Assembly (NCBI GenBank): GCA_024654525.1 | Contig: JANLHI010000032.1 | Location: 128,172 to 192,171 of the forward strand | Direction of reading: 5' to 3' | Source of the DNA: Patescibacteria group bacterium | Lineage (GTDB): Bacteria > Patescibacteriota > Minisyncoccia > UBA6257 > 2-01-FULL-56-20 | Length of the DNA stretch: 64,000 bases | Shown here: positions 1-64,000 of the stretch, piece after piece | Layout: every line of letters begins with the position of its first letter | Numbering within the stretch: position 1 is the first letter of the stretch | Translations under genes and position numbers: made by a program | The notes under the pieces: model-generated | Told to the model about the DNA's origin: nothing | Seen by the model: the letters and a program-made list of their open reading frames with translations, nothing else | Databases searched by the model: none

Positions 1-295
1 AGTACTCATAGATGCCGAGCTGGGTGAGGCGCTTCGGCGTAAGCCCTGTTTCCTGTTTCACTTTTCTCGCCGCGGCTTCGGCAAGGAGCTCATTTTTGAA
101 GATTCTTCCGCCGGGGAACCACCATGCGCCTTTTTCCGGTTCGTTCTTGCGCTTCACGAGGAGAAAATGTTTTTTCTTTGCGCCGCCGATCACCACCACG
201 TCCGTGCAAATCAAAGGGAGATAATGATGTATCTCTTTGTAGAGCGCCTCGGGGATTTTATCGGTGATAATTAAAAATCTTTTCTTATTGGTCAT
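1..295 (-). CDS. NUDIX hydrolase, partial (N-terminal part; C-terminus beyond window start)
   Basis: Reverse-strand translation from ATG at 295..293 gives MTNKKRFLIITDKIPEALYKEIHHYLPLICTDVVVIGG...GGRIFKNELLAEAAARKVKQETGL. This contains the Nudix box G-x5-E-x7-REUxEExGU. The ORF runs off the window edge, so it is absent from the ORF track. The plus-strand 12..224 ORF is antisense to it. Confidence 0.5.
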   Translation of the reverse strand, partial: MTNKKRFLIITDKIPEALYKEIHHYLPLICTDVVVIGGAKKKHFLLVKRKNEPEKGAWWFPGGRIFKNELLAEAAARKVKQETGLTPKRLTQLGIYEY

Positions 296-352
296 AGGCG
301 TAATGCTAATCTACTAATTCGTGCGAATGAAGCTAATAATGCTAATGAGAAT

Positions 353-763
353 TTATGAAAGTTTGGTTGTTGGTGTTTTATCAACACGGAGAACGCGAAG
401 CGGTTTTAGGTACTCACTTCTGAAATTTACCAATAAACCGAGCTTCACCTGTGTAACTTGGAGATATCTTTGTACTTGAAAATAATCTTCTTTGGTAACG
501 ATGCGCTTCGCCTTCGCTTCTAAGACTACTTTATCATCAATGAGAAAATCAACAAAATTCCCCGTATCGCCTATTGGAAACTCGCGGCGGTAGGGAATCC
601 CAGTCTCTTTAAGCTTTTCTTCGATTGCGTCGCAATACTGCTTTTCTCTTGCATAACGACCGTGCGTGTTGTGCACGTTAAAACAGATGCCAGTAATGGT
701 GTATGAGAGTTCCGGATGCACTAACCCATTCGCACTATTCGTAGCATTCGAATGAGTTTGCAT
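353..763 (-). CDS. GxxExxY family protein (PD-(D/E)xK-like, TIGR04256-type)
   Basis: 136 aa. The core ...HGRYAREKQYCDAIEEKLKETGIPYRREFPI...DFLIDDKVVLEAKAKRIV...LGLLVNF matches the GxxExxY family pattern (G..E..Y, GIP-F-RE, adL..d.vivElKa, GLLiNF). Confidence 0.6.
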   Translation of the reverse strand: MQTHSNATNSANGLVHPELSYTITGICFNVHNTHGRYAREKQYCDAIEEKLKETGIPYRREFPIGDTGNFVDFLIDDKVVLEAKAKRIVTKEDYFQVQRYLQVTQVKLGLLVNFRSEYLKPLRVLRVDKTPTTKLS

Positions 764-768
764 TAGTA

Positions 769-1965
769 TTACATTTCTATAACTCTAAACTTTGGAATGG
801 AAACGATAAACTTTCCGCCGCCCTTGAGCCACTCCTTCTCACGGGCGACAAAGGTATCCACAAACGCCCATGGGAAAATAAAGAAGTAGTCGGGTTTGGC
901 ATTGCGGGCTTCCGATTCATTTACAATAGGAATCATTGTCCCTACGGTATACTTTCCCCATTTCTCTTCACTCTTGTCTGCGATTGCTGTGACGAGTTTT
1001 GAGGTGAGTCCGTAATACTGAAGGATGGTGTTCCCCTTTGTGGATGCGCCGTAGCCGTATATCTTCTTCCCCTTCGCCACCTCTTTTCTTATAAATGCCA
1101 CTGTTTTATTTTTGTTTGCTTCAAGATCTTTTGCGAATTTTAAGTAGTTAAACTTCGGCTCCGGATAACGAATGCTTCCTTTATTCAATTTCCGCGCGTA
1201 GAGGCGATAGCTTCCGCCATTGATGGAATTTTCTTCCACTTTGAATATCTCAAGTCCATTTCTTTCGAAGAGGTACACGAGTGAAGGATAGGAATAATAT
1301 TCGAGGTGTTCGTGGCAGATGTTTCCAAGGTCGTTTTTTTCTATCATGGGTTTTAACGTCATAAGTTGCGCGATGAAGAGTCCATCGTCCGTCATTACGC
1401 GTGCGGCATCACGAACGAATTGATTCGGGTCTTCCATGTCGTAGAACATCCCGATTGCGGTCACAATTTTCGCTTTTGGTACGCCAAGCTTGTGGTACTC
1501 TTCTTCGCTCCAAAATTCATGAATTCTATGTGTTGCGGTTTTTTTAAGTTTTTCCTGCAGATTGTCCGCAGGTTCACAACCCACTCGCACGAGTTGTTTC
1601 GGATAGAAGCCGAGGAGCGTCCCGTCGTTCGCGCCGATGTCGAGAATCACATCTCCTTTCTTCGGTTTTGCTATTTTCATCGAAGTTTTCGCAATTTCCT
1701 TGAGGTCGGCAATGATGACGGGGGAGAGCCCGGATTGATACCAATAATGTCGCGCATACATAATTTCTTGTGGCGCGGTGTGTTTTAGTTGAAGCAGTTC
1801 GCACTTTTTATTTGCGCACAGCACAAGTTCAAGCGGGGCTTTGACACCCTTCTTGTGATTCTTTGGGACGAAGTCAGACACATAATGGTTACCGAGAGAA
1901 AGAATTTTCTTGAGTTTCTTTCCTCCGCAGAGTCTGCATGATTTTCTTGTGATTATTTTTTGCAT
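769..1965 (-). CDS. sugar C-methyltransferase (TylC3/NovU-like; zinc-ribbon + SAM MTase + C-methyltransferase C-terminal domain)
   Basis: N-terminal CxxC zinc-binding domain (MQKIITRKSCRLCGGKKL) and a SAM-binding GxGxG-like motif (VILDIGANDGTLL). The long C-terminal domain is typical of NDP-hexose C-methyltransferases. Start moved to the internal ATG at 1965 (M23 of the track ORF), which begins the zinc-ribbon. Confidence 0.6.
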   Translation of the reverse strand: MQKIITRKSCRLCGGKKLKKILSLGNHYVSDFVPKNHKKGVKAPLELVLCANKKCELLQLKHTAPQEIMYARHYWYQSGLSPVIIADLKEIAKTSMKIAKPKKGDVILDIGANDGTLLGFYPKQLVRVGCEPADNLQEKLKKTATHRIHEFWSEEEYHKLGVPKAKIVTAIGMFYDMEDPNQFVRDAARVMTDDGLFIAQLMTLKPMIEKNDLGNICHEHLEYYSYPSLVYLFERNGLEIFKVEENSINGGSYRLYARKLNKGSIRYPEPKFNYLKFAKDLEANKNKTVAFIRKEVAKGKKIYGYGASTKGNTILQYYGLTSKLVTAIADKSEEKWGKYTVGTMIPIVNESEARNAKPDYFFIFPWAFVDTFVAREKEWLKGGGKFIVSIPKFRVIEM

Positions 1966-2106
1966 ATTAAAGCTATAGTAAGACGGATTGATTTTTGGAG
2001 CAAGTAAGATATGATAAAAATCACAATGCAATTAATAAAAAACCTTTTCGTTTTTATAAATAAAAAATCAAGAATATTAGGCGGGTGGGGTCTGCGAAGG
2101 TTTAGA

Positions 2107-2883
2107 ATGGTGAACGCAATACACAATTACGTTGCGCGAAAAGCTTTCGGAGACAAGGCGGAGGTGAATGGATATTCTCTTTTTATTGACCCCGCCGAAG
2201 GGTTTGCGGTGTCGTCTGTGTGGGAAAAAGATACGACGGATGTTATAAAGAGCAAATTCCATCGGGGGGGGGTCTTCGTAGATGTTGGATCCGACATTGG
2301 TTATTACACGTGTCTGGCGGCGCAACTGGGTGCCGGACATATATATGCCATTGAGCCGAATCCTCACACTAGAATGTTGTTGGAAAAGAACATTGCGGTA
2401 AATGGTTTCAAAAATATTACTATAGTTGGCAAGGCGGCAAGCGACAAGTCGGGAGAAGAAAAGTTTTATACGCATGGGGCTCATAGTACGCTTGGCTACA
2501 ATTACAATAAAAACACATCAGAGCGGACAACGATAACTGTTGAAACGATGCCGTTGGATGTGGTCGTCGGTGATGGCACGGTGAATTTTATAAAGATGGA
2601 TATTGAGGGGTCGGAGCCAAAAGCACTTCGCGGCATGCGGAAATTGCTTGAAAGAAACAAACAGGTGCAGATTATCACCGAGTTTGCCCCGCAATTGATG
2701 GCATTGGCAGGAGAAGACCCTTTTGTATTTCTCAAGAGTTTACATAATCTCGGGTTTATCATTTACGATGTGGATAATATTAATAATCCTATGAGCCCGG
2801 AAGAACTAATGGCCGCATATCGGGAAAAATATAAAAAACTCGGAGATGCTCGTGCGATAACTAATCTGTATTGTGCGAGATGA
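2107..2883 (+). CDS. FkbM family methyltransferase
   Basis: VFVDVGSDIGYYTCLAA...YAIEPNP...NFIKMDIEGSEPKAL is the FkbM/Methyltransf_21 signature. Start chosen at ATG 2107 (MVNAIH), which has an AAGG Shine-Dalgarno 7 nt upstream and leaves an AT-rich divergent promoter region. The track ORF starts further upstream at 2011. Confidence 0.6.
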   Translation: MVNAIHNYVARKAFGDKAEVNGYSLFIDPAEGFAVSSVWEKDTTDVIKSKFHRGGVFVDVGSDIGYYTCLAAQLGAGHIYAIEPNPHTRMLLEKNIAVNGFKNITIVGKAASDKSGEEKFYTHGAHSTLGYNYNKNTSERTTITVETMPLDVVVGDGTVNFIKMDIEGSEPKALRGMRKLLERNKQVQIITEFAPQLMALAGEDPFVFLKSLHNLGFIIYDVDNINNPMSPEELMAAYREKYKKLGDARAITNLYCAR

Positions 2884-2973
2884 GTTTTTGCGCACGGGAT
2901 TTTATTGTATAGTTCAAACTAACATAGAATTGCCAATTGATTTCTGGAGCAAATAAAGGGTATTATATTCTGT

Positions 2974-4224
2974 ATGCGTATTGCAATTGTTACTTACAAC
3001 TTGAAGTGGGTGGGAGGGGGTCAGCGACTTACTTATGAATTGGCGCAGGAAATAGTAAAGCGCGGGCACTCGCTCGTGATTTATGTTCCCGATGCCGAAT
3101 ACAGCGAGATTGCATATCCGGATTTACAAAAGGGACTTTCTATTCGAACAGTTCCCGTTCCGAAGGGATATCTGTGGTCGCCGCAGAGCAAGTTGCTGGC
3201 GATGCGCCTTGTGTATAAAGTCATTAAAGAGCGATGGTTGAATTCTACCGGAAAACGAATGGCACAAGCACTGCTCGCGGATGGCGATAATTTTGATATT
3301 ATAAATGTCCATGATTTTGCGTATAAAGTTGCCTATTACTACAAGAAGCGGGGAGGAAAGGCAAAAGTGGTGGGGCAGGGAAATGACCCGGCATATCATT
3401 ATCTTCCGCATCCCGAGAGTTATATCTATGACCGCTTGAGCTATTACTTTAATAAATTGAAGGATTATCCTGAACGGAAATTTTTTAGGGCGCTTGATGC
3501 GACGGCGGTGCTCGATGTGTATGGGAAAGAGTGGTACGAGACGCGCGGCGTGCCGCGCGCCGAGGTGGTGCATCACGGCACGGATTTCAACGCGTTCTAT
3601 GCGCCGGTAAAAGACGTCTCGGAGAAATTCAAACAGAAGAAGGTACAGCTTATGGGATTGGGAATCCTCAATCCTTATCGTGGATATGCCTCGCTTATCG
3701 AAACCGTGCGTATATTGCGCGAGTGGGGATACGATGCAACTGCAAAAATCGTCTGTCGCGATTATTGGAAGCGTCCGCTGTGGCGGGAGAATTTGCTTTC
3801 GAGAATACGGGAAGGGCATCTTGAACAATATGTAAGCATTAATTTTGATGGGGTTTCTGACGCGGAATTAAAGAAGTTGTACGCGGAAAGTGATATTTTT
3901 TCATACCTCCTCTACCTTCCCGCACCGCGGAATGGATTCGGATTCTCTTCAAGTATTCCGGAAGCAGCCGCTTCGGGTATTCCCGCGATGACGTGGACTA
4001 CGACGACTTCACTTGAAGCGTTCAAGGACGGGGAAAGTATTATCGCCGCCGAACCGCTTCATGCTGAACAGCTTGCCGCAAAAGTAAAAGAGTTAGTGGA
4101 TAATCCAGAAAAGTATCGCGCGATGGCGTTTGCCGCGCAAAAACTGGTGCAAGAGGAGTTAAACTGGCAGAAATTTACGGAAGGCATTGTGCGTTTGTTT
4201 TCGGAAACGCAAAACACGCGGTGA
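2974..4224 (+). CDS. glycosyltransferase family 4 (GT-B fold, group 1)
   Basis: 416 aa. N-terminal MRIAIVTYNLKWVGGGQRL and a C-terminal E-x7-E-like region (SSSIPEAAASGIPAM) are typical of GT4 retaining transferases. Confidence 0.65.
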   Translation: MRIAIVTYNLKWVGGGQRLTYELAQEIVKRGHSLVIYVPDAEYSEIAYPDLQKGLSIRTVPVPKGYLWSPQSKLLAMRLVYKVIKERWLNSTGKRMAQALLADGDNFDIINVHDFAYKVAYYYKKRGGKAKVVGQGNDPAYHYLPHPESYIYDRLSYYFNKLKDYPERKFFRALDATAVLDVYGKEWYETRGVPRAEVVHHGTDFNAFYAPVKDVSEKFKQKKVQLMGLGILNPYRGYASLIETVRILREWGYDATAKIVCRDYWKRPLWRENLLSRIREGHLEQYVSINFDGVSDAELKKLYAESDIFSYLLYLPAPRNGFGFSSSIPEAAASGIPAMTWTTTTSLEAFKDGESIIAAEPLHAEQLAAKVKELVDNPEKYRAMAFAAQKLVQEELNWQKFTEGIVRLFSETQNTR

Positions 4225-4232
4225 GTTTTTCC

Positions 4233-5219
4233 ATGAAAAAAACGTTGGCGAATGTCTATATCTACTGCATCGCGCGGCTTTTTAAATGGGGGACGAGAAT
4301 TTTCGGGAGGAGGGGATTATACAAGGTGTGGCCTTTCGGAATGGTCTATGATTTGCTCTCCGGTGCTCTCCATGCGCATAAATGGCCCGAGGTTATTGAT
4401 GTTGATGGCCATGCTATATATGCACCCGAGGCGGAACGGTCTGTGGTGGCGATGTGGAAGGGAAGGGCGGACGAACTTGAATTCCGTTTGCTGGAACGGG
4501 AAATCCCGAAGGGAGGGACGGTAATCGATGTGGGGGCGAATATCGGGTATTACGCACTCATTCTTGCTCGCGCAGTGGGAAGTGAGGGGCGCGTGTTCGC
4601 ATTTGAGCCGGAAAAAGAGAATATTCGATTTTTAAAAAAAAATATTGAGGAAAATCATTATGGGAATGTGGAAATCGTTTCCGCTGCGGTGGGGGAGAAA
4701 AAAAGTTCCGTAATGTTATTTACATCAAATAGTAATCCTGGCGGGCATCAGATTTATGATTTTGCCGGACGTCTTAAAGAAAAAATAGCTCAAGGGAAGA
4801 ATCTTAATGAATCGGAAATACAAGCGTTGCATGAGCATGAAATGGAAATGCAACGCGGTTATGATGTGGACGTAGTGTCTCTTGATGAATATTTTAAAAA
4901 TTATACTCGCCCCATACATCTTATAAAGATTGATGTGGAAGGCGCCGAGGGGGGTGTGCTTGCGGGTATGCGGCACACCCTTCGGAAAAATCCGAATATC
5001 AAACTGTTTTTTGAATTTTGGCCGGTGGGTATGCGTACTTTCGGCAGTGATCCCCGTGCATTTCTCAATATTCTTGAAAATGAGGGATTTGATTTTTATG
5101 ATCTCAATAATTTCAAGCGATATAAGAACGAATCTGAAAAGATGGATGCTGCGGAACTTTTTAGTCGATACGAAAATTCGCAATCAACAAATGTGTTTGC
5201 GATAAAACACGAGCGTTAG
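4233..5219 (+). CDS. FkbM family methyltransferase (second copy)
   Basis: VIDVGANIGYYALILA...FAFEP...IHLIKIDVEGAEGGVLAGM is the FkbM signature. ATG at 4233; the track ORF begins at GTG 4221, which overlaps the GT4 stop. Confidence 0.6.
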   Translation: MKKTLANVYIYCIARLFKWGTRIFGRRGLYKVWPFGMVYDLLSGALHAHKWPEVIDVDGHAIYAPEAERSVVAMWKGRADELEFRLLEREIPKGGTVIDVGANIGYYALILARAVGSEGRVFAFEPEKENIRFLKKNIEENHYGNVEIVSAAVGEKKSSVMLFTSNSNPGGHQIYDFAGRLKEKIAQGKNLNESEIQALHEHEMEMQRGYDVDVVSLDEYFKNYTRPIHLIKIDVEGAEGGVLAGMRHTLRKNPNIKLFFEFWPVGMRTFGSDPRAFLNILENEGFDFYDLNNFKRYKNESEKMDAAELFSRYENSQSTNVFAIKHER

Positions 5220-5746
5220 ATGTAGCACCTTTTTTTCAGTATTTCCTTTATTTTTTTGAGGGATTGCATGGGGTTTTCGCGGTTGGTATGAAGTATGAGC
5301 TCGGGATTTTTCGGTTTCTCGTATATTGAGTGAATGCCGATGAAGTTTTTCATGGTGCCATTTTTCACGTTCCGGTAATGCCCTTTGGGGTCACGCCGCA
5401 TGCAGACCGAAACGGGACAGTCGCAAAAAATTTCTACAAAACGCGGAAATTTTTTTCTTGCCGTGGCGCGGACGCGTGCACTGGGGGATATGATGGAAAC
5501 GATAACGTTTTTGCCTTTTGTAAGATGAGATGTTACGAGCGAGCGTACCCTCCGATGATTTTTTCCAATGTCTCTTTTGCTAAAACCTAAATCTTGCGAA
5601 ATGGTTTTGCGTACTTCATCTCCGTCAACTATTACCGAAGGGATTCTTTTGCGCTGAAGAAAAGTATAGAGCTTTTTTGCAAGCGTGGTTTTTCCCGAGC
5701 CGGAAAGTCCAGTTAGCCACACCACAAAAGGAGGATCTTTCTGCAT
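5216..5746 (-). CDS. cysC: adenylylsulfate (APS) kinase
   Basis: VVWLTGLSGSGKTTLA P-loop with the APS-kinase-specific context. 176 aa, typical length. 4-nt overlap with the upstream gene in the operon. Confidence 0.85.
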   Translation of the reverse strand: MQKDPPFVVWLTGLSGSGKTTLAKKLYTFLQRKRIPSVIVDGDEVRKTISQDLGFSKRDIGKNHRRVRSLVTSHLTKGKNVIVSIISPSARVRATARKKFPRFVEIFCDCPVSVCMRRDPKGHYRNVKNGTMKNFIGIHSIYEKPKNPELILHTNRENPMQSLKKIKEILKKRCYI

Positions 5747-6829
5747 TTACAGATAGTTCAAATCTTGAAGGCGACCGATAACATCCGCAAGCGGAGCTTT
5801 TTCTTTATGATGTAGTATAAATTCTCCTTGCTGAATAAGTTTTTTGAGCGTCTTTACGATGAGCACCGGATTTTCCCCTATCGCGGTTTCCGATGAAAGT
5901 ACGAGTCCGTCCACGCCATCAAGCACCAAGTTGATAATATCGTTTGCTTCGCCGCGTGTCGGTTTATTCTTTTTAATCATAGATTCGAGAATGTGGGTTG
6001 CTACAAAGATTTCCATTCCGGCGCTTGCACATCGTTGCGTGATGAACTTTTGAATAAGAGGTATTTTTTCATAGCCTATTTCCGTTCCGAGGTCATTTCT
6101 GTCGATAAAGATTGCGTCGCTTGCTTTAATAAGCTCCTCAAGATTGCGCAATGCTTTTTCTGTTTCTATTTTAGAGGTTACGCGGATTTTTTTCTTTCCT
6201 ATAAATGTGCGTGCTTCTTGCACATCTTGTGCGTCATTTACGTACGACAACGAAACTTCCGAGATGCCGTAAGAAAGAGATTTTTTAATTGTTGCGCGAT
6301 CCATGTCTGTAAGCATTGATTTTGGCTCCATCTTTTTTTCGAGGCGTATGTTTTTAGGAACGCTTATTGTTCCGCCGGTTGTTACGATGTACGAGCGGAT
6401 TCCCTTACGAGTGTCGCGTTTTGTGTCGGGGGAGAGGACTATTTGATTGTCGTCCAAGAATATTTTTGATTTTTTAGGAATAAGCTCAAGAATCTCCAAG
6501 CGAGTGATCCAGAGAGATTTTTCTTTTACACGAATTCCGAATGGAACGATCGAAATACGCTCATTTTTTTTGAGTATAAGAGGCTTGCCGTCCGGAGCCA
6601 TAATCCTTGTTTCTTTTCCTTGAGTATCGATGATGATTGGAATCTTTTTCGAAATTGCGCGCATGCGTGCAAGGAGCTGTATCGCAAGAGGGAATGGGGT
6701 ATGGCTCAAATTGATACGCAAGGCATCCGCACCTGCGCGGATAAGCCCCCGCATTATTTTTTCAGATTGAGATGTGGGGCCAATAGTGCAAATGATTTGT
6801 ATGTGCGGTTTCTTTTTATATAGTTGCAT
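5747..6829 (-). CDS. pyruvate kinase family protein, A/B barrel domains only (no C-terminal domain)
   Basis: ICTIGPTS...LIRAGADALRINLSH, SKIETEKAL, FIDRNDLGTEIGYEKIP, ATHILESM, PTRGEANDIINLVLDGVDGLVLSSETAIG all match conserved pyruvate kinase motifs. At 360 aa it is too short to include the ~120-aa C-terminal allosteric domain. Confidence 0.6.
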   Translation of the reverse strand: MQLYKKKPHIQIICTIGPTSQSEKIMRGLIRAGADALRINLSHTPFPLAIQLLARMRAISKKIPIIIDTQGKETRIMAPDGKPLILKKNERISIVPFGIRVKEKSLWITRLEILELIPKKSKIFLDDNQIVLSPDTKRDTRKGIRSYIVTTGGTISVPKNIRLEKKMEPKSMLTDMDRATIKKSLSYGISEVSLSYVNDAQDVQEARTFIGKKKIRVTSKIETEKALRNLEELIKASDAIFIDRNDLGTEIGYEKIPLIQKFITQRCASAGMEIFVATHILESMIKKNKPTRGEANDIINLVLDGVDGLVLSSETAIGENPVLIVKTLKKLIQQGEFILHHKEKAPLADVIGRLQDLNYL

Positions 6830-6834
6830 TGATT

Positions 6835-8214
6835 TTATAATAAGGGTTTTCCGGGAAGATTTTTATGTTGCATTCCCAACGCTTTTAAAATGGTTGGTGC
6901 GATACGGAGTGCATCGACTGTTTCGATTTTTCCTTTTTCCTGCAGTAACGGCGATTTCATCACAAATACTCCTTCGGGAGAGTGTCCCGCATCATCAATA
7001 CCCACTGTGGTTTCTTGTGAATAAAGGCCGAAGTTTCCGATGTCGTTATTTACTCCATATCGCAAATTGTCGAAATATACAATAATGTCGGGAGCTTTCC
7101 CGTCTTTTTTCCGATATATGGTTTTGGTATCAAACACGCGGTTTTGAAGTTTTTCTCCACGTTCTCCCTTGATCGCGTTAAGCTTTTTTATAAGATATGA
7201 CTTCAATTTTACCTTTTCTTTTCCGAAGAGATATATTCTTCCCTGATATCCACCCGATGCAATTGCGCAAGTTTTTTTCCAATCAATTTCTTCGTGGCGG
7301 AGGCGTCGGGGAATTTCAAGCGGTGGGGATGTATTTTTTAAAATAAGAAGTTTTTCGCGACGGAGCCAATCATTTAAATTGATACGACATTCCATTCTAT
7401 CCATACCATGATCAGAAACAACGATGATGGTGGTGTGCTTGTCTATTTTTGATGAGGCGAGAAGCTTCCCTAATTCGCGATCTGTGTATTGATAATAATC
7501 ACGAATAACGTTTTTATATGGAGAGTTTTTCAGGTGGCGAGGATGATGTGGATCCATGTGGCGCCAGAACATATGATGAAGGCGATCGGTGCCAATGATA
7601 ACCATATTGAAGAGGTCCCAATCATAGTGTTTCATGCAGTATTGCGCAACGCGGAAATGTTGTGCGGACATGGTGTATGTTTTCTTGATGAGCATATCAA
7701 GGTCGAGTTTCTTATAGCCGGTGAATCCCGCAACGTCAAAAAGATATTCTTTTCCGCGCAGTAGTTTTGTGATTTTTGATTTCAGCGTGCGTGGATGAAC
7801 GCTGTGTTCGTCGAATGATGGAGTGAGAAAATCGGAAATCATGGCGCCATGAATAGGGCGCACGGGATAGGTGAGGGGAATATTAAGTGCAACCACAGTT
7901 TTCTTTTTTTTGTCGAGCATGTCCCAGAGCATGGGTACGCGGATGTTCTCCGAGGTGATAAGCGTATTCATTGATGCGGGACCGGGCGCCTCGGTGTAAC
8001 TATGCACGCCGGTTTCACTCGGGTCGCGTCCGGAATTGATGCTCGTCCACGCGACGATGGAAGTTGGAGGAATGGTGGTGCGCATGCGCGCATACATTCC
8101 CTCTTGCATGAGTCGGGCGATATTCGGTACATCTTTCTTATAGCGTCCGAAGACGAGCTCCGGCACCATGCCGTCCACGCCAAAAACGAACACTTTTTGC
8201 TTTGGTTTTTTCAT
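6835..8214 (-). CDS. alkaline phosphatase superfamily protein (nucleotide pyrophosphatase/phosphodiesterase-like)
   Basis: KVFVFGVDGMVPEL near the N-terminus (metal-ligand Asp, nucleophile-region pattern of NPP/type I phosphodiesterase family) and VVSDHGM (the conserved DHG metal-binding motif). Start moved to ATG 8214 (MKKPKQ), which leaves a 10-bp gap to the sat stop. Confidence 0.5.
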   Translation of the reverse strand: MKKPKQKVFVFGVDGMVPELVFGRYKKDVPNIARLMQEGMYARMRTTIPPTSIVAWTSINSGRDPSETGVHSYTEAPGPASMNTLITSENIRVPMLWDMLDKKKKTVVALNIPLTYPVRPIHGAMISDFLTPSFDEHSVHPRTLKSKITKLLRGKEYLFDVAGFTGYKKLDLDMLIKKTYTMSAQHFRVAQYCMKHYDWDLFNMVIIGTDRLHHMFWRHMDPHHPRHLKNSPYKNVIRDYYQYTDRELGKLLASSKIDKHTTIIVVSDHGMDRMECRINLNDWLRREKLLILKNTSPPLEIPRRLRHEEIDWKKTCAIASGGYQGRIYLFGKEKVKLKSYLIKKLNAIKGERGEKLQNRVFDTKTIYRKKDGKAPDIIVYFDNLRYGVNNDIGNFGLYSQETTVGIDDAGHSPEGVFVMKSPLLQEKGKIETVDALRIAPTILKALGMQHKNLPGKPLL

Positions 8215-8224
8215 AGGGTGGCGA

Positions 8225-9367
8225 CTACACAAATAAACTTTTTTCGCGAAGGAGAAGATTTACAATCTCCGGTCGCATCATTTCCTCCGGTGGATGACGT
8301 TTTGCAATAAGCGCTGCGCGCACTTTGGTGCCGCTTGGGCGTACGCGCTGATTCTCTCCGTGTAGGCATAAGTTTTCAAGTGTCATACCTTTGCAGTCAT
8401 GACAAAATAGCGCTTCTTTGAAGTGAAGAATAATAATGCCCATTTTTGCATTATATTTTGCAAGCGCTTTTTCATAGTCGCGTGGCGCGTAGTAATTTCC
8501 CACGCCAGTGTGATCGCGTCCGATAATAAAATGAGTGCAACCAAAGTTTTTCCGTAGCATTGCAGTGAGAAGCGCTTCGCGCGGTCCTGCATAGTAAGGA
8601 TTATGCTCTAATATACCGAGGAGTGATTTGCCACGAGGAAGAATGTGGCGAGAGAGATATGTATATGCTTTAAGCACCACTTCATTCCGGAAATCTCCGG
8701 ATTTTTTATATCCCACAAGAGGATTTACAAACACACCATCGGTAACTTTAAGCCCTTCACGTTGTACATGTTCGTGTCCGCGATGAGGTACATTTCGCGT
8801 GTGGAACCCCACAATTTTCTTCCAATTTTTTTTCACAAAAATCTCCCGTACTTTTTTTGGAGAGAGATTATAATGTGCAAATTCTCCGCGATCGTCGTGG
8901 AGAAGTATGATATTTCCCGCGATAAGATATTCCTTGCGCGAGAATATTTTTTTTACACCGGGATGTTTCATGTCTGTCGTTTTAAAAATTTGCTTACAGA
9001 AGGAGGTTTTCTTGAAAAGATAAATCTCTTTAACATCCATTACTGCGATTTTTTTTCCGTTTCCCGCGACGAGGAAAACACGCCGCGCATCTTTGATTTT
9101 TTTCCTTTCGGCAAAAGAAATATCCAGGATTATTGGGATAGGCCAGAATATTCCGTTTGTAAGATGCCACGAACTAAGAATGGAATTTACCTCTTTCTTA
9201 CCGAGAAATCCCGTGAGGGGGCTGTATACGCCGTGTGCGATATTGCGCACCTCGATAAAACGTTCTTCCGAGATGTGAAGTTCGGGGAGAGCGAGCTTAA
9301 GAAGGCACGCTCGTTGTCGCGGTGTCGCTATGCGATTAATAAGTTTTCCGCCAAGAGGGTTATTCAT
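8225..9367 (-). CDS. sat: sulfate adenylyltransferase (ATP sulfurylase)
   Basis: GFHTRNVPHRGHEHVQ (the QTRN/HxxH motif) and HFIIGRDHTGVGNYY (GRDHAG motif). 380 aa is typical for the bacterial/archaeal homo-oligomeric form. Confidence 0.8.
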   Translation of the reverse strand: MNNPLGGKLINRIATPRQRACLLKLALPELHISEERFIEVRNIAHGVYSPLTGFLGKKEVNSILSSWHLTNGIFWPIPIILDISFAERKKIKDARRVFLVAGNGKKIAVMDVKEIYLFKKTSFCKQIFKTTDMKHPGVKKIFSRKEYLIAGNIILLHDDRGEFAHYNLSPKKVREIFVKKNWKKIVGFHTRNVPHRGHEHVQREGLKVTDGVFVNPLVGYKKSGDFRNEVVLKAYTYLSRHILPRGKSLLGILEHNPYYAGPREALLTAMLRKNFGCTHFIIGRDHTGVGNYYAPRDYEKALAKYNAKMGIIILHFKEALFCHDCKGMTLENLCLHGENQRVRPSGTKVRAALIAKRHPPEEMMRPEIVNLLLREKSLFV

Positions 9368-9659
9368 TGTTAAGTGGGATGACCTCTTTTGTTTTACTCT
9401 CTGTGCGCCAGATTTTTACATAGACAACCATGGTCGCGGTAAGAAAAATAAGCGCAAGACCGTACTTTATCTGAAGAGGATTTTGATGAATTAAGAGTGC
9501 ATATATAAGTGCAACAATGTTTGCAATGAGAGATATGAAAAGGAGGAGGAAACTCAATCCCTCAACAGTTTTTGTTTGATGCGTTTTTATCATCTGCGGG
9601 ATATAGCAGATACTGAAAAGCACAGTGGCAGTCCATCCGAAAATAGCCGAAAGTTCCAT
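9360..9659 (-). CDS. PQ-loop repeat membrane protein (SemiSWEET-like, 3 TM)
   Basis: 99 aa with three hydrophobic segments. The first contains the PQ motif (ICYIPQMIKTHQTKTVEGLS). The stop overlaps the sat start by 8 nt. Confidence 0.45.
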   Translation of the reverse strand: MELSAIFGWTATVLFSICYIPQMIKTHQTKTVEGLSFLLLFISLIANIVALIYALLIHQNPLQIKYGLALIFLTATMVVYVKIWRTESKTKEVIPLNNE

Positions 9660-9668
9660 GACGATGGT

Positions 9669-9884
9669 CTAGAGATAGCCGAGTTTTTTCAGTCGTTCCC
9701 TTATTTTCGTTTCTTCGGCGAGAAGATGACCATCTCCTTTCTCGAGGAGAAGTTCGCGAAGAATGAAAGAAACGAAGGAGGATGCAGATGTGAATCCGGT
9801 TCCTTGTATCATTTTTTGCACTCGCTCATGGAGTGGGCGGGGGATGGATATGGTGGTGTAATCAGTGCGCTTTTTTTGAGCCAT
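9669..9884 (-). CDS. ribbon-helix-helix (CopG/Arc-like) DNA-binding protein, putative operon regulator
   Basis: 71 aa. The N-terminal YTTISIPRPLHERVQKMI is the beta-strand-helix pattern of RHH proteins. It is the first gene of the minus-strand sat/cysC operon, 10 bp from the next gene. Weak call. Confidence 0.35.
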   Translation of the reverse strand: MAQKKRTDYTTISIPRPLHERVQKMIQGTGFTSASSFVSFILRELLLEKGDGHLLAEETKIRERLKKLGYL

Positions 9885-9962
9885 ACATGTAATTATGGGT
9901 AATTACATATAGGTGTCAAGAGGTGATATTCACAAGCTCATTTTTTGTGATACTATCCGGTT

Positions 9963-10103
9963 ATGGCAAAAAAAGTGGAAAAAAAGAAAAATAAGGGGAA
10001 AAAAGAGGGAAGTATTGCTGACGTGAAAGAAAAAAAATCAGAGAAGCGCGAGAAGGAGCGCGAGAAGGTGATGGATCAACTTAAAGCGTTGGGGTATATT
10101 TAA
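9963..10103 (+). CDS. small Lys/Glu-rich hypothetical protein (46 aa)
   Basis: ATG 9963 to TAA 10101-10103: MAKKVEKKKNKGKKEGSIADVKEKKSEKREKEREKVMDQLKALGYI. Low complexity. Its C-terminal LKALGYI resembles the RHH protein C-terminus LKKLGYL. Could be non-coding. Confidence 0.2.
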   Translation: MAKKVEKKKNKGKKEGSIADVKEKKSEKREKEREKVMDQLKALGYI

Positions 10104-10122
10104 TTTTTAGTGCATCGGCTAT

Positions 10123-11502
10123 ATGGGGAAAAGTATGTATAATAAAAAACCTTCAGTGGTTTTTATTACTATTGATGCATTACGCATTGATGAGTTGGGG
10201 GTTTTCGGCTATCAGCGTCCTACGAGTCCTTTTCTCGACCAATTTACGGCGGAGGGAATTAATTTTAAGAATCATTTTTCCAACAGTTCGCAGTCGCCTC
10301 CCGGTTTCTTTTCGATGTTTGCGTCGCAGTATCCTTCGGCGCGGAATGATTGGACAACAACTGATGGAAACTTCGAATTTATAAGTGAAGTGTTTCAGAA
10401 GAATGGATATTATACTGCGGGATTCGCTACCGCGCCCTACATTTCTAATTTTTTTGGATATGATCGCGGATTCGATGAATTTTTTCAAATGGGGCCTGTT
10501 GAGGAAATCGATCCGGTAAAGCGCGCGGCACTTTCGGCATTGCCGAAGGGTTGGATTGCACCGCTCAAATCATTCATCAAGAATACAATAATCGGCAAGA
10601 TATTAAACCGCGTGCGGTACGCTTTCCTTCCTCAGCATGCCTATGCGGGTGCGGAGGCGGTAAATAAAAAGATTTTGGGTTTTCTCGAATCCTATCAAGG
10701 CACGAAACCTCTTTTTCTCTGGATTCATTACATGGATGTCCATAATCCATTTCTTCCCGCGCAAGAGGATATGAAAGCGGTAGGGGGAACGCTAAGTTGT
10801 TTTCGTATTGCGCGTCTTAACCGGAAACATCTCCAGCTTACGCGCTTCGATCCTTTCGAGGATGTGCTTCATATGACGCATCGTGAGCTTAGCGATTTGC
10901 GTATTTGCTATGATGCAAAACTTCGATATCTTGATAACAAGATTAAAGAACTTTTTGCAATGTTTGCGAATCATGGACTTGGCAAAGAGCATACAATTAC
11001 CGCAATCACCGCTGATCACGGAGAAGCATTCGGAGAACATTTCGGGATAGGACATACCGAACGACTTTATGATGAATTGCTCCATGTACCGTTTATTATT
11101 CGAGTACCGGAGTATCCGGCGAGGGATATAGTGTCGCTCACAAATGCGGTGGATATTCTTCCTACGCTTGCGGGGCTTGCGGGAGTGTCGTACCGCAAGA
11201 ATCGCGTTCGGGGAATGAATGTTTTAGACGAGACATTTGTAAATCGGGAATATGTAGTGAGTCATGTTGCGCCGAATGTAGGAGGTATGCTTGCGAATGT
11301 GGATTTTGCACGAAGCACTTTTGCGGTGCGCACAGACACGTGGAAATTCATAAAAGATTTCGGAAGAAAGAGAGAGGAGCTTTATAACCTTGCGGATGAT
11401 CCTCTGGAGTTAAAAAATATCGCTTCCGAAAATAACCCAATACGCGAGGAGTTAAGTCGAGTTCTTGATTCTCATATTGCCGAGTGTAACGCGATTCGAT
11501 AA
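10123..11502 (+). CDS. sulfatase-family (alkaline phosphatase superfamily) protein with non-canonical active-site motif
   Basis: The N-terminal VVFITIDALRIDELG and the C-terminal ITADHGEAFGEHFGIGH are classic sulfatase-fold motifs. At the position of the C/S-x-P-x-R formylglycine motif the sequence is S-P-P-G-F, so Arg is replaced by Phe. Confidence 0.55.
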   Translation: MGKSMYNKKPSVVFITIDALRIDELGVFGYQRPTSPFLDQFTAEGINFKNHFSNSSQSPPGFFSMFASQYPSARNDWTTTDGNFEFISEVFQKNGYYTAGFATAPYISNFFGYDRGFDEFFQMGPVEEIDPVKRAALSALPKGWIAPLKSFIKNTIIGKILNRVRYAFLPQHAYAGAEAVNKKILGFLESYQGTKPLFLWIHYMDVHNPFLPAQEDMKAVGGTLSCFRIARLNRKHLQLTRFDPFEDVLHMTHRELSDLRICYDAKLRYLDNKIKELFAMFANHGLGKEHTITAITADHGEAFGEHFGIGHTERLYDELLHVPFIIRVPEYPARDIVSLTNAVDILPTLAGLAGVSYRKNRVRGMNVLDETFVNREYVVSHVAPNVGGMLANVDFARSTFAVRTDTWKFIKDFGRKREELYNLADDPLELKNIASENNPIREELSRVLDSHIAECNAIR

Positions 11503-11509
11503 TTTTTTT

Positions 11510-12418
11510 ATGAAAATTCTTGTAACCGGAGGTACGGGGTTTGTCGGCTCGAACATTGTTCGTGCGCTTCTCGCGGAAGGACACGAGGTGTTTATCACGG
11601 GAAGCGATGCCGAGCAAAAAATACCGGGGTTCAAAGGGAAGTATCTTCAACCGGGACTGTTGGGAATTGATTGGGATGAGATAGGGAACATCGATGCTGT
11701 TTTTCACGAAGCGGCGATTAATGATACGACACATGATGACACGCGAGAGATGATGCGCGCAAATCTTGAGTCCTCGCGGGCGCTTTTTGAGTACGCCGCT
11801 ATGCATGAATGTCGGCACATTGTGTATGCCTCATCAACTGCGGTATACGGCGATGTATTTCCGCCATTTCGCGAGGATAGTCCGACACACCCCCTAAACC
11901 CTTACGCGGAGTCGAAACTTGCACTTGATGTGTACGCGCAGGAGTTCGCGCGAATGCATCCAGAGATTATTGTGGTGGGATTGCGGTATTGCAACGTGTA
12001 TGGTCCCGGTGAGAGCCATAAAGGCAAGCGCGCAAGCATGATTTATCAGTTGGCGCAGCAGATGCAAAAGAGAGCCCCCGTTCTTTTTAAAGATGGCGAG
12101 CAGAAGCGCGACTATGTGTATATAAAAGATGTGATTACTGCAAATCTAAAAGCGCTTGCCACAACGAAGAGCTGTGTGGTGAATTGCGGTTCGGGCGCGG
12201 CGACCTCATTCAACGAACTGGTGCGGATATTGAATGGCGTGCTTGATATGAATCTTGTCCCGGAATACATTGAAAATCCCTACGAGCGCACTTATCAAAA
12301 GTATACTTTGTGCGATATGAGTCGTGCGAAAGAACTATTGGGATTTGTTCCTCAATACGATATCGAAGACGGAATACGCGATTATTACGCGAGCGGTTTG
12401 TGCGATTCCCGGCCATAA
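11510..12418 (+). CDS. NAD-dependent epimerase/dehydratase (ADP-L-glycero-D-manno-heptose 6-epimerase-like)
   Basis: MKILVTGGTGFVGSNIV Rossmann motif and the YASSTAVYGD...NPYAESK catalytic Y-x3-K. About 300 aa, matching HldD-like short extended SDRs. Lies next to the RfaE-domain-II gene. Start at ATG 11510. Confidence 0.5.
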   Translation: MKILVTGGTGFVGSNIVRALLAEGHEVFITGSDAEQKIPGFKGKYLQPGLLGIDWDEIGNIDAVFHEAAINDTTHDDTREMMRANLESSRALFEYAAMHECRHIVYASSTAVYGDVFPPFREDSPTHPLNPYAESKLALDVYAQEFARMHPEIIVVGLRYCNVYGPGESHKGKRASMIYQLAQQMQKRAPVLFKDGEQKRDYVYIKDVITANLKALATTKSCVVNCGSGAATSFNELVRILNGVLDMNLVPEYIENPYERTYQKYTLCDMSRAKELLGFVPQYDIEDGIRDYYASGLCDSRP

Positions 12419-12894
12419 TAATCAAGGATGCGGGTAATAATTTTTGAAGTGGATCTTCCTTGCGTGACGGGGCAGAGTACCACTTTTCCTCCTTGTGCGA
12501 TAACGAGATTGCGTTCGGTTATCTCTTCTATCCGGCGATCTCCTCCTTTTATGTGGATATCAGGCTTGAGAATTTCCAGCCATTTGAAAGGAGTGGTTTC
12601 GCGAAATATAAATACATAGTCCACTGTATGGAGTGCCGCAATCATTTCCGCTCTTTCCCGTGCAGGGACTATGGGGCGAAGTTTCCCTTTCAGCGCTCTT
12701 ACTGATGCGTCTGAATTTACTCCCACAATCAAAATATCTCCCTTTGATTTTGCGAATGAGAGATTGCGTATGTGACCGATATGGAGAATGTCAAAACATC
12801 CGTTTGTAGTAACCACTTTCTTTTTTTTGGCACGTGCGTTTTTTGCAATGCGCGTTATTTCAACAAGTGCCTTGATCTTTTTTTGAGTTCGCAT
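12385..12894 (-). CDS. D-beta-D-heptose 1-phosphate adenylyltransferase-like (RfaE/HldE domain II, cytidylyltransferase fold)
   Basis: VVTTNGCFDILHIGHIRNLSFAKSKGDILIVGVNSDASVRALKG...IHIKGGD aligns closely with HldE domain II (NGCFDILHAGH...VNSDAS..RLKG...KGGD). Confidence 0.7.
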   Translation of the reverse strand: MRTQKKIKALVEITRIAKNARAKKKKVVTTNGCFDILHIGHIRNLSFAKSKGDILIVGVNSDASVRALKGKLRPIVPARERAEMIAALHTVDYVFIFRETTPFKWLEILKPDIHIKGGDRRIEEITERNLVIAQGGKVVLCPVTQGRSTSKIITRILDYYGRESHKPLA

Positions 12895-13004
12895 CTTCTA
12901 TATATAGCGCGCTATTTCGTTTCTTGCAAAAGTGCATACTCCGCCGTATCATCGAGAAGTTGATTTGATAACTTAACATTAACCTCAACCGAAAGGAGCG
13001 CGTT

Positions 13005-14843
13005 ATGCAGCTTCGAGAAAATGCGGCGACACCCCCGCGTGTCATCCTTGTGATGGAAAAGTGTGTCATCGAGCCCCTTGGGGTCGAGCATCTCGCCTCT
13101 CTTGCGGAAACGCTTGGCTGGCGGGCAGACGTGATTCTCTATGAGAACCGGGACGATGTTTTCGATTTCGAACCGCTCTATGCAGCGATTCGGAAGACAA
13201 AACCGTCTCTTGTAGGGTTTTCTATATGGACAGGATCGCATCTTCAATGCTTTGAGGCGGCGGACAGAATTCGGAAAGAGCTTGGCGTGAGAGTTGCCAT
13301 TGGCGGACCGCATGCGACTTACTTTCCGGAACAATGTGCGGCGCACGCCGATGTGGTGGCGAAGGGGAACGGCTTTCGGCTGTTCCGCCATATTCTTACC
13401 GGTGAAACACTCGAAGGAATCCGGGAAATCAGTCCCGGTATCATCTTCGATAGTTCGAAAAACGCGGAATTTCCGATTTCGTGCCGCGGGCGAGAAATTG
13501 TCTACGCACGATACCCGGAACTTGCGGGCGATCGGCCGGCGAAAATATACAGCATGATGGGAAGCACCGGCTGCGTGTTCCACTGTAGTTACTGCAATTC
13601 ACCGTTTCTCAACGAGCTTTATGGGGGATTCAAAAACGTGTTTATCACTCGTCCTATAGACGACTTGATTAACGAGGCGCAATGGATTCGAGACCATCAC
13701 GGCGCGGACACCATTTATTTCCAGGATGATATTTTCGGGTATCGTCTGGATTGGCTGAAGGAATTCAGTTCTCGGTGGAAAAGCGAAGTTGGAGTGCCTT
13801 GGCACTGTCAGATTCGTCTCGAGCTCACACAGGGGCACAATGGAGATGAACGCCTCCGGCTTTTTACCGAAGGAGGGTGCACGGGTATCACGCTTGCGAT
13901 CGAGTCGGGAAACGACTTCCTCCGCGAGTTCGTACTTTTTCGACCGATGGAATATAACCTCATTATTGAGGGATGCCGGAAGATTATGAGCTATGGTCTC
14001 ACTCTAAGAACGGAGCAGATTCTCCAGATTCCGTTTTCGAATCTCGAGACGGACTTGGGGACGCTTCGCCTGAACTGCGACATCGGTCCCACGATGGCAT
14101 GGAGTTCGATTCTCGTGCCATTCGGTGAAACCAACATGGGAAAAATCGCCAAGGCATTTGGGTTTTACCACGGAACAAACGACGACATCACGCCACGGTT
14201 TTACCGTGACGGCAGTAAGCTCCGGCATTCGGAGACCGCCCGCGAGTCCATTGAAGAGGTATCGCGGAGATTAAAACGGGAGCTGAAACTTGGGAGGTTT
14301 GAGAGCCCTCTCTTACAGATGAATGCAGTGCAGAATGGAGATCCATTCTCTGCGGACGTGTTGCACTCCGGTTCCAGAGTTTCCAAAATCCAGTACATGG
14401 ATGACACAGCGAATGCTCGCTACTGCGAGCAGGCGTTTCGTCTCCAGCGATTCTTCAACTGGTTCCCTCGGGTTCCCGAGGGACATCAGCTTGCGGCGAA
14501 ATGGACCGAGCTTCGGGAAACGGAAGCGTCTTTCGAAAAGCTTTGCGAGCTTACCGCGGAACATCTTGTTCAAAACGGACATAGCGATGCGCTACGCAGG
14601 TGGCGGCAGCGCTTTGTAAATTGCTTCGAGGGTGGTTTGCCTCCGCAACTCGAAAAAACATGGCTCTACTTCGCATTTTTCAGGTCGGGTCCCGAGTTCG
14701 CGAAGAGAGTGCTTGAGCAGGGTATTCTCGATCTTGGGCGAGGCACATGCCTCGACGCGCTTGGAAAAGTGGCACGGCATCGTATTTTCGATTGGGAACT
14801 CTACAAAGTTCACCAGTCGGAAGAGCCGATTGCTTTGAAGTAA
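13005..14843 (+). CDS. B12-binding domain radical SAM protein
   Basis: N-terminal cobalamin-binding-like Rossmann segment (RVILVMEKCVIEPLGV...VGFSIWTGSH) followed by the radical SAM cysteine triad CVFHCSYC (Cx3Cx2C). 612 aa. Region GC is visibly higher than its flanks. Confidence 0.65.
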   Translation: MQLRENAATPPRVILVMEKCVIEPLGVEHLASLAETLGWRADVILYENRDDVFDFEPLYAAIRKTKPSLVGFSIWTGSHLQCFEAADRIRKELGVRVAIGGPHATYFPEQCAAHADVVAKGNGFRLFRHILTGETLEGIREISPGIIFDSSKNAEFPISCRGREIVYARYPELAGDRPAKIYSMMGSTGCVFHCSYCNSPFLNELYGGFKNVFITRPIDDLINEAQWIRDHHGADTIYFQDDIFGYRLDWLKEFSSRWKSEVGVPWHCQIRLELTQGHNGDERLRLFTEGGCTGITLAIESGNDFLREFVLFRPMEYNLIIEGCRKIMSYGLTLRTEQILQIPFSNLETDLGTLRLNCDIGPTMAWSSILVPFGETNMGKIAKAFGFYHGTNDDITPRFYRDGSKLRHSETARESIEEVSRRLKRELKLGRFESPLLQMNAVQNGDPFSADVLHSGSRVSKIQYMDDTANARYCEQAFRLQRFFNWFPRVPEGHQLAAKWTELRETEASFEKLCELTAEHLVQNGHSDALRRWRQRFVNCFEGGLPPQLEKTWLYFAFFRSGPEFAKRVLEQGILDLGRGTCLDALGKVARHRIFDWELYKVHQSEEPIALK

Positions 14844-14851
14844 AAATCACG

Positions 14852-14891
14852 GATGCCTCGTTGCGAAAGCTACGAGGCATCTTTAGTTTTT
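14852..14891 (+). terminator. rho-independent terminator after radical SAM gene
   Basis: gatgcctcgt-tgcgaaagct-acgaggcatc gives a perfect 10-bp stem followed by tttagttttt. Confidence 0.65.
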
Positions 14892-14976
14892 ATGGAAGTA
14901 TTTTCATACTTGACAGTAATACGGTGGTGCGTGTAGAACGTTATTAGTTCGCATTCACAACAAAAAATTACTGTTT

Positions 14977-15468
14977 ATGGAAAAAAATGTTTTCGAAGGA
15001 AAGATCTTCAGGGTCACTACCGAAAAAGTTTCAGATCGTCTTTGTCTTGAGCGGATATATCAACGACATGGTGTTACCGTTTTCCCATGTATTAATGGTC
15101 GGATCCGGTTTGTAAGAAGGGTAATCATTAATACGGGTACAGTAGAGGTGCGTCCCATGTCGGGCTACATTGAAGACGGAGAAGATCCTCTTACATGCGC
15201 AAAGCGGGAGCTTTGGGAAGAGCTTGGTCTTACTGCCGGCACATGGAAGCATTTTGCTTCAATTGAGGACGAGGGAGGCGTGTATCAGACACAGCATTTT
15301 TATGTTGCTCGTCGCATCAATCTTGCCATGGGAGATGTCTCAAGGGATCCGGATGAGTTAATTCACGGCACTCTCGACCTTACTAAGCGGCAAATCCGAA
15401 GGTGGACTCTAAAGGGAAAGCTTGGAACACGCAACGCGTTTGCGTTGCTTAAATTCGTTTTGGAATAA
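14977..15468 (+). CDS. NUDIX hydrolase
   Basis: Nudix box GYIEDGEDPLTCAKRELWEELGL (G-x5-E-x7-REUxEExGU). Confidence 0.65.
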   Translation: MEKNVFEGKIFRVTTEKVSDRLCLERIYQRHGVTVFPCINGRIRFVRRVIINTGTVEVRPMSGYIEDGEDPLTCAKRELWEELGLTAGTWKHFASIEDEGGVYQTQHFYVARRINLAMGDVSRDPDELIHGTLDLTKRQIRRWTLKGKLGTRNAFALLKFVLE

Positions 15469-15472
15469 TGCG

Positions 15473-15517
15473 ATGCGGGGCTTGGCGTCTTTCGATGTCA
15501 GACCCCGCATTTTATTT
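15473..15517 (+). terminator. putative terminator after NUDIX gene
   Basis: atgcgggg...ccccgcat gives an 8-bp GC-rich stem with a large loop, followed by tttattt. Confidence 0.45.
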
Positions 15518-15748
15518 CGTCAACTCTTTTTAGAGGGGGCTTGGTTATATTGAAATCCCCACGATAGGACGCTATAGTTCCCATGCGTATATTTAAGTGG
15601 TTCCCTGTGGTAATTTTCATATTTTCACATGCTTCAATACACCGAGAGCAATGCAAAGTTTTTTTTGAAACGAAGCGTGAGTGCTATGCGTTCGATAGCG
15701 CTTGGTTTTTTTAGCGTTCCTGTTACAAAAGAAGGGTGGGAGGATAGG

Positions 15749-17977
15749 ATGTTAATTTCAAATCTTGAGGGTTTGGGGGATCTTATAATGTTTACTTCCG
15801 TTCTCAAACATTATAAAAAGCGTTTTCCCACAAAAAAGATTTATCTTCTTGTAAAACAAGGATTTGGCGTTGAGAATTTTTTTCGAGAGTATTACGTTGA
15901 TGAAGTAATTGCGCTTAATTATAGGCGATTTTCCATTAATCCTTGGTATGGTTTTCAGGTGATAAGGCGTTTGCGTCGTATCGGGTTTCATACCGTAGTG
16001 AATCATGATTTTAGTGCGGCGGAGATTATGGGAAAGATAATCTCTGTTTCGCTCGGAGCGAAAGAAGTTATCGGGTACGAAGGACAGATTATAGAGTTCG
16101 AGAAGCCGTATGATATTCAACAGGAAAAGCATTTAAAAAAAATCCGGAAAAAGATTCTCCCTCGGTATACGCGCATAATTCCGCCTATTCCGCAGGATAT
16201 CGGGAAGTACGGCCGAATACCCAGTGAGATTGAATATTATATCGCAATCTACGAGGCAGTAACCGGGGTTTGTGAGTCCGATTATGCACCGATGCTTCCA
16301 CGACCGAGTGATGCCATGATAGAATCAGTAGTCAAAAAATTTGATATCCCGAATATTCCCTATGTTGTGTTTAATGTGAATTCAAGCGTGTCGTGTAAAA
16401 TATGGCCATTTCACAATTTTGCGGAGGTAGCCGGTTATCTTGATAAAAAAGGGTATGCAGTGGTGTTGGTGGGTTCAAAGAAAGAATTCTTGCGTACACA
16501 AAAATTTAATTCTTGCACAAATGTTTTTTGTATCAATACTTCGGGAAAGACTTCGTTTGAAGAGTTACTTGCGCTTATCGCGGGATGTGCTTTTGTGTTC
16601 GGAAATGACACCTCTACCATTCATTTTGCGGTGGCCTTACAACGTCCTTCTCTTTGTGTTGTCGGAGGAGGGCAATTTGGTGTTGCGGTGAATTATGGGT
16701 ATCGAGATATGAATGTGTGGGCGTATGAGAAAACTTATTGTTATTTTGATAACTGGCGGTGCAGTAGGGGAGTAGCACATAACGATCCCTCTCCGTGTGT
16801 GGTTGCGATATCCGTTTCGCAAGTTCTCCAAAAACTCAATGGGATACTTGCATATAATGGCCGTCATTCGTGTGTATTTTCAGCGAATTTTGAAAAAGAT
16901 GCATATCAATCAATTTCACATAAAAAGGAAAAAATAAAGATTATTTATTCCGGAATTCAAGCGGAGAATTACAATCCCGCCCGGAAGATGAGTTTCGAAT
17001 ACTCCAATTTTTATAACACCCTGAAGGATCTTCCGAATGTTGAGGTGATTGAGTATCCGTATGATCCGATTATTGAAATAGGAAAAAAGAGATTTAATGA
17101 AAAATTACTGGACCTTGTGCGCCGCGAAAAGCCGGATTTATTTTTTGCGTTTATGTTCACGGATGAGCTTGATGTAGAAATGCTTGATGAGATAAAGGGA
17201 ATTACCACAAGTGTTGCATGGTTTGCGGACGACCATTGGCGGTTGTGGAATTATTCGCATCGCTACGCGTGGCATTTCTCATGGGTGGTGACAACATGGT
17301 CAAAGGCACCCGAGATATATCGCCGCTACGGCATTACGAATGTAATTCGCTCGCAGTGGGCGTGTAATCCGCACGCATGGAAACCTGTTGACATTGAGCG
17401 AGATATAGATGTGGCGTTTGTGGGACAATGGAATCCTTCGCGGGCGCACATTGTAGAACAACTCCGGAAAGCGGGTATTAACGTGTGGACTCGCGGGTGG
17501 GGATGGCCCGAAGGGCGTCTTTCTCACGAGGAAATGGTAAAGAGCCTTTCGCGGGCGAAAATAAATTTAAACTTCAACGTGCCGCCGTCCCATTGGAACC
17601 CAAAAATGCTTGCGCGGCTCCTTTTGCGGCGTTCGGTGGGGAGAATAGTTCCGGATGTGTTGAACCTCAAGGGGAATATTGAGTCGTGGTTTCACATGCC
17701 AATTCCCCAAATTAAAGCCCGCCCGTTTGAGATTCTCGCGTGTCGCACGTTTCTTATTTCCGGATATGCGGACGATATGGAAAATTATTACGAAAATAAG
17801 AAAGAAATTGTGTATTACAATGGACAGTTGGATGATCTTATCGGGAAAATTCGCTATTACCTTGCACATGATGACGAGCGAGAGAATATTGCGCACGCGG
17901 CGTACGAGAGAACGTTGCGTGAACATACGTACGAGAAACGTTTCCGGGAGATTTTTAAAAAAATTGGCTTAACATAA
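15749..17977 (+). CDS. bifunctional glycosyltransferase: N-terminal GT9 heptosyltransferase domain fused to C-terminal CgeB-like (DUF3880/Glyco_trans_1_2) domain
   Basis: The N-terminal part has MLISNLEGLGDLIMFTSVLKHYKKRFP and NTSGKTSFEELLALIAGCAFVFGNDTSTIHFAVAL, the GT9 (RfaF/RfaC-like) patterns. The C-terminal ~350 aa (VAWFADDHW...VAFVGQW...ARPFEILACRTFLISGY...YYNGQLDDLIGKIRYYLAHDDERENIAHAAYERTLREHTYEKRF) matches CgeB-family glycosyltransferases. Start set to ATG 15749, which is preceded by GGAGG. Confidence 0.55.
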   Translation: MLISNLEGLGDLIMFTSVLKHYKKRFPTKKIYLLVKQGFGVENFFREYYVDEVIALNYRRFSINPWYGFQVIRRLRRIGFHTVVNHDFSAAEIMGKIISVSLGAKEVIGYEGQIIEFEKPYDIQQEKHLKKIRKKILPRYTRIIPPIPQDIGKYGRIPSEIEYYIAIYEAVTGVCESDYAPMLPRPSDAMIESVVKKFDIPNIPYVVFNVNSSVSCKIWPFHNFAEVAGYLDKKGYAVVLVGSKKEFLRTQKFNSCTNVFCINTSGKTSFEELLALIAGCAFVFGNDTSTIHFAVALQRPSLCVVGGGQFGVAVNYGYRDMNVWAYEKTYCYFDNWRCSRGVAHNDPSPCVVAISVSQVLQKLNGILAYNGRHSCVFSANFEKDAYQSISHKKEKIKIIYSGIQAENYNPARKMSFEYSNFYNTLKDLPNVEVIEYPYDPIIEIGKKRFNEKLLDLVRREKPDLFFAFMFTDELDVEMLDEIKGITTSVAWFADDHWRLWNYSHRYAWHFSWVVTTWSKAPEIYRRYGITNVIRSQWACNPHAWKPVDIERDIDVAFVGQWNPSRAHIVEQLRKAGINVWTRGWGWPEGRLSHEEMVKSLSRAKINLNFNVPPSHWNPKMLARLLLRRSVGRIVPDVLNLKGNIESWFHMPIPQIKARPFEILACRTFLISGYADDMENYYENKKEIVYYNGQLDDLIGKIRYYLAHDDERENIAHAAYERTLREHTYEKRFREIFKKIGLT

Positions 17978-17985
17978 AGTATCTT

Positions 17986-18981
17986 ATGACCGAGAATCAA
18001 AAGCTTGTTTCAATTATTATTCCCGCATACAACGCCGCGGAATATGTAGAGGAGGCGGTGCGCTCGGCGCTCGCACAGACATATTCTCCATGCGAGGTGA
18101 TTGTGGTGGACGACGGTTCAACCGATAGCACTGCTGATATTGTTACTCCCTATGCGGAACGGGGAGAAGTTATTTTTATACCACAAACAAACAAAGGACT
18201 TGCCAGTGCGAGAAACACGGGTATCCGCAATGCGCACGGTGCGTACATTGCGCTTCTCGATAGTGACGATATGTTTTTGCCGGAGAAAATTACGCAACAG
18301 GTTGCCGCGCTTGAAGAACATCCCGAATACGGCGTGTGTTACTCCGACCTTCTTCACTTTGTTGATCCGCCTGCGGGCGCGCGAACAGGCAGTATGTTTC
18401 GAAAATTTTATCACCATCGTTACTCATACCCTTCGGGAGATATATTCGAGCCGTTGCTTCATCGGCAGTTTATCAATCCGCTTACGGTGATGGTGCGACG
18501 AGAGGTGATTGAGAAACATGGGATGTTTGATGAATCATTGCGCCGTTCGGAGGACTGGGATTTATGGCTTCGTTGGGCGTATGCGGGGGTGAAATTTTTA
18601 TATCTTAATAATCCATTGGCACACTACCGCATTGTTCAAAGTGGCAGTAATCTATCGTCTGTGAAGAGCGAACCCGAAATGAAGGAAAAGAACCTCGATA
18701 TTTTTGTGCGAATAGGGGAACGACTTTCCGAAGATGAAAGGCGTCGTTATCGGTTTAATACAATCCTCTCTGCGATTAAAAAGAAAGTGGTGTTTGCGTA
18801 TCTTATGACGGGTGATAAAAAAACTGCATTGCGTCGTGCAAAAGAATTAACACCCTCGTGGTGGTGGCTGGTGCGTTGTGCGCCGAGGCGTAGCACTGCG
18901 TTGTGCATGGGGATTTTCCGAAAATTCAAACATCGCACATTGCTGAAAAAATCCAAATCATCAATAATTACTAATCAATGA
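17986..18981 (+). CDS. glycosyltransferase family 2
   Basis: VSIIIPAYNAAEYVEEAVRSALAQTY...VIVVDDGSTDST...DSDD is the GT-A signature. Confidence 0.7.
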   Translation: MTENQKLVSIIIPAYNAAEYVEEAVRSALAQTYSPCEVIVVDDGSTDSTADIVTPYAERGEVIFIPQTNKGLASARNTGIRNAHGAYIALLDSDDMFLPEKITQQVAALEEHPEYGVCYSDLLHFVDPPAGARTGSMFRKFYHHRYSYPSGDIFEPLLHRQFINPLTVMVRREVIEKHGMFDESLRRSEDWDLWLRWAYAGVKFLYLNNPLAHYRIVQSGSNLSSVKSEPEMKEKNLDIFVRIGERLSEDERRRYRFNTILSAIKKKVVFAYLMTGDKKTALRRAKELTPSWWWLVRCAPRRSTALCMGIFRKFKHRTLLKKSKSSIITNQ

Positions 18982-20054
18982 CCAACAAGCTTGTTCTTAT
19001 AACCGGAGGTGCGGGGTTTATAGGGTCGCACACCGCCGATCTCCTCAAAGAAAAAGGATATCGTGTGCGTATTATGGATAATTTGGCGCGTCAGGTGCAT
19101 GGGGGAAAATGGCCTCGTTATGTGCAAGAAAAGGGTTTTGAGCTTCAACGGGGAGACGTGACGAAGAAGAAGGATTGGGAGGAGGCGCTTCAGGGTGTTT
19201 CGTATGTGTTCCACCTCGCGGCATATCAGGATCAGCGTCCCGATTTTGGTGAGTTTTTCCGTGTGAATACGGTGGGTACCGCACTACTCTATGAAACGGC
19301 GGTCGCGGAAAAAATAAAATTAAAGAGAGTGGTGCTCGCGAGTTCGCAATTCGCGTACGGCGACGGCGCATATCGGTGCAAGCATCAAAAAGAAGTGTTC
19401 TATCCCGAATTGAGGAGCGAAGCGGATTTGAAAAAGAAGCGGTTTGATATCACGTGTCCTCATGGCGGTGTGGCGCATTTCGCTTCCTTTCGGGAAGACC
19501 AGCAACTCACTCCCATAAACTCCTACGGGCTTTCCAAGGAGTCTTTAGAGCGCCTTGGTATGAGGCTTGGGAAAACCTACGGCGTTCCCACGGTGGCATT
19601 GCGGTATTCCATTGTACAGGGTGCACGGCAGTCGCCTCGGAATTTATATTCCGGTGCGCTCCGAATATTTACACTTCAAGCGCTTCGTAATGAGCCGATC
19701 ACCGTGTATGAGGATGGGAATCAATTGCGCGATTTCGTAAATGTGAAAGATGTTGCCCAAGCGAATTTGCTCGCACTTACAAAAAAAGATTCGGTATTCG
19801 GGATATTTAATGTGGGAGGAGGGAAGGGATATTGTGTGTCGGATTTTGCGCAAATAGTCAAAAATATTACCGGTTCATCTTCTCGTATTGTAATAGGAGG
19901 ATATAGGAGGACGGATAGTCGCCATGCGGTTTCCGATATTGGAAAAATGAAACGTCTCGGATGGATCCCATCTGCAACGCCGGAGGATTCGGTGCGTGAA
20001 TATGTTGCGTGGCTTCGCAATGAAGTCGCATACCGTTCTTTATTCCTCCGATAA
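18978..20054 (+). CDS. NAD-dependent epimerase/dehydratase family protein (extended SDR) with Cys-containing insertion
   Basis: LVLITGGAGFIGSHTAD Rossmann motif and YGLSKESLE, the Y-x3-K catalytic pair. An unusual ~40-aa insertion (YRCKHQKEVFYPELRSEADLKKKRFDITCPHGG) is present. Overlaps the previous gene by 4 nt. Confidence 0.6.
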   Translation: MTNKLVLITGGAGFIGSHTADLLKEKGYRVRIMDNLARQVHGGKWPRYVQEKGFELQRGDVTKKKDWEEALQGVSYVFHLAAYQDQRPDFGEFFRVNTVGTALLYETAVAEKIKLKRVVLASSQFAYGDGAYRCKHQKEVFYPELRSEADLKKKRFDITCPHGGVAHFASFREDQQLTPINSYGLSKESLERLGMRLGKTYGVPTVALRYSIVQGARQSPRNLYSGALRIFTLQALRNEPITVYEDGNQLRDFVNVKDVAQANLLALTKKDSVFGIFNVGGGKGYCVSDFAQIVKNITGSSSRIVIGGYRRTDSRHAVSDIGKMKRLGWIPSATPEDSVREYVAWLRNEVAYRSLFLR

Positions 20055-21356
20055 ATTTGAGTGCGGTGTGTTATGAGGGGGAAGAAACAATGCAAGCGAG
20101 AGCAGTATCCACATAAGGCGAAATGTAGACATGTTATCGAAGAATGATGCGATGAAAAGTCCGATAAGCGATGCGAAGAGGTAAAGGGGGATATGTTCAA
20201 ATCGCATCGCGCGTCCAGCGATGTTTTTAATTCCTGCTCCCAAGAGCATTAGCCATCCTGCGAGTCCGAGAGGTCCCGTAAGTGCCAAGAGTTCAAGGGG
20301 GGTATTGTGTGGTCCTTGAGGTCCCGCGCCGATGTCTATTGGAGTATAAGAGATTCCGAGTCCCCATGGACGATCCAAAAGCATATTCCAATATATAGTC
20401 CAGAGTTTTGTGCGGTGATTATCGGATAGCTGTACGGAAAAATTTTTTTGTTGTAGCGCGGTTATTTCGGTAATGGCGCTTTGATCGGGTTGGCAAATAT
20501 TTGTTTCGTTATCAAGGAAATATGCTCTAAAGTCAGGAGAAATTCTTCCGATTACAAGATTTCTGCTGTAGCAGGGGAGAATAGCGAAACTTAGTATCGG
20601 GATTATAATAAAAAGTATGGCTATTGTTATGCTGGCGCGGGACATGATATTTGCGCGGTGACGGAATGCCCATGTGCCCATTATGAGTATTAACACAAGT
20701 GTTATTCCCACCCAGCTTGCGCGGGATTGAGTCCATAACATAATTGCCACTAAGACGACCGTGCCAAGATATGTGAGTATTGCAGTCTTTCGTTTTTTTT
20801 CTTCGAACGCGATGAGCCACCATATGAATAGCATGGTGATACTCGCGATAAGATAGTAGCCGATGTTTGATGGCCAGTTTTCAAAAAGCTGGAAGCGATA
20901 CATCTCGGTTGCGAAATAATCAGGAGAGAAAAAAACGATTGCGTAGGTAAGTGTGCTGAGTTGCACTACGGCTGCTTTTTTTGCAAATAAAGAATTGCGA
21001 GAGAGAAGTACTCCCGAAAGAAACAGTATGGAAATTACTTCTCCAAAGCGAAATATTTCTAGAATATTTTCTCCGGATAACGATGCGGAGTGAGAAGCGA
21101 GTGTGATAATTTCTGCGAGTGCACCGCCTCCACACAGTAATAGTATTCCCCATACGATTGTTTTTGAGAATTTCGGCAAAGGAGCTCTGGGAGGAATACG
21201 GTATGCGACTAGCGTTGCCAGAATGCTTATAAAAATGAATATGTCACTTGCCCGTTTTAGTACCCATGGGTATTCATTGTTTCGTACGATAAGGAATGCG
21301 ATTGCGGCGAGGAAACACCATTCCGCCATGGCAAAGATTCTTTGTTTTGTAAACAT
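20040..21356 (-). CDS. O-antigen ligase/polymerase-like membrane protein (Wzy_C family)
   Basis: 438 aa polytopic membrane protein. The central WTQSRASWVGITLVLILIMG segment resembles the Wzy_C/O-antigen ligase signature region. There is a large periplasmic-like loop near the C-terminus. Confidence 0.45.
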   Translation of the reverse strand: MFTKQRIFAMAEWCFLAAIAFLIVRNNEYPWVLKRASDIFIFISILATLVAYRIPPRAPLPKFSKTIVWGILLLCGGGALAEIITLASHSASLSGENILEIFRFGEVISILFLSGVLLSRNSLFAKKAAVVQLSTLTYAIVFFSPDYFATEMYRFQLFENWPSNIGYYLIASITMLFIWWLIAFEEKKRKTAILTYLGTVVLVAIMLWTQSRASWVGITLVLILIMGTWAFRHRANIMSRASITIAILFIIIPILSFAILPCYSRNLVIGRISPDFRAYFLDNETNICQPDQSAITEITALQQKNFSVQLSDNHRTKLWTIYWNMLLDRPWGLGISYTPIDIGAGPQGPHNTPLELLALTGPLGLAGWLMLLGAGIKNIAGRAMRFEHIPLYLFASLIGLFIASFFDNMSTFRLMWILLSLALFLPPHNTPHSNLSEE

Positions 21357-21411
21357 GTCAGAATTGTAGTCTATTTTGACCGTTTGGGTAATTTATTGTA
21401 GAGTAAGACCC

Positions 21412-22431
21412 ATGATTGTGGTACGCGCACCGCTTCGATTGAGTTTTGTGGGAGGAGGAACCGACCAGCCGGGTTTCTATAAACGCGCACCCGGACGCGT
21501 TGTTTCGACAACGATTGATAAGTTTGTGTATCTTGTGATTAATCGTACTCCGCTTATCAAAAAAGTGTCAGCGCGTTACTCGGCCTCGGAAACGGTGAAT
21601 CATCCCTCGGAACTTCAGCATACTCGTATTCGTGCCGCACTTACTGATCTTGGTATTGAGTCGGGGATAGAGGTGGGGTCGTTTGCGTCACTTCCGGCGA
21701 AGACGGGGCTTGGGTCCTCTTCGAGTTTCACCGTGGCGCTCCTTAAAGGACTCCACGCATTCAAAGGAAGTAAGCTTGATTCTCGCGAAGTTGCGGAAGC
21801 CGCATCGCGTCTTGAGATGGAGCTTATACAAGAGCCTATCGGAAAGCAGGATCAATATGCGGCGGCATTTGGTGGTTTCAACATGTTTCAATTCAATGCG
21901 GATAATTCGGTGGAGGTAACATCGATGTTCTTGAGCTATAAAAATCATTTAGGACTTGAACAACACCTCCTTCTTTTTTTCACGGGACTTACGCGCGCGG
22001 CATCAAGTGTGCTTACCGAACAAAGGGAGAAGCTTGATGCGAAATTCGAAACATATAGAACTATGGCGGATTCGGTGTCGGAATTTGCGGAGCGTCTTGC
22101 GGCGGCGGATTTTAAGGGACTGGGCGGCATGCTCCATGACGGGTGGCAAAAAAAGAAAAGCTTAGCATCCGGAGTTTCAAGTTCTGTAATCGATCGACTC
22201 TATGATGCGGGTATGAATGCCGGCGCATGGGGAGGAAAAGTGGCAGGCGCGGGTGGTGGAGGGTGTGTGATGTTTCTTGCTTCTCCGGAAACGCATACTA
22301 CTATACGTGCATCGGTGGCGAAGGTTGCACATGAAAATAATCTTCAGGATTTTCAGGAAATCCCCGTCCATTTTTCAAAATCTGGCGCGGAGATTCTTTA
22401 CAACGGCGACTGGGCGGTGCATTTGGGTTAA
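21412..22431 (+). CDS. hddA: D-glycero-alpha-D-manno-heptose 7-phosphate kinase (GHMP kinase)
   Basis: MIVVRAPLRLSFVGGGTD N-terminus and the PAKTGLGSSSSFTVALLKGL GHMP ATP-binding motif. Sits immediately upstream of gmhA/gmhB/hddC homologs. Start at ATG 21412. Confidence 0.65.
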   Translation: MIVVRAPLRLSFVGGGTDQPGFYKRAPGRVVSTTIDKFVYLVINRTPLIKKVSARYSASETVNHPSELQHTRIRAALTDLGIESGIEVGSFASLPAKTGLGSSSSFTVALLKGLHAFKGSKLDSREVAEAASRLEMELIQEPIGKQDQYAAAFGGFNMFQFNADNSVEVTSMFLSYKNHLGLEQHLLLFFTGLTRAASSVLTEQREKLDAKFETYRTMADSVSEFAERLAAADFKGLGGMLHDGWQKKKSLASGVSSSVIDRLYDAGMNAGAWGGKVAGAGGGGCVMFLASPETHTTIRASVAKVAHENNLQDFQEIPVHFSKSGAEILYNGDWAVHLG

Positions 22432-22440
22432 TTTCTATTC

Positions 22441-23037
22441 ATGCAACACTATATCAAAGAATATCTCGAACGCGAGATTGAAATGCTTCGTAATCTTCCT
22501 CATGAAGAAATTGCAAAAGCGATTGACGTGCTCCACGCGTGCTACGAGCGCGATGGGCGCATCTATATTTTTGGAAACGGGGGTTCGCTCGCGATAGCGA
22601 CGCATTGGGTGAGCGATTTTAATAAAACCGTATTCAGTCACAATCTCAAACATTCTGCGCGACGGTTTCAGGCAATTCGTGTGCCGACGACGGAGTCCGA
22701 GCTCACCGCATGGGCGAACGATGTGGGGTACGACATGGTGTTTGCCGGACCGCTTCAAAATTATCTTCAAGACTCGGATGTGGTGGTGGCAATTTCAAGT
22801 TCGGGAAATTCCGAAAATATTATCAAAGCGGTAGAGCTTGCGAAATCGCGCAAAATTCCGGTAATAGGCCTTTCGGGATTTGATGGGGGAAAATTGAATG
22901 AGTTGTCGGATATCAAAGTCCTTGTTTCGAGTTCTCAAGGAGAGTATGAGCTGGTGGAAGGAGCGCACATGGTGATATTCCACCTTATGACAAAATATTT
23001 TAAGGATTACCTTGACCATGCAAGCAAAAAGCAATGA
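22441..23037 (+). CDS. gmhA: phosphoheptose (sedoheptulose-7-phosphate) isomerase, SIS domain
   Basis: RIYIFGNGGSLAIATHWVSDF and VVVAISSSGNSENIIKAVELAK...VIGLSGFDGGKL match GmhA SIS-domain motifs. 198 aa. Confidence 0.75.
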   Translation: MQHYIKEYLEREIEMLRNLPHEEIAKAIDVLHACYERDGRIYIFGNGGSLAIATHWVSDFNKTVFSHNLKHSARRFQAIRVPTTESELTAWANDVGYDMVFAGPLQNYLQDSDVVVAISSSGNSENIIKAVELAKSRKIPVIGLSGFDGGKLNELSDIKVLVSSSQGEYELVEGAHMVIFHLMTKYFKDYLDHASKKQ

Positions 23038-23665
23038 TACCACTCACAAGAAAGAGGAGCGGGCTTGCCCGCCAAAGCCCCGCCTGCCGACAGGCGGGTT
23101 CGCGCGAAGGCGGGCCGTTTTCCTCGATCGCGACGGGGTAATCAATCACGAAGTGAATTATCTCGCGCGCGTGGAAGACCTTCGTCTTATCCGCGGCGCG
23201 GCGGCGGCAATCAGGCGGTTGAATACACTCGGCATCCTCGCGGTGGTAATCACCAATCAGGGCGGAATTGCAAAGGGCTTATTTACCGAGAAAGACCTCC
23301 ACAGAATCCACAAAGAAATACACCGGCGACTCGGGCGGCAGGGGGCTCGCCTCGACGGCGTTTTTTATTGCCCGCATCGTCCGGAAGGGGTGGTGAAGGA
23401 GTATGTAACCGTGTGCCTGTGTCGGAAACCCGGGACGCTTATGGTGGAAAAAGCGGTGAAGGAATTGGATATTGATTTTAAAAAAAGTTTTTTTGTGGGC
23501 GACGCGACGCTTGATATCCTTACGGGGAAAAATGCGGGTGTGACGACAATTTTGGTGGAAACCGGTTATGGAGGAAGTGACAAAAAACACGAAGTGACGC
23601 CGGATTTTACCGCAAAAGACCTGTCGCATGCGGTAAAAATTATAGAGAAACACGGTAAGAAATAA
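23012..23665 (+). CDS. gmhB: D,D-heptose 1,7-bisphosphate phosphatase (HAD superfamily)
   Basis: AVFLDRDGVINHE (HAD motif I), VVITNQGGIAKG (motif II), and the CPHRPE...CLCRKP zinc-binding insertion typical of GmhB. The N-terminal ~30 aa overlap the gmhA end and may not be translated. Confidence 0.7.
   Translation: MTMQAKSNDTTHKKEERACPPKPRLPTGGFARRRAVFLDRDGVINHEVNYLARVEDLRLIRGAAAAIRRLNTLGILAVVITNQGGIAKGLFTEKDLHRIHKEIHRRLGRQGARLDGVFYCPHRPEGVVKEYVTVCLCRKPGTLMVEKAVKELDIDFKKSFFVGDATLDILTGKNAGVTTILVETGYGGSDKKHEVTPDFTAKDLSHAVKIIEKHGKK
23079..23098 (+). repeat. GC-rich hairpin motif copy (cccgcctg-ccga-caggcggg), inside the gmhA/gmhB overlap
   Basis: The surrounding sequence gcctgccgacaggcgggttcgcg matches 20 of 22 positions with 39362-39383 (cctgccggcaggcaggttcgcg). 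Confidence 0.4.
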
Positions 23666-24447
23666 TGAGTAATCAACAATCAATGTTTATTAAACAAGCC
23701 GTCATTCTTTCCGCGGGGCTTGGCACGCGCCTCCGTCCGCTCACGGACAATATCCCGAAAGTGATGATTCCTCTCGCGGGGAAGCCCCTGCTTCACTGGC
23801 ACATCGAGCAGTTCAAAAAACACGGTGTTACGGATTTTTTCATCAATCTTCATTATTTGCCCGACACGATACGGGATTATTTTGGTGACGGTTCGCAGTT
23901 TGGAGTAAAAATCATCTATGTATACGAGCCCGAGATCATGGGTACTGCAGGCGGGATGAAAAATTTTGATGGAACCCTTGATGATGTTTTTTTCTTAATG
24001 TATGGCGACATGGCAAGTTTTCTCGATTATAGAAAGATGGCGGATGCTTTTTTTGCAAAGCCTGCTGATGCACTTGGCATGATGGTGGTGGGGCACAACA
24101 ATCATCCGCAGGACTCCGACCTTGTAGTGGCGGATAAAACGCTCAAATTTGAAAATATTTATATCAAACCGCACAAGGAAATGCCCGCCTCGCCGACAAG
24201 CGAACCGCTGCCTTTTTATACAATGGACGCGGCATTCGTATTTCGGAAAGAAATTTTAAAATACATTCCCGCGAAGACTCGCTATCAGATTGACCACGAC
24301 TTACTTCCCAAAATTCTCGCGGAAGGAAAGTCATTTTATGGCTACGAAACGAATGAGTATCTCTACGATGTGGGCACGATGGAGCGCTATCGCGCGGCGG
24401 AGGAATATGCAAAGAAGATTACCAACCCCAACCACTCTATTGAGTAG
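23665..24447 (+). CDS. hddC: sugar-1-phosphate nucleotidyltransferase (D-glycero-alpha-D-manno-heptose 1-phosphate guanylyltransferase-like)
   Basis: AVILSAGLGTRLRPLTDNIPKVMIPLAGKPLL is the G-x-G-T-R-x-x-P-x-T-x-x-x-P-K nucleotidyltransferase motif. Completes the hddA-gmhA-gmhB-hddC set. Confidence 0.6.
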   Translation: MSNQQSMFIKQAVILSAGLGTRLRPLTDNIPKVMIPLAGKPLLHWHIEQFKKHGVTDFFINLHYLPDTIRDYFGDGSQFGVKIIYVYEPEIMGTAGGMKNFDGTLDDVFFLMYGDMASFLDYRKMADAFFAKPADALGMMVVGHNNHPQDSDLVVADKTLKFENIYIKPHKEMPASPTSEPLPFYTMDAAFVFRKEILKYIPAKTRYQIDHDLLPKILAEGKSFYGYETNEYLYDVGTMERYRAAEEYAKKITNPNHSIE

Positions 24448-24467
24448 CGGAAGTTCTATAGTGTTTT

Positions 24468-24510
24468 AAAACCTTACATCACTCACGATCGTGAGTGATG
24501 TAAGGTTTTT
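24468..24510. terminator. bidirectional rho-independent terminator (perfect 20-bp palindrome)
   Basis: aaaccttacatcactcacgatcgtgagtgatgtaaggttt is a perfect inverted repeat centred on gatc. It is flanked by ttttaaa upstream and ttttt downstream. Lies between convergent hddC (+) and the GalT-like gene (-). Confidence 0.7.
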
Positions 24511-24540
24511 CTCAATACGTTTCTTAATGGTGTAAAAACT

Positions 24541-24580
24541 AAACACCGCGCAAACCCCATGGGGTCTGCGCGGTGCGCGA
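24541..24580 (-). terminator. putative terminator hairpin for minus-strand GalT-like gene
   Basis: GC-rich imperfect inverted repeat cgcgcaaacccca/tggggtctgcgcg. On the minus strand it is followed by a T-rich run. Confidence 0.35.
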
Positions 24581-24622
24581 AATTGCTACTGTTTCCGAAT
24601 TTCTATCAGTACTGCCTCGCGT

Positions 24623-25442
24623 TTAGTCCGCGAGGAGGAAATCCCGGGTTGCCTCGTGCGGCCAGGGGAGGGTGAACGGCGTCCTGTGGTCGAGCGCCAT
24701 CCATTCCGACCCGCCCCATTGGTTCAGAATGGGGATGTAGCGGGCAAACCACTCTCCCGGATCATTAAAGGCGACGAGGAAGCAATAATCCGGATTGTTG
24801 AATTTCTGGTTGAATTTCAGGATAAGGCGGAGCGCATCCTCCGCGAGGCGTTCGGGGAAGGCGTCGCGCTTGGTATAGTCAGGCCTTGGATAAATAAGTG
24901 CTTCGCCTGCGCGTACTCCTGTGAGTACGGTTACGAATGCTTCGCTTTCCCAAAGATCAATCATGTCGTTTCCAATTCTGAGTTCTTTTGGCTCGGTGCC
25001 GGGTTGGAGTACATGCCAGTGATGATGCGGGAAGTTTTGCCCCGCGCCGTACCCGACATGGGTAAAAATCCACGTGGGGAACGGGTCGGTTCTTCCACAT
25101 ATCATTTCATCTCGGGCGAACCGAAGTGCGGTAGAAAGCAGCTTTCCCCCCCCCTAAACTCCACAGCGTTATCGCATCCCAACATTCATCGGGAGTGATG
25201 AGACGATGGAATGAGAAAGGGCTGTTGTTGTTCTGAAATCCTTTCCATCTTCGCGAGAGAGAATGCTCGTCAATCTGTGGTTGTGTACAAAGGGGGCAAT
25301 CCTCCCTTTTATGGGGATATTGTGGGCAGTTCATAGGAACTTGCCACGGTCGAACTGTTTTTACTGCCGTCCGTGTCCCGCCGCACAGAGTGAGATGTCC
25401 GCCAATCGTGGTTTGTACCACGCCCTCAAGAGGGATTTTCAT
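24623..25442 (-). pseudogene. galactose-1-phosphate uridylyltransferase-like HIT-family gene, frameshifted at a C9/G9 homopolymer
   Basis: The upstream ORF (25442..25107) carries GalT N-terminal motifs (KTVRPWQ, CPLC). The downstream ORF (25105..24623) carries the HIT/GalT active-site GQNFPHHHWHVLQ (HxHxQ). The two are in different frames, separated by stop - 1 nt - ATG. Extending the downstream frame back shows both frames encode ...GGGK... across the 25146-25154 C9 run, which locates the shift there. Confidence 0.5.
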
Positions 25443-25588
25443 GGTTGATTCCTTTCGTTTCAGTCGTTATTTATTTGCCAAATTTGCAGCTTCCCCATGT
25501 CCGCAAACCGGCCATGAGAAGTGGGGATATAATGTCATTTTAAATAGTGTTTGTCAACAATAACAACTTTTGTTACGCTATATGCACT

Positions 25589-26410
25589 ATGCCTCGCGTA
25601 AGTATCATTATGGCGACGTACAATCGTGCCGCGCTTTTACATAAAGCAGTGGAGAGTGTGATGCGTCAAACTATGAAGGATTGGGAGCTGATTATTATCA
25701 ACGACGCGTCTTCGGATGACACGCAGAATAAACTCGCGGAGCTTCGCGCTCGCGACAAGAGAATCATCACGCTCGCGAACGAAGTGAATCTCGGCATTTC
25801 CAAAACCTATAACAAAGGATTTCGTGTTGCGAAAGGGGAGTTTATTGCAATGATTGATGACGATGACGCGTGGATTCCCGATAATAAATTAGAAAAACAA
25901 GTGCGATTTCTCGGTTCACATTCCGACTACGTGGGGTGTGGCGGTGGTGTGATTGCAGTAGCTACGGAAGGAAAGGAATTATATCGGTATTTAAAACCCG
26001 AACGCGACGAGGAAATTCGGCGTTACATGCTTTTTTCCAATCCGATGGCGAACAGTACCACGGTATTTCGCCGTGAGGTTGGTGAGAAGGTGGGGTGGTA
26101 CGACGAATCCATCCGTTATGCGGGTGATCGGGATTTTTGGTTGAAAATGGGGCTTCAAGGAAAGCTTTGCAATGTGCCCGATTATTTTTCTTATTACACC
26201 AAAGGAACTGCGAATACCTCTATCGCAAGAATGCGCCCACATCTCAAGACTGCATTTATGGTGATGCGGCGCTATAAGGGGAAATATCCTCGATATACTG
26301 CGGCATTTTGCGCAAATCTTATTCAGTATTGGTATGCCTTTCTCCCTGCGGGAATACGGAATGCGTCCCATACGACTGCGGCGCGCGTGAAACGGATGCT
26401 GTTCAAGTAA
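25589..26410 (+). CDS. glycosyltransferase family 2
   Basis: MPRVSIIMATYNRAALLHKAVESVMRQTMKDWELIIINDASSDDT...IDDDD is the GT-A signature. Start at ATG 25589. Confidence 0.7.
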   Translation: MPRVSIIMATYNRAALLHKAVESVMRQTMKDWELIIINDASSDDTQNKLAELRARDKRIITLANEVNLGISKTYNKGFRVAKGEFIAMIDDDDAWIPDNKLEKQVRFLGSHSDYVGCGGGVIAVATEGKELYRYLKPERDEEIRRYMLFSNPMANSTTVFRREVGEKVGWYDESIRYAGDRDFWLKMGLQGKLCNVPDYFSYYTKGTANTSIARMRPHLKTAFMVMRRYKGKYPRYTAAFCANLIQYWYAFLPAGIRNASHTTAARVKRMLFK

Positions 26411-26414
26411 ATAA

Positions 26415-27881
26415 TTACCCGCCGAGTATCGCGTGTCGGGCTTCCTTGAGCAATGGTTCTTTAAGGAGGTAGAGCGCAAGTGCGTACACAATCCCTCCGA
26501 GCGCGATTATTCCGATTACATGCACGCCGATGAAAGCGAAGAGAAGAGTGATTGCCGTCATCGCGAGTGTGGATACGATTGCGATGGGCAGGTAAGTGAA
26601 TACCGCGAAAGGAACATGGGTGCGGAGCGTGCCCCAAAGGTACGCGGTACTTGCTATTTGTGCAATGAAGGTTGCCCACGCGCATCCGGCGATGCCGAAT
26701 TGCGGGATGAGGAGGAGATTCAGTGCTACGTTCGAGAGCCCGCCGATCGTGGCATATACGGTAAGCGCTTTCGAGCGGTGATAGGCGAAAAGTGCGTTTG
26801 AGAGAATCACCACGGGGAAATCAACAATGAGCGTGAGGAGAAGAATCCGGAACGCATCGGTGCCGGGGAGGAACTCCGTGCCGAAAAGAAAAGAAATAAT
26901 ATGAGGCGCGAGGACAATGCCGCCCGCGGCGAGCGGAAGTGCGATGAGAAATATGGCGGTAAGCGTTTTCTCAAGTGCGGCTTTCATAAGTGGCGGCGCG
27001 GTTGTAGCAAGACGTGAAAACGCAGGAAATGCGCTTACCGCGAGAATGGAGGGGATGATATAGAGGAGTTGTACGATGCGGTACACTGCCGAATAAAATC
27101 CGACATCTTCCGCCGAGCGGAGCCAGCCTACCATAAGTACGTCGGTGTTGAGCATAAGGAGCCCGAGGAGCGCCGCAAGCGACAGCGGCCACGCGGAAGA
27201 AAAGATGGGCTTTACGAGCTCGGGGGCGAATTGGGAAAAGAATCGGGGCGGGAACTGGCGACGGAGCGCAAAAAATGTTGCGACGGTGCCCGCGGCGATG
27301 CCAAGCGCGTAGGCATACGTGAATGACGCGGGAGTGGGAACGACGGCGAGGAATACGAATCCGAATATGACTATCGCGGTGTTGGTGAGGAGAAAAAGCC
27401 CCGCTTCCCATTCCATCCGTTCCATTGCGCGGATGACGGAGGCGCCGAACTCTCGGAGTGCGTCGAATGCAAGGAGAAATGCAATGATGGGTAGGAGTGG
27501 CTTCGCCGCCGCGATGGTGGTAAAGAGCGGCGCGCCGAAAAGTACAATGGCGACTCCTGCCACGATAAGAACGAATTTAAGGAAAAGTGTAGTGGAGAGG
27601 ATGCGTGCGCGATGCACAGGGTCTGGGTTTTTTGCGGTTTCACGGATGAGTACCTGGCTTATGCCCACGTCGGTAAATGGCGTGAGAAAGGCGGCGAGCG
27701 TTACGCCGTAAGAAAACACTCCCCATCCCTCGGCGCCCAAGAGGCGCGCGGCATAAATAATAACCACGGCGCGGATGAGGCGTCCTCCGAAGTTTGAAAC
27801 GGAAAGCCAGAATGTGTTTTTTGCAATGCGCTGGCGCGTGGAGGCGTTTTTAAAGAGGAAAGACTTTACCCGTGCAAGCAT
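26415..27881 (-). CDS. wzx: oligosaccharide flippase (Wzx / polysaccharide biosynthesis protein family)
   Basis: 488 aa with ~12-14 hydrophobic segments. The N-terminal NTFWLSVSNFGGRLIRAVVIIYAARLLGAEGWGVFSY is typical of the PF01943 family. The GC-rich gene body produces many spurious overlapping ORFs on both strands. Confidence 0.65.
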   Translation of the reverse strand: MLARVKSFLFKNASTRQRIAKNTFWLSVSNFGGRLIRAVVIIYAARLLGAEGWGVFSYGVTLAAFLTPFTDVGISQVLIRETAKNPDPVHRARILSTTLFLKFVLIVAGVAIVLFGAPLFTTIAAAKPLLPIIAFLLAFDALREFGASVIRAMERMEWEAGLFLLTNTAIVIFGFVFLAVVPTPASFTYAYALGIAAGTVATFFALRRQFPPRFFSQFAPELVKPIFSSAWPLSLAALLGLLMLNTDVLMVGWLRSAEDVGFYSAVYRIVQLLYIIPSILAVSAFPAFSRLATTAPPLMKAALEKTLTAIFLIALPLAAGGIVLAPHIISFLFGTEFLPGTDAFRILLLTLIVDFPVVILSNALFAYHRSKALTVYATIGGLSNVALNLLLIPQFGIAGCAWATFIAQIASTAYLWGTLRTHVPFAVFTYLPIAIVSTLAMTAITLLFAFIGVHVIGIIALGGIVYALALYLLKEPLLKEARHAILGG

Positions 27882-27912
27882 TTAGGGTATATTTTAGCGC
27901 ATATAACATGCC

Positions 27913-28371
27913 ATGGCGAACACTCTCAAAAGTAAAAAAATAGTTGCGGTAAGTGGAGGATTCGATCCTATTCATGTGGGGCACGTTCGTCTTTTTGAAG
28001 AAGCGAAAAAATTAGGGGATTATTTGGTGGTGATTTTGAACAATGACAATTGGCTTCGGAAAAAGAAAATCCATATTTTCATGTCCGAAAAGGAACGCGC
28101 CGAAATTATTTCCGGACTTCGCGTAGTGGATGAGGTGGTACTTACCGAACATCCGGAAAATCCGGAGGATGCAAGTGTGTGCGATGCGTTGCGGAAAATC
28201 CGCCCTCATATATTTGCAAATGGGGGAGACAGGACCCATAGTAATATTCCCGAGGTTTCGGTGTGTGAGGAAATCGGGTGCGAGATGATATTCAACGTGG
28301 GTCCGGGTGGGAAGGTGCAATCGAGTTCGTGGTTGCTTTCCGATTATGTGAAGAAAACTACGCAGGAGTAG
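27913..28371 (+). CDS. cytidylyltransferase-fold nucleotidyltransferase (RfaE domain II / TagD-like)
   Basis: KKIVAVSGGFDPIHVGHVRLFEEAKKLGDYLVVILNND is the H-x-G-H nucleotidyltransferase motif. 152 aa. Confidence 0.5.
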   Translation: MANTLKSKKIVAVSGGFDPIHVGHVRLFEEAKKLGDYLVVILNNDNWLRKKKIHIFMSEKERAEIISGLRVVDEVVLTEHPENPEDASVCDALRKIRPHIFANGGDRTHSNIPEVSVCEEIGCEMIFNVGPGGKVQSSSWLLSDYVKKTTQE

Positions 28372-28384
28372 ATAACACGCGAAA

Positions 28385-28420
28385 TAAAAAAAACACCGCG
28401 GGGTGTGCGGTGTTTTTTTA
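28385..28420. terminator. bidirectional rho-independent terminator
   Basis: aaaaaaaaacaccgcggggtgtgcggtgttttttt: 7-bp stem acaccgc/gcggtgt with an A-run upstream and a T-run downstream. Lies between convergent genes. Confidence 0.6.
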
Positions 28421-28426
28421 TAGCGA

Positions 28427-29344
28427 TTATAATTCCCGTATTGTGCGTTCTATTCCTTCACGAAGAGTGATCGCCGGTTTCCAACCGAGGATTTTTTTGG
28501 CGCGTGACGCATCAAGCGCGATCTGGTACACCTCGCCTTTGCGGTAGGGAGCGTAGTTCGGTTTCTTTTCAAACCCCGTTGCACGCGCAACTTCGGCGAA
28601 AATCATATTGTCGGATATTTTCTTGCCCCAGCCGAGGTTTACGGTAATATTCGTGCCTTTGCGGAGGGCGATAACGTTTGCGTCCGCGAGGTCGCCTACA
28701 TAGGTATAATCGCGGCATTTTGTGCCGTCACCGAAAATAACAGGGGATTCCCCTCCCTTCATAAGTCCTCCGAATATCGCAATGACTCCCGCTTCTCCTT
28801 TCGGGTTTTGGCGGGGACCATATACATTCGGATAGCGGAAAATAAGGTAGGTAAGCCCGTATTGACGCGCATAGAATTTGATAAGTTCTTCGCCGAGTGA
28901 TTTTGACAATCCGTATGGCGAAAGGGGGACGGATGCCGTCGATTCATCCGCGGGAATCTTTTTTGGTTCGCCATAGATTGCGCCTCCCGTGGAGGAGAAA
29001 ATAAATTTCTTTTTCCCCTTCCCATATTCTCCAAAAGCGAGAAGTACATTTGTCGTGCCGAGTACGTTTACCTCAAGCGTGGGAATCGGGTTGCGGAGCG
29101 ACTTTACCACTTCCGCGATTGCGGCGTGATGGTTCACCACTTCCGGCTTCTCGCGCGCAAAAATCTTTTTCATCCGCGCAAGGTCGCGGATGTCGGCTTC
29201 ATAAAACGTCGCTTTTTTGGGGACGTTGCGGCGGAATCCGGTGGCGAGATTGTCTATTATTGCCACGCGGTGCCCTTTCGCGATGTAGGCATCGGCAACG
29301 TGGCTTGCAATAAATCCCGCCCCTCCTGTGATGATTATTTTCAT
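28427..29344 (-). CDS. NAD-dependent sugar epimerase (UDP-glucose 4-epimerase/GalE-like)
   Basis: MKIIITGGAGFIASHVAD Rossmann motif and SPYGLSKSLGE, the Y-x3-K pair. 305 aa. Confidence 0.65.
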   Translation of the reverse strand: MKIIITGGAGFIASHVADAYIAKGHRVAIIDNLATGFRRNVPKKATFYEADIRDLARMKKIFAREKPEVVNHHAAIAEVVKSLRNPIPTLEVNVLGTTNVLLAFGEYGKGKKKFIFSSTGGAIYGEPKKIPADESTASVPLSPYGLSKSLGEELIKFYARQYGLTYLIFRYPNVYGPRQNPKGEAGVIAIFGGLMKGGESPVIFGDGTKCRDYTYVGDLADANVIALRKGTNITVNLGWGKKISDNMIFAEVARATGFEKKPNYAPYRKGEVYQIALDASRAKKILGWKPAITLREGIERTIREL

Positions 29345-29365
29345 AATGTTATGTTTTTTTCTGCA

Positions 29366-30718
29366 TCATTTTGGTGTGACGAACAACGTTTTGAAAGTTT
29401 TGAGTATGATCACCACATCGAGAAGGAATGATCTATTTTTTATATAGTATATATCATACTGTAATTTTTCCACGACATCTTCCTCATTCGTATCGCTTCC
29501 GTGGTGAATTTGTGCCCATCCCGTGATGCCGGGTTTTATGAGTAGGCGCGCTTCATAATATGGAATTTTTTCTTTGAGTATTTGCACAAATTCTGGACGT
29601 TCGGGTCTCGGGCCCACGAAGGATATCTCTCCTCTCAATACGTTCCAAAGTTGCGGCATTTCATCAAGGTGCATGAGACGAATTATTTTTCCAAAGGGAG
29701 TTATGCGAGCATCATTTGACGTTGCCCATTGAGCGCCTTGTGTCTCTGCCTGTCCGTCTGGAGAGAGTGCCACCATACTTCTAAACTTAACGAGGATGAA
29801 TTCTTTGCCGAGCTTCCCAATTCTTTTTTGACGTATCAGTATGGGGCCTCGCGATGTTGTCGCGATGATGCATGCGATGAGTATTCCAAGCGGAAGAAGA
29901 ATAATACTTAGTAATAATGCCGCGCAAAATTCTACACCTTGCCGAAAAGAAGCATATGCGTGATGTGTTGCCGTAATATTGTCGAGTACCCATCGTTCCT
30001 CGATGTCTCGAATGGGTATTTTCTTCATAAGAAGCTCGTAGAAAGAGGGGAGATCTTGAATTTCTATCGTGGTATTTATAACTCCATAAAGCTCTTTCGC
30101 AAAAATTTGAGAATGTTTCAAATTGGTATCGATTATTATTAAATTTGCGTGATGATGCAATATTGTTTCGCGAAGGTTCCCTTGCGCAGAGAATCGGGAT
30201 TCGGGATCGGGTATCCATTCCGCAATGCGATAACCGAGTTGGGGGTTGCGTCCTATATATTCGTGGAGCTCTGTCGCGCTTCTTCCCGTGCCGATAAGTA
30301 TCACGGTGTTTGGAGCGGTTCCCATTATTGCCAGCGCGTTCCATGTGCGTCTCCAAATAAGTTCCAATATTGTAAAGAATACCAGTACCAATAGAAGATT
30401 TGTTTTGGGAGCGATTTCAAAAAACGGAATAAGATAGAAAAGGGCAATTGCAACTATCGCGTTTGTGACAAGCGCGAAGCCAAGTGTCTTAAAAAATTCT
30501 ACACTGTTGCGCAGTTTACGAATATCATAAAGACCTGCGATATAAAAAATCAATATCCATGTTGCGAATATGATAGAGAAGGGGACTGCTTGTCGATTGG
30601 AGAGTTCTTGCGAAAAAAATTCTCCGTAGCGAATGATGAGTGTAATCACCAAGCTCACATAGAGAGTCGCAAGGTCTCCAATTGGAAGTAATAGCGTTTT
30701 TATATGGTTTGCCGACAT
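29366..30718 (-). CDS. polyprenyl-phosphate hexose-1-phosphate transferase (bacterial sugar transferase, WbaP/WcaJ-like initiating enzyme)
   Basis: N-terminal TM segments plus the C-terminal catalytic domain ...ILVKFRSMVALSPDGQ...ARITPFGKIIRLMHLDEMPQLWNVLRGEISFVGPRPERPEF (PF02397 signature). Start at ATG 30718 (MSANHIK). Confidence 0.75.
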   Translation of the reverse strand: MSANHIKTLLLPIGDLATLYVSLVITLIIRYGEFFSQELSNRQAVPFSIIFATWILIFYIAGLYDIRKLRNSVEFFKTLGFALVTNAIVAIALFYLIPFFEIAPKTNLLLVLVFFTILELIWRRTWNALAIMGTAPNTVILIGTGRSATELHEYIGRNPQLGYRIAEWIPDPESRFSAQGNLRETILHHHANLIIIDTNLKHSQIFAKELYGVINTTIEIQDLPSFYELLMKKIPIRDIEERWVLDNITATHHAYASFRQGVEFCAALLLSIILLPLGILIACIIATTSRGPILIRQKRIGKLGKEFILVKFRSMVALSPDGQAETQGAQWATSNDARITPFGKIIRLMHLDEMPQLWNVLRGEISFVGPRPERPEFVQILKEKIPYYEARLLIKPGITGWAQIHHGSDTNEEDVVEKLQYDIYYIKNRSFLLDVVIILKTFKTLFVTPK

Positions 30719-30737
30719 TTGGAGTGGTGGGGAAATC

Positions 30738-31508
30738 CTACGAGCGTTTTGGACGCACGTCAATGGATTTTTTTGTATAGGGTTTTTTAAAGAACGTAAT
30801 CCAAAAATAATTCATCGTATATCGGATGCCTACTTTTACAATTCCTTCGTGTGTAAGACGACGTCCAGAGCTTTTGGCGCGGAGAAATGGTGTGAATTTT
30901 ACCTTCCCAATTTTACTTAAGCGATGCGCGGTATCGGTATCATCACCATAAAAAGAAATTGCGGTATTATAGCCGCCGATTGTGGTAAGGGCGGCACGAC
31001 GGGCAATAAAATTTCCACCGAACGTCATTGATCCTCCTCCGAAAATATGACGGTTGGTAAAATATACTACAAACGCCAGTGTGTAAAATGCGTAAACAAG
31101 TATGCGTGCATGAAAAGGAAGGTCATAATAAGCGTAGGGGCCGGAAAGTGCCACAAGCCGCGGATTTTTTTTAAATTCCCGAATTACTTTGGTGAGCCAT
31201 CCTTTTGAAATCATGGTGTCGGCATCGATATTCGCAATGAATGTGCCGTGTGCGTGAGTAAATCCGGTATGGCGCGCATATCCCGTTCCTTTGCGGGGCT
31301 CGTCGATTACAAGCGCGCCGGCATTTTTTGCTACAGACCTTGTGGTATCGGTTGATGCATTGTTTATCACGATGATTTCTGCGGAAATAGGCGAGCGCGC
31401 AAGCTCTGCTTTAATTGATTCGATACAGTCACTGATCCCGCTTTCTTCATTGTGAGCGGGGATTATGAAGCTTATTGTCACTTCTTTTTTTCTTTGAGTA
31501 TTTGGCAT
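30738..31508 (-). CDS. glycosyltransferase family 2
   Basis: VTISFIIPAHNEESGISDCIESI...IIVINNASTDTT...DAD is the GT-A signature. Start at ATG 31508 avoids overlap with the upstream gene. Confidence 0.65.
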   Translation of the reverse strand: MPNTQRKKEVTISFIIPAHNEESGISDCIESIKAELARSPISAEIIVINNASTDTTRSVAKNAGALVIDEPRKGTGYARHTGFTHAHGTFIANIDADTMISKGWLTKVIREFKKNPRLVALSGPYAYYDLPFHARILVYAFYTLAFVVYFTNRHIFGGGSMTFGGNFIARRAALTTIGGYNTAISFYGDDTDTAHRLSKIGKVKFTPFLRAKSSGRRLTHEGIVKVGIRYTMNYFWITFFKKPYTKKSIDVRPKRS

Positions 31509-31516
31509 TAGTAATG

Positions 31517-32236
31517 CTAGCGTATTTCTTCCCACTCTTTATCGGCGGGTTTTTTCCGTATCCAAAACGAAATAATGTTTTTCATCCATCGGAAAACCGT
31601 GTTCCATGCGCCAAGTTGGTGAAAGCGGCGTCCGGGGTGATATACGACAAGATCCCATGCAATGCGGGTGTGTCCTTGTTTTGCAAGACGCTGAAAAAGT
31701 TCAATGTCTTCCGCGGCGAAGAGTTGTTCGTTGAAACCTCCCGTTTCCCGAAATATGTTTGTGCGAATCATCTGGAATTTTCCCGCTGCCGCTCCTATGC
31801 CGACTATGTTATTGAGGGTAAGAAAATAAAGATTCGTTACTATGAGTATGAACCAGTCGCTCCATGTGCGGACGCGTGGATCAATTTCAATACGTCCCGA
31901 GATTCCCGCAAGTCGAAGATCGGCGTTGAAACGGGCGAGTGCGCGAGTGAAAAATGCTTGCGGGTTGGGAATATACGTCTCGCTGTCGAGAAATACGAGG
32001 AATTCTCCGCGTGCTTCGCGTGCGCCGTTATTTCTCCCTTTTGATACGGATGCTTTTTCGTCGGGAGATAGTACGAGTACTTTGTCCGCGCATTCTTTTG
32101 CGATTGCTACCGTGTTGTCCGTGCTTAATGTGTCGGATACGATTATTTCATGGGGGAGTGTAAGGTTTTTGAACTGAACAACGGTTTCTCGAATCCCTTT
32201 CTCCTCGTTACGCGTGGGAATGATAATGGATATCAT
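31517..32236 (-). CDS. glycosyltransferase family 2
   Basis: MISIIIPTRNEEKGIRETV...IIVSDTLSTDNT...LDSE is the GT-A signature. Confidence 0.7.
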   Translation of the reverse strand: MISIIIPTRNEEKGIRETVVQFKNLTLPHEIIVSDTLSTDNTVAIAKECADKVLVLSPDEKASVSKGRNNGAREARGEFLVFLDSETYIPNPQAFFTRALARFNADLRLAGISGRIEIDPRVRTWSDWFILIVTNLYFLTLNNIVGIGAAAGKFQMIRTNIFRETGGFNEQLFAAEDIELFQRLAKQGHTRIAWDLVVYHPGRRFHQLGAWNTVFRWMKNIISFWIRKKPADKEWEEIR

Positions 32237-32242
32237 AGTATG

Positions 32243-32860
32243 TCAGATGTCTTTGAATCGTTGACGTATCGCTTTCGTGATGCCATATGCAACAAGAAGA
32301 AGCGTGAGTGTTACGCCGACGAGGAATCCCCACTGTAGACTTGTATCAATCAGTGTGTAGAGGTGTCCGAAAAAATAACCAACTCCCATAAGAAAGCCAA
32401 TCCATACAAATCCTCCCAGCGTGTTGATTGTCATGTATTTATAAAATGGAACTCGTGCGGCTCCTGCGGCAATAAGTGTGGCGATTGCAAATCCGAAGCC
32501 AGTAGTAATCTTTGAAATGAATAAGATTTTAATTTGATGGCGATGAAAGAAGCGCTCTGCGTGTGCCACTTTTTCTTGAGTAATGCTCATCCAATGTCCA
32601 TATTTCGCAATAAGTTTTCGTGCTCCGCGATGCCCCACCCAATACCATACAACATCTCCGGTGAGGTCTCCCGCAAGGATAAGGAAATAGAGAGGCCAAA
32701 ACGTAAATGTTCCGAGTTTCAAAAGAAATCCGGCGATGAGTACTACGGGAGGTCCAAAACCAACGGTGAGGGGATATACAATCGCATATTTATAGGCAAG
32801 AAGCCATGATGCAATAAGAGAATCTGCTGGCATAGATGTGGAAGAATCCGCTTTTTTCAA
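32243..32860 (-). CDS. DedA/VTT-domain family membrane protein
   Basis: KILFISKITTGFGFAIATLIAAGAARVPFYKYMTINTLGG matches the DedA conserved region ([F/Y]xxx[R/K] ... G-rich re-entrant loops). Confidence 0.6.
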   Translation of the reverse strand: MKKADSSTSMPADSLIASWLLAYKYAIVYPLTVGFGPPVVLIAGFLLKLGTFTFWPLYFLILAGDLTGDVVWYWVGHRGARKLIAKYGHWMSITQEKVAHAERFFHRHQIKILFISKITTGFGFAIATLIAAGAARVPFYKYMTINTLGGFVWIGFLMGVGYFFGHLYTLIDTSLQWGFLVGVTLTLLLVAYGITKAIRQRFKDI

Positions 32861-32925
32861 TATTACTCTTTATATGTGAGAGAAGCGAGAGGGGGAAATG
32901 GTATACTTTTTGCACACACTGATTT

Positions 32926-33591
32926 ATGAAACAGTTTTTCTTGAGACATAGAAGTTTTTGGCATCAAGACCGACGGCGTTCTCTGTATTTAGGACTCTTC
33001 CTCTTGGCGGTGAGTCTCATGCTTCATGTTCAATCGGGGCATTACTCCGCGCGTTCCGCGGCACTTTCCAATTCCGTAGGGGATATTTTTTTGGATAATA
33101 TTCCTCCTCTTGATATTGATTTCTTAGTAGTGCAGGGCGCACTGTTGTTTTGGGTGATTGTTTTTTCGCTACTTTTTACGCGGCCGCAGTATCTTTTGTT
33201 TGGGATAAAGGCAATTGCGTTGTTTATCATATTCCGTTCTTTTTTTGTGAGCCTTACTCATATCGGCGTATATCCCGGGCAGATTCCGCTTGATACCGGA
33301 ATAGGGTCGCGATTTTATAACCTCCTCACGTTCCAAGGGAATTTCTTTTTCTCGGGGCATACCGGGCTTCCGTTTCTTCTTGCATTGGTTTTTTGGAATG
33401 AACGTCCGTGGAAAATATTTTTCCTCATTGCAACCGTAGTGTTCGGTGCTTCCGTATTAATTGCGCATGTGCATTATTCGATTGATGTATTTTCTGCGCC
33501 GTTAATCACCTATGCGATTTTTATAATAGGGAAGAGCTTTTTTCCGCGTGACTATGCGTTGATTGATTCGGCGACATTCATGCGGCGTTAG
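32926..33591 (+). CDS. PAP2-like membrane phosphatase (possible polyprenyl-diphosphate phosphatase)
   Basis: Polytopic membrane protein with FSGHTGLPF (PSGH-like motif 2) and SVLIAHVHYSIDV (SRxxxxxHxxxD-like motif 3). Motif 1 is not clear. Confidence 0.4.
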   Translation: MKQFFLRHRSFWHQDRRRSLYLGLFLLAVSLMLHVQSGHYSARSAALSNSVGDIFLDNIPPLDIDFLVVQGALLFWVIVFSLLFTRPQYLLFGIKAIALFIIFRSFFVSLTHIGVYPGQIPLDTGIGSRFYNLLTFQGNFFFSGHTGLPFLLALVFWNERPWKIFFLIATVVFGASVLIAHVHYSIDVFSAPLITYAIFIIGKSFFPRDYALIDSATFMRR

Positions 33592-33643
33592 GTTTTTTGG
33601 AAAAGTTTGACAGGTACGATATGACGGCTAGACTGTAGGGTAT

Positions 33644-34351
33644 ATGAACGAACAATCTTCAGCTCCTTCACGGGATATTCTTGTGCCGATTAGTATTCTT
33701 GTCGCAGGAATTCTCATTGCGGGCTCGGTAATATATGTTGCGGGTCTCAATAATGCTCCTGTGGCACCGGTTACTACGCAGGGGGCGAACGCTTTCGCCG
33801 CAATCCTTACTCCTTTGCCGGATGATGCGGTGTTGGGAGATGAGGATGCTCCGGTGACGATGATTGAATATGGGGATTATCAATGCCCCTACTGCGGAGT
33901 TTTTTTTAACGATATTGAACCCAAGATTCGCGATGAATATGTAAAGACTGGCAAGGTGAAGCTTATATTCCGCAATTTTCAGTTTCTCGGGCCGGAATCG
34001 TATGCCGCAGGGGAAGCTGCGGAATGTGCTCGCGCACAGGGGAAGTTTTGGACGTATCACGATGCATTATATCGCGTGGAAATAGCGGACGAGCATGAAA
34101 ACAATGGGAATTTGACGCGAGATTTGTTTATGCGACTTGCGGAAGAGACCGGATTAGATAGTGTTTCGTTTGGCACCTGTATCGATTCCCATACCTACGC
34201 ATCATTAGTTGAAAGTGAAGTTGAGGGGGGGCGTGCCGTAGGAGTGAATGCCACGCCTACTTCCTTTGTGAATGGCACGTTGATTCGTGGTCTTGCGCAA
34301 AACGATACGCGCGTTATCGATGCAATCAATGCGGCACTCAAAGGTCAATAA
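33644..34351 (+). CDS. DsbA-family thiol:disulfide oxidoreductase (membrane-anchored)
   Basis: N-terminal TM helix, the CPYC active site and a thioredoxin-fold context (MIEYGDYQCPYCGVFF). Confidence 0.6.
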   Translation: MNEQSSAPSRDILVPISILVAGILIAGSVIYVAGLNNAPVAPVTTQGANAFAAILTPLPDDAVLGDEDAPVTMIEYGDYQCPYCGVFFNDIEPKIRDEYVKTGKVKLIFRNFQFLGPESYAAGEAAECARAQGKFWTYHDALYRVEIADEHENNGNLTRDLFMRLAEETGLDSVSFGTCIDSHTYASLVESEVEGGRAVGVNATPTSFVNGTLIRGLAQNDTRVIDAINAALKGQ

Positions 34352-34372
34352 TTTAAAGATTATTAATTATTT

Positions 34373-34609
34373 ATGTCCAACGTAACAATTTACACCACTC
34401 CATCCTGCATTTATTGCAAGATGGCAAAGGATTTTTTCACAAAAAATAATGTTTCGTATAAAGAGCTTAACGTGGCGGAAGACGAGAAGGGACGTGAAGA
34501 GATGATCTCAAAATCTCATCAGCTCGGTGTTCCGGTTATCGATGTTGACGGAGAGATTTTTGTGGGGTTTGATCGTGAGGGGCTCGCAAGAGCATTAAAG
34601 ATTCAGTAG
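34373..34609 (+). CDS. glutaredoxin/NrdH-like redoxin
   Basis: 78 aa with the VTIYTTPSCIYCKMAK CxxC motif and the glutaredoxin-fold ending GVPVIDVDGEIFVGFD. Confidence 0.6.
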   Translation: MSNVTIYTTPSCIYCKMAKDFFTKNNVSYKELNVAEDEKGREEMISKSHQLGVPVIDVDGEIFVGFDREGLARALKIQ

Positions 34610-34684
34610 AAATATAGTGAAGAAGTATGAAGTGGGAAGTATGAATTTTTATTTTTCATTTCCCACTTCGTGTTTTATTGCATC

Positions 34685-35605
34685 ATGTACGATCTTCTTA
34701 TAATTGGTGGCGGACCCGGCGGTGTTGCCGCAGGAATATACGCTGCAAGAAAAAAAATAAAGTCAGTGCTTATTACCGACTCGTTCGGTGGGCAATCGCT
34801 TGTTTCCGCGGATATCCAAAACTGGATAGGAACTAAATCGATATCGGGTTTTGATTTGGCAAAAATGTTTGAGGATCATCTTCGCGCGCAAGAAGATATC
34901 GATGTTATTGATGGTGATTTTATCACTGAAATAAAAGATAGTGGTGATGTGTTTACTGTGTCTACAAAAAAGGGAAACACGTTCGAGGGGCGGCGTCTTC
35001 TCATTACTTCTGGAAGTAGGAGAAGGAAGCTTGGCATTCCCGGGGAGAAAGAGTTTGATGGGAAGGGAGTCGTGTATTGTTCAACATGCGATGCGCCGGT
35101 GTTTAAAGGGAAGACGGTTGCGGTTATTGGTGGTGGTAATTCCGGTCTTGAGGCGACATTGGATTTGTTGCCGTACGCACAAAAAATTTATCTCTTGGGA
35201 AGGAGAGATCATCTAAAAGGGGATCCAGTAACGCTTGAACGTGTGCAAAAGAGCGAGAAAGTAACGATTCTCACCATGGTGGAGTCGCAGGAGATTCTCG
35301 GAGATTTGTTTGTAAAAGGGTTGAGATACATGGATAAGAGAACAAACGAAACAAAAGAGATTGCGCTTGAGGGTGTATTTGTTGAAGTCGGTGCCGTGCC
35401 GAATTCCGAGTTTGTAAAAGGACTGGTTGAAGTGAATGCATTCGGTGAAGTGGTAGTGGATCATAAAACACAACGCACGTCTCACCCGCGAATTTGGGCG
35501 GCGGGGGATGTGTCGGATGTACTCTATAAGCAAAATAATATTTCTGCGGGAGATGCGGTGAAAGCAGTACTGAATATTTATGAAGAATTACAGAAGCAGG
35601 TTTGA
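34685..35605 (+). CDS. trxB: thioredoxin-disulfide reductase
   Basis: YDLLIIGGGPGGVAAGIYAAR FAD GxGxxG motif, the CSTCD redox-active disulfide (CxxC) and the VAVIGGGNSGLEA NADPH site. Start at ATG 34685. Confidence 0.8.
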   Translation: MYDLLIIGGGPGGVAAGIYAARKKIKSVLITDSFGGQSLVSADIQNWIGTKSISGFDLAKMFEDHLRAQEDIDVIDGDFITEIKDSGDVFTVSTKKGNTFEGRRLLITSGSRRRKLGIPGEKEFDGKGVVYCSTCDAPVFKGKTVAVIGGGNSGLEATLDLLPYAQKIYLLGRRDHLKGDPVTLERVQKSEKVTILTMVESQEILGDLFVKGLRYMDKRTNETKEIALEGVFVEVGAVPNSEFVKGLVEVNAFGEVVVDHKTQRTSHPRIWAAGDVSDVLYKQNNISAGDAVKAVLNIYEELQKQV

Positions 35606-35832
35606 CTTTCCACTTAGGCGGGATAGAGCAGAAATATGGTTCTTATTACCATTGAAGAAAAAAATAGAACAGGCGGTGGAGCGCGCGGTATAACGCGCCT
35701 TGCGCGAAGTGCTGATTGACCCCGATAAGGGGCTCAAGGTGCGCTCCTTGTTCGGGAAAAACATCCGAACGTTGCGGAGAAATTGCGCGGCAAGGTCCGC
35801 GATTTTGACGAGGTCGTGCGCTCGCTCTAATT

Positions 35833-36252
35833 ATGGCATGTATGGTGGCTCTGGACTGGAAGTTTGCGTTTACTTCCGCAGGAGAGCGGGACTTGCGGGC
35901 GCTCGATGTACCCATACGAAAAAGAGTTGTGGAGAAACTGGAATGGTTTCGCGATAATTTTTCTTTGGTTATACTTGAGTCCCTTGGCAGTGAGTGGCGC
36001 GGCTATTTCAAGTTACGGGTAGGGGATTGACGGGTGGTGTACGACGTTGATTATGAGCTTTACGCCGTCACGGTTCATCGGATTCAACTTCGTGATAAGG
36101 CGTATAAAAAACAAAGATGGGAGCTCGCACGATTTGCGTTCTTCTTTGCAAAATGGTATAATTTCGCCACGTTCTTTGAAAGTTTACATCGCGGTGAAAA
36201 CCAAGTAGCAGCGAGCTTTGAAAGAACGCCCGCGTCGAGTCCACATTTTTGA
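35833..36252 (+). pseudogene. RelE/ParE-family toxin gene disrupted by in-frame TGA (W/Y codon to stop), with degenerate upstream antitoxin remnants
   Basis: ORF 35833..36030 ends ...EWRGYFKLRVGD, then TGA, then the same frame continues RVVYDVDYELYAVTVHRIQLRDKAY. This is the conserved RelE/ParE C-terminal core (rlRvGdYRviY...hRkdiY) with a stop at the conserved aromatic position. The upstream antitoxin is only readable as pieces in three frames (35636..35830). Confidence 0.55.
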
Positions 36253-36293
36253 ATGGCGGATAGGACGTACATCGAAAGAGAGGAGCTGTCAGT

Positions 36294-37004
36294 ATGACAC
36301 TCTTGTTAAATAAAGTTGCGGATGAACAGAAACGGAAACCCACAGGTCAGGAAAAAGACCAGTTCCTAAAACAGGCTGGCGATTTCCAACGGCGGTTTAT
36401 GGATGGTTCACTTGTGCCCAATCGTGCGCTTGAGACTTGGCAACAAGTTTCGGAGGGATGGGTACTCGGGGAATCAGGGGTACCCGAACCAAAACCCGCC
36501 GAACTTTTCCTCGACAAACCGATCCAGCATCCCCACCTCTCATTCGTCAGCGAGTTCGAGGTGGAAGTCCCCGCGGACTTCGCGCTCGACAGTGTCCCGC
36601 GCACGGCATACTGCCCGAACGGATGGAATGCAAACATCACTGATATCAATTTCCCTCGTATGTCGCTCGTCAAAGGCAAACGATATATGGCGGAAATCTA
36701 TCAGTTGCGGTGCAATAAGAGCTCGGAGTCCATCGTGAAAATTGCGGATGAGCGAAAGCGAGTCCTGCCAGGAGCCTTGGGCGGCGCAGTCCTTACGAGT
36801 CGCTATGGAGAAAAACTCCCGAAAGATTTTTGGGTCGTGTGTTTGGATAAAATCAAAAACCTTTGGCGCGATGGGCACGGTCTCCATGTTCCGATCTTCA
36901 ACTGGAACGACTTCGGCTGGGACTTCAACTTGGACATCTGGAACGGCGACTGGTTTCAGGGCTTCTACATCGTGTTTTTCCGCGAGTTTGTTTCAAATCC
37001 TTAG
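36294..37004 (+). CDS. DGR target (variable) protein; C-terminal ~40 aa encoded by VR
   Basis: 236 aa with no signal peptide or TM. The C-terminal WRDGHGLHVPIFNWNDFGWDFNLDIWNGDWFQGFYIVFFREF is encoded by the VR. The variable codons correspond to TR AAC/AAT/GAT/TAC codons. Confidence 0.6.
   Translation: MTLLLNKVADEQKRKPTGQEKDQFLKQAGDFQRRFMDGSLVPNRALETWQQVSEGWVLGESGVPEPKPAELFLDKPIQHPHLSFVSEFEVEVPADFALDSVPRTAYCPNGWNANITDINFPRMSLVKGKRYMAEIYQLRCNKSSESIVKIADERKRVLPGALGGAVLTSRYGEKLPKDFWVVCLDKIKNLWRDGHGLHVPIFNWNDFGWDFNLDIWNGDWFQGFYIVFFREFVSNP
36860..36983 (+). repeat. DGR variable repeat (VR)
   Basis: Aligns without gaps to 37346-37469. The 13 mismatches are VR c,g,t,t,g,g,t,t,t,t (plus c,t,t at the 5' edge), all against TR a. 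Homology ends at ...tttttccgc. Confidence 0.75.
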
Positions 37005-37174
37005 GTTTTGGCTCTCCGAACCTTTGGATATTAATCCTTAGACCCTTGAGTGCTTTGCGCTTGGGGGTCTTTGCGTTTTGGTATACTGTTTTCGGATACT
37101 AGGCGAATATGCGCGCGGTTACGGCTTCGCGCTGCCGAATTCTCGATATGCGCATGGAGAGTTGCGCCGGGTAC

Positions 37175-37196
37175 GCCTGCCTACCGGCAGGCAGGC
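37175..37196 (+). repeat. GC-rich hairpin motif copy (gcctgcc-taccggca-ggcaggc) between DGR VR and TR
   Basis: Shares the cctgcc...ggcaggcagg core with 39361-39378. Confidence 0.45.
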
Positions 37197-37345
37197 TTTG
37201 TGCGAGAGGCATGTGCAATTCGTAAAAAAATTGAAACACTCGGTGCGCCTCGCTAGGTGATTAAAGCAAGAAGTTTAATATCACGAATTCGATACAACTC
37301 CGAGATATGCATTCAAGGAGTGGTGGCGCAGGCGGTGCGGCGCAC

Positions 37346-37469
37346 ACAATGGCGCGATGGGAACGATCTCCATGTTCCGAACTTCAACTGGAACGACTAC
37401 GGCTGGAACTTCAACTTGAACATCTGGAACGGCGACTGGAATCAGGGCAACTACATCGTGTTTTTCCGC
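37346..37469 (+). repeat. DGR template repeat (TR)
   Basis: Non-coding copy of the VR. The core (37351-37469) carries 30 adenines, 10 of which correspond to substituted positions in the VR (3 more at the 5' edge). No non-A position differs. AAC-rich when read in the VR frame (aac x7). Confidence 0.75.
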
Positions 37470-37476
37470 TACTGTT

Positions 37477-37830
37477 TCATTTCTCCTCCCGTACGGAGGA
37501 GTTTTGCTTTATAAGTTGATTATGCCACCCGCCGAGCATCCGTCCCGCTTCCGCAAGCGGTGCGGATAATGCAATATATTTCTTTTCGTCGAGGGCATGG
37601 ATTTCCCACGCGAGCAAAAGGAGGCACTTTCCCGTATCAAGCGCCGTGATTGCATGCTTTACTTCTGGTAGCTTTTCCGTCTTTGGGAGAAAGCAGGCGG
37701 TTACCGTATGCTCGATTGTGGCGATGAGAAGCGCGTCAATCCGCGCGGCAAGCGTGTAACGCGAAGCTTTCGGTATGTGCGGTAGATACTCATGCCAAAG
37801 CTTGTATGCGGAAGTAATTTTGTGAAGCAC
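37477..37830 (-). CDS. Avd-like accessory variability determinant (four-helix-bundle protein), opposite strand
   Basis: 117 aa, basic, predicted all-helical. ...RYTLAARIDALLIATIEHTVTAC...KHAITALDTGKCLLLLAWEIHALDEKKYIALSAPLAEAGRMLGGWHNQL resembles the four-helix-bundle (PF05635/TIGR02436) family to which DGR Avd proteins belong. Sits between TR and RT. Confidence 0.5.
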   Translation of the reverse strand: MLHKITSAYKLWHEYLPHIPKASRYTLAARIDALLIATIEHTVTACFLPKTEKLPEVKHAITALDTGKCLLLLAWEIHALDEKKYIALSAPLAEAGRMLGGWHNQLIKQNSSVREEK

Positions 37831-37868
37831 GATTGGACTCCGTGGGGGGGGGGCTTATAAAGAATCAT

Positions 37869-38915
37869 ATGTTTGAACAGATTATTGCAGTCGAAAACTT
37901 GCTCGCGGCGTGGAAAGAATTTTTGCGCGGCAAACGGACGAAACCCGATATGCAGGAATTCTCCTTGATGCTAATGGACAATATCCTAGCTCTTCACGAG
38001 AAACTACGCAACGGCACCTATCGCCACGGGGAGTACAAACATTTCCGCATTACCGACCCTAAGCCACGTGACATTCACAAAGCCACCGTCCGGGACCGGT
38101 TGCTCCACCACGCTATCCATAGGGTGCTCTATCCCTTTTTCGACCGCACATTCATCGCCGACTCGTTCTCATGCAGGAATGGAAAAGGGACGCATCGCGC
38201 GATGAACCGTTTCCGCATGTTTGCCTATCAAGCGAGCAGGAATCACACTCGCACGTGCTGGGTGCTGAAGTGCGATATCCGCAAATTCTTCGCTTCAGTT
38301 GACCACCATATGCTCATGGAAATTCTCCGTTCCCGGATAACAGATAAAAAGACTCTTTGGTTACTCGGGGACATTGTGGGAAGTTTTTCAAACACAAAAA
38401 TCCCTCGGTTCGCGAACTCGCCACTCCCTTCCCTCTTTCGTTCGCAAGCTTCGGTGGGCTCAGTACGAACGGGAGAACCAGGAGGAATAGGGCTTCCGCT
38501 CGGAAACCTCACGTCCCAGCTTCTCGTGAATGTTTACATGAATGAGTTTGACCAGTTTGTGAAACATCGCTTGCGAGTAAAGTATTACGTCCGTTATGCG
38601 GACGATTTTATAATTATGTCCCAAAATAAGATGTGGCTCGAAACTATCTTGCCAGAAATGGAATCTTTTCTTTGGGGTTGGCTGAAACTTCGCCTGCATC
38701 CCGGCAAGGTGTCCGTTTCCACGATCGCCTCGGGCGTGGATTTCCTCGGCTGGGTGCATTTCCCAAGCCATCGCGTGCTACGAACGGCGACGAAAAAGAG
38801 AATGATGAAAAGAATCTTTGCGCATCCCACGAGCGAAACCTTCGAATCTTATAAAAGCCTTTTATCTCATGGCAACGCATTCGGATTGGAGAAAAAATTT
38901 ATATCAAGCTCTTGA
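37869..38915 (+). CDS. DGR-type reverse transcriptase
   Basis: RT domains are present: RITDPKPRDIHKATVRDRLLHHAI (1-2), SFSCRNGKGTHRA (3), GLPLGNLTSQLLVNVYMNEFD (4, with the DGR-specific [I/L]GxxxSQ motif replacing the group II QGxxxSP), YVRYADDFII (5, YxDD) and LRLHPGKVSV...VDFLGW (6-7). The track ORF starts at TTG 37833. ATG 37869 is preferred; a G10 run lies between them. Confidence 0.8.
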   Translation: MFEQIIAVENLLAAWKEFLRGKRTKPDMQEFSLMLMDNILALHEKLRNGTYRHGEYKHFRITDPKPRDIHKATVRDRLLHHAIHRVLYPFFDRTFIADSFSCRNGKGTHRAMNRFRMFAYQASRNHTRTCWVLKCDIRKFFASVDHHMLMEILRSRITDKKTLWLLGDIVGSFSNTKIPRFANSPLPSLFRSQASVGSVRTGEPGGIGLPLGNLTSQLLVNVYMNEFDQFVKHRLRVKYYVRYADDFIIMSQNKMWLETILPEMESFLWGWLKLRLHPGKVSVSTIASGVDFLGWVHFPSHRVLRTATKKRMMKRIFAHPTSETFESYKSLLSHGNAFGLEKKFISSS

Positions 38916-38939
38916 CAGCCCTTCGCGCGGGGCTATAAT
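38912..38939 (+). promoter_or_regulatory. near-consensus sigma70-type promoter for groES-groEL
   Basis: TTGACA (38912-38917) - 16 nt - TATAAT (38934-38939). Confidence 0.55.
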
Positions 38940-38946
38940 ACTTCCA

Positions 38947-38973
38947 TTAGCACTCTTTAGTCGGGAGTGCCAG
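38947..38973 (+). promoter_or_regulatory. CIRCE-like HrcA operator
   Basis: ttagcactc-tttagtcgg-gagtgccag against the consensus TTAGCACTC-N9-GAGTGCTAA. The left arm is perfect and the right arm has 2 mismatches. Lies between the promoter and the groES start. Confidence 0.6.
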
Positions 38974-38992
38974 ATTAACTTAATATAAGTTT

Positions 38993-39283
38993 ATGCAATT
39001 TAAACCATTGTCTCACCACGTATTCCTTGAGCCTCTTGAGGAAGAAAAGGTGACGAAGTCTGGTATTGTGCTTCCGGAGACGGCTGAGAAAGAAAAGCCG
39101 ATGAGGGGGAAGGTGCTTGCGACGGGTCCGGGTAAGTTGAACGAAAAAGGTGAGCGTGTGCCAATGTCGGTCAAGGTCGGCGACACTGTCCTCTTTAAAA
39201 AATATGGTCCTGACGAGATAGAGATAGAAGGAAAAAAATATTTAGTAGGGGATGAGGATGATATCTTGGCAATTATAGAATAA
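38993..39283 (+). CDS. groES: co-chaperonin GroES
   Basis: 96 aa. ...RGKVLATGPGK...VKVGDTVLFKKYG...IEIEGKKYLV is the canonical Hsp10 sequence. Confidence 0.9.
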   Translation: MQFKPLSHHVFLEPLEEEKVTKSGIVLPETAEKEKPMRGKVLATGPGKLNEKGERVPMSVKVGDTVLFKKYGPDEIEIEGKKYLVGDEDDILAIIE

Positions 39284-39321
39284 CTGAAGTAATCGTTAAT
39301 AACGCGAATTGAGGCAAATAA

Positions 39322-41067
<1,746 letters not shown>

Positions 41068-41118
41068 AGCCGAGTAAGTTAGCCCGCCTCCGTTGAAACT
41101 ACGGCGAGACGGAAGTAG

Positions 41119-41145
41119 GCAATGCCCCGCAGTGCGGGGCATTGC
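41119..41145 (+). terminator. putative terminator hairpin after groEL
   Basis: gcaatgccccgc-agt-gcggggcattgc is a perfect 12-bp stem. The downstream T-run is weak (gatttgtgg). Confidence 0.45.
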
Positions 41146-41166
41146 GATTTGTGGTAGGGTAAATGT

Positions 41167-41802
41167 ATGAAAATTTCAAAGATATATATCATTGTGGTGG
41201 CATTCATTCTTATTGTGGGGTATGGGGTGTATCGGAATTCTTTGGAATCTAAGAAGTATCATAACGAAATTTCCATCAAACAGGATCAAATTGATAAGGA
41301 GGTGGGGGAGTGGAGTGTATATCGCAACGACGAATATGGATTTGAGTTTAAGTACCCTGCGCGGTTCACTGTGGCGCCCGAGTCCGCTCCGTGGAGTACT
41401 TACAATGCGAATTTCACCCTAGTTGCATTTGAGTCAATTGATCCCGAAATTTCGTTTCCGAACGAGTTGTTTATTGTGAGTAGATTTCCTATCCCTTCAG
41501 GGAAGTCATTCAGAGATGTTTTCTTTGACAATACATTTTTTGATCCAAGTGGATTGCGTCCTGTTTCGCTTTCGGAGTTTACGAAAAAAACCATCAACGG
41601 ACGTGAATTTTATGCTATTCGTACTTCACGGTTTGAGGGAACGCTGGCGTTCGCGTATTACCTCGTAGAGCCATCATTTGTGTATCGTTTTGATGCGCTT
41701 GAGCAGGGGGTGGATTGGATGAACCCGGATTTAGATGAGGAGAATAATGTGACGCATACGACATTGAGAAAAGTTTTGAATACTCTTTCTTTGATTCAAT
41801 AA
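41167..41802 (+). CDS. hypothetical protein with N-terminal transmembrane anchor
   Basis: 211 aa. N-terminal hydrophobic helix (IYIIVVAFILIVGYGVY). No recognisable domain. Confidence 0.4.
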   Translation: MKISKIYIIVVAFILIVGYGVYRNSLESKKYHNEISIKQDQIDKEVGEWSVYRNDEYGFEFKYPARFTVAPESAPWSTYNANFTLVAFESIDPEISFPNELFIVSRFPIPSGKSFRDVFFDNTFFDPSGLRPVSLSEFTKKTINGREFYAIRTSRFEGTLAFAYYLVEPSFVYRFDALEQGVDWMNPDLDEENNVTHTTLRKVLNTLSLIQ

Positions 41803-41843
41803 AAACCTTTTTCTTTCCCCTTGTTTCTGCTATTCTCTAGGGA

Positions 41844-43541
41844 ATGAATTTCCAAGAAAACCTTGACGCATACACGCCGGATTTTACTCCATATGACTGG
41901 ACTCCGGAGGATAGGGATCTTTTAGCTCCTTTCGTTACCAATCTCGACGGACTTGTAACGGTGTTGCGCAATTTACCTCCTGAAATTGCGGGAGCGCTTT
42001 GTTCACGAGCAAGCCGTGCGACAAAATCGCTCGTGGAGGTGCTTCTGAAAGAATATCTCCATCCCATTTTGCAAGGTGAAGACAAAAAGCTTGCCGAGGA
42101 ATTGAAGGAAACCATCTCGTTTCTTCGCAATCATGGGTTTAAGAATATTTTGAACAATCAGCGGGCGCAGGCGTTTTATGCAAAATGGCTTTCTCAATAT
42201 GGAGATGATTCAATCGCCCAGCTTACCGGTACGCATGTGGTGTTGTGGGGCATCTCACAAGTTGCGTTGAAATTTGTGGAGGACCAGCGCATAGGAATTG
42301 AACCGCTTGAAAAGTCCACGCGTTATGTGAGTTACGGGAATAAAGTGGGAGGGCGATATTTATATTACATTCCGAAGCCCGATCTTGAACGGCTGGGGAT
42401 GATGAAAGAGTATGCGGAGACGCTCGATAATCTTTTTGATACGTACGGACGTCTTCTTCCCGAGTTGATTGTGTGGCTCAGGGAAAATTATGAAGAGAAA
42501 GAATCGATCCTTGAAAAAAAGGCATTCGACACGCTTCGCGGATTGCTCCCTATGGCGACATTGTCGCAAGTGGCATTTCGGGGGAATGCACAGGCATTGG
42601 AGTATCTTATCAGTCGTATGGCGCGGTATCCTCTGGGAGAATTTCGGTGGCTTTCCTCCGCGCTCAAAACAGAACTCGATAAAGAAATTCCTTCGCTCCT
42701 CTTGCGGCTTGGTGATGAGAGGTCACAGGAATACCAGCATTATTTGAGCGAGCGTTACGGTGCGGTAAGGAGTTTTGTAAAAAAAGAATTGCACGAAACA
42801 TACAAAGATGCGTTTTTCCGTGCAGGAACAAAACCGGAGGTACAACTTGTCGAATATGACCCGGATGCGGAAATAAAAATCCTCGCCGGCATCCTTTTCA
42901 AAGAAGCGCATGGCGGGTGGGATGAGGCGTTGCAAGTGGTAAAAAGCATGAATCAAGAAGCCAAGCGCGAGTTATTCAAGCGATATCTCTTGAACCGGAC
43001 TGCGCGTTGGTGGAAAACGGGAAGAGCATTTGAGAATTCTTATCTTCGCTTTGAGATTGTTATGGATGCGGGTGCATATAGGGATCTTCAGCGTCATCGC
43101 ATGCTTACACAAGAGCGTCAACGTTTTTCCGCGCATCATGGGTATAATGTACCGAAGGAGCTGATAGAGTCAGGGCTTGCGCCACGATTTGAAAAGGCGC
43201 TTGTGAAGGCGGGGGAGTTGTTTGCGACGCTTGAGGCGCATGATGCGGAGCTTGCGCAATATGTGGTGCCGATGGCGTACCGTATGCGTTTTTATCAGTG
43301 GCAGAATTTCCGTTCTTTTTTTTGGGAGACGGAGTTGCGTACCATTTCACAAGGACATCCGGATTATCGTTATATTGAACATGAGAAATATCGCCTCGTA
43401 AAAGAAAAATTTCCGCTTCTTGCGGAATTTATGCTGGTGGATACGAACGCCTATTCAATTGCCCGTCGTGGTACTGAAGAGAGGATTGCGAAAAAAGAGA
43501 AAGAGATAATCGAAAAACTGGGAAAGAGGAGCGCTCAGTAA
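41844..43541 (+). CDS. thyX: FAD-dependent thymidylate synthase ThyX-like, tandem (pseudo-dimeric) form
   Basis: The C-terminal half has FEIVMDAGAYRDLQRHRMLTQERQRFS (RHR motif region) and VPMAYRMRFYQWQNFRSFFWETELR (compare ThyX vP.a.rt.f...N.Rsl.hf..LR). The N-terminal half has a degenerate second copy (LTGTHVVLWGISQVALKFVEDQRIGIEPLEKSTRYVSY). 565 aa against ~220-250 for a single-domain ThyX. Confidence 0.5.
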   Translation: MNFQENLDAYTPDFTPYDWTPEDRDLLAPFVTNLDGLVTVLRNLPPEIAGALCSRASRATKSLVEVLLKEYLHPILQGEDKKLAEELKETISFLRNHGFKNILNNQRAQAFYAKWLSQYGDDSIAQLTGTHVVLWGISQVALKFVEDQRIGIEPLEKSTRYVSYGNKVGGRYLYYIPKPDLERLGMMKEYAETLDNLFDTYGRLLPELIVWLRENYEEKESILEKKAFDTLRGLLPMATLSQVAFRGNAQALEYLISRMARYPLGEFRWLSSALKTELDKEIPSLLLRLGDERSQEYQHYLSERYGAVRSFVKKELHETYKDAFFRAGTKPEVQLVEYDPDAEIKILAGILFKEAHGGWDEALQVVKSMNQEAKRELFKRYLLNRTARWWKTGRAFENSYLRFEIVMDAGAYRDLQRHRMLTQERQRFSAHHGYNVPKELIESGLAPRFEKALVKAGELFATLEAHDAELAQYVVPMAYRMRFYQWQNFRSFFWETELRTISQGHPDYRYIEHEKYRLVKEKFPLLAEFMLVDTNAYSIARRGTEERIAKKEKEIIEKLGKRSAQ

Positions 43542-43564
43542 ATTGGGTATGGTACGGTAAAGTC

Positions 43565-43702
43565 ATGAAACAAAACGACATGCCTAATTTGTCGGTGGGA
43601 ATCATAACCGTGCTTGCGGTGTGGTGGATTACTTATACCGCGATAACCACGCCGGGAGTTCCATCTCAAAACAGGACGGATACCGCGGGATGGAATACGT
43701 AA
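43565..43702 (+). CDS. small hypothetical membrane protein (45 aa)
   Basis: ATG 43565: MKQNDMPNLSVGIITVLAVWWITYTAITTPGVPSQNRTDTAGWNT, with one hydrophobic helix. Below the ORF-track size cutoff. Low confidence. Confidence 0.2.
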   Translation: MKQNDMPNLSVGIITVLAVWWITYTAITTPGVPSQNRTDTAGWNT

Positions 43703-43711
43703 TATCGCTCA

Positions 43712-44179
43712 ATGGCATCAATCCAAAAGTTCGAAGACCTTATTTGTTGGCAAAAAGCGCGATTGCTTGCAAACTTCGTGTTTGATATCACTGATGAACC
43801 GAAGTTTAGAGACGTAGATTTAAAACGCCAAATCCGGCGCGCGGCGGTTTCCCCGATGTCAAACATTGCCGAGGGATTCTGCCGTGGCACGCAGGCGGAA
43901 TTTGTGGACGCGTTCTTTATTGCAAAAGGAGAGGTGGGAGAAGTGCAAAGTCAGTTGTATTTGGCATATGACAGGCAATATATTGATATATCGAAATTTC
44001 GAGAGGGATTACAACTTGCCGATGAATGCGCGCGACTCGTCCATAGTTTTTCAGAAAAAGTGAAAGGTGGTGCGCGTCGTGGATTGCAGTTTAAACATGT
44101 ATCAAAACCTGACGATTCGAAAGATTTGATTAAACAGTATGCTCCGGAAGCGTATAAACGGATGTACGGCGAAGGGTGA
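43712..44179 (+). CDS. four-helix-bundle protein (23S rRNA intervening sequence protein family, TIGR02436)
   Basis: FEDLICWQKARLLANFVFDIT...LKRQIRRAAVSPMSNIAEGFCRGTQAEFVDAFFIAKGEVGEVQSQLYLA matches the family consensus (fedLevWqka..l...iy.lt...e...L.sQlrRAavSi.sNIAEG..r.s.kef..fl.iA.GS..El.tqL.la). Confidence 0.6.
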   Translation: MASIQKFEDLICWQKARLLANFVFDITDEPKFRDVDLKRQIRRAAVSPMSNIAEGFCRGTQAEFVDAFFIAKGEVGEVQSQLYLAYDRQYIDISKFREGLQLADECARLVHSFSEKVKGGARRGLQFKHVSKPDDSKDLIKQYAPEAYKRMYGEG

Positions 44180-44236
44180 TACGCAAAAATTTGGACATAT
44201 CAATATGTCCAAACAGTACTATATCGAAATTTTACT

Positions 44237-45127
44237 CTACCATCCTCCGCTTGAGCCACCGCCACCCGAACTTCCTCCGCCGAATCCTCCAAATCCACCG
44301 CCACCTCGTCCTCCGCCAATCCACCATGGCGGGAGATGGTGTGTACTCATACTTTGCGCATATTTATGAGAAACTACGTAGTCAAAAAGAAGTCCGAGGG
44401 GAATGAATGCGGCGATGGCGATAATCCCGAAGTAAAGAAATCCATAGATGAGTCCAAATACTACGCCGACCGCACCTCCGAGTATGCCCCCGAGCCACCA
44501 TGATTTCGAGCGTCCGAGGATGCTTGCTAACCACATGGGGACAAAGAAAATTATCCAAAACCAATCTACCGAGGATTTTTTGGTGTTGCGTGACTGTTGC
44601 GCAGAAGGGATTATTTCTCCGCGTGTTGCGTCGATTATTTTTCCTATCGCGCTATTTATTCCTCCCGCATAATCTCCCTGTTTAAACGCAGGGGTAAGAA
44701 TATTTTGAAGTATCCAATAACTTTGTGCATCGGTGAGCGCTCCCTCAAGTCCATATCCCACTTCGATTCTGAATTTTCTGTCATCGCGTGCGATAAGGAG
44801 AAGTATTCCATTGTCTGCATCTTTGTTGCCAACCCCCCAATTTTTGAAAAGTTTTTCTGCAAAATTTTCTATGGTGTCGCCGTTGAGTGTGGGGATAGTA
44901 GCCACGGAAATTTCATGTCCCGTTTCTTGCGCGAATGAGGAAAGTTTTACTTCGAGCGCCGAGCGTGTGCCGGCATCAAGCATTTCCGCAAAATCATTCA
45001 CAAACCCCACGGGATTTCCGGGATTTACGTAGGCGTGCGCGAAAGGGGTAACCGTCAGCGAGTAGCCGGTAGCAAGTAGAAGAAATAGAAAAATTGCTGT
45101 TTTATACATGAATTCCAAAAATAACAT
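44237..45127 (-). CDS. TPM-domain protein (YgcG/TLP18.3-like) with C-terminal TM segments and Gly-rich tail
   Basis: Signal peptide followed by YVNDFAEMLDAGTRSALEVKLSSFAQETGHEISVATIPTLNGDTIENFAEKLFKNWGVGNKDADNGILLLIARDDRKFRIEVGYGLEG, the TPM phosphatase domain (PF04536) pattern. The tail is GGGRGGGGFGGFGGGSSGGGG. Confidence 0.6.
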   Translation of the reverse strand: MLFLEFMYKTAIFLFLLLATGYSLTVTPFAHAYVNPGNPVGFVNDFAEMLDAGTRSALEVKLSSFAQETGHEISVATIPTLNGDTIENFAEKLFKNWGVGNKDADNGILLLIARDDRKFRIEVGYGLEGALTDAQSYWILQNILTPAFKQGDYAGGINSAIGKIIDATRGEIIPSAQQSRNTKKSSVDWFWIIFFVPMWLASILGRSKSWWLGGILGGAVGVVFGLIYGFLYFGIIAIAAFIPLGLLFDYVVSHKYAQSMSTHHLPPWWIGGGRGGGGFGGFGGGSSGGGGSSGGW

Positions 45128-45175
45128 CGCAGTATATTGCGTGTTTACTTTCCGCTCTATACTGCGCGCTAGTCG

Positions 45176-45730
45176 CTAGAACTGTACTGCCGGTGCATTC
45201 TCGGTACCCGCAGCAGCTTCAAAGTACGTGCGTTCGGGGAATCCCGCTATTCCGGCAATGATATTTGAAGGGAATCGTTTTACGGTTACATTAAGAATTC
45301 GCACGGCATCGTTGAAGCGCCCGCGTTCCGTACTGACACGATTTTCGGTACCTTCAAGTTGTGCCATAAGAGTTTGGACGTTGTCCGAAGATTTGAGCTG
45401 GGGATAATTTTCCACGATAGCAAGAAGTCTACCCAGTGCGCTTTCCACTTGTCCCGCGGCTTGAGCCTTTGCATCAATAGTGGTTGCTCCCGAATAACGC
45501 GTACGTGCATCGGCGAGTGCCGTGAAAATCGTTTGCTCTTGTTGCATTACTCCTTTTACCGATTCAACGAGATTCGGAATCAGATCAAACCTTCGTTGAT
45601 ATTGTGTTTCGACTTGCGCCCATTGTCCGTCAATCGCCTCGTTTTTCCCGATGAGCGAGTTATACGTGCCGACTCCATAAAGTATGACGATAACCACGAC
45701 TCCTATCACCACCCACCATATTTTTTTCAT
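45176..45730 (-). CDS. lemA: LemA family protein
   Basis: N-terminal TM plus YNSLIGKNEAIDGQWAQVETQYQRRFDLIPNLVESVKG...ENYPQLKSSDNVQTLMAQLEGTENRV...GRFNDAVRILNVTVKRFPSNIIAGIAGF is highly characteristic of LemA. Confidence 0.75.
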   Translation of the reverse strand: MKKIWWVVIGVVVIVILYGVGTYNSLIGKNEAIDGQWAQVETQYQRRFDLIPNLVESVKGVMQQEQTIFTALADARTRYSGATTIDAKAQAAGQVESALGRLLAIVENYPQLKSSDNVQTLMAQLEGTENRVSTERGRFNDAVRILNVTVKRFPSNIIAGIAGFPERTYFEAAAGTENAPAVQF

Positions 45731-45841
45731 AGTTAATTAGTATATGAATTAGATACTGCGACTTCCTCATAGTATACCAGATATATACGAGGGTATAAAG
45801 AGGATATAAATGTCTTGCGATGCGGGAGGATATATCGTATT

Positions 45842-46720
45842 ATGGGGGCAATGCGTTTTTGGGAGACCATAAAAAACAGCGTATATTCGCCGGAATTCTA
45901 CCGCACACTACGCGGGAAGAATCTTTCTTTTTCGCTTAAATACTTTTTTTCTTTTGCCGCAGTGGTGGCGGTGGTCACTGCGTCAGTTGTTTCTTTTCGA
46001 ATTATTCCCCAAGCTCAGTTTGCATTTACGGTACTCGGAACGAAAGTAACGAGTTATTTTCCCGAAGAATTGGAAATTGTGATTGCCGAAGGAGAGGCGT
46101 CGGTCAATGTTGCGGAACCGTATCTTGTGAAAACTCCGGATGATTTTTTGCAGAGCACTTCAACCGCGAAATATGAAAATCTTTTTGTAGCGGACACGGT
46201 TTCGCCGCTCTCGGTTGATGTATTCCGTTCTTATAGCACGCTCGTATTGCTCACTAAACACGATTTTATGGTTTCCGGAAATCATGGAGAAGTGCGTGTG
46301 TATCCGCTTGAGGGAATTCCGGATATGAAAATTAACAAGAAATCGGTAACTAATTTTGTGGGAGATTTTATGCCCTTGCTTAAATTCTTGGGGCCGATTA
46401 TCGCGATTTTATCTTTCCTTTTCTTTATGGGATATGCAAGTGTGCAGCTGATATATCTTTTCTTCGGTGCATTGCTGGTGTGGGCATTGCTTTGGCTTAA
46501 GGGAATAAAAGTGGGGTATAGAGAAGCGTATCGCACAGGGATACATGCAATGACCCTCGGTGTTCTTGTGTATTCTCTATCGTTTATCATCCCGATGCAT
46601 ATTGCCGTTCCATTCCTTTTTACGATTCTCATGCTGATAGTGGTTGCGGTAAATTGCAAGAAAGAGGAAGGGGAGCATACGGAACTTTCTGAGATGCCGC
46701 CTGTTTCTTCGGCATCATAA
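45842..46720 (+). CDS. DUF1189-like polytopic membrane protein
   Basis: N-terminal MGAMRFWETIKNSVYSPEFYRTL followed by TM, a soluble loop and 4 C-terminal TM helices. The architecture and N-terminal motif resemble DUF1189. Weak. Confidence 0.35.
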   Translation: MGAMRFWETIKNSVYSPEFYRTLRGKNLSFSLKYFFSFAAVVAVVTASVVSFRIIPQAQFAFTVLGTKVTSYFPEELEIVIAEGEASVNVAEPYLVKTPDDFLQSTSTAKYENLFVADTVSPLSVDVFRSYSTLVLLTKHDFMVSGNHGEVRVYPLEGIPDMKINKKSVTNFVGDFMPLLKFLGPIIAILSFLFFMGYASVQLIYLFFGALLVWALLWLKGIKVGYREAYRTGIHAMTLGVLVYSLSFIIPMHIAVPFLFTILMLIVVAVNCKKEEGEHTELSEMPPVSSAS

Positions 46721-46723
46721 TAT

Positions 46724-47413
46724 ATGAAACATACATTTGGGGAAATTATCGTACTCTCGCTTGGTGGTTCGGTAATATGTCCCGATGATATCAACTCCCG
46801 TTTTATACGGGAGTTTAAATATCTTGTGGAACGATTTGTAAAAAAGGGGATTAAGTTTGTAATTACTCCGGGCGGCGGGGGGGTGTGTCGTGTATATCAA
46901 AAAGCAGCGGGAGAGGTTACGCGAGTTACCGATGATGATAAGGATTGGATTGGGATTCACGCCACGCGATTAAATGCGGCACTTATCCGTACGACATTTC
47001 GGAAGATTGCGAATCCCGTGGTACTCGACTCGCGCGGGAAGATAAAAAAACTTACGTATCCGGTCACGGTTGCGGCGGGATGGCGTCCGGGGTGGTCAAC
47101 CGATTATGTTGCGGCGGCGCTTGCACATGATTTCAGGGCAAAAGAAATGGTGAATATCGGAAAGCCGGCGTTCGTGTATGATAAAAATCCCGATACTCAT
47201 AAAAACGCAAAGCCGATTTATGAAATGACATGGAAGGAGTATCGAACAAAAGCGCCAAAGAAGTGGTCTCCGGGGCTTCATGCTCCCGTAGATCCTGTTG
47301 CCGCGAAATTATGTGAGAAGAGCGCGATCGCAATGTTTGTGGTGGGACCCGATCTCAAAAATCTTTCTTGCTTGCTTGAAGGAAAAGAATTTGAGGGTAC
47401 ATATATTCAGTAG
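46724..47413 (+). CDS. pyrH: UMP kinase (amino-acid-kinase fold, archaeal-type PyrH)
   Basis: IVLSLGGSVI N-terminal glycine-rich motif and VITPGGGGVCRVYQKAAGE. 229 aa, matching the short PyrH form. Confidence 0.55.
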   Translation: MKHTFGEIIVLSLGGSVICPDDINSRFIREFKYLVERFVKKGIKFVITPGGGGVCRVYQKAAGEVTRVTDDDKDWIGIHATRLNAALIRTTFRKIANPVVLDSRGKIKKLTYPVTVAAGWRPGWSTDYVAAALAHDFRAKEMVNIGKPAFVYDKNPDTHKNAKPIYEMTWKEYRTKAPKKWSPGLHAPVDPVAAKLCEKSAIAMFVVGPDLKNLSCLLEGKEFEGTYIQ

Positions 47414-47438
47414 GCGGGGATTTTGGTAAAGTAAAAGT

Positions 47439-48098
47439 ATGATAAAGCGTGCTCGCGAGCATGATGGTGTATCGCGACCTATGGAGAGGGTCGTGGGGCG
47501 TGTTTTTGGAGAGGGAACCGCAAAGCTGGATTATCTTTCTCAACCAACACGGATCGATCGTGTGTTTGAGATAACACTTCTTAAATTAGTGCCACGTCGA
47601 GTAAGTCCGAATCAAATTACCGTATTTCGTTTTGTGGTTACCCCTCTAATCATTATTCTCCTTCTTTCAAAGGCGTATGTGTTAGGGACAATTCTTTTTT
47701 TTCTTGCAGCGTTTTCTGATGCGGTGGATGGTGCGCTTGCCCGAACCACTGATCGTGTAACTCCTTGGGGAATTGTGTTTGATCCTGTGGCGGACAAATT
47801 GCTTATTGGGAGTGTGGCGCTTGTCCTTGTTGTTACAGAAATAGGTGCGGGGCTTGCATGGGCGATGATTGGTATAGAAGCGGCGCTTATCGCGTCGGTA
47901 TATATTCGTTATGGCGGTGCGGTGGTTCCCGCACGCGCTATGGGGAAGATAAAGATGATACTCCAGTGCACGGGGTTAGGGATGCTTTTATTTTATGTAA
48001 ATCTCGGTATTCCTGTGCTTCTTATAATTGCTTCGTGGATTCTTTACGCTTCGCTTGTGTTCGCATTACTTTCGCTTTTTGCATACCGATCAGTGTGA
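47439..48098 (+). CDS. CDP-alcohol phosphatidyltransferase family protein
   Basis: [27 protein letters not shown] matches D-G-x2-A-R-x8-G-x3-D-x3-D. Multiple TM helices. The true start may be an internal Met. Confidence 0.65.
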
Positions 48099-48201
48099 TT
48101 GTTTTTCGCGGTGCGGTTGAAACAAGAGGAGTTCGAGAGTACAATCATCGCGGATTGGTAGGGAGCAGGTGGCATATAAAAAGCAGAGGATAAACAATAA
48201 T

Positions 48202-48288
48202 GGAGAGGTGCGTGAGTGGTTGAAACGGCAGTCCTGGAAAGACTGTGTACTGGAAACGGTATCGAGGGTTCGAATCCCTCCCTCTCCG
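48202..48288 (+). tRNA. tRNA-Ser (anticodon GGA), class II with long variable arm
   Basis: GGAGAGG...acceptor pairs with CCTCTCC. D-arm GTGCGTGAGTGGTTGAAACGGC. Anticodon stem-loop CAGTC-CTGGAAA-GACTG (GGA). Long variable arm TGTGTACTGGAAACGGTATC. T-arm GAGGGTTCGAATCCCTC. Discriminator G, then CC. Confidence 0.85.
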
Positions 48289-48368
48289 CCTTCGCCTCGC
48301 TGAAGCTCGGCTTCGGCGGACGCAGTCCGCAATAAGACGAGCGAAAGCGGGAAGTAATTTATTTTTTT

Positions 48369-48617
48369 ATGTACTACGTATATACATTAAAATGTGTTGA
48401 TAAACATTTGTATACAGGTTGTACAGAAAATATAGAAGAACGATTTAATCGCCATAATTCTGGCCATGTTCCAGCTACAGCCGGAAGACTGCCGGTAGAA
48501 TTAATTACGTACACAGTATTCAAAAATAAATATAAAGCATTTGAATTTGAAAAGTATCTGAAGTCAGGATCAGGTCGAGCTTTTATGAATAAACATTTAA
48601 TCGATGACAATATCTAA
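48369..48617 (+). CDS. GIY-YIG nuclease domain protein (UPF0213/YhbQ-like, 82 aa)
   Basis: [31 protein letters not shown] gives the GIY...YIG motifs with the conserved Arg/His and Asn. The region is AT-rich and sits directly 3' of tRNA-Ser. Confidence 0.6.
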
Positions 48618-48656
48618 TAAAATGTAAGAACCCTGAAGGGATTTGAACTATCTACA

Positions 48657-49184
48657 ATGAATTATTTATATCATTCCGTACCAAAAGATTTGCAGGGCAA
48701 TATTTTATACCCACTTAATGTGTTGAAAGAAAAATATCCTGAGATATATGCACAGCAAGTGAGTAAATATATTGGTCGTGAACATATAATTCAGCAACAA
48801 ATTCCAGTACTAGATTGTTTATGGAATGACGTTTTGCATTTCTCTGCTATCAATCCGATAGAGATTAAGCAAGCCCTCATCGAAGCTGGACATAAAGATA
48901 TCACGATGAACTACTATCAGGTTGATCCGAAATTGATCGACACAAAAAATACAATCGTATACCTATATGCTCACACCGACAATAAGGACAAAATGAATGA
49001 AGCAAATTTTGCTCCGTATGATCCCAAAGAAGTGCAACAATTTGCTGTTATGCCACAAATGACTAAGGATTATTATAGGGAAATGATCAGTAAAGGAGAG
49101 CGACCTCTGCTATACCATCGGGTTCCGCATATTCTATACAAAGGAGATCTTAATATAACAGGTCTTCCTGTTATTGCAGTTTAA
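48657..49184 (+). CDS. hypothetical protein
   Basis: 175 aa with no recognisable motif. AT-rich codon usage like its neighbours. Confidence 0.35.
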   Translation: MNYLYHSVPKDLQGNILYPLNVLKEKYPEIYAQQVSKYIGREHIIQQQIPVLDCLWNDVLHFSAINPIEIKQALIEAGHKDITMNYYQVDPKLIDTKNTIVYLYAHTDNKDKMNEANFAPYDPKEVQQFAVMPQMTKDYYREMISKGERPLLYHRVPHILYKGDLNITGLPVIAV

Positions 49185-49371
49185 TTTTATGAATTCCATG
49201 ACAAAACCTAAAACTATTAAAAAGAACCTCGGTATCTCGCCAGAATGTCTGGCGGAACTACGTCGCGCGACTCTCATAGCTTCTGCCGGCTCATCCACTC
49301 GTCTTGAAGGCTCAAAGCTGTCTGATAAGGAAGTAGCGCAAGTGGCTAATATTGTTTTTGGGAAAAAATAG
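49174..49371 (+). pseudogene. Fic-family N-terminal fragment (no Fic core motif)
   Basis: ...ELRRATLIASAGSSTRLEGSKLSDKEVAQV matches the conserved N-terminal S-x-x-IEGN-x-LT-x-x-EV region of Fic/Doc proteins. The ORF ends after 65 aa with no HPFx[D/E]GNGR motif. Confidence 0.35.
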
Positions 49372-49790
49372 GAATATCAAATAGGGCCGGATTTTCTTTG
49401 TAGATTCGCCTTAAATCTCGTACAATTTTATCAACACTCCTGAAATCAAGCCGTTTCGATTCTAATTTCGGGACATCGTCTCCGCCAAAATTCGGAATCA
49501 GAAGAAACGGACTGCGGATGTCGAAAAAGAAATTGCTTACTGTAAAGAAAATAACATTCCTTATAAAGCAATCAGAGATGGCGAGGTAGTTATTCTCGAT
49601 TAGATATGGCAAAAACGAAAAACATTAAGAAAAAGAAAAGAGAGTTCCTGTTGCGGCGGCGATTCAGACAAAAAGCGCTGTGACGGCGGAACGTGCGACA
49701 GCACTCCGGCGGCAAAGTGATTTTTTCACTCGGAAATGACACAAAAAATGCCGCAAGGCGCTTTTTGTTTGTACGGACTCACGTTATACT

Positions 49791-50126
49791 GTGTGCATGC
49801 AAACTCGCGGTGTACTCACCACAGTGTCAATTTGCCTCGTTCTTTTCTTGTGTATTCTCCTGTTTTCGGAAAATCCCTTACTTCTCTTCTGCATTTTTGC
49901 GGGTGGAAGTATCGCCCTTCTCGCACTGGATACGCGTGAGTGGCGACTATTTACCCTCGCGATTATCACCGCACTCATTGTCGAACCGTTTGTAGTGCGC
50001 TCCGGAGTGTGGACGTATAAGATAGGGTTTGATTTTCTCGGCGTACCCCTTTGGATTTTCCTTGTATGGGGTGTTGTCGCCGTGAGTTTTTATCGCGTAG
50101 GCAGAGGACTTCGTTCAGCATCATGA
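49791..50126 (+). CDS. hypothetical small membrane protein
   Basis: 111 aa with 3-4 hydrophobic helices. Its stop overlaps (ATGA) the duplicated monooxygenase start fragment. Confidence 0.3.
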   Translation: MCMQTRGVLTTVSICLVLFLCILLFSENPLLLFCIFAGGSIALLALDTREWRLFTLAIITALIVEPFVVRSGVWTYKIGFDFLGVPLWIFLVWGVVAVSFYRVGRGLRSAS

Positions 50127-50155
50127 AAGTACTTGTCGTCGGAGGGGGACTCGCG
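50119..50155 (+). repeat. duplicated copy of the FAD-monooxygenase gene start (remnant MKVLVVGGGLA...)
   Basis: catcatgaaagtacttgtcgtcggagggggactcgcg matches 51772-51817, where a 9-nt ataggggga is inserted between two ggggga units. It encodes a 35-aa truncated ORF. Confidence 0.7.
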
Positions 50156-50453
50156 ACAACCATGATTTTCTATAAAAATATGAAAATCATTTTTATACAT
50201 GGCAAAGATGCCGATCTGAGCATGAAGTGATACCCGTGGTTCGGGGAGGAAGTGAAAAATATGGGATACGAATTTGCGGCACCGGTGTTGCCTCATTCTG
50301 CTCCGGAGTTATTGAAAGAAATTATAAGTTAGAAATTTTCGGAACTTATTGGGAGGGTTGCGTGAGATTTGGCTTTGTGGTTTGCTGTAGCTTGGTGGGA
50401 TTTTAAGAATTTAATAAGGAATTGATTTTTCTGATTATTATGAAAGGAATTAT

Positions 50454-51119
50454 ATGACAACGTCAATACGAAAGAGTAATTTGCCGGATAATAGTATTTG
50501 GCGAGGGCGTTCGATGGATGACTATTATGATGAAGAGCTGGTTGCGGCGAACTTTCTGACGGGAAATGGAGTAAGTCGTGCAATTTCTCTTATTTATGAC
50601 GACCCGGAATTACGAGGGTTGCCTTGGGATTCTCCTGATGGACTCACATTATTTGTCCCGCATGAGAGTATTGATTTATTGCGCCGCAAAGGACTCGAAT
50701 TCACATTGTCCGATTTGAAGGATCAGGAGTTCATTATGGAAAATCCTCCTCAGGCGCGCGTGGAATCAAAAACGCGAGTTACGTTTTTCCTTCCATCGAA
50801 GATGCCTGGCGAGAAGATTGCGATACTTGCGCTCCAACGACATCTCGAAAAACAACATTTAAACAAAGATTTGCGGGTTACCGGATACACTCGGAGCAAT
50901 ATTCGTTCGCCGTCACTTCAGGGATCTTGGTATGACGATGGATGGTGTAGAGATTCGGTAATCATGTTTGTTATTGATTATCCCTGCGAATCCCATGACC
51001 CATCTCTTGATAGGCAACTAAAGCGTTTGCGAAGAGTCGTGCAATTCTTTTATTGGAAAGTAAAAAGACCTCAACGAGCTGTTTGGATTATCACCCAAAC
51101 CGCTAGGTGCTATGTTTAG
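50454..51119 (+). CDS. hypothetical protein
   Basis: 221 aa, no recognisable motifs. Lies in the segment between the duplicated monooxygenase starts. Confidence 0.35.
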   Translation: MTTSIRKSNLPDNSIWRGRSMDDYYDEELVAANFLTGNGVSRAISLIYDDPELRGLPWDSPDGLTLFVPHESIDLLRRKGLEFTLSDLKDQEFIMENPPQARVESKTRVTFFLPSKMPGEKIAILALQRHLEKQHLNKDLRVTGYTRSNIRSPSLQGSWYDDGWCRDSVIMFVIDYPCESHDPSLDRQLKRLRRVVQFFYWKVKRPQRAVWIITQTARCYV

Positions 51120-51293
51120 TGCTTAATGATGGCGATGTGATGCAAGCCGCCCCGAAACAGGAGCGGTCTTTTTTTGGAGTAGGATATGGATTGCCTTGTT
51201 TCTCATAATATATTTTTAAATAATGGCTGACTGTGCGGTATGCGCCGCGAGAATTCTCGAGTTACGCAAGCGTTGGTATGATAGAGTTACACT

Positions 51294-51779
51294 ATGACTC
51301 GCGAGGATACCTATTCCGCACTGGTGCGCAAGGAGAGTACACAGGTGTTTCTTTTTACGTCTCCTACGAATTTGCCGTTTAGTTTCGCGTCCCATCCATG
51401 GTTTGTCATCAATACACACGGTGTTCTTTCGCGGTGGGAAGTGCTTTTTAGGAAAACCGATTGGAAAACAAGCTGGGGACATTTGCACAAGGATTTTTTC
51501 CGTCCGTTTCAGGGGATTGAAGTGTTCCCGTATATCGAGGGTTTATTCTGGAATGCAAAGTTGCTAAAAGAAGTGGAGGGAGATGTTGCGTTGCGGATGG
51601 CAGAGTATATTGAAAGTTCTCCTGATATGTATCCATACAACACTCGTTACTTTTTAACCGGTCCGAACAGCAACACTTATACCCAGTGGGTTCTCAATCA
51701 TTTTCCCGAGCTGGACGTTACGCTCCCTTGGAATTCTTTCGGAAAAGGATATGCAATAAAAAACTCAATCACATCATGA
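51294..51779 (+). CDS. hypothetical protein
   Basis: 161 aa. Its stop overlaps the monooxygenase start (ATGA). Confidence 0.35.
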   Translation: MTREDTYSALVRKESTQVFLFTSPTNLPFSFASHPWFVINTHGVLSRWEVLFRKTDWKTSWGHLHKDFFRPFQGIEVFPYIEGLFWNAKLLKEVEGDVALRMAEYIESSPDMYPYNTRYFLTGPNSNTYTQWVLNHFPELDVTLPWNSFGKGYAIKNSITS

Positions 51780-51817
51780 AAGTACTTGTCGTCGGAGGGG
51801 GAATAGGGGGACTCGCG
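51772..51817 (+). repeat. second copy of the duplicated segment (authentic monooxygenase start)
   Basis: See 50119-50155. Confidence 0.7.
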
Positions 51818-52930
51818 GTGGCCGTGCTTCTGGAGCGGCGCGGGATTGACGTGACCCTCGTCGAGCAGGCTCCCGAATTCAGGCATATTGGTTTCGGGAT
51901 GACGATTTTTAGCAATGGCCGGAAAGTGCTTCGCGAGCTCGGTCTCGGCGATGAAGTCAGTAGGCACGGCTACAAAGTTCCGTGGATTATGAGTGCCGAC
52001 CCGAACGGGCGCGTTATCGGAGAACGCATCAACTTTAGTTCCGATCTCGCCAAATTCGGAGAGCCATCGGTGACGATAGCGCGCGCGGTGCTTCATGATG
52101 CGCTTGTCAAAAGCCTTTTACGCACCAAGCTTCGTCTCGGAACGAAAATAGAAACATTCAAAAATACGGCGAAGGGCGTTTTAGTGACGTTGCACAGCGG
52201 CGAGAAAGAGGAGTTCGACCTTCTTGTTGCCGCAGACGGGATTCACTCGCATATACGGGAAACGATCTTCGGTCGCGGCGAATCGAAGTTCTATGGCTGG
52301 TCACTCCGCTTTTTCTGGGCTCCGAAGGATGTTCCCGTGTTGCATGGTGCGCTCTGTCTCACTAAGGAAAAAATCACCCTCGCGATCTACCCACTTAAGG
52401 GCAAAAGTTGCGTGGGCATCTACGAATACAATCCGAAGCGGGACAAACACCAGCCGCTCGATTTGCATGATTTCCTTCCGTACCTCTCGCGTCACGGATG
52501 GACGCATGAGGACATCGCGCAGGTGGAGAAGGAAGCCCGTGAAGGTCATCAATACTACGACCACCTCCGCCACGTTTCGCTCGGCAAATGGTATAAAAAG
52601 CGAGTTGTGCTTCTCGGTGACGCGCGTCATGGATTTTCGCCCATCACCGGCATGGGGGCCTCGATGGCGCTTGAAGACGCATTCGTCCTTGCCGACGAGC
52701 TTGCCAAAGTTGAAAGCACACACCTAGATGTCGCACTCAAGAATTACTCAAGGAGACGAACATTTCATTTAAAAAAAATGGTAGCACTGTGTAAAATGGG
52801 GGAGCGCTTCTTTTTTATCACCAATCGTTTCCAGCGGTGGATACGCAACCTCGTGTCCACTCTGTTTACGCGTCCCATTTTGAGTCAAATCAAGAAAAAA
52901 TTGGAAGAAGTCGTGAATACTCCTCTGTAA
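51776..52930 (+). CDS. FAD-dependent monooxygenase (UbiH/salicylate hydroxylase-like)
   Basis: MKVLVVGGGIGGLAVAVLLERRGIDVTLVEQ (GxGxxG FAD site), ...LLVAADGIHSHIR (DG motif) and VVLLGDARHGFSPITGMGASMALEDA (GD motif). Start at ATG 51776; the track ORF extends upstream from an alternative start. Confidence 0.7.
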   Translation: MKVLVVGGGIGGLAVAVLLERRGIDVTLVEQAPEFRHIGFGMTIFSNGRKVLRELGLGDEVSRHGYKVPWIMSADPNGRVIGERINFSSDLAKFGEPSVTIARAVLHDALVKSLLRTKLRLGTKIETFKNTAKGVLVTLHSGEKEEFDLLVAADGIHSHIRETIFGRGESKFYGWSLRFFWAPKDVPVLHGALCLTKEKITLAIYPLKGKSCVGIYEYNPKRDKHQPLDLHDFLPYLSRHGWTHEDIAQVEKEAREGHQYYDHLRHVSLGKWYKKRVVLLGDARHGFSPITGMGASMALEDAFVLADELAKVESTHLDVALKNYSRRRTFHLKKMVALCKMGERFFFITNRFQRWIRNLVSTLFTRPILSQIKKKLEEVVNTPL

Positions 52931-52980
52931 CAAAACAAGACGTGAACGCCATTATCCCATTATTCATTTTGTAATCATTT

Positions 52981-53376
52981 ATGACCTACGGAATGCCAAA
53001 TTTTTTTTATTGCAGAACAGAACCGTGGCGTTTTGAAGATGTGCTTGATTTTATTCGCTCAAACTTTGAAGTAAGGGGAAATTTTGCATTCCGTGTGGGC
53101 AACAAGTCCAATACCGCCGATGAAAACCAACGTGCAGGCTTGGTTGTGGCATACGCGCAACTCATGGACTATACTTTTAATCAAGTGAAGGCATTATTTT
53201 CTGAACATGATCATTTTGCTATTGCCATGCCAGAAACTAGACAAGGACGAAATATCTCGGAATTAAACAAGATTTTTGCGGACTTATTACAAAAAGGTAA
53301 TAGCATGGATGCGAAGATAAATGATTTCCCAGAGTTATTCGATATTCCGAAGGACGTTCTGACCATAAAGGAATAA
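52981..53376 (+). CDS. hypothetical protein
   Basis: 131 aa, no recognisable motif. Confidence 0.3.
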   Translation: MTYGMPNFFYCRTEPWRFEDVLDFIRSNFEVRGNFAFRVGNKSNTADENQRAGLVVAYAQLMDYTFNQVKALFSEHDHFAIAMPETRQGRNISELNKIFADLLQKGNSMDAKINDFPELFDIPKDVLTIKE

Positions 53377-53583
53377 AATTTATATCCGAGAATATGGCAT
53401 ATCCGGTTCCGCTTTGCTTCAGGGATAACGGATACAGTCATTATTTTATCCGAAAAAATGGTGAAATTATTATGACATATGAAAATACAAACAATGGCGG
53501 CGTCCCTATTTCCTGCTTATCATTATCAAGTTTGAATCTTACTATTTTGTCGATGTATCTATTATTAGTTATGGAATTTAGAT

Positions 53584-53886
53584 ATGAAATTCAATCTTGA
53601 TTCCCTATGCAAGACCATCACGAAACCGTGGACTCCGGTAGATGTGGCAGTGTGTGACGACAAAGTTCTGCGAGTTGCATTGTTTGAGGGAGAATATCAT
53701 AAACACTCGCATGAGTACGATGAATTTTTTATGGTGCATCGGGGCGCGATTACTATTTGGACGGAGAAGGGGACTATTGAGCTCGAAGAAGGGGAAGGGT
53801 ACACGGTTCCCAAGAATACGAAACACAAACCAAGTGCCAAAACGCCCTCATATGTGTTGATGGTTGATTCGGAAGCAGACAAATAA
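53584..53886 (+). CDS. cupin domain protein
   Basis: 100 aa. GEYHKHSHEYDEFFMVHRGAITIWTEKGTIELEEGEGYTVPKNTKHK gives the two cupin motifs (G(x)5HxH... and G(x)5PxGxxH-like). Confidence 0.5.
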   Translation: MKFNLDSLCKTITKPWTPVDVAVCDDKVLRVALFEGEYHKHSHEYDEFFMVHRGAITIWTEKGTIELEEGEGYTVPKNTKHKPSAKTPSYVLMVDSEADK

Positions 53887-53914
53887 AACTTCTCAAACTA
53901 CTATTCAAGGAGTT

Positions 53915-54505
53915 TTATACAGGATTGTATAACAACTTCAGCTTTTCGAGTCCGCGGTGCAGCTGCACGGCAAGTGTGTTTTTTGTTTGTCCGGTGATGA
54001 GAGACATCTCTTTAAGCGACAAATCTTGTGTGTACCGCATGCGCATCACTTTTCTGTATTTCTCGGGCAGGCGTTGCATCAAAAGAAGCCCGGCTTTTCC
54101 ATCTAAAATATTAAGAAGGCGCCCCGGGTCTCCCGCGCTTGGTTCGAATCCTTTTTCGAGAAGAACATCGAGCGAGGTGGCGGTGCGTTTCCGGTATTGG
54201 TCGACAATCAAATTGTTAAGGACGTGATAGAGGAACGCTTTCATAAGATCTATTTTTCCGCCTTTCACAAGATACATCCATGTTTTTGTAAACGTGTCTT
54301 GTACCAAATCCCTGCCCATCGCACGGTCGCTCACCTTGAAGAATGCATGCGCATTAAGCCCCTTCTCGTAGTCGTGGTGTGCTTGGGTAAGTATCCTTTG
54401 CCGTTGTGTGTTTTGTTTTGGAGTCATTACGTGTATATGCCGTTCGCGCACCTTTTCCATTACATGGGTATTACCGCAGTATTGTAATAACGAGGATTGC
54501 TTCAT
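53915..54505 (-). CDS. RNA polymerase sigma factor, ECF (sigma-70 group 4) family
   Basis: Region 2 (DLVQDTFTKTWMYL...DQYRKR) and region 4 (LPEKYRKVMRMRYTQDLSLKEMSLITGQTKNTLAVQLHRGLEKLK). The true start is possibly an internal Met (about 170 aa). Confidence 0.7.
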   Translation of the reverse strand: MKQSSLLQYCGNTHVMEKVRERHIHVMTPKQNTQRQRILTQAHHDYEKGLNAHAFFKVSDRAMGRDLVQDTFTKTWMYLVKGGKIDLMKAFLYHVLNNLIVDQYRKRTATSLDVLLEKGFEPSAGDPGRLLNILDGKAGLLLMQRLPEKYRKVMRMRYTQDLSLKEMSLITGQTKNTLAVQLHRGLEKLKLLYNPV

Positions 54506-54784
54506 ATCCCAGCGGTCTATATGTGGCTGGATGTAACGGTATTACATTACACCGGCATTACGACAATTGTGCGCAGAGGAGGACTGACGAGAATCTAAAA
54601 ATACCACGTTTTATGTCTTATGGCAAGGAATGTGTGATGAGAAAAGTGTATGCATTCTTTGTCTTTGGAATCATTCCGCACTTTTGCAATAATTCAGGAT
54701 TTCCGGCGGCATTATTCACATATGACGCAGAACAACAAAGTGGGTGTACGGAAAAATATAAATGTGTGGAGAGTTTCTAAAATC

Positions 54785-55198
54785 ATGATGGTTTCGATTG
54801 TGCCAATTTTTTTGCTGGGTCTTTTTTGGTACCAAGCGTATGCGCAGTCCTCTGTGCGCCACCCCGATGCATATGTGAAAGAAAGCGCGGTGTCGGACAT
54901 ACCTTCTCAGAAAAAAACAACAATGTTTGAAATCCACATTGCGAGTAATGGTGCGATGTTTTTACAGGGCGCTCGGGTAATTTCAATTACAAGCGATGGT
55001 ATGCATGTCATTACCGAATGGGATTCGGGGGATTTCACGTGGGGGGTTCAGACTAATTTTTTTACAAAATTTACAACATCAAAAGGTGAGAAGATGACAT
55101 CCGAAAGTATACACGTGGGTGATGTGCTCACGGTCAGTGGAAAATTAATCAAAGGAGGAAGTAGCCCGATTATTGCTGCGGATTTTGTGAGGGAATAG
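54785..55198 (+). CDS. hypothetical secreted/membrane-anchored protein downstream of ECF sigma (possible anti-sigma or regulon member)
   Basis: Start at ATG 54785 gives MMVSIVPIFLLGLFWYQAYAQSS..., a signal-anchor, and a ~110-aa soluble domain. Anti-sigma function is a guess from position only. Confidence 0.3.
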   Translation: MMVSIVPIFLLGLFWYQAYAQSSVRHPDAYVKESAVSDIPSQKKTTMFEIHIASNGAMFLQGARVISITSDGMHVITEWDSGDFTWGVQTNFFTKFTTSKGEKMTSESIHVGDVLTVSGKLIKGGSSPIIAADFVRE

Positions 55199-55416
55199 GA
55201 AAGTTATTGCATTTGGCATCTCCTCCATTTGCAATCCGCTCGTTAATTGTAATCATTGCAACTCTCGAGCGGCTTTTTCCCAATGGCAATTACCATCCAA
55301 ATTATCAGGTAATTCCTCAAAAATAAGACCGAATCAACCCCGAGAGCCGCAGTCAAGTTAGGAAAATATGACAATAGAGACTAAGCTGATAAGCAGACAG
55401 CTATCCAAAGAAAATC

Positions 55417-55800
55417 ATGCAAGCCCCAAAAACAGTATTAATAGTAGAAGATGAGAAAAGTCTCCGCGAGGCCATCGTGGACATTCTCCGTCTCAAAAAT
55501 TTTCTGCCTCTTGAGGCGAGAAACGGCAGGGAAGGGTTAGAGCTTGCGTTTTCAAAACACCCAGACCTTATTTTACTTGATCTTATTATGCCGGAGATGG
55601 ATGGTATGACTGTGATAAAGAAAATTAGAGAAGACGCTTGGGGAAAAAAAGTCCTCATCATCATTCTTACGAACTTAAGTGCGATCAATGGACACATGGT
55701 AGCCGATGCGATGGCACATAGGCCAACACATTATCTCATCAAGTCGGATTGGAAACTTCATGATATTGTAAGAAAGATTGAGACGATATTGGCAGCCTAA
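55417..55800 (+). CDS. response regulator receiver (stand-alone REC domain)
   Basis: TVLIVEDEKSLREAIVDILRLKNFLPLEARNGREGLELAFSKHPDLILLDLIMPEMDGMTVIKKIRED is the CheY-like pattern with the phospho-acceptor Asp. Confidence 0.75.
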   Translation: MQAPKTVLIVEDEKSLREAIVDILRLKNFLPLEARNGREGLELAFSKHPDLILLDLIMPEMDGMTVIKKIREDAWGKKVLIIILTNLSAINGHMVADAMAHRPTHYLIKSDWKLHDIVRKIETILAA

Positions 55801-55818
55801 TATACTCTTATCTATACT

Positions 55819-57573
55819 ATGAGAAAAAAGACTATTATTTCCGCATCCGATAACATAATCCTCAATCTCAAAGTTTTGGCCGAGGAAAAAGAAGGCGTCA
55901 GACTCAAGCTTGTGGTGACGGCGGCAAAGCTTGCCGCGACCGCCGAGAAGCTTGCCGCGATTGCCAAGAAAAAAGAAGGCGTCAGACTCAAGCTTGTGGT
56001 GACGGCGGCAAAGCTTGCCGCGACCGCCGAGAAGCTCGCTATTACCGCTAAGAAAAGGGAGGGTATTAGAAGGCGCAAACTTGCAGTGACGGCGGCAAAG
56101 CTTGCCGCGACCGCAGAGAAACTTGCAGTTACCGCCAAAGAGAAAGAGGGTGTCCGACACAGGCTTGCAGTGACGGCGGCAAAGCTTGCCGCGACCGCCG
56201 AGAAGCTTGCGATCACCGCCAAGGAGAAAGAGAACGTTCGACGCAAGCTTACCGTAATCGCCAGTGAGCTCGCCGCGGCCGCCAAAGAGAAAGAGAGCGT
56301 TCGACGCAAGTTGGTAGTGACTGCTAAAGAAAAAGAAATTGTCAGACTTAAGCTGGTGGTCACCGCAGAGAAGCTCAAACGGTCGTATGAAATGCTCGAG
56401 AGGAAAGTTTTTGAACGTACCAAAGACCTTGAAATGGCACGAGCCAAAGAAGAGGCTATTTTACTTTCAATCGGCGACGGACTTCTTGTGACCGATGAAA
56501 AAGGAAATGTGATTATTATAAATAAAACAGCTGAAAAACTTTTCAGTAAGAACAGTAAAGAAGTTGTGGGGAGAGTTTTTTCTGACGTTATCTTCTTAGA
56601 AGATGAAAAAGGCGCCAGCATCCCTTCAGAGAAGCATCCCGTAAACGTTGCTCTTGCAACGAGTGCAGCTACTGCTACGGGTCCCACTTACTATTGCGTG
56701 CGAGAGGATAAGACAAAATTTCCTATGGCGATTATGGCAACGCCCGTCGTGCTTAATGGGAAGGTTATCGGAGCAATCAAAATCTTTCGAGATATCACCA
56801 ACGAGCGAGAAATTGATAAAGCAAAGACTGAATTCGTTTCACTTGCCTCACATCAGCTCCGTACACCGCTTTCTGCGGTCAATTGGTACACGGAAATGCT
56901 TTTGGCGGGAGATGTGGGAGAGTTGAATGAAAAACAAAAAAAGTATTTAGACGAGGTATACCGCAGTAATCAACGGATGGTTGAGTTGGTGAATGCCCTT
57001 TTGGATGTTTCTTCTCTTGAGCTCGGCACATTCGTGATGGAGCCCGAATCAACCGACATAATAAAACTCGCGCAGAGCGTAATAGATGAACAAAAACCGC
57101 AGATTCATGCGAAGAGAATACATTTTTCTTTTTTATCTAAAAGAAAAGTTTCACCCATGCAAGTCGATCCGAAGCTTCTGCGAATGGTACTGCAAAATAT
57201 TTTATCAAATGCGGTGAAATATACCCCCGGAGGCGGAAAGATACGATTATCAATTTCATTGGTCGATAAAAAGAATATTCTTCTCAAAGTTTCTGACACA
57301 GGCTATGGCATCCCGAATAACCAGCAGGATAAAATATTTACCAAACTTTTCCGGGCGGATAATGTGAGAGACAAAGACACAGATGGAACAGGTCTCGGGC
57401 TTTACATCGCAAAATCAATTGTTGAAAATGCTGGCGGGAAAATTTGGTTTACATCCTCTGGTGAGGTGGCTGGTGTTCGGGCAAGCCGCATGGCAGGCGG
57501 AGAAGAAAATAATGGCACTACGTTTTATGTATCCCTTCCTTTAGATGCGGCGCAGAGAGAAAGTACCAAATAA
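55819..57573 (+). CDS. sensor histidine kinase with N-terminal tandem coiled-coil repeats, PAS domain, HisKA and HATPase_c
   Basis: About 5.8 copies of a 28-aa repeat (KEGVRLKLVVTAAKLAATAEKLAAIAKK), then a PAS-like domain (ILLSIGDGLLVTDEKGNVIIINKTAEKLF), the H-box (EFVSLASHQLRTPLSAVNWYTEMLL) and the G-boxes (DTGYGIP...GTGLGLYIAKSIVENAGGKIW). No TM segment. Confidence 0.8.
   Translation: MRKKTIISASDNIILNLKVLAEEKEGVRLKLVVTAAKLAATAEKLAAIAKKKEGVRLKLVVTAAKLAATAEKLAITAKKREGIRRRKLAVTAAKLAATAEKLAVTAKEKEGVRHRLAVTAAKLAATAEKLAITAKEKENVRRKLTVIASELAAAAKEKESVRRKLVVTAKEKEIVRLKLVVTAEKLKRSYEMLERKVFERTKDLEMARAKEEAILLSIGDGLLVTDEKGNVIIINKTAEKLFSKNSKEVVGRVFSDVIFLEDEKGASIPSEKHPVNVALATSAATATGPTYYCVREDKTKFPMAIMATPVVLNGKVIGAIKIFRDITNEREIDKAKTEFVSLASHQLRTPLSAVNWYTEMLLAGDVGELNEKQKKYLDEVYRSNQRMVELVNALLDVSSLELGTFVMEPESTDIIKLAQSVIDEQKPQIHAKRIHFSFLSKRKVSPMQVDPKLLRMVLQNILSNAVKYTPGGGKIRLSISLVDKKNILLKVSDTGYGIPNNQQDKIFTKLFRADNVRDKDTDGTGLGLYIAKSIVENAGGKIWFTSSGEVAGVRASRMAGGEENNGTTFYVSLPLDAAQRESTK
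55888..56376 (+). repeat. 84-bp tandem repeats (about 5.8 copies) within the histidine kinase gene
   Basis: Units 55888-55971 and 55972-56055 are near-identical. Later units diverge progressively. This explains the spurious long antisense ORFs in this interval. Confidence 0.7.
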
Positions 57574-57616
57574 AGTTATTAGTATCTCACGTAACCACAT
57601 ACTATAAAATCTAAAT

Positions 57617-58123
57617 ATGGCAAAAAAATTAATAAAGGACATTCACATTAAAGGGCAGCTCGCTATGGGGCAAAGGAAAACAATTTTAGTTATTGAGGAC
57701 GAGCGGCCCCTACTTGATGCAATAAATGCCAAGCTTGAGAAAAATGGTTTTGGCGTTATTACGGCGCGTAGCGTCGAGCAGACATTTAATGCAAAGTTAG
57801 AGAAGAAAGGTTTAGGTAGTATCACTGTCCAGAGCATTGAACAAGCTCTTAGATATCTCGAAAGCTTGGAACGAGTTGATGCAATCTGGCTTGACCACCA
57901 CCTCTTAGGTAAAGAAGATGGCCTTGATTTTGTGAAAAAATTCAAAGCGAATGGGGGACGATGGAATACCATCCCTATTTTTGTGGTCTCGAATGCTGCA
58001 AGCCCTAACACGGTACGGTCATATATCGATGCGGGCGTTACAAAATACTATGTGAAATCCGACCATCGACTCGATGAAATTATCAAGGATATAAGGTCAT
58101 TTTTAGACCATCCGGAAAAATAA
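57617..58123 (+). CDS. response regulator receiver domain protein with internal 22-aa duplication
   Basis: KTILVIEDERPLLDAINAKLEKNGFGVITARSVEQTF then NAKLEKKGLGSITVQSIEQAL (duplicated helix-strand unit), ...VDAIWLDHHL...IPIFVVS... Confidence 0.55.
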   Translation: MAKKLIKDIHIKGQLAMGQRKTILVIEDERPLLDAINAKLEKNGFGVITARSVEQTFNAKLEKKGLGSITVQSIEQALRYLESLERVDAIWLDHHLLGKEDGLDFVKKFKANGGRWNTIPIFVVSNAASPNTVRSYIDAGVTKYYVKSDHRLDEIIKDIRSFLDHPEK

Positions 58124-58325
58124 GCAATACAATTAAAGAATTCGGAGATAATAGAAACACTTCTCATTGAAAAGAGGTTTTTTGGTGTTGCGAGATGAAA
58201 AATATCTTTTTCGAAAGTTGTTTGAAATTTTCACTCGGCTTCTCGTTCGTTGTAACAAGTCCAGTTTCTGAGCGGCTTACTTATTGCAAAGGTTGAATCA
58301 AAATAATTAATCAACCAAAAACAGT

Positions 58326-58625
58326 ATGAAGAAAGAAAACATTGTTACCGGAGTTGTGGTATCGGTTATTATCGTAGCCGGTGGGATATTCTTATTTTCG
58401 AAATATGCGGGGCCGTCGGCGGTGATCCCGGGCATCTCGGGCGCAAATCAAAGCACGCTTGCGGCAGTGCAGGTCAGTCTTACTCCACCTTCCGAGGATC
58501 AGAATGTTCCAAACGAATCCAATCCAACGCCCGATGACGTCGCGAAGATCGCGGAAATAGTGGATGTTTCCACTATCAGTCTTCCTGATGCGGGGATTCC
58601 CCTGGAAGAGGAAAGTGTTCAATAA
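58326..58625 (+). CDS. hypothetical small secreted protein
   Basis: 99 aa with an N-terminal hydrophobic anchor. Confidence 0.3.
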   Translation: MKKENIVTGVVVSVIIVAGGIFLFSKYAGPSAVIPGISGANQSTLAAVQVSLTPPSEDQNVPNESNPTPDDVAKIAEIVDVSTISLPDAGIPLEEESVQ

Positions 58626-58643
58626 ACGACGCATATAGAGAAT

Positions 58644-58922
58644 ATGGAAACAGCACTCATGTTTGCGGAAACGGTTTTCTATCTTACGGTGTCTGTGACA
58701 ATCATTGTACTCGGCGTGTGGTGTGCTCTTCTTGCGCGTCACTTTATACGTATAGCTCGGGAGCTCGGAGAGTTTTTTCGCAATCTTCATGATGTCTCGA
58801 GCGAGGTGGGGGAGCGGATACGCGATAGTATCGACAGGATTTCGGACGTGCCGATTCTTTCCTATTTTCTCAAAAAGCATTCCACCGCGCATGAAAGGAA
58901 AGGTCGGAGTAAGTCGGTTTGA
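58644..58922 (+). CDS. hypothetical membrane protein
   Basis: 92 aa with one TM helix. Confidence 0.3.
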   Translation: METALMFAETVFYLTVSVTIIVLGVWCALLARHFIRIARELGEFFRNLHDVSSEVGERIRDSIDRISDVPILSYFLKKHSTAHERKGRSKSV

Positions 58923-58937
58923 AAACGAAACAACACT

Positions 58938-59255
58938 ATGAAGAAAAACGGAGAAATGATGTTGGGAGGTGCCCTAGTGGGAGCCGTGCTTGGCGTTGCG
59001 GCGGGAGTGCTTCTTGCGCCGGAGTCGGGAAAGAAGATGAGAAGGGATATCAGAAAACTTTCGGGAGATTTTTATCGCTATCTCGCGCCGCAGATAAAGA
59101 GACTGAAAAAGGTGAGCGAGACACAGTATCACGCGTTTGTGACCGAGGGAGTGAAGAAATATGCCGATGCGAAGAAACTTTCGCTCGCAGAAGTAAAGAT
59201 CATCGCTTCGGAAGCGAAACGCTCCTGGGGGCACATGAAGAAAAATCTTAGGTAA
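58938..59255 (+). CDS. YtxH-domain (DUF948-like) protein
   Basis: GALVGAVLGVAAGVLLAPESGKKMRRDI is the N-terminal glycine-zipper/TM and APxSG motif typical of YtxH. Confidence 0.5.
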   Translation: MKKNGEMMLGGALVGAVLGVAAGVLLAPESGKKMRRDIRKLSGDFYRYLAPQIKRLKKVSETQYHAFVTEGVKKYADAKKLSLAEVKIIASEAKRSWGHMKKNLR

Positions 59256-59374
59256 TGAGGCGCGGGGTAGATGGGGGAGTAATATCCATGTAATCGAGTG
59301 TAATGTTCTTGTCGTCAAAACGGCGTCATATATACAAAGTCGATTCTGGAAATAAATTGGTAGTACATAATCAC

Positions 59375-59518
59375 ATGCTTCTCACTATCGGTTTTGCGCT
59401 CGTAGCTTTATGGCTTATCGGTGTTATCGCGTTTCCCGTGATAGGTTGGTTTATCCATGTGCTTCTTGTCATAGCCATTATGGTAATTCTTATACGGATT
59501 ATTAAAGGTAATCAATAA
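59375..59518 (+). CDS. lmo0937-family small membrane protein
   Basis: MLLTIGFALVALWLIGVIAFPVIGWFIHVLLVIAIMVILIRIIKG follows the family pattern LW..G......G..IH.LLV.A..V..I..I. Start at the internal ATG. Confidence 0.45.
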   Translation: MLLTIGFALVALWLIGVIAFPVIGWFIHVLLVIAIMVILIRIIKGNQ

Positions 59519-59530
59519 TCGCCAAAATAT

Positions 59531-61522
59531 ATGAAACAGCGCATCGTCATAACCACCGTCGCATTATTCATTTTTGCACTATTCGGTTTTGTGGGACCGA
59601 TTGCCGCACTCGCGGCGGGCCCGGCAACGGTCAATCTTTTGTCGGCGGGCAATTTTACGATTCTCACGGAAACGGGGATTACCAACACCGGAACTCACGG
59701 TTCCGTCATTACGGGGAACATCGGTTCGAGCCCCATTACCGCCGCGGCAATGAACGGCGTATTTTGTTCGGAAATAACGGGAACCATATATGGCGTGAAT
59801 GCGGCATATATAGGTAGTGGCAGTCAGGTGTGTTTTGCGGGTAATCCTCCGTTGGCGAATAAAACATTCGTGGATACCGCAGTGAGTGACATGGAAGCCG
59901 CGTACACGAATGCCGCGGGAAGAATAACGCCGGACGGTACCAATTTATACGCGGGAAATCTCGGCGGGCAGACTTTTGCACCGGGACTCTATACATGGAC
60001 CACCGACGTCACTATACCGACTAACGTCACGCTTTCGGGTGGCGCGAATGACGTATGGATTTTCCAGATAGCGGGGAATCTCGATGTTTCTTCCGCGGGA
60101 AGTATTCCCGCCGGTATCAAGGTGTTGCTCTCGGGCGGCGCTCAGGCCTCGAATGTATTCTGGCAGGTTGGCGGAGGTACCGGCGCAACGCTCGGAACGT
60201 ACGCGACATTCAACGGAACAATATTGAGCGCGAAGCAAATTATTATGCAGACGGGCGCGGTGCTGACCGGCAGGGCGCTGGCGCAAACGCAAGTGACGCT
60301 TGATGCCAATGCCGTTACGATTCCTGCCGGTTCGGTTTCCGCCACATTGCATGTCATTAAACTGGTAGTGAACGACAACGGTGGTACGGCGATTCCCTCA
60401 GCCTTTACCGTACATGTGAAACTTTCCGGCACTGATATTGCGGGAAGTCCGGCGTCCGGTACCGAGGCTCCCGGAACCGCCTATTCGCTTTCCGCAGGTA
60501 CGTATGTAGTGAGTGAAAATGCACACGCTTTGTATACGCAAAGCTTCAGTGGGGCGTGCGATGCGAATGGGATCGTCACGCTTTCCGCGGGAGAGGATAA
60601 AACATGTACGATTGTGAATACGAATATTCCTCCGCCGGCGCCGGTTATCGGTGTAGCGGGGAGAATCATACCTCTCATAGGCATTCTCAAAGTTCCGAGC
60701 TTACTCGCGACGTCCACGGGGTCCGGCATGGTCACTTATGCTTACACCGCGTGGAATGTTGGGGGACAACAGGCGTTGATGGATGTCACGGTGACGGATA
60801 ATAAGTGTGGTCCGGTAATCTTTCTTTCCGGCGACACGAACAGTAATGGCAAACTTGATCCGAGGGAATACTGGAAATACAACTGTACCGCCACACTCCC
60901 GAGTACCACTACGGGTACTGCGGTTGCAACCGGGTATAGTAATGACGGTTTCCATCAGGCTACTATTGCCACTGCACTCACTACCGTGGCAGTCGGTATT
61001 CCGTTGCCGCCGCCGCTTATCAGTATAGTGAAGGTACCGAGTCGCTTAACTTCGTTTCCGTTCGGAGGAGGGAATGTCATGTACTCCTATACCGTGACAA
61101 ACCCGGGTGTGGTTCCCATGAATAATGTAGTGGTGACTGATGATAAATGCGCTCCTGTATCCGGTCCTTTTGGTGACGCAAACGGCAATAATCTGCTTGA
61201 CCCGGGTGAAGGATGGGCATATGCCTGTCAGACGCACATTTCGGTTTCAACCAGGAACGTCGCGACGGCTGAAGGCAGGGCAAACAGTTTTACCGCCCTC
61301 GGATATGCGTTCGCCACGGTGCTTGTAGATGACGTCGCTCCCGTTTCCGTTTCTGATCCCGATCCCGATCCCGTTGTTACTTCTATTCTTATTCCGGGTT
61401 TTCCCGATACGGGATTTCCCTCCGATGAGGAAAGTATGCCATGGGATATGGTTATTGTGATGGGTATCCTTGTAATAACTTCGACTTCACTCGCGTTCTT
61501 ATTTGGGAGATACAAGAGTTAG
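59531..61522 (+). CDS. cell-surface protein: signal peptide, ice-binding-like (DUF3494) beta-helix domain, two Ig-like repeat domains, FPDTG sortase motif + TM + RYKS tail
   Basis: N-terminal signal, then LLSAGNFTILTETGITNTGTHGSVITGNIGSSPIT... (DUF3494 pattern). Two repeats follow: ...VTYAYTAWNVGGQQALMDVTVTDNKCGPV...LDPREYWKYNC and ...VMYSYTVTNPGVVPMNNVVVTDDKCAPV...LDPGEGWAYAC. The C-terminus is PGFPDTG-FPSDEESMPWDMVIVMGILVITSTSLAFLFG-RYKS. The gene is GC-rich. Confidence 0.6.
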   Translation: MKQRIVITTVALFIFALFGFVGPIAALAAGPATVNLLSAGNFTILTETGITNTGTHGSVITGNIGSSPITAAAMNGVFCSEITGTIYGVNAAYIGSGSQVCFAGNPPLANKTFVDTAVSDMEAAYTNAAGRITPDGTNLYAGNLGGQTFAPGLYTWTTDVTIPTNVTLSGGANDVWIFQIAGNLDVSSAGSIPAGIKVLLSGGAQASNVFWQVGGGTGATLGTYATFNGTILSAKQIIMQTGAVLTGRALAQTQVTLDANAVTIPAGSVSATLHVIKLVVNDNGGTAIPSAFTVHVKLSGTDIAGSPASGTEAPGTAYSLSAGTYVVSENAHALYTQSFSGACDANGIVTLSAGEDKTCTIVNTNIPPPAPVIGVAGRIIPLIGILKVPSLLATSTGSGMVTYAYTAWNVGGQQALMDVTVTDNKCGPVIFLSGDTNSNGKLDPREYWKYNCTATLPSTTTGTAVATGYSNDGFHQATIATALTTVAVGIPLPPPLISIVKVPSRLTSFPFGGGNVMYSYTVTNPGVVPMNNVVVTDDKCAPVSGPFGDANGNNLLDPGEGWAYACQTHISVSTRNVATAEGRANSFTALGYAFATVLVDDVAPVSVSDPDPDPVVTSILIPGFPDTGFPSDEESMPWDMVIVMGILVITSTSLAFLFGRYKS

Positions 61523-61574
61523 TCTGGCGGAAGTTTATCCAAAAGAAAATTTTCCATACAACATAATTTATACT

Positions 61575-61910
61575 ATGCAATACCAAAAATCATTCACCAT
61601 TACTGAACAAAATATACTTCCGCGTGTGAGGAGTGCGTTGTTTGCAAAAGGATTCAGAGTGGTCAACGAAAGTGATACGTCCTTGCAGGTTGAACGCGGA
61701 TCCGACTTTGCGCAATTATATTCTTTCGACATCAGGAAATATAAAACTTCTTTGATTGTCGAAGTTGATTCGGCGAATAATCTGACTTTCAAGTATTACG
61801 TGAAAAGGGGTTTGAACATACCAATGCCCGACGACCAGCAAAGTCTTAATCATGAGATCGAGGAGATTTTGATTGGTATCAGTAAATCGGAGATTCAGCA
61901 GAAAGCATAG
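61575..61910 (+). CDS. hypothetical protein
   Basis: Start at the internal ATG to avoid overlapping the upstream gene. No motifs. Confidence 0.3.
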   Translation: MQYQKSFTITEQNILPRVRSALFAKGFRVVNESDTSLQVERGSDFAQLYSFDIRKYKTSLIVEVDSANNLTFKYYVKRGLNIPMPDDQQSLNHEIEEILIGISKSEIQQKA

Positions 61911-61974
61911 CTAATGGGAGCTTTGTACGGTCTTATCGTCGCGTCGCTCATCAAGAGATTGCAAAAATAACTAT

Positions 61975-62469
61975 ATGAAAAATTTTATCAAAACTTTCTT
62001 TTTGACTGGATTTTTCTTCGGATTAGGTATGGGTGTACTACATGGTCTTCTTCGTGCCGATATTTCAGATGGAATTTTTAGGGGAATAATTTTAGGCATA
62101 GCCTTCGGTTTAAGTATGGCTATTTCCGAGAGTTTCCTATCAAGGAAATTAAAGAAAATGGAGCAAACTATTCCTAATCTGATATTTTCTGCCGGTGCTA
62201 GCCATTTTGCGAAGGGCGGAACAGCCGGAGGATGGTTGTTCTTAACAACTACACAACTTATATTCAAATCGCATAAATTTAATTTTAATCCACACGAATT
62301 AATTTTTGAATTAAAAGACATCACTTCGGTTCAACCTTCACTAACACTCGGAATTATTCCTAACAGATTGCTTATTTTGACCGCAACAAATAAAGATCGT
62401 TTTGGGATTGGGATGTACGAAATGAAAAATTGGGTAGACAAAATTATGAAGGCAAAAGCAGACCTTTAG
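61975..62469 (+). CDS. membrane protein with C-terminal bacterial PH-like domain
   Basis: Two N-terminal TM helices, then about 80 aa resembling bPH/GRAM-like folds (WLFLTTTQLIFKSH...ELKDITSVQP...LLILTA). Weak. Confidence 0.3.
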   Translation: MKNFIKTFFLTGFFFGLGMGVLHGLLRADISDGIFRGIILGIAFGLSMAISESFLSRKLKKMEQTIPNLIFSAGASHFAKGGTAGGWLFLTTTQLIFKSHKFNFNPHELIFELKDITSVQPSLTLGIIPNRLLILTATNKDRFGIGMYEMKNWVDKIMKAKADL

Positions 62470-62505
62470 GTGGTTGCTATTCAAACTTTAAATTCACGAA
62501 ATAAT

Positions 62506-63963
62506 ATGAAAAACACACAAAACCTCGATAAAAATCAGTCCAGAAAAGGATTTGCCGTGCCGGCACTTCTCGCGATTGTGGCATTATTGGTGCTTGGTGG
62601 CGGCTACGCCATAGTGAAAACCAATCCGGGAATCGCTCAAAAATTTGGTTTTGAAAAACAAGCGGAGAAAAAGGAACTGATTGCTGACATGAAAGATGCA
62701 AAAAAAGATGAGACGATTAAGGGACTTTCGTTTAGTTTTGCTAATGGGCCAACAAAGTGTGATGGGTATGCTCAAAAAAATAATGCCGATGGTAATCCCG
62801 CTCAATTTCAAACTTCTGCTCCTCGCGATACTAAAAGTAACGTCGAAAGTGGCTATGATATTGGAATCCGAAATAAGTTTGGAACAAGTAAAGATGTGTA
62901 CGATTACACCATCTCTATTCAACAGCCCGACGCCACGATAGCTACGGTAAGTGGGCGAATGACGAGTGACAAGTCTGATTCAGTAAATTTTCCAAATAAT
63001 TTTGCCGGTTCTAAGGTAATGGAAGGCGTGTACAGTATTGTTTTTAAGATAGAAAATAAAGTTGTCGCGTGTGACGGGTTTAAGATCGTCGCTTCTGATT
63101 GGAAAACCTACACAAACGAAAAATATGGGTTTGAGATGAAATATCCTACCGATTGGGGGGTCAATGACCACAGCGCCCTGGGAGGCGGTATTCGAGAAGA
63201 GGGCGAGGTAAAGTTTTCTTTTATGAGTCCGGACTTTTCTCTTACCACAGGGGAAGTGTTTTCCTTTTCGGTCATGCCGACTTCTTTTAAAAACAATCGA
63301 GAGTTTTTGCTTTGGCAAAATAGTGGAAATGAAAATAATCCAAACACGAAGGGTAAGTGGATAGCCAAAGAAATTAATCTCCCAGGCATCGGACAAGCAA
63401 CCGAATCGCTCACCGTCGATATTGAGATTCACATCGTTAAGGCGCCATACCTGTACTCATTCCCTGATTTTCGCGCACATACCCTGTTTTCCACTATGAT
63501 GAGTACGTTTAAATTCATCTCGCCTTCTGATACGGCGATAAAGGATTGCGGGAAAAACTTCGACTGTATTATTGATGCCGCAAAGACGTGCATACTCGCG
63601 AAAGCAGACATTACAAACACGGTAGATATTTCAAAAATGTTCGGAGTTCCTGATTCCGCAGGACAATCTCGTATGGTACAGACGCAAAGGAACAGTCATG
63701 AAATTAAAGGGATGGTCGGCGGTAAGTGTGTTTATTCCATGAAACTTCTTGACATCCAGAATCCGCAGATGCCCGCGGAGGTCAGAGCGCAGGCCCTGCG
63801 CGAAGGTGCGATGACGTGTTCGTATGATACTGCGGACCTTGTGGTGAGACTTACCAATATACAGCAGGGAACATCGGCTTTTTCTTTTTCGACGGAAGAT
63901 ACTCCGGCGCAGAAAGCAGAGAAGCAGTGTGAAAACTATGGGGCTTCGTCATCAGAAGAATAA
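62506..63963 (+). CDS. hypothetical secreted protein
   Basis: Start at ATG 62506 (MKNTQN..., then a hydrophobic signal-anchor AVPALLAIVALLVLGGG). 485 aa, Cys-containing, no recognisable domain. Confidence 0.4.
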   Translation: MKNTQNLDKNQSRKGFAVPALLAIVALLVLGGGYAIVKTNPGIAQKFGFEKQAEKKELIADMKDAKKDETIKGLSFSFANGPTKCDGYAQKNNADGNPAQFQTSAPRDTKSNVESGYDIGIRNKFGTSKDVYDYTISIQQPDATIATVSGRMTSDKSDSVNFPNNFAGSKVMEGVYSIVFKIENKVVACDGFKIVASDWKTYTNEKYGFEMKYPTDWGVNDHSALGGGIREEGEVKFSFMSPDFSLTTGEVFSFSVMPTSFKNNREFLLWQNSGNENNPNTKGKWIAKEINLPGIGQATESLTVDIEIHIVKAPYLYSFPDFRAHTLFSTMMSTFKFISPSDTAIKDCGKNFDCIIDAAKTCILAKADITNTVDISKMFGVPDSAGQSRMVQTQRNSHEIKGMVGGKCVYSMKLLDIQNPQMPAEVRAQALREGAMTCSYDTADLVVRLTNIQQGTSAFSFSTEDTPAQKAEKQCENYGASSSEE

Positions 63964-64000
63964 CTTTTACGGCGAACAGGATTTAGTTAAAGTGTGACAA

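Follow-up and report, generated by a model that had tools for sequence, protein, structure and literature searches.

A diversity-generating retroelement (DGR) in a Patescibacteria chromosome with its template repeat within a conserved structured RNA

Gene order, repeat pair and target gene

The DNA analysed (the window) is a stretch of 64,000 nucleotides from a Patescibacteria group bacterium. A cassette at about 36150-38900 carries, in this order, a target gene with a variable repeat (VR), a terminator hairpin, a template repeat (TR), an inverted avd gene and a reverse transcriptase (RT) gene; features lie on the forward strand unless stated otherwise. The target gene (36294-37004) is an open reading frame of 236 amino acids with the VR at its 3' end. 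Repeat search and alignment placed the VR at 36860-36983, covering codons 190-230 of the target (the last 41 codons), and the TR at 37346-37469, with 124 nt and 33 adenines. Both repeats align without gaps at an offset of 486. The repeat search itself returned a single direct repeat, 36864-36983 versus 37350-37469, of 120 nt and 92% identity without gaps, and this core contains 10 mismatches (VR positions 36876, 36880, 36895, 36913, 36921, 36933, 36954, 36955, 36963 and 36964). At the 4-nt 5' edge (36860-36863 versus 37346-37349), three mismatches, all at TR adenines, accompany one match. As claimed in the original prediction, all 13 of the 13 mismatches are located at TR adenines, and its counts (30 adenines in the core, 10 of them differing, and 3 more differences at the 5' edge) were confirmed column by column. 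The exact alignment contains neither indels nor any non-A mismatch inside the repeat, the first non-A mismatches being found at 36859/37345 on the 5' side and at 36984/37470 on the 3' side. The chance of all mismatches falling on A is (33/124)^13 = 3.4e-8, or (30/120)^10 = 9.5e-7 for the core alone.

The substitutions in the VR are A>T (8), A>G (3) and A>C (2). Read in the VR frame, the TR adenines occupy codon positions 1 and 2, and ten codons of the TR are AAC or AAT (residues 195, 201, 203, 205, 210, 212, 214, 217, 221 and 224), six of which are changed in the VR, to CAC, ATC, GAC, GAC, TTT and TTC. Seven such codons had been predicted; the second "ttc" in that list is the TAC codon of residue 207, which reads TTC in the VR and had been counted twice. 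Substitution of A in the TR can convert none of the 21 variable codons to a stop, in agreement with the predicted design that keeps nonsense codons out, and allows ∼3e18 peptides. With 13 of 33 adenines changed, the description of this VR as one moderately diversified instance is a fair one. An A-tolerant scan for the TR on both strands of the whole window found the known pair only and no second VR.

The target protein comprises a helical N-terminal region of ∼55 amino acids. For about residues 75-231, a structural model predicts a domain that weakly resembles C-type lectins. Inspection by eye shows neither a signal peptide nor a membrane segment, and the target is apparently a small cytoplasmic protein. 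Its family has ∼292 cluster representatives at 50% identity; no Pfam or NCBIfam match was obtained for the target and 97 family members (Pfam, 0 of the 97 tested). As judged from the model, the family looks like a minimal lectin-like domain. Some members occur where there is no DGR, and the family is also present on a phage-like contig. For the homologues L004/L011, L008 and L006, 5-6 kb of surrounding sequence contain neither RT nor TR. Genome, metagenome and viral scans for further relatives of the target yielded only a cassette from Liptonbacteria and four DGR-less homologues.

The repeat closes with 14 nt (TCGTGTTTTTCCGC) which, as read from the alignment, are devoid of A and common to the VR (36970-36983) and the TR (37456-37469). 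This A-free end is the nearest thing to an IMH, a function which we infer from the sequence. The IMH label given to the 3' boundary in the original prediction is a tentative one, because the flanks form no long IMH/IMH* pair of the Bordetella-phage kind and no 34-bp element of the Bordetella type was found. The DGR reading itself is supported: all the other parts that a DGR should have lie next to the repeat. The abrupt end of homology predicted at ...TTTTTCCGC holds at the offset of 486; beyond it the flanks diverge except for a weak similarity (TGTTTCA), which continues with a 2-nt shift.

The VR 3' flank carries a cluster of CTTAG, CTTTGG, CTTGA and CTTGG motifs (37000-37064). After the VRs of related DGRs, CTTGG is 16-fold enriched (p 2e-15, in 10 of 15 loci), and motifs of this type match 39 times after VRs versus 6 times after TRs. 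The flank also contains a 14-bp hairpin followed by a T-rich run (37040-37079; GC-rich stem, 37040-37070), which is the terminator of the target gene and may in addition be a DGR hairpin/cruciform downstream of the VR; since the T-run comes after it, it is perhaps only a terminator. It is kept in the Liptonbacteria cassette with compensatory changes, and a hairpin with a T-run is likewise present in other loci. Inverted repeats downstream of the VR are reported for 34% of DGRs by Wu et al. 2018 (PMC5758913). A pairing between a leader hairpin strand, UCAAGG, and the CCTTG repeats was considered and rejected, because this strand covaries with its own hairpin partner and its sequence is not conserved.

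The accessory gene, the reverse transcriptase and related loci

[quoted passage not shown] The protein matches NF033474 DivGenRetAVD (E 1e-14, 54.7 bits, cut-off 80) and PF22296 bAvd (E 3e-9, 37.7 bits, cut-off 40); both matches are significant, yet under the curated cut-offs. Orthologues in relatives carry precomputed PF22296 matches, and in the relative L001 the avd gene is 81% identical and inverted too. A sequence search of Avd against solved structures gave no match.

The RT gene (37869-38915) encodes 348 amino acids with the LGNLTSQ and YADD motifs, which fit the [ILV]GxxxSQ pattern of motif 4 and the catalytic YxDD of DGR RTs, and the protein matches RVT_1 with an E-value of 4e-24. Its best solved relative is 8ub7_A (328 aa, E 2e-41), which we take to be the Bordetella bRT, with group II intron RTs at 6e-18. 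Motif 4 of group II intron RTs has SP, whereas SQ is found in the DGR-type RT of the window. An in-frame insertion of 26 amino acids is located at about residues 175-200; its reading as a sign of decay was rejected, the length of this loop being variable across the clade. Close relatives of the RT number more than 8000 and come mostly from CPR bins; in the source databases this clade is labelled as "retron-type" or "group II intron" RT. The 38-nt divergent spacer between avd and the RT gene harbors a G10 tract (37844-37853; no strand assigned), and G8-G11 occupies this position in 13 related loci.

The Liptonbacteria relative possesses the same cassette at an unrelated locus with unrelated flanking genes. 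In its core, 23 of 23 mismatches are at TR adenines, and its VR differs from that of the window at A-templated positions. The bias extends to other relatives, with 17/17, 23/23, 16/16, 23/24 and 13/14 mismatches at A, and an A-restricted mismatch bias is seen in 8 loci besides the window. Ongoing diversification was not detected among the four assemblies with the Liptonbacteria DGR, all of which have an identical VR, a comparison that rests on consensus assemblies. Their sole difference in 1267 shared nt is in the poly-G tract, where one sample has ten G residues (G10) and another has nine (G9). At a syntenic locus of a relative, between thioredoxin reductase and GroES, the same RT/Avd/leader backbone is associated with an unrelated target and TR, so the backbone appears to swap targets.

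The leader and the template RNA unit

Upstream of the TR, an extended -10-like box, TGGTATACT (37079-37087), ends 6 nt before a leader of ∼250 nt (37094-37345) which fills the space between the box and the TR. A TAnAnT box is found at the same distance from the leader in 14 of 15 loci, and the box is a putative promoter. The leader is a structured RNA of two domains, common to 15 DGRs with unrelated TRs; as the clade counts more than 8000 RTs, these loci sample only a small part of it. It was modelled as two halves with covariance models trained on 8-9 loci, R2 for the 5' domain (37094-37227) and R1 for the 3' domain (37229-37345). The helices of the 5' domain pair 37111-37119 with 37124-37132, 37149-37156 with 37210-37217 and 37162-37171 with 37196-37205. 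The 3' domain has a closing helix (37243-37254/37334-37345), the last pair of which abuts the first TR base, and an internal hairpin (37293-37305/37313-37325). It also contains a CUYGGUG motif, which reads CUUGGUG in the window and comes after an A (37238) that is invariant. Conserved single-stranded motifs of the leader are CCGAAUUCGAUACA and CCGAGAG.

Covariation counting gave 92% of cells paired in both domains, in alignments that lean towards the structure of the covariance models. In the 5' domain 21 of 24 pairs are compensatory, and slid controls reach 38-48%; in the 3' domain 15 of 24 are compensatory, and none of 500 shuffles came up to the value observed. RNAalifold on 8 leader sequences revealed compensatory change at 32 of 50 pairs. 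R1 recovers the leader in 6 independent IMG/VR loci (E down to 1e-12) and R2 in 5 (1e-24), and neither model matches elsewhere in ∼300 kb. In the 15 loci the R1 match stops no more than 0-5 nt from where the TR begins. The leader is present only with the RT clade of the window; loci whose RTs are 29-40% identical lack it. Comparison with Rfam 15 (35500-39500 of the window and 7 related loci) gave no family for the leader at E up to 1; over the cassette and its 7 relatives only unrelated tRNAs and chance miRNA matches were obtained, and no group II intron or retron RNA. A scan of viral contigs with the leader motif pattern found nothing. Neither Rfam nor the literature searched has a counterpart of the leader, of the CTTGG repeats behind the VR or of the poly-G tract; some of these features may already be described by Paul et al. 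2017, reportedly a paper on CPR/DPANN DGRs.

A long-range duplex connects the leader with the 13-nt segment that follows the TR. Strand a, UGAAACA (37232-37238), pairs with strand a', UGUUUCA (37473-37479), and the duplex covaries; cognate pairs have a mean energy of -8.1 kcal/mol versus -4.7 for non-cognate ones, and 0 of 20000 permutations were as good. It is followed by a 7-bp GC-rich hairpin (CTCCTCC/GGAGGAG) and TTTTGCTTTAT (37483-37512), which overlap the last avd codons on the other strand. This element is terminator-like and may also be the Avd-binding stem-loop. A hairpin and T-run are found after the TR in 13 of 15 loci with unrelated stem sequences. The features at both ends suggest that the TR has a transcript to itself, ∼420 nt long, of which the start, the termination and the binding of protein to the leader are predictions from sequence. 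When the 419-nt RNA is folded by MFE as a single sequence, its stability is unexceptional (z -1.6) and the fold uninformative.

Interpretation and comparison with known systems

Taken jointly with an RNA unit deduced by comparison and with a proposed role of the leader, it is highly probable that the repeat pair represents the VR and TR of a complete DGR in a Patescibacteria (CPR) chromosome. By the established DGR mechanism, the RNA containing the TR would be reverse-transcribed by an RT-Avd complex, the template adenines would be copied unfaithfully and the cDNA would then replace the VR. In the target, as many as 21 codons of the lectin-like domain at the C-terminus would be recoded, never to a stop. 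Comparison of the loci points to a TR RNA unit that would start at the -10 box (37079-37087) and comprise the leader (37094-37345), the TR, the 13-nt segment pairing back (37473-37479 with 37232-37238) and then the hairpin with its U-run. Almost no RNA would lie downstream of the TR, because avd is inverted there. We propose that in this DGR clade the leader would supply the RT/Avd-binding and positioning functions which, in the Bordetella phage, belong to the downstream spacer (Sp) RNA. A more far-reaching scheme is put forward tentatively and remains short of probable in our judgement. The commonest DGR clade of Patescibacteria would use a circularly rearranged DGR RNA, in which a 5' leader replaces the 3' spacer and is held to the 3' flank of the TR by the covarying duplex. 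RT-Avd would bind to this leader, which, with A37238 invariant, would also offer a 2'-OH as priming site. The VR flank would be recognised as the acceptor by its CTTGG-like repeats, and the G9-G11 tract would be a slipped-strand on/off switch.

An ordinary segmental duplication or gene-conversion cassette, located by chance near a retron- or group-II-type RT, would be compatible with the labels of the RT clade in the databases, but it is extremely improbable, as the mismatches are limited to one base of one copy (p 3e-8), the A bias recurs in 8 other loci, Avd is present, motif 4 of the RT has SQ and Rfam detects no group II intron or retron RNA. That the element is a fossil or dormant DGR, in which the VR/TR pattern records past mutagenic retrohoming and the target is no longer diversified, we regard as rather unlikely. 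The identical VR of the four Liptonbacteria assemblies, the homologues without RT or TR within 5-6 kb (L004/L011, L008 and L006) and the 26-aa insertion of the RT are in favor of dormancy. Against this, every part is intact and in frame, the YADD and LGNLTSQ motifs included, the insertion falls in a loop of clade-wide length variation, minority variants are hidden by consensus assemblies, and 13 of 33 adenines changed is the expected trace of one recent retrohoming event.

The leader could also act outside the RT machinery, either as a cis-regulatory 5' element (riboswitch-like or a protein-binding attenuator) controlling the amount of TR RNA or as a separate small RNA. Its position between a promoter-like box and the TR is a classic one for such elements, and the conserved single-stranded motifs CCGAAUUCGAUACA and CCGAGAG resemble those of ligand- or protein-binding RNAs. 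Nevertheless, in each of the 15 loci the closing helix runs right up to the first base of the TR, the covarying duplex reaches the segment just 3' of the TR, a geometry that would be pointless for an attenuator and is used for template positioning by the Bordetella DGR RNA (preprint 10.1101/2023.10.23.563531), and the leader occurs only with the RT clade of the window; either of these roles is therefore distinctly unlikely.

The DGR reading places the element among the CPR/DPANN B3 DGRs. [quoted passage not shown] 2018 (PMC5758913), and the window has the corresponding arrangement, with TR (+), avd (−) and RT (+). Gene order, inverted avd, Patescibacterium host, C-terminal A-specific VR, small target without a recognisable sequence domain and an RT clade mostly from CPR are all shared, and the architecture is without any difference; the inverted avd, considered as a novelty, was rejected as the standard CPR layout described there. 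The target family of the window differs in that it is not in Pfam. The available part of PMC5758913 contains no mention of a structured leader, post-VR CTTGG repeats or a poly-G tract.

The DGR of Bordetella phage BPP-1 (mtd-avd-TR-brt) shares with the window A-specific mutagenesis, RT and Avd, an A-free 3' repeat end and a hairpin downstream of the VR. Its RNA, consisting of avd flank-TR-Sp (Handa et al. 2018, PMC6182149; preprint 10.1101/2023.10.23.563531), likewise pairs across the TR and has a stem-loop directly after it. In contrast to BPP-1, avd is inverted and downstream of the TR in the window, ∼40 nt of RNA separate the TR from the terminator-like hairpin instead of a 140-nt Sp, and a large structured RNA is found 5' of the TR. 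The partner of the across-TR duplex is located ∼110 nt upstream, whereas the preprint 10.1101/2023.10.23.563531 scanned within 40 nt. Furthermore, the window lacks a recognisable 34-bp IMH, and its target is small and apparently cytoplasmic, whereas that of BPP-1 is a phage tail fibre. The resemblance to the CLec-fold variable proteins (Mtd, TvpA 2y3c and the archaeal AvpA; for the last, Handa et al. 2016 as cited in PMC5758913) is a predicted one: in the model the VR of the target may form the C-terminal beta-strands of a CLec-like domain, and its invariant scaffold of aromatic and Gly residues alternates with the variable, A-templated positions. The RNA motifs RT-1 to RT-19 (Weinberg et al. 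2017, PMC5737381) are comparable structured RNAs next to bacterial RT genes, proposed as DGR or retron parts. Among them, RT-10 lies between TR and brt in BPP-1, 3' of the TR, whereas the leader is 5' of the TR and has no Rfam match.

As a DGR, the element is an ordinary one, since CPR bacteria already account for thousands. Its target represents a small family, ∼290 clusters in size, which is not recognised by any sequence library, and its RT/Avd/leader backbone appears to swap targets. The template sits within a conserved structured RNA that is in no catalogue searched, and the leader is the part worth following. In the Bordetella element, RNA flanking the TR positions template and primer, as seen in recent cryo-EM work. 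The leader is a concrete and testable candidate for this positioning in the CPR elements with an inverted avd right after the TR, which are far more abundant than the Bordetella element.

The repeat pair and the cassette around it

The direct repeat that joins 36864-36983 to 37350-37469 extends over 120 nt with 92% identity and no gap, and the repeat finder returned only one near site. Column-by-column comparison at an offset of 486 revealed 10 mismatches in this core, with A as the TR base at 10/10. Of the four columns at the 5′ edge (36860-36863 versus 37346-37349), one matches and three differ, with a TR adenine at 3/3, and the first mismatch away from a TR adenine is found at 36859/37345. 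The original prediction had counted 13 of 13 mismatches at TR adenines (10 in the core and 3 at the edge) and 30 adenines in the TR core. These figures were reproduced by exact pairwise alignment of 36860-36983 with 37346-37469, which is ungapped; the TR contains 30 adenines in its 120-nt core and 33 over its full 124 nt. The chance of every mismatch falling on A is 3.4e-8 for the 13 mismatches and 9.5e-7 for the 10 core mismatches only. The identity stops after ...TTTTTCCGC at 36983/37469, in agreement with the abrupt 3′ end that had been predicted, and the proposed 5′ TR edge is independently supported by the closing helix of the leader RNA (37243-37254/37334-37345), which ends one base before 37346. 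In the frame of the target ORF, the predicted count of seven AAC/AAT codons had to be corrected slightly: the TR has 10 such codons, 6 of them altered in the VR (CAC, ATC, GAC, GAC, TTT and TTC), and TAC>TTC had been entered twice. The remaining codon changes are GAT>GGT, TAC>TTC and CAA>CTT. No second VR was detected in the window when both strands were scanned with A positions tolerated.

The VR constitutes the last 41 of the 236 codons of the target ORF (36294-37004). It is followed by avd (37477-37830, minus strand, 117 codons), detected with NF033474 (E 1e-14) and PF22296 (E 3e-9), both scores being under the curated cut-offs, and by the RT gene (37869-38915, plus strand, 348 codons) with motif 4 LGNLTSQ and YADD. 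All the cassette parts are intact. The nearest solved relative of the RT is a 328-aa RT (8ub7 and eight sister entries, E 2e-41), which we take to be the Bordetella phage bRT; group II intron RTs matched at 6e-18. The target ORF, the Avd-like gene and the RT beside the repeat pair support its predicted assignment to a DGR, a new member of a known and very abundant kind. Wu et al. 2018 (PMC5758913) define architecture B3 as TR-(avd)-RT, in which avd is inverted. The window cassette has the same order and the same inverted avd as the CPR B3 DGRs described there, so the inversion is typical and not odd. The neighbours are cellular housekeeping genes, coding upstream for a DsbA-like protein, glutaredoxin and thioredoxin reductase and downstream for GroES/GroEL. 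A single recent retrohoming event could account for the change of 13 of the 33 adenines.

Related cassettes and the target family

The same cassette was found in a Liptonbacteria MAG recovered from several samples (L001), with a target 65%, an Avd 81% (inverted too), an RT about 67-72% (by alignment) and a TR 90% identical to those of the window. Its core VR/TR mismatches fall on TR adenines in 23/23 cases, and its VR is identical among four assemblies. The homology with the window spans about 36150-38900 and ends on both sides, and the neighbouring genes are unrelated; the cassette thus moves as a unit. In comparison with the Liptonbacteria enzyme, the window RT carries a 26-aa in-frame insertion, NTKIPRFANSPLPSLFRSQASVGSVR, at residues ~175-200 (about 38391-38468), just before motif 4; other RTs of the clade carry different insertions in the same loop.

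The RT is part of a very large clade, with more than 8000 proteins matched below E 1e-40. The best 120 of these are 58-71% identical, and the ones assigned to a named organism are all from CPR bins. Nine clade loci were retrieved: an inverted avd, or space for one, lies directly upstream of RT in 8/9, and the whole target/TR/(avd)/RT cassette is present in 7 of those 8. The L017 sequence is truncated immediately upstream of avd. L015 starts at RT, and its avd-like gene, encoded on the plus strand, follows RT. Across the seven complete loci, VR/TR mismatches fall on A in 17/17, 23/24, 17/19, 23/23, 13/14 and 16/16 cases; the seventh pair was poorly delimited. L012 (JGI 3300045452, Ga0484002_000025) is syntenic with window 33644-41067, from the DsbA-like, glutaredoxin and thioredoxin reductase genes to GroES and GroEL. 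It shares the leader, Avd and an RT 70% identical, its target (218 aa) and TR being unrelated; the two loci thus appear to be one backbone with a swapped target module. Two targets per TR were observed in L016 (482-1150 and 2201-2899), where the VRs flank the TR-(avd) unit on both sides, and in L026 (540-683 and 1454-1587), where the targets are tandem paralogues. The 2.8-kb IMG/VR contig L025 contains RT, target, leader and TR, and its ends (1-125 and 2673-2797) are identical over 125 nt; this contig is possibly a mini-element, circular or assembled in tandem, that consists almost wholly of a DGR.

The target protein, identical to a hypothetical protein from a Patescibacteria MAG, is matched by no Pfam or NCBIfam model. 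Word-indexed search retrieved only 4 relatives, and exhaustive HMMER search yielded a family of 292 representatives, one per 50%-identity cluster, almost all of them 150-270 aa long and matching residues ~75-231; Pfam matched 0 of the 97 representatives tested. The VR region would correspond to the C-terminal strands (E196-205, E208-215 and E225-231). Within the VR, the homologue-invariant residues W191, L197, F202, W209, F211, L213, W216, W220, G223, V227 and R230 interleave with the A-templated positions. The 21 variable codons allow ~3e18 peptides, and a stop is reachable in none of them. With moderate confidence, the target is considered a divergent, compact CLec-like domain. Inspection by eye highlighted no signal peptide or membrane segment. 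Target homologues lacking both RT and TR within 5-6 kb occur in L004/L011 (6001-6762, adjoining secDF), L008 (359-1051) and L006 (1963-2538, Logan SRR8426594), the last on a contig that is phage-like and encodes a large terminase.

The leader RNA upstream of the TR

The 340 non-coding nt between the target stop and the TR are 77-92% conserved between window and L001 in 50-nt windows, on par with the coding regions, and this stretch can also be aligned between loci with unrelated targets and TRs. Within it, the leader (~250 nt, two domains) lies immediately 5′ of the TR and occupies window 37094-37345, L001 6797-7067, L012 3255-3481, L013 1105-1326, L014 3263-3483, L016 1262-1497, L018 2225-2456 and L020 2240-2480, and is also present in L021-L026; L019 has the 3′ domain only. 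RNAalifold predicted 50 pairs from 8 sequences, with compensatory changes in 32/50. For the 3′ domain, 92% of cells were paired versus 27-52% with slid partners, 15/24 pairs showed double changes and 0/500 shuffles were as good. For the 5′ domain, 92% were paired versus 38-48%, 21/24 pairs were compensated and the covariation score was 0.94 versus 0.12-0.21.

Covariance models of the 3′ domain (R1, window 37229-37350) and of the 5′ domain (R2, 37094-37227) matched the expected sites and no others in a total of 177 kb from the window and the loci. Both were then assayed on an independent set of 25 IMG/VR loci chosen by RT alignment. R1 matched 6/6 loci with an RT at 48-61% identity (E 2e-6 to 2e-12) and 0/19 of those at 29-40%. 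R2 was strong in 5 of the same six (E 2e-8 to 1e-24) and weak in the sixth, in every case immediately 5′ of the R1 match, whose end lies 0-5 nt from the start of the locus's own TR. No family of Rfam 15, a library that includes motifs RT-1 to RT-19 from Weinberg et al. (PMC5737381), matches the leader; RT-10, the DGR-tied motif of that work, is located 3′ of the TR, whereas the leader is 5′.

A TAnAnT box, often TGnTAnAnT, precedes the leader by six to nine nt in 14/15 loci (window 37079-37087, TGGTATACT, immediately after the target-gene hairpin and T-run). A GC-rich hairpin and T-run, of unrelated stem sequences, follow the TR by 8-20 nt in 13/15 (window 37483-37501, then TTTTGCTTTAT). These comparative data suggest that leader, TR and hairpin could form their own transcription unit of ~420 nt. 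Hairpin and T-run (37483-37512) double as the last ~12 avd codons (…KQNSSVREEK*; 37477-37515, minus strand), which fall past the end of the Avd profile match. Since the stem is kept while the encoded residues change, an RNA or terminator constraint probably outweighs the coding constraint at the avd 3′ end.

The 10-15 nt between TR and hairpin show complementarity to the stretch of leader immediately upstream of its 3′ domain: 37473-37479 (UGUUUCA) with 37232-37238 (UGAAACA) in the window, CCGUAUGG/CCAUACGG in L016 and GCGAGAG/CUCUUGC in L013. The mean energy is -8.1 kcal/mol for cognate versus -4.7 for non-cognate duplexes, and 0/20000 permutations were as good. In 15/15 sequences the leader strand has an invariant adenosine at its 3′ end (window 37238), followed by a conserved motif with the consensus CUUGGUG.

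What is directly observed comprises the cassette parts and their order, the restriction of the differences to A, the covariation of the RNA and the constant junction of leader and TR. By analogy with the mechanism established in Bordetella phage, in the summaries given by PMC5758913 and PMC6182149, RT-Avd would copy the TR RNA with misincorporation opposite A, and the cDNA would replace the VR. Handa et al. (preprint 10.1101/2023.10.23.563531) described how RT-Avd is enveloped by the RNA on either side of the TR in Bordetella, and how an upstream:downstream duplex and a TR:Sp duplex place an adenosine 2′-OH as primer; their survey of other DGRs reached no further than 40 nt upstream of the TR and 100 nt downstream. 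In B3 elements the downstream RNA is shortened by the inverted avd. We therefore propose, as a hypothesis, that the leader could perform the functions of the Bordetella flanking RNA in permuted order, the 37232-37238/37473-37479 duplex and its invariant A being a putative counterpart of the positioning or priming duplex.

Post-VR repeats and the poly-G tract

Short CTTGG, CTTAG or CTTTGG motifs (consensus roughly ACCCTTGGA) recur 2-6 times in the interval from the VR end to the terminator hairpin. They lie at 37000-37064 in the window and, in 15 related loci, within the first ~70-110 nt that follow the VR. For CTTGG the enrichment is 16-fold (p 2e-15), and the motifs match 39 times post-VR versus 6 post-TR. 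The most conserved single-stranded leader motif is likewise CUUGG. These repeats may mark the acceptor site.

Most clade members carry a G8-G11 tract in the short spacer of the divergent avd and RT (window 37844-37853; L001 7562-7571; L010 1259-1267; L012 3973-3982; L013 1832-1842; L014 3976-3984; L015 109-117; L017 429-438; L018 2967-2976; L019 2975-2983; L020 3005-3015; L024 2441-2451; L025 2462-2469). In the window, an upstream reading frame with a TTG/GTG start passes through the tract and is in phase with the RT ATG. The sole difference between two samples of the same Liptonbacteria DGR is the poly-G length, G10 versus G9. The tract may be a slipped-strand switch, or this length difference may be a homopolymer assembly error. 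Such tracts may also be a general trait of these genomes. About 0.2 tracts of at least 9 are expected by chance in 64 kb. Other long G/C homopolymers are located at window 2264-2272 (G9) and 25146-25154 (C9), both within long ORFs, and at L004 9359-9368 (G10). The leader RNA, the post-VR repeats and the poly-G tract are the features of this cassette that deserve further attention.

Follow-up and report, generated by a model that had tools for sequence, protein, structure and literature searches.

The stretch of DNA that we analysed, referred to here as the window, is 64,000 nucleotides long and holds a DGR, made up of a target gene with its VR, a TR, an avd gene on the minus strand, a short gap and a reverse transcriptase (RT) gene (Table 1). 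The VR lies at the C-terminal end of the 236-aa target ORF, and the VR/TR homology ends at GTGTTTTTCCGC. There are 10 mismatches in the 120-nt VR/TR pair and all of them (10/10) fall at TR adenines. Searching Pfam and NCBIfam with the 236-aa target gave no family match, and an Rfam scan of 36000-39200 gave none either. Of 147 related loci, 121 have an A-biased TR adjoining the 3' end of avd. A hairpin and T run similar to those that follow the window's TR are present at this end of avd in 101 of the 135 non-redundant relatives. We infer that the TR RNA is a separate transcript.

Table 1. Coordinates of the DGR and of the features around its repeat (positions in the window).
Feature	Position	Strand	Remarks
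DGR target gene, 236 aa	36294..37004	+	ORF; VR in the 3' end
VR	36864-36983	+	120 nt, paired with TR
TR	37350..37469	+	120 nt, paired with VR
avd body, 117 aa, predicted four-helix bundle	37477..37830	-	start GTG 37830; from profiles and model
Terminator-like hairpin, CTCCTCCCGTACGGAGGAG then TTTTGCTTT	37483..37510	+	directly after TR, over the last opposite-strand avd codons
avd leader ORF as assembled, 55 aa	37701..37868	-	ATG 37868-37866, MILYK then C10; out of the avd frame
GGAG, possible Shine-Dalgarno	37838..37841	-	7 nt upstream of GTG 37830; read from sequence
Simple sequence repeat, G10 (RT strand) or C10 (avd strand)	37844..37853		conserved position
CATATG	37866..37871		leader ATG (-) and RT ATG (+) back to back
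DGR reverse transcriptase, 348 aa	37869..38915	+	Pfam RVT_1, E=4e-24

The RT has roughly 8,000 homologues, thousands of them in Patescibacteria, and all of the close ones are located in TR/VR cassettes. The profile libraries we used hold no DGR-RT-specific model, and the nearest curated RT models were those of group II and the DRT families, all below cut-off. NCBI protein P0024 is identical to the window RT over 348 aa. Exact-protein look-ups with the window Avd and RT found no second assembly of the locus, and the best match from a metagenome scan was only 67% identical. We looked closely at the RT start, which had been placed by an ORF lister at TTG 37833, where the tract would be read as Gly-Gly-Gly. 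This is true of the sequence, but a tract inside the RT ORF (from TTG 37833, or from GTG 37842) is rejected by the NCBI call and by comparison within the subclade. ATG 37869 is supported as the start: alignments of relatives begin at residue 1-2 of the RT, the closest RT subclade retains an ATG at this position, and one relative (L002) has an in-frame stop immediately upstream of it. In a subclade whose RT lacks a start codon downstream of the tract, the repeat may also lie within the RT frame.

The largest ORF between TR and RT encodes 117 aa and is identical to NCBI protein P0001. It comes close to the curated profiles and does not reach their thresholds, with 54.7 bits against a cut-off of 80 for NCBIfam DivGenRetAVD (NF033474, E=1e-14) and 37.7 bits against a cut-off of 40 for Pfam bAvd (PF22296, E=3e-9). 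Precomputed Pfam annotation of its homologues is PF22296. The AlphaFold model has four helices and a pLDDT of 93.8, and Foldseek aligned it to 4dwl_D (TM 0.79/0.86, rmsd 1.6 A) and also to 8ub7_E and 2gsc, with TM values of 0.79-0.86 for bAvd in 4dwl and 8ub7. bAvd was missed by a sequence-profile search of the PDB and came up in the fold search alone. Because of the profile matches and a confident four-helix model like Bordetella bAvd, we identify the ORF as Avd, a divergent member of the family and not a non-member. The original prediction for this stretch had called the ORF Avd-like, which the matches just under the cut-offs and the four-helix model support. Its placing of the minus-strand ORF (37477-37830), the 38-bp gap, the G10 (37844-37853) and the RT ATG (37869) holds as well.

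The strand of avd had been taken as a departure from a canonical order of target, TR, avd and RT on one strand. That canon does not stand, and the order in Bordetella-type DGRs is avd-TR-RT. The DGR of Bordetella phage BPP-1 (mtd-avd-TR-brt) shares with the window the adenine-specific TR-to-VR signature, the RT class and an Avd (PDB 4dwl, 8ub7) that is a four-helix bundle, at a TM of about 0.8. It differs in that its avd is on the same strand upstream of TR and a 140-nt spacer RNA precedes brt, while in the window a terminator-like hairpin follows TR, and avd lies antisense between TR and RT. To our knowledge the BPP-1 DGR has no repeat. In architecture B3, TR-(avd)-RT, avd sits between TR and RT in reverse orientation, as it does in 90% of CPR DGRs (Wu et al. 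2018, PMC5758913). The window agrees with B3 DGRs in having a target/VR, a TR, a reverse-strand avd lying between TR and RT, an RT and a Patescibacteria-specific RT clade, and a B3-type arrangement is common to 152 of 152 related loci. Because B3 is published for CPR DGRs (PMC5758913), the opposite-strand avd is not an anomaly. That study sorts gene order only, and we found no repeat, leader ORF or head-to-head overlapping starts in it. The G tract is the new part.

The G10 is the longest homopolymer in the window. G/C runs of at least 9 occur in three places in the window, with 4 pattern matches against 0.24 expected from dinucleotide shuffles; the two further tracts (G/C9) both fall within coding sequence, where one breaks a 272-aa ORF in two. 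A run of G7-13 is present in the gap between avd and RT in 135 of the 152 related loci, most often as G10, and its polarity is strict, with G on the RT strand in 135 loci and C in none. The background in the flanks is 10 G/C runs of at least 7 per 938,710 nt. In eight loci this spot is taken instead by (GT)n, (GA)n or (CT)n, 17-25 nt long, which amounts to about 8-12 units, as many as in the G runs. We found no trinucleotide repeats or A/T tracts in this role in the gap among related loci. The property common to the mono- and dinucleotide repeats is, judging from these substitutions, slippage and frame shifting and not a particular sequence. Loci without a repeat still show A-biased VR/TR differences.

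The tract had been described as lying in the gap between avd and RT. This is correct for the gap between GTG 37830 and the RT ATG (37831-37868; 38 bp, against a median of about 61 among relatives), but on the avd strand the tract is inside a leader ORF that begins at ATG 37868. The C10 lies 5 codons past this ATG and leaves the leader out of phase with avd; in silico, C8 or C11 gives a leader-Avd fusion of 129/130 aa. The C-run in the leader codes for Pro-Pro-Pro, with MILYKPPPPRSPIVLHK as the predicted junction in the window's C11 form, and the dinucleotide versions code for HT, RE or SL repeats, not Pro.

The leader ATG shows signs of constraint across the family, where it either adjoins the RT start back to back or overlaps the RT by about 21 nt, and the RT and avd ORFs overlap head to head. 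The back-to-back CATATG of the window also occurs in L001/L082, in L085 and in a phage relative (L185). The RT codon opposite the leader ATG is CAT in 98 loci and CAC in 3, while the His codons elsewhere in the same RT genes are CAT:CAC 967:860 (binomial p=2e-23, per-locus counts). Read from the leader ATG, 95 of 98 loci have an open frame as far as the repeat, compared with 9 and 20 for the other two frames. When the part that overlaps the RT is set aside, the frame is open in 79 of 80 loci, where shuffled sequences give 55+-3.9. Past the repeat, the avd frame runs into the Avd body without a stop in any locus. Codon -2 before the Avd body is Leu, with all six codons used, and codon -1 is Pro, as CCN with a random third base, which points to translation of the stretch past the repeat.

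As assembled, the leader ATG is in phase with avd in 21 of 98 loci, or 37 of the 135 repeat-bearing loci (27%), and the in-phase state is not enriched across repeat-bearing loci. All 5 of the loci without an intact repeat are in phase, against the 37/135 with a repeat (Fisher p=0.002, per-locus counts). A canonical start is found just downstream of the repeat in 78 of 143 loci, including the window. TTG accounts for 57 of 108 Leu codons at codon -2 and 20 of 67 at another Leu position, and this excess suggests that an internal avd start is used in some lineages. Loci that lack a downstream start are no more likely to have an upstream start in frame (Fisher p=0.72), and there is no obvious Shine-Dalgarno ahead of the leader ATG. 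In the window, GGAG and GTG 37830 could possibly serve as a tract-independent avd start. In this clade the annotated starts of avd are probably wrong, and sometimes the gene is not called at all.

In 3 of 11 groups of near-identical loci the tract differs in length between consensus assemblies, although some of the differing alleles are from short contigs, probably of low coverage, and some assemblies may share reads. Repeat length is essentially the sole difference within these three groups, and each has one in-phase and one out-of-phase allele. In one group, with L177 and L178 from a Lake Tanganyika population, L177 and L179 (G10) differ from L178 and L083 (G9) at one position in 1.3 kb, which is the tract; the G9 loci have a 131-aa Avd, and in the G10 loci there is no usable start and the gene caller yields a fragment. 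Another near-identical pair has G10 (L126) and G9 (L129), and L011 and L092 are one GT unit apart. Two further populations are constant at G9, one in 9 contigs and the other in 15 contigs (4 distinct places compared). Comparing the VR between samples in these two stable populations gave no consensus-level differences.

Our best reading of these data, and one we consider fairly probable, is that the tract is a contingency-type repeat that phase-varies Avd and hence the activity of the DGR. Translation on the avd strand would start at the leader ATG (37868 in the window) and cross a short leader and the repeat, and the four-helix body of Avd would be entered only when the length of the repeat joins both parts in frame. 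Slipped-strand mispairing at replication would change the repeat by one unit, and this would toggle ATG-initiated full-length Avd on or off. DGR reverse transcriptases need Avd for cDNA synthesis, as established for Bordetella bRT-Avd, so toggling Avd would toggle retrohoming, and the switch would turn on mutagenic retrohoming in a minority of cells. The data themselves show that the repeat is conserved, where it lies and that it is polymorphic, and they show the conserved ATG, the open leader frame and the logic of the frames; we infer slippage at a useful rate, use of the leader ATG for translation and control of DGR activity by Avd dosage in these organisms. The tract had already been named as a candidate for slipped-strand mispairing, and the comparative data support this strongly. 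Judged by what defines a contingency locus, there is an uninterrupted repeat of at least about 7 units in a 5' coding region or promoter, its length differs between near-identical genomes (in consensus assemblies, some of low coverage), and a change of length alters the product, in silico only. With only 27% of the repeat-bearing loci in phase, the majority of elements would be off in their assembled form; such a fraction is in keeping with a contingency locus, but it agrees just as well with a frame that is irrelevant. In the window the repeat may modulate the expression of Avd rather than abolish it, because GTG 37830 with GGAG may yield Avd independently of the tract.

Phase variation by poly-G/C tracts near 5' coding ends is described for contingency loci of Neisseria, Haemophilus, Campylobacter and Helicobacter (survey in PMC2831843). 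The DGR loci resemble these in having a G/C run of 7-13 or a dinucleotide repeat soon after the start where one unit shifts the frame, in having on and off alleles side by side among close relatives, and in having most copies off. They differ in that the controlled gene is a component of a hypermutation system and not a surface or restriction-modification gene, that the hosts are uncultured environmental CPR bacteria, and that about half of the loci have a downstream start through which the switch may be bypassed. Repeats can also act on transcription, and Haemophilus hifA/hifB have TA repeats between divergent genes. Bordetella fim has a phase-variable promoter with poly-C (PMC1891110). Both fim and hif share with our loci a repeat in a very short region between divergently expressed genes; the difference is that our evidence favours the avd leader frame over promoter spacing, and that the repeats here vary two-fold in bp length.

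A transcriptional role, where the repeat lies in a control region common to two divergent, overlapping transcription units and its length tunes the promoter geometry or the 5'-UTR of RT and/or avd, is nonetheless suggested by some of the layout. The gap of 38 bp (median about 61) is too short for two promoters, which means that the 5' regions of both genes have to run across the tract. On both strands, A/T-rich TAnnnT-like motifs are found next to the tract (TATAAA and TATAAG in the window). The terminator-like hairpin after TR implies that RT needs a promoter to itself, and in many loci, the window among them, avd has a start that follows the tract. We think this role is unlikely, given that repeats of 10 bp and of roughly 20 bp cannot share one -35/-10 spacer, that tract length is uncompensated by flanking distances, that a sigma-70 consensus scan finds no promoter, and that the CAT/ATG constraint, the open leader frame and the 5/5 in-frame loci without a repeat would be left unexplained. 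One promoter-spacer model, TTGGAC-17-TATAAA, was picked out by eye and dropped when its -35-like hexamer proved unconserved; the lack of flank compensation and dinucleotide repeats that are twice as long also speak against it.

Slippage could also act at the level of RNA, by polymerase realignment or ribosomal frameshifting, and give a constant low dose of in-frame Avd with no heritable switch. This would suit loci that are mostly out of phase and yet retain the ATG, the leader and an uninterrupted repeat, as well as one population whose 9 contigs all have an identical tract and another where this is so for 15 contigs (4 distinct places compared). We regard it as improbable: near-identical populations differ in length at the DNA level, 27% of loci are in phase, and slippage by bacterial RNA polymerase is documented mainly on A/T runs, unlike the G/C runs and dinucleotide repeats here. 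No less improbable is that the repeat is kept for a property other than mutability, as a poly-Pro linker in the leader of Avd, or as an element between the divergent genes that forms non-B DNA or absorbs supercoils, with the length differences being noise. Poly(G), (GT)n and (GA)n are all classic non-B-forming sequences, the polarity of the tract is strict (135 loci to none) and the tract is stable in some populations. However, G10 is short for a triplex, (GA)n and (CT)n have opposite polarity, and the A-biased VR/TR differences in repeat-less loci indicate that elements worked historically without the repeat. A poly-Pro linker would require an intact frame, but the leader is out of phase in 73% of loci, and the dinucleotide versions do not code for Pro. 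That the tract is an artefact of sequencing or assembly, or a neutral homopolymer that arose by chance, is highly improbable. Homopolymers are error-prone and one relative (L036) has an obvious poly-C and N-run assembly artefact nearby, but 135 loci, drawn from many different projects, platforms and candidate phyla, share the tract and its position, against a background of 10 runs in 939 kb. The comparison effectively refutes artefact and chance, and conservation in 135 independent loci excludes the pure sequencing error that had been raised for the tract.

Viral relatives in IMG/VR (L180, L181, L183-L185) have the same divergent avd and RT with back-to-back starts (CATATG, TCATGG), and differ in having neither the repeat nor the leader extension. 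Their Avd starts at the back-to-back ATG as MNEFD-VP-IF, which resembles the CPR leader MSELN...PPP...LP. The CPR chromosomal version looks like the viral arrangement with a repeat-bearing insertion after about codon 5-12.

We searched the literature, apart from the 2017 study of Paul et al. in Nature Microbiology that is reportedly the main CPR DGR paper, and found no description of a repeat switch in DGRs or of phase variation in CPR. For a receptor gene that works, being rewritten all the time should carry a cost. If our reading of the tract as a contingency repeat is true, a repeat switch on avd would be a simple way of restraining DGR mutagenesis in CPR bacteria, which are the largest environmental reservoir of DGRs. 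Most of these genomes would then be predicted to carry a silent DGR, which matters when activity is inferred from the presence of a cassette. Tract length modulo 3 would be a marker for use with any metagenome, and long reads could tie it to VR diversity. We give about even chances to the broader view that the DGRs of Patescibacteria are under a second hypermutable element that keeps them mostly off and stochastically on in a few cells, which would make target diversification phase-variable and bet-hedged across the radiation.

The region holds a complete DGR (see table), in which VR and TR differ at 10 positions, all of them TR adenines. All coordinates of the original prediction were correct when re-read in the sequence and the ORF listing. 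The G10 ahead of RT is the longest homopolymer in the window, and a G9 pattern has 4 matches there, at three tracts, against 0.24 expected.

Coordinates of the DGR and of the ORFs beside the C9 tract (window positions)
Feature	Position	Strand	Remark
DGR target gene, 236 aa	36294-37004	+	3' end carries VR
VR, 120 nt	36864-36983	+	at end of target gene
TR	37350-37469	+	template copy, 486 nt downstream of VR
avd ORF, 117 aa, GTG start	37477-37830	-	from ORF listing
G10 in the 38-bp avd-RT gap	37844-37853		RT ORF comes next
avd leader ORF, 55 aa	37701-37868	-	ATG 37868, MILYK, C10; out of phase as assembled
Leader/RT start junction, CATATG	37866-37871		leader ATG and RT ATG back to back
ORF, 111 aa	25107-25442	-	one side of C9 tract
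ORF, 160 aa, contains HHHWHV	24623-25105	-	other side of C9 tract

The 117-aa ORF, predicted to be Avd-like, matches NCBIfam DivGenRetAVD (residues 2-103, E=1e-14, 54.7 bits, below the cut-off of 80) and Pfam bAvd (E=3e-9, 37.7 bits, below the cut-off of 40). PF22296 is found on all 23 of its database homologues, and the identical protein in NCBI is named "four helix bundle protein". An AlphaFold model built with 18 homologues as input has four helices (pLDDT 93.8). Among PDB structures it best matches 2gsc (a four-helix-bundle protein), bAvd of Bordetella (TM 0.79/0.86 and rmsd 1.6 A to 4dwl_D) and the Avd chains of 8ub7, a DGR ribonucleoprotein. Profiles and predicted fold agree in identifying the ORF as Avd, and the four-helix-bundle similarity whose absence would have refuted the original prediction is present.

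In Bordetella-type DGRs the order is avd-TR-RT, so target-TR-avd-RT was incorrectly taken as canonical. The avd gene does lie on the opposite strand, but this is not a departure from the norm. We compared 160 related loci, taken from genomes and metagenomes; every named record belongs to Patescibacteria, and many candidate phyla are represented. In all 152 that have both genes, avd lies immediately upstream of RT and on the opposite strand. The arrangement is ordinary and already known as the B3 architecture, TR-(avd)-RT, which made up 90% of the CPR set of Wu et al. 2018 (PMC5758913). Of 147 loci, 121 have an A-biased TR directly adjoining the 3' end of avd. Gene calls for ten related loci (L164-L167, L170-L175) often have avd missed, fragmentary or covered by a long plus-strand ORF, probably due to the lack of an in-frame canonical start, and public avd annotation in this clade is unreliable.

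A terminator-like hairpin of 14 pairs follows the target gene (37040-37070, +), so TR would need its own promoter within 37080-37340. Directly after TR, on the TR/RT strand, a GC-rich hairpin and then a T run (37483-37510, +) overlap the final avd codons. Of 135 relatives, 101 have a comparable hairpin and T run at the 3' end of avd, and the conserved Avd C-terminal tail KQNSP is antisense to the U tract and stem. This suggests that TR RNA is transcribed as a short unit with its own terminator and that the opposite strand constrains the Avd tail. The cassette's neighbours (33644-41067) are a DsbA-like/glutaredoxin/thioredoxin-reductase block on one side and groES-groEL on the other; the related locus L081 (80% identical) keeps them, and the cassette is therefore chromosomal and, in this lineage, vertically inherited.

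A TTG start at 37833, given by the ORF listing, would bring the G10 into the RT coding sequence. In the window this start is unsupported and the evidence favours ATG 37869: the NCBI protein at the locus (P0024) has the corresponding length of 348 aa, relatives align from residue 1-2, and the closest subclade keeps the ATG at the same position. Locus L002 has a stop two codons upstream of it. About 15-20 relatives (L021, L023, L030, L037, L038, L043, L054, L072, L079 and others) have no ATG, GTG or TTG between the tract and the conserved RT N-terminus (...GGG-x-RRIQF-x-H), and their RT frame is open across the tract; L018 and L131 have an in-frame ATG just upstream of it. In that subclade the repeat may also lie within the RT ORF, or the RT start may be non-canonical.

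The avd-RT gap has a median of about 61 bp among related loci, and in 135 of 152 it contains a run of 7-13 G, always with RT on the G strand (G9 in 35, G10 in 54, G11 in 19). The flanks of the same loci have 10 G/C runs of at least 7 within 938,710 nt. The tract's start is 15 nt (interquartile range 14-17) away from the codon that aligns with Avd residue 1; its distance to RT is looser (median 37 nt). At exactly this position eight loci have a dinucleotide repeat of 17-25 nt, with about as many units as the G runs: (GT)n in L011, L092, L066, L104 and L107, (CT)n in L017, and (GA)n in L035 and L139. Of the remaining loci, four have G6, one has an interrupted tract and four lack a repeat; neither trinucleotide repeats nor A/T tracts were found in this role among the related loci. 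The property common to the G and dinucleotide repeats is that they are prone to slippage and that one unit shifts the reading frame.

Repeat lengths were compared in 11 groups of loci with flanks 99.7-100% identical. The repeat differs in three groups and is unchanged in eight, although some variant contigs are short and possibly of low coverage. L177 and L179 have G10 and L178 and L083 have G9, with no other difference across as much as 1.3 kb, VR, TR and avd included; L126 has G10 and L129 has G9; L011 and L092 are one GT unit apart. Each of these groups combines an in-phase with an out-of-phase allele. The gene call in L178 is a 131-aa Avd (P0003), and in L177 only a 55-aa fragment is called because there is no start codon in frame. 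Two unchanged groups are all G9 (9 contigs; 15 contigs, with 4 distinct places compared). The tract is a hotspot, yet not constantly changing at the consensus level. Conserved position and polymorphism uphold it as a slipped-strand candidate, and conservation across loci excludes an artefact, including the sequencing error that had been offered as the other reading.

In L156 (metagenome contig Ga0209541_10067427) the interrupted tract reads GGGGGAGGGG, and VR and TR mismatch at 17 A and 12 other positions; the non-adenine mismatches fit a decaying element. The avd-RT gap of L036 has an N run and then a long poly-C stretch beside a genuine G12; this is an artefact of assembly or scaffolding such as poly-G reads produce.

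Two other tracts lie in the window. A C9 (25146-25154, G9 on the gene strand) separates two minus-strand ORFs, which one base less or two more would fuse into one of 272/273 aa; it looks like a second frameshift-prone tract, out of phase at present. The fused protein has no family in Pfam. A G9 at 2264-2272 is inside a 290-aa FkbM-type methyltransferase ORF (2011-2883; Pfam Methyltransf_21, E=6e-17), just before the SAM-binding VDVGSDIGYY stretch, and this ORF adjoins another methyltransferase-like gene. Such a setting is typical of a phase-variable modification gene.

Upstream of the repeat, the avd strand has an ATG, antisense to the RT codon that directly precedes the conserved T/S-F/Y-E motif. 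In 98 non-redundant loci this codon is CAT and in 3 it is CAC, against 967 CAT and 860 CAC among His codons of the same genes (p=2e-23). Of 98 loci, 95 have the frame of this ATG open as far as the repeat; for the two remaining frames the counts are 9 and 20. Outside the RT overlap (roughly 15 nt), 79 of 80 loci have the ATG frame open, compared with 55+-3.9 in shuffles (maximum 67 in 2000). Some ATG frame is open to the repeat in 132 of 135 loci overall, and after the repeat the avd frame is free of stops in every locus. The two codons ahead of Avd residue 1 behave as coding (Leu via all six codons, Pro as CCN, random third base). These patterns argue that the tract lies within a translated avd leader. 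Most relatives have head-to-head RT and leader ORFs that share 21 nt (ATG...CAATTG...CAT). RT codons 1-7 of L014, L028, L051, L060 and others (ATG AAA ATT CAA TTG AGC CAT) share 21 bp with the leader start on the opposite strand, and the element has dyad symmetry about CAATTG, which may reflect dual coding or a binding site.

Only 21 of 98 loci have the leader ATG in phase with the Avd body (37 of 135 counting any ATG), and in these the ORF has about 135 codons; out-of-phase leaders end a median of 41-50 nt past the repeat. The five CPR loci that lack an intact repeat (L069, L132, L143, L157 and L156) all have the ATG in frame (for example MAQLNFHNENNGLLIPRLLP-ILERT; Fisher p=0.002 against repeat-bearing loci). 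Five viral-contig relatives have a divergent avd and no repeat. In the three whose starts were read (L183-L185), the ATGs of Avd and RT lie back to back or overlap, and MNEFD-VP-IF at the Avd N-terminus is similar to MSELN...PPP...LP in the CPR leader. The CPR form has the look of the viral arrangement after a repeat-bearing insertion into its N-terminal coding region.

In silico, a tract of C11 or C8 in the window would yield a product of 130 or 129 aa that begins MILYKPPP(P)RSPIVLHK.... GTG 37830, the start annotated by NCBI, has GGAG at 7 nt upstream, whereas the nearest relative (L001/L177) has GTA at that codon. The window's Avd may be made from this GTG independently of the tract, in which case ribosomes from the out-of-phase leader would cross that start.

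From these comparisons we consider it fairly probable that the repeat is a contingency-type translational switch of avd. Several results count against this: the in-phase state is not enriched among loci, a canonical start follows the tract in 78 of 143, and TTG is over-used at codon -2. Action on transcription, in a control region shared by avd and RT, is disfavoured, as one promoter spacer cannot accommodate repeats of both 10 bp and 20 bp, and as this action would leave the constraints on the ATG and the leader unexplained. RNA-level slippage setting a low Avd dose and a structural or linker role of the repeat are rivals to the translational switch.

DGRs, Avd, the B3 architecture and repeat-mediated phase variation are each already known. 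The literature open to searching, which omits the main CPR DGR paper, did not yield their combination: a conserved repeat in a conserved avd leader, avd and RT starts that overlap head to head, and alleles that are mostly out of phase, throughout a whole radiation. Bordetella bRT, whose complex with Avd is shown in PDB 8ub7, requires Avd for cDNA synthesis. A contingency-type switch of avd would thus be a switch of DGR activity.
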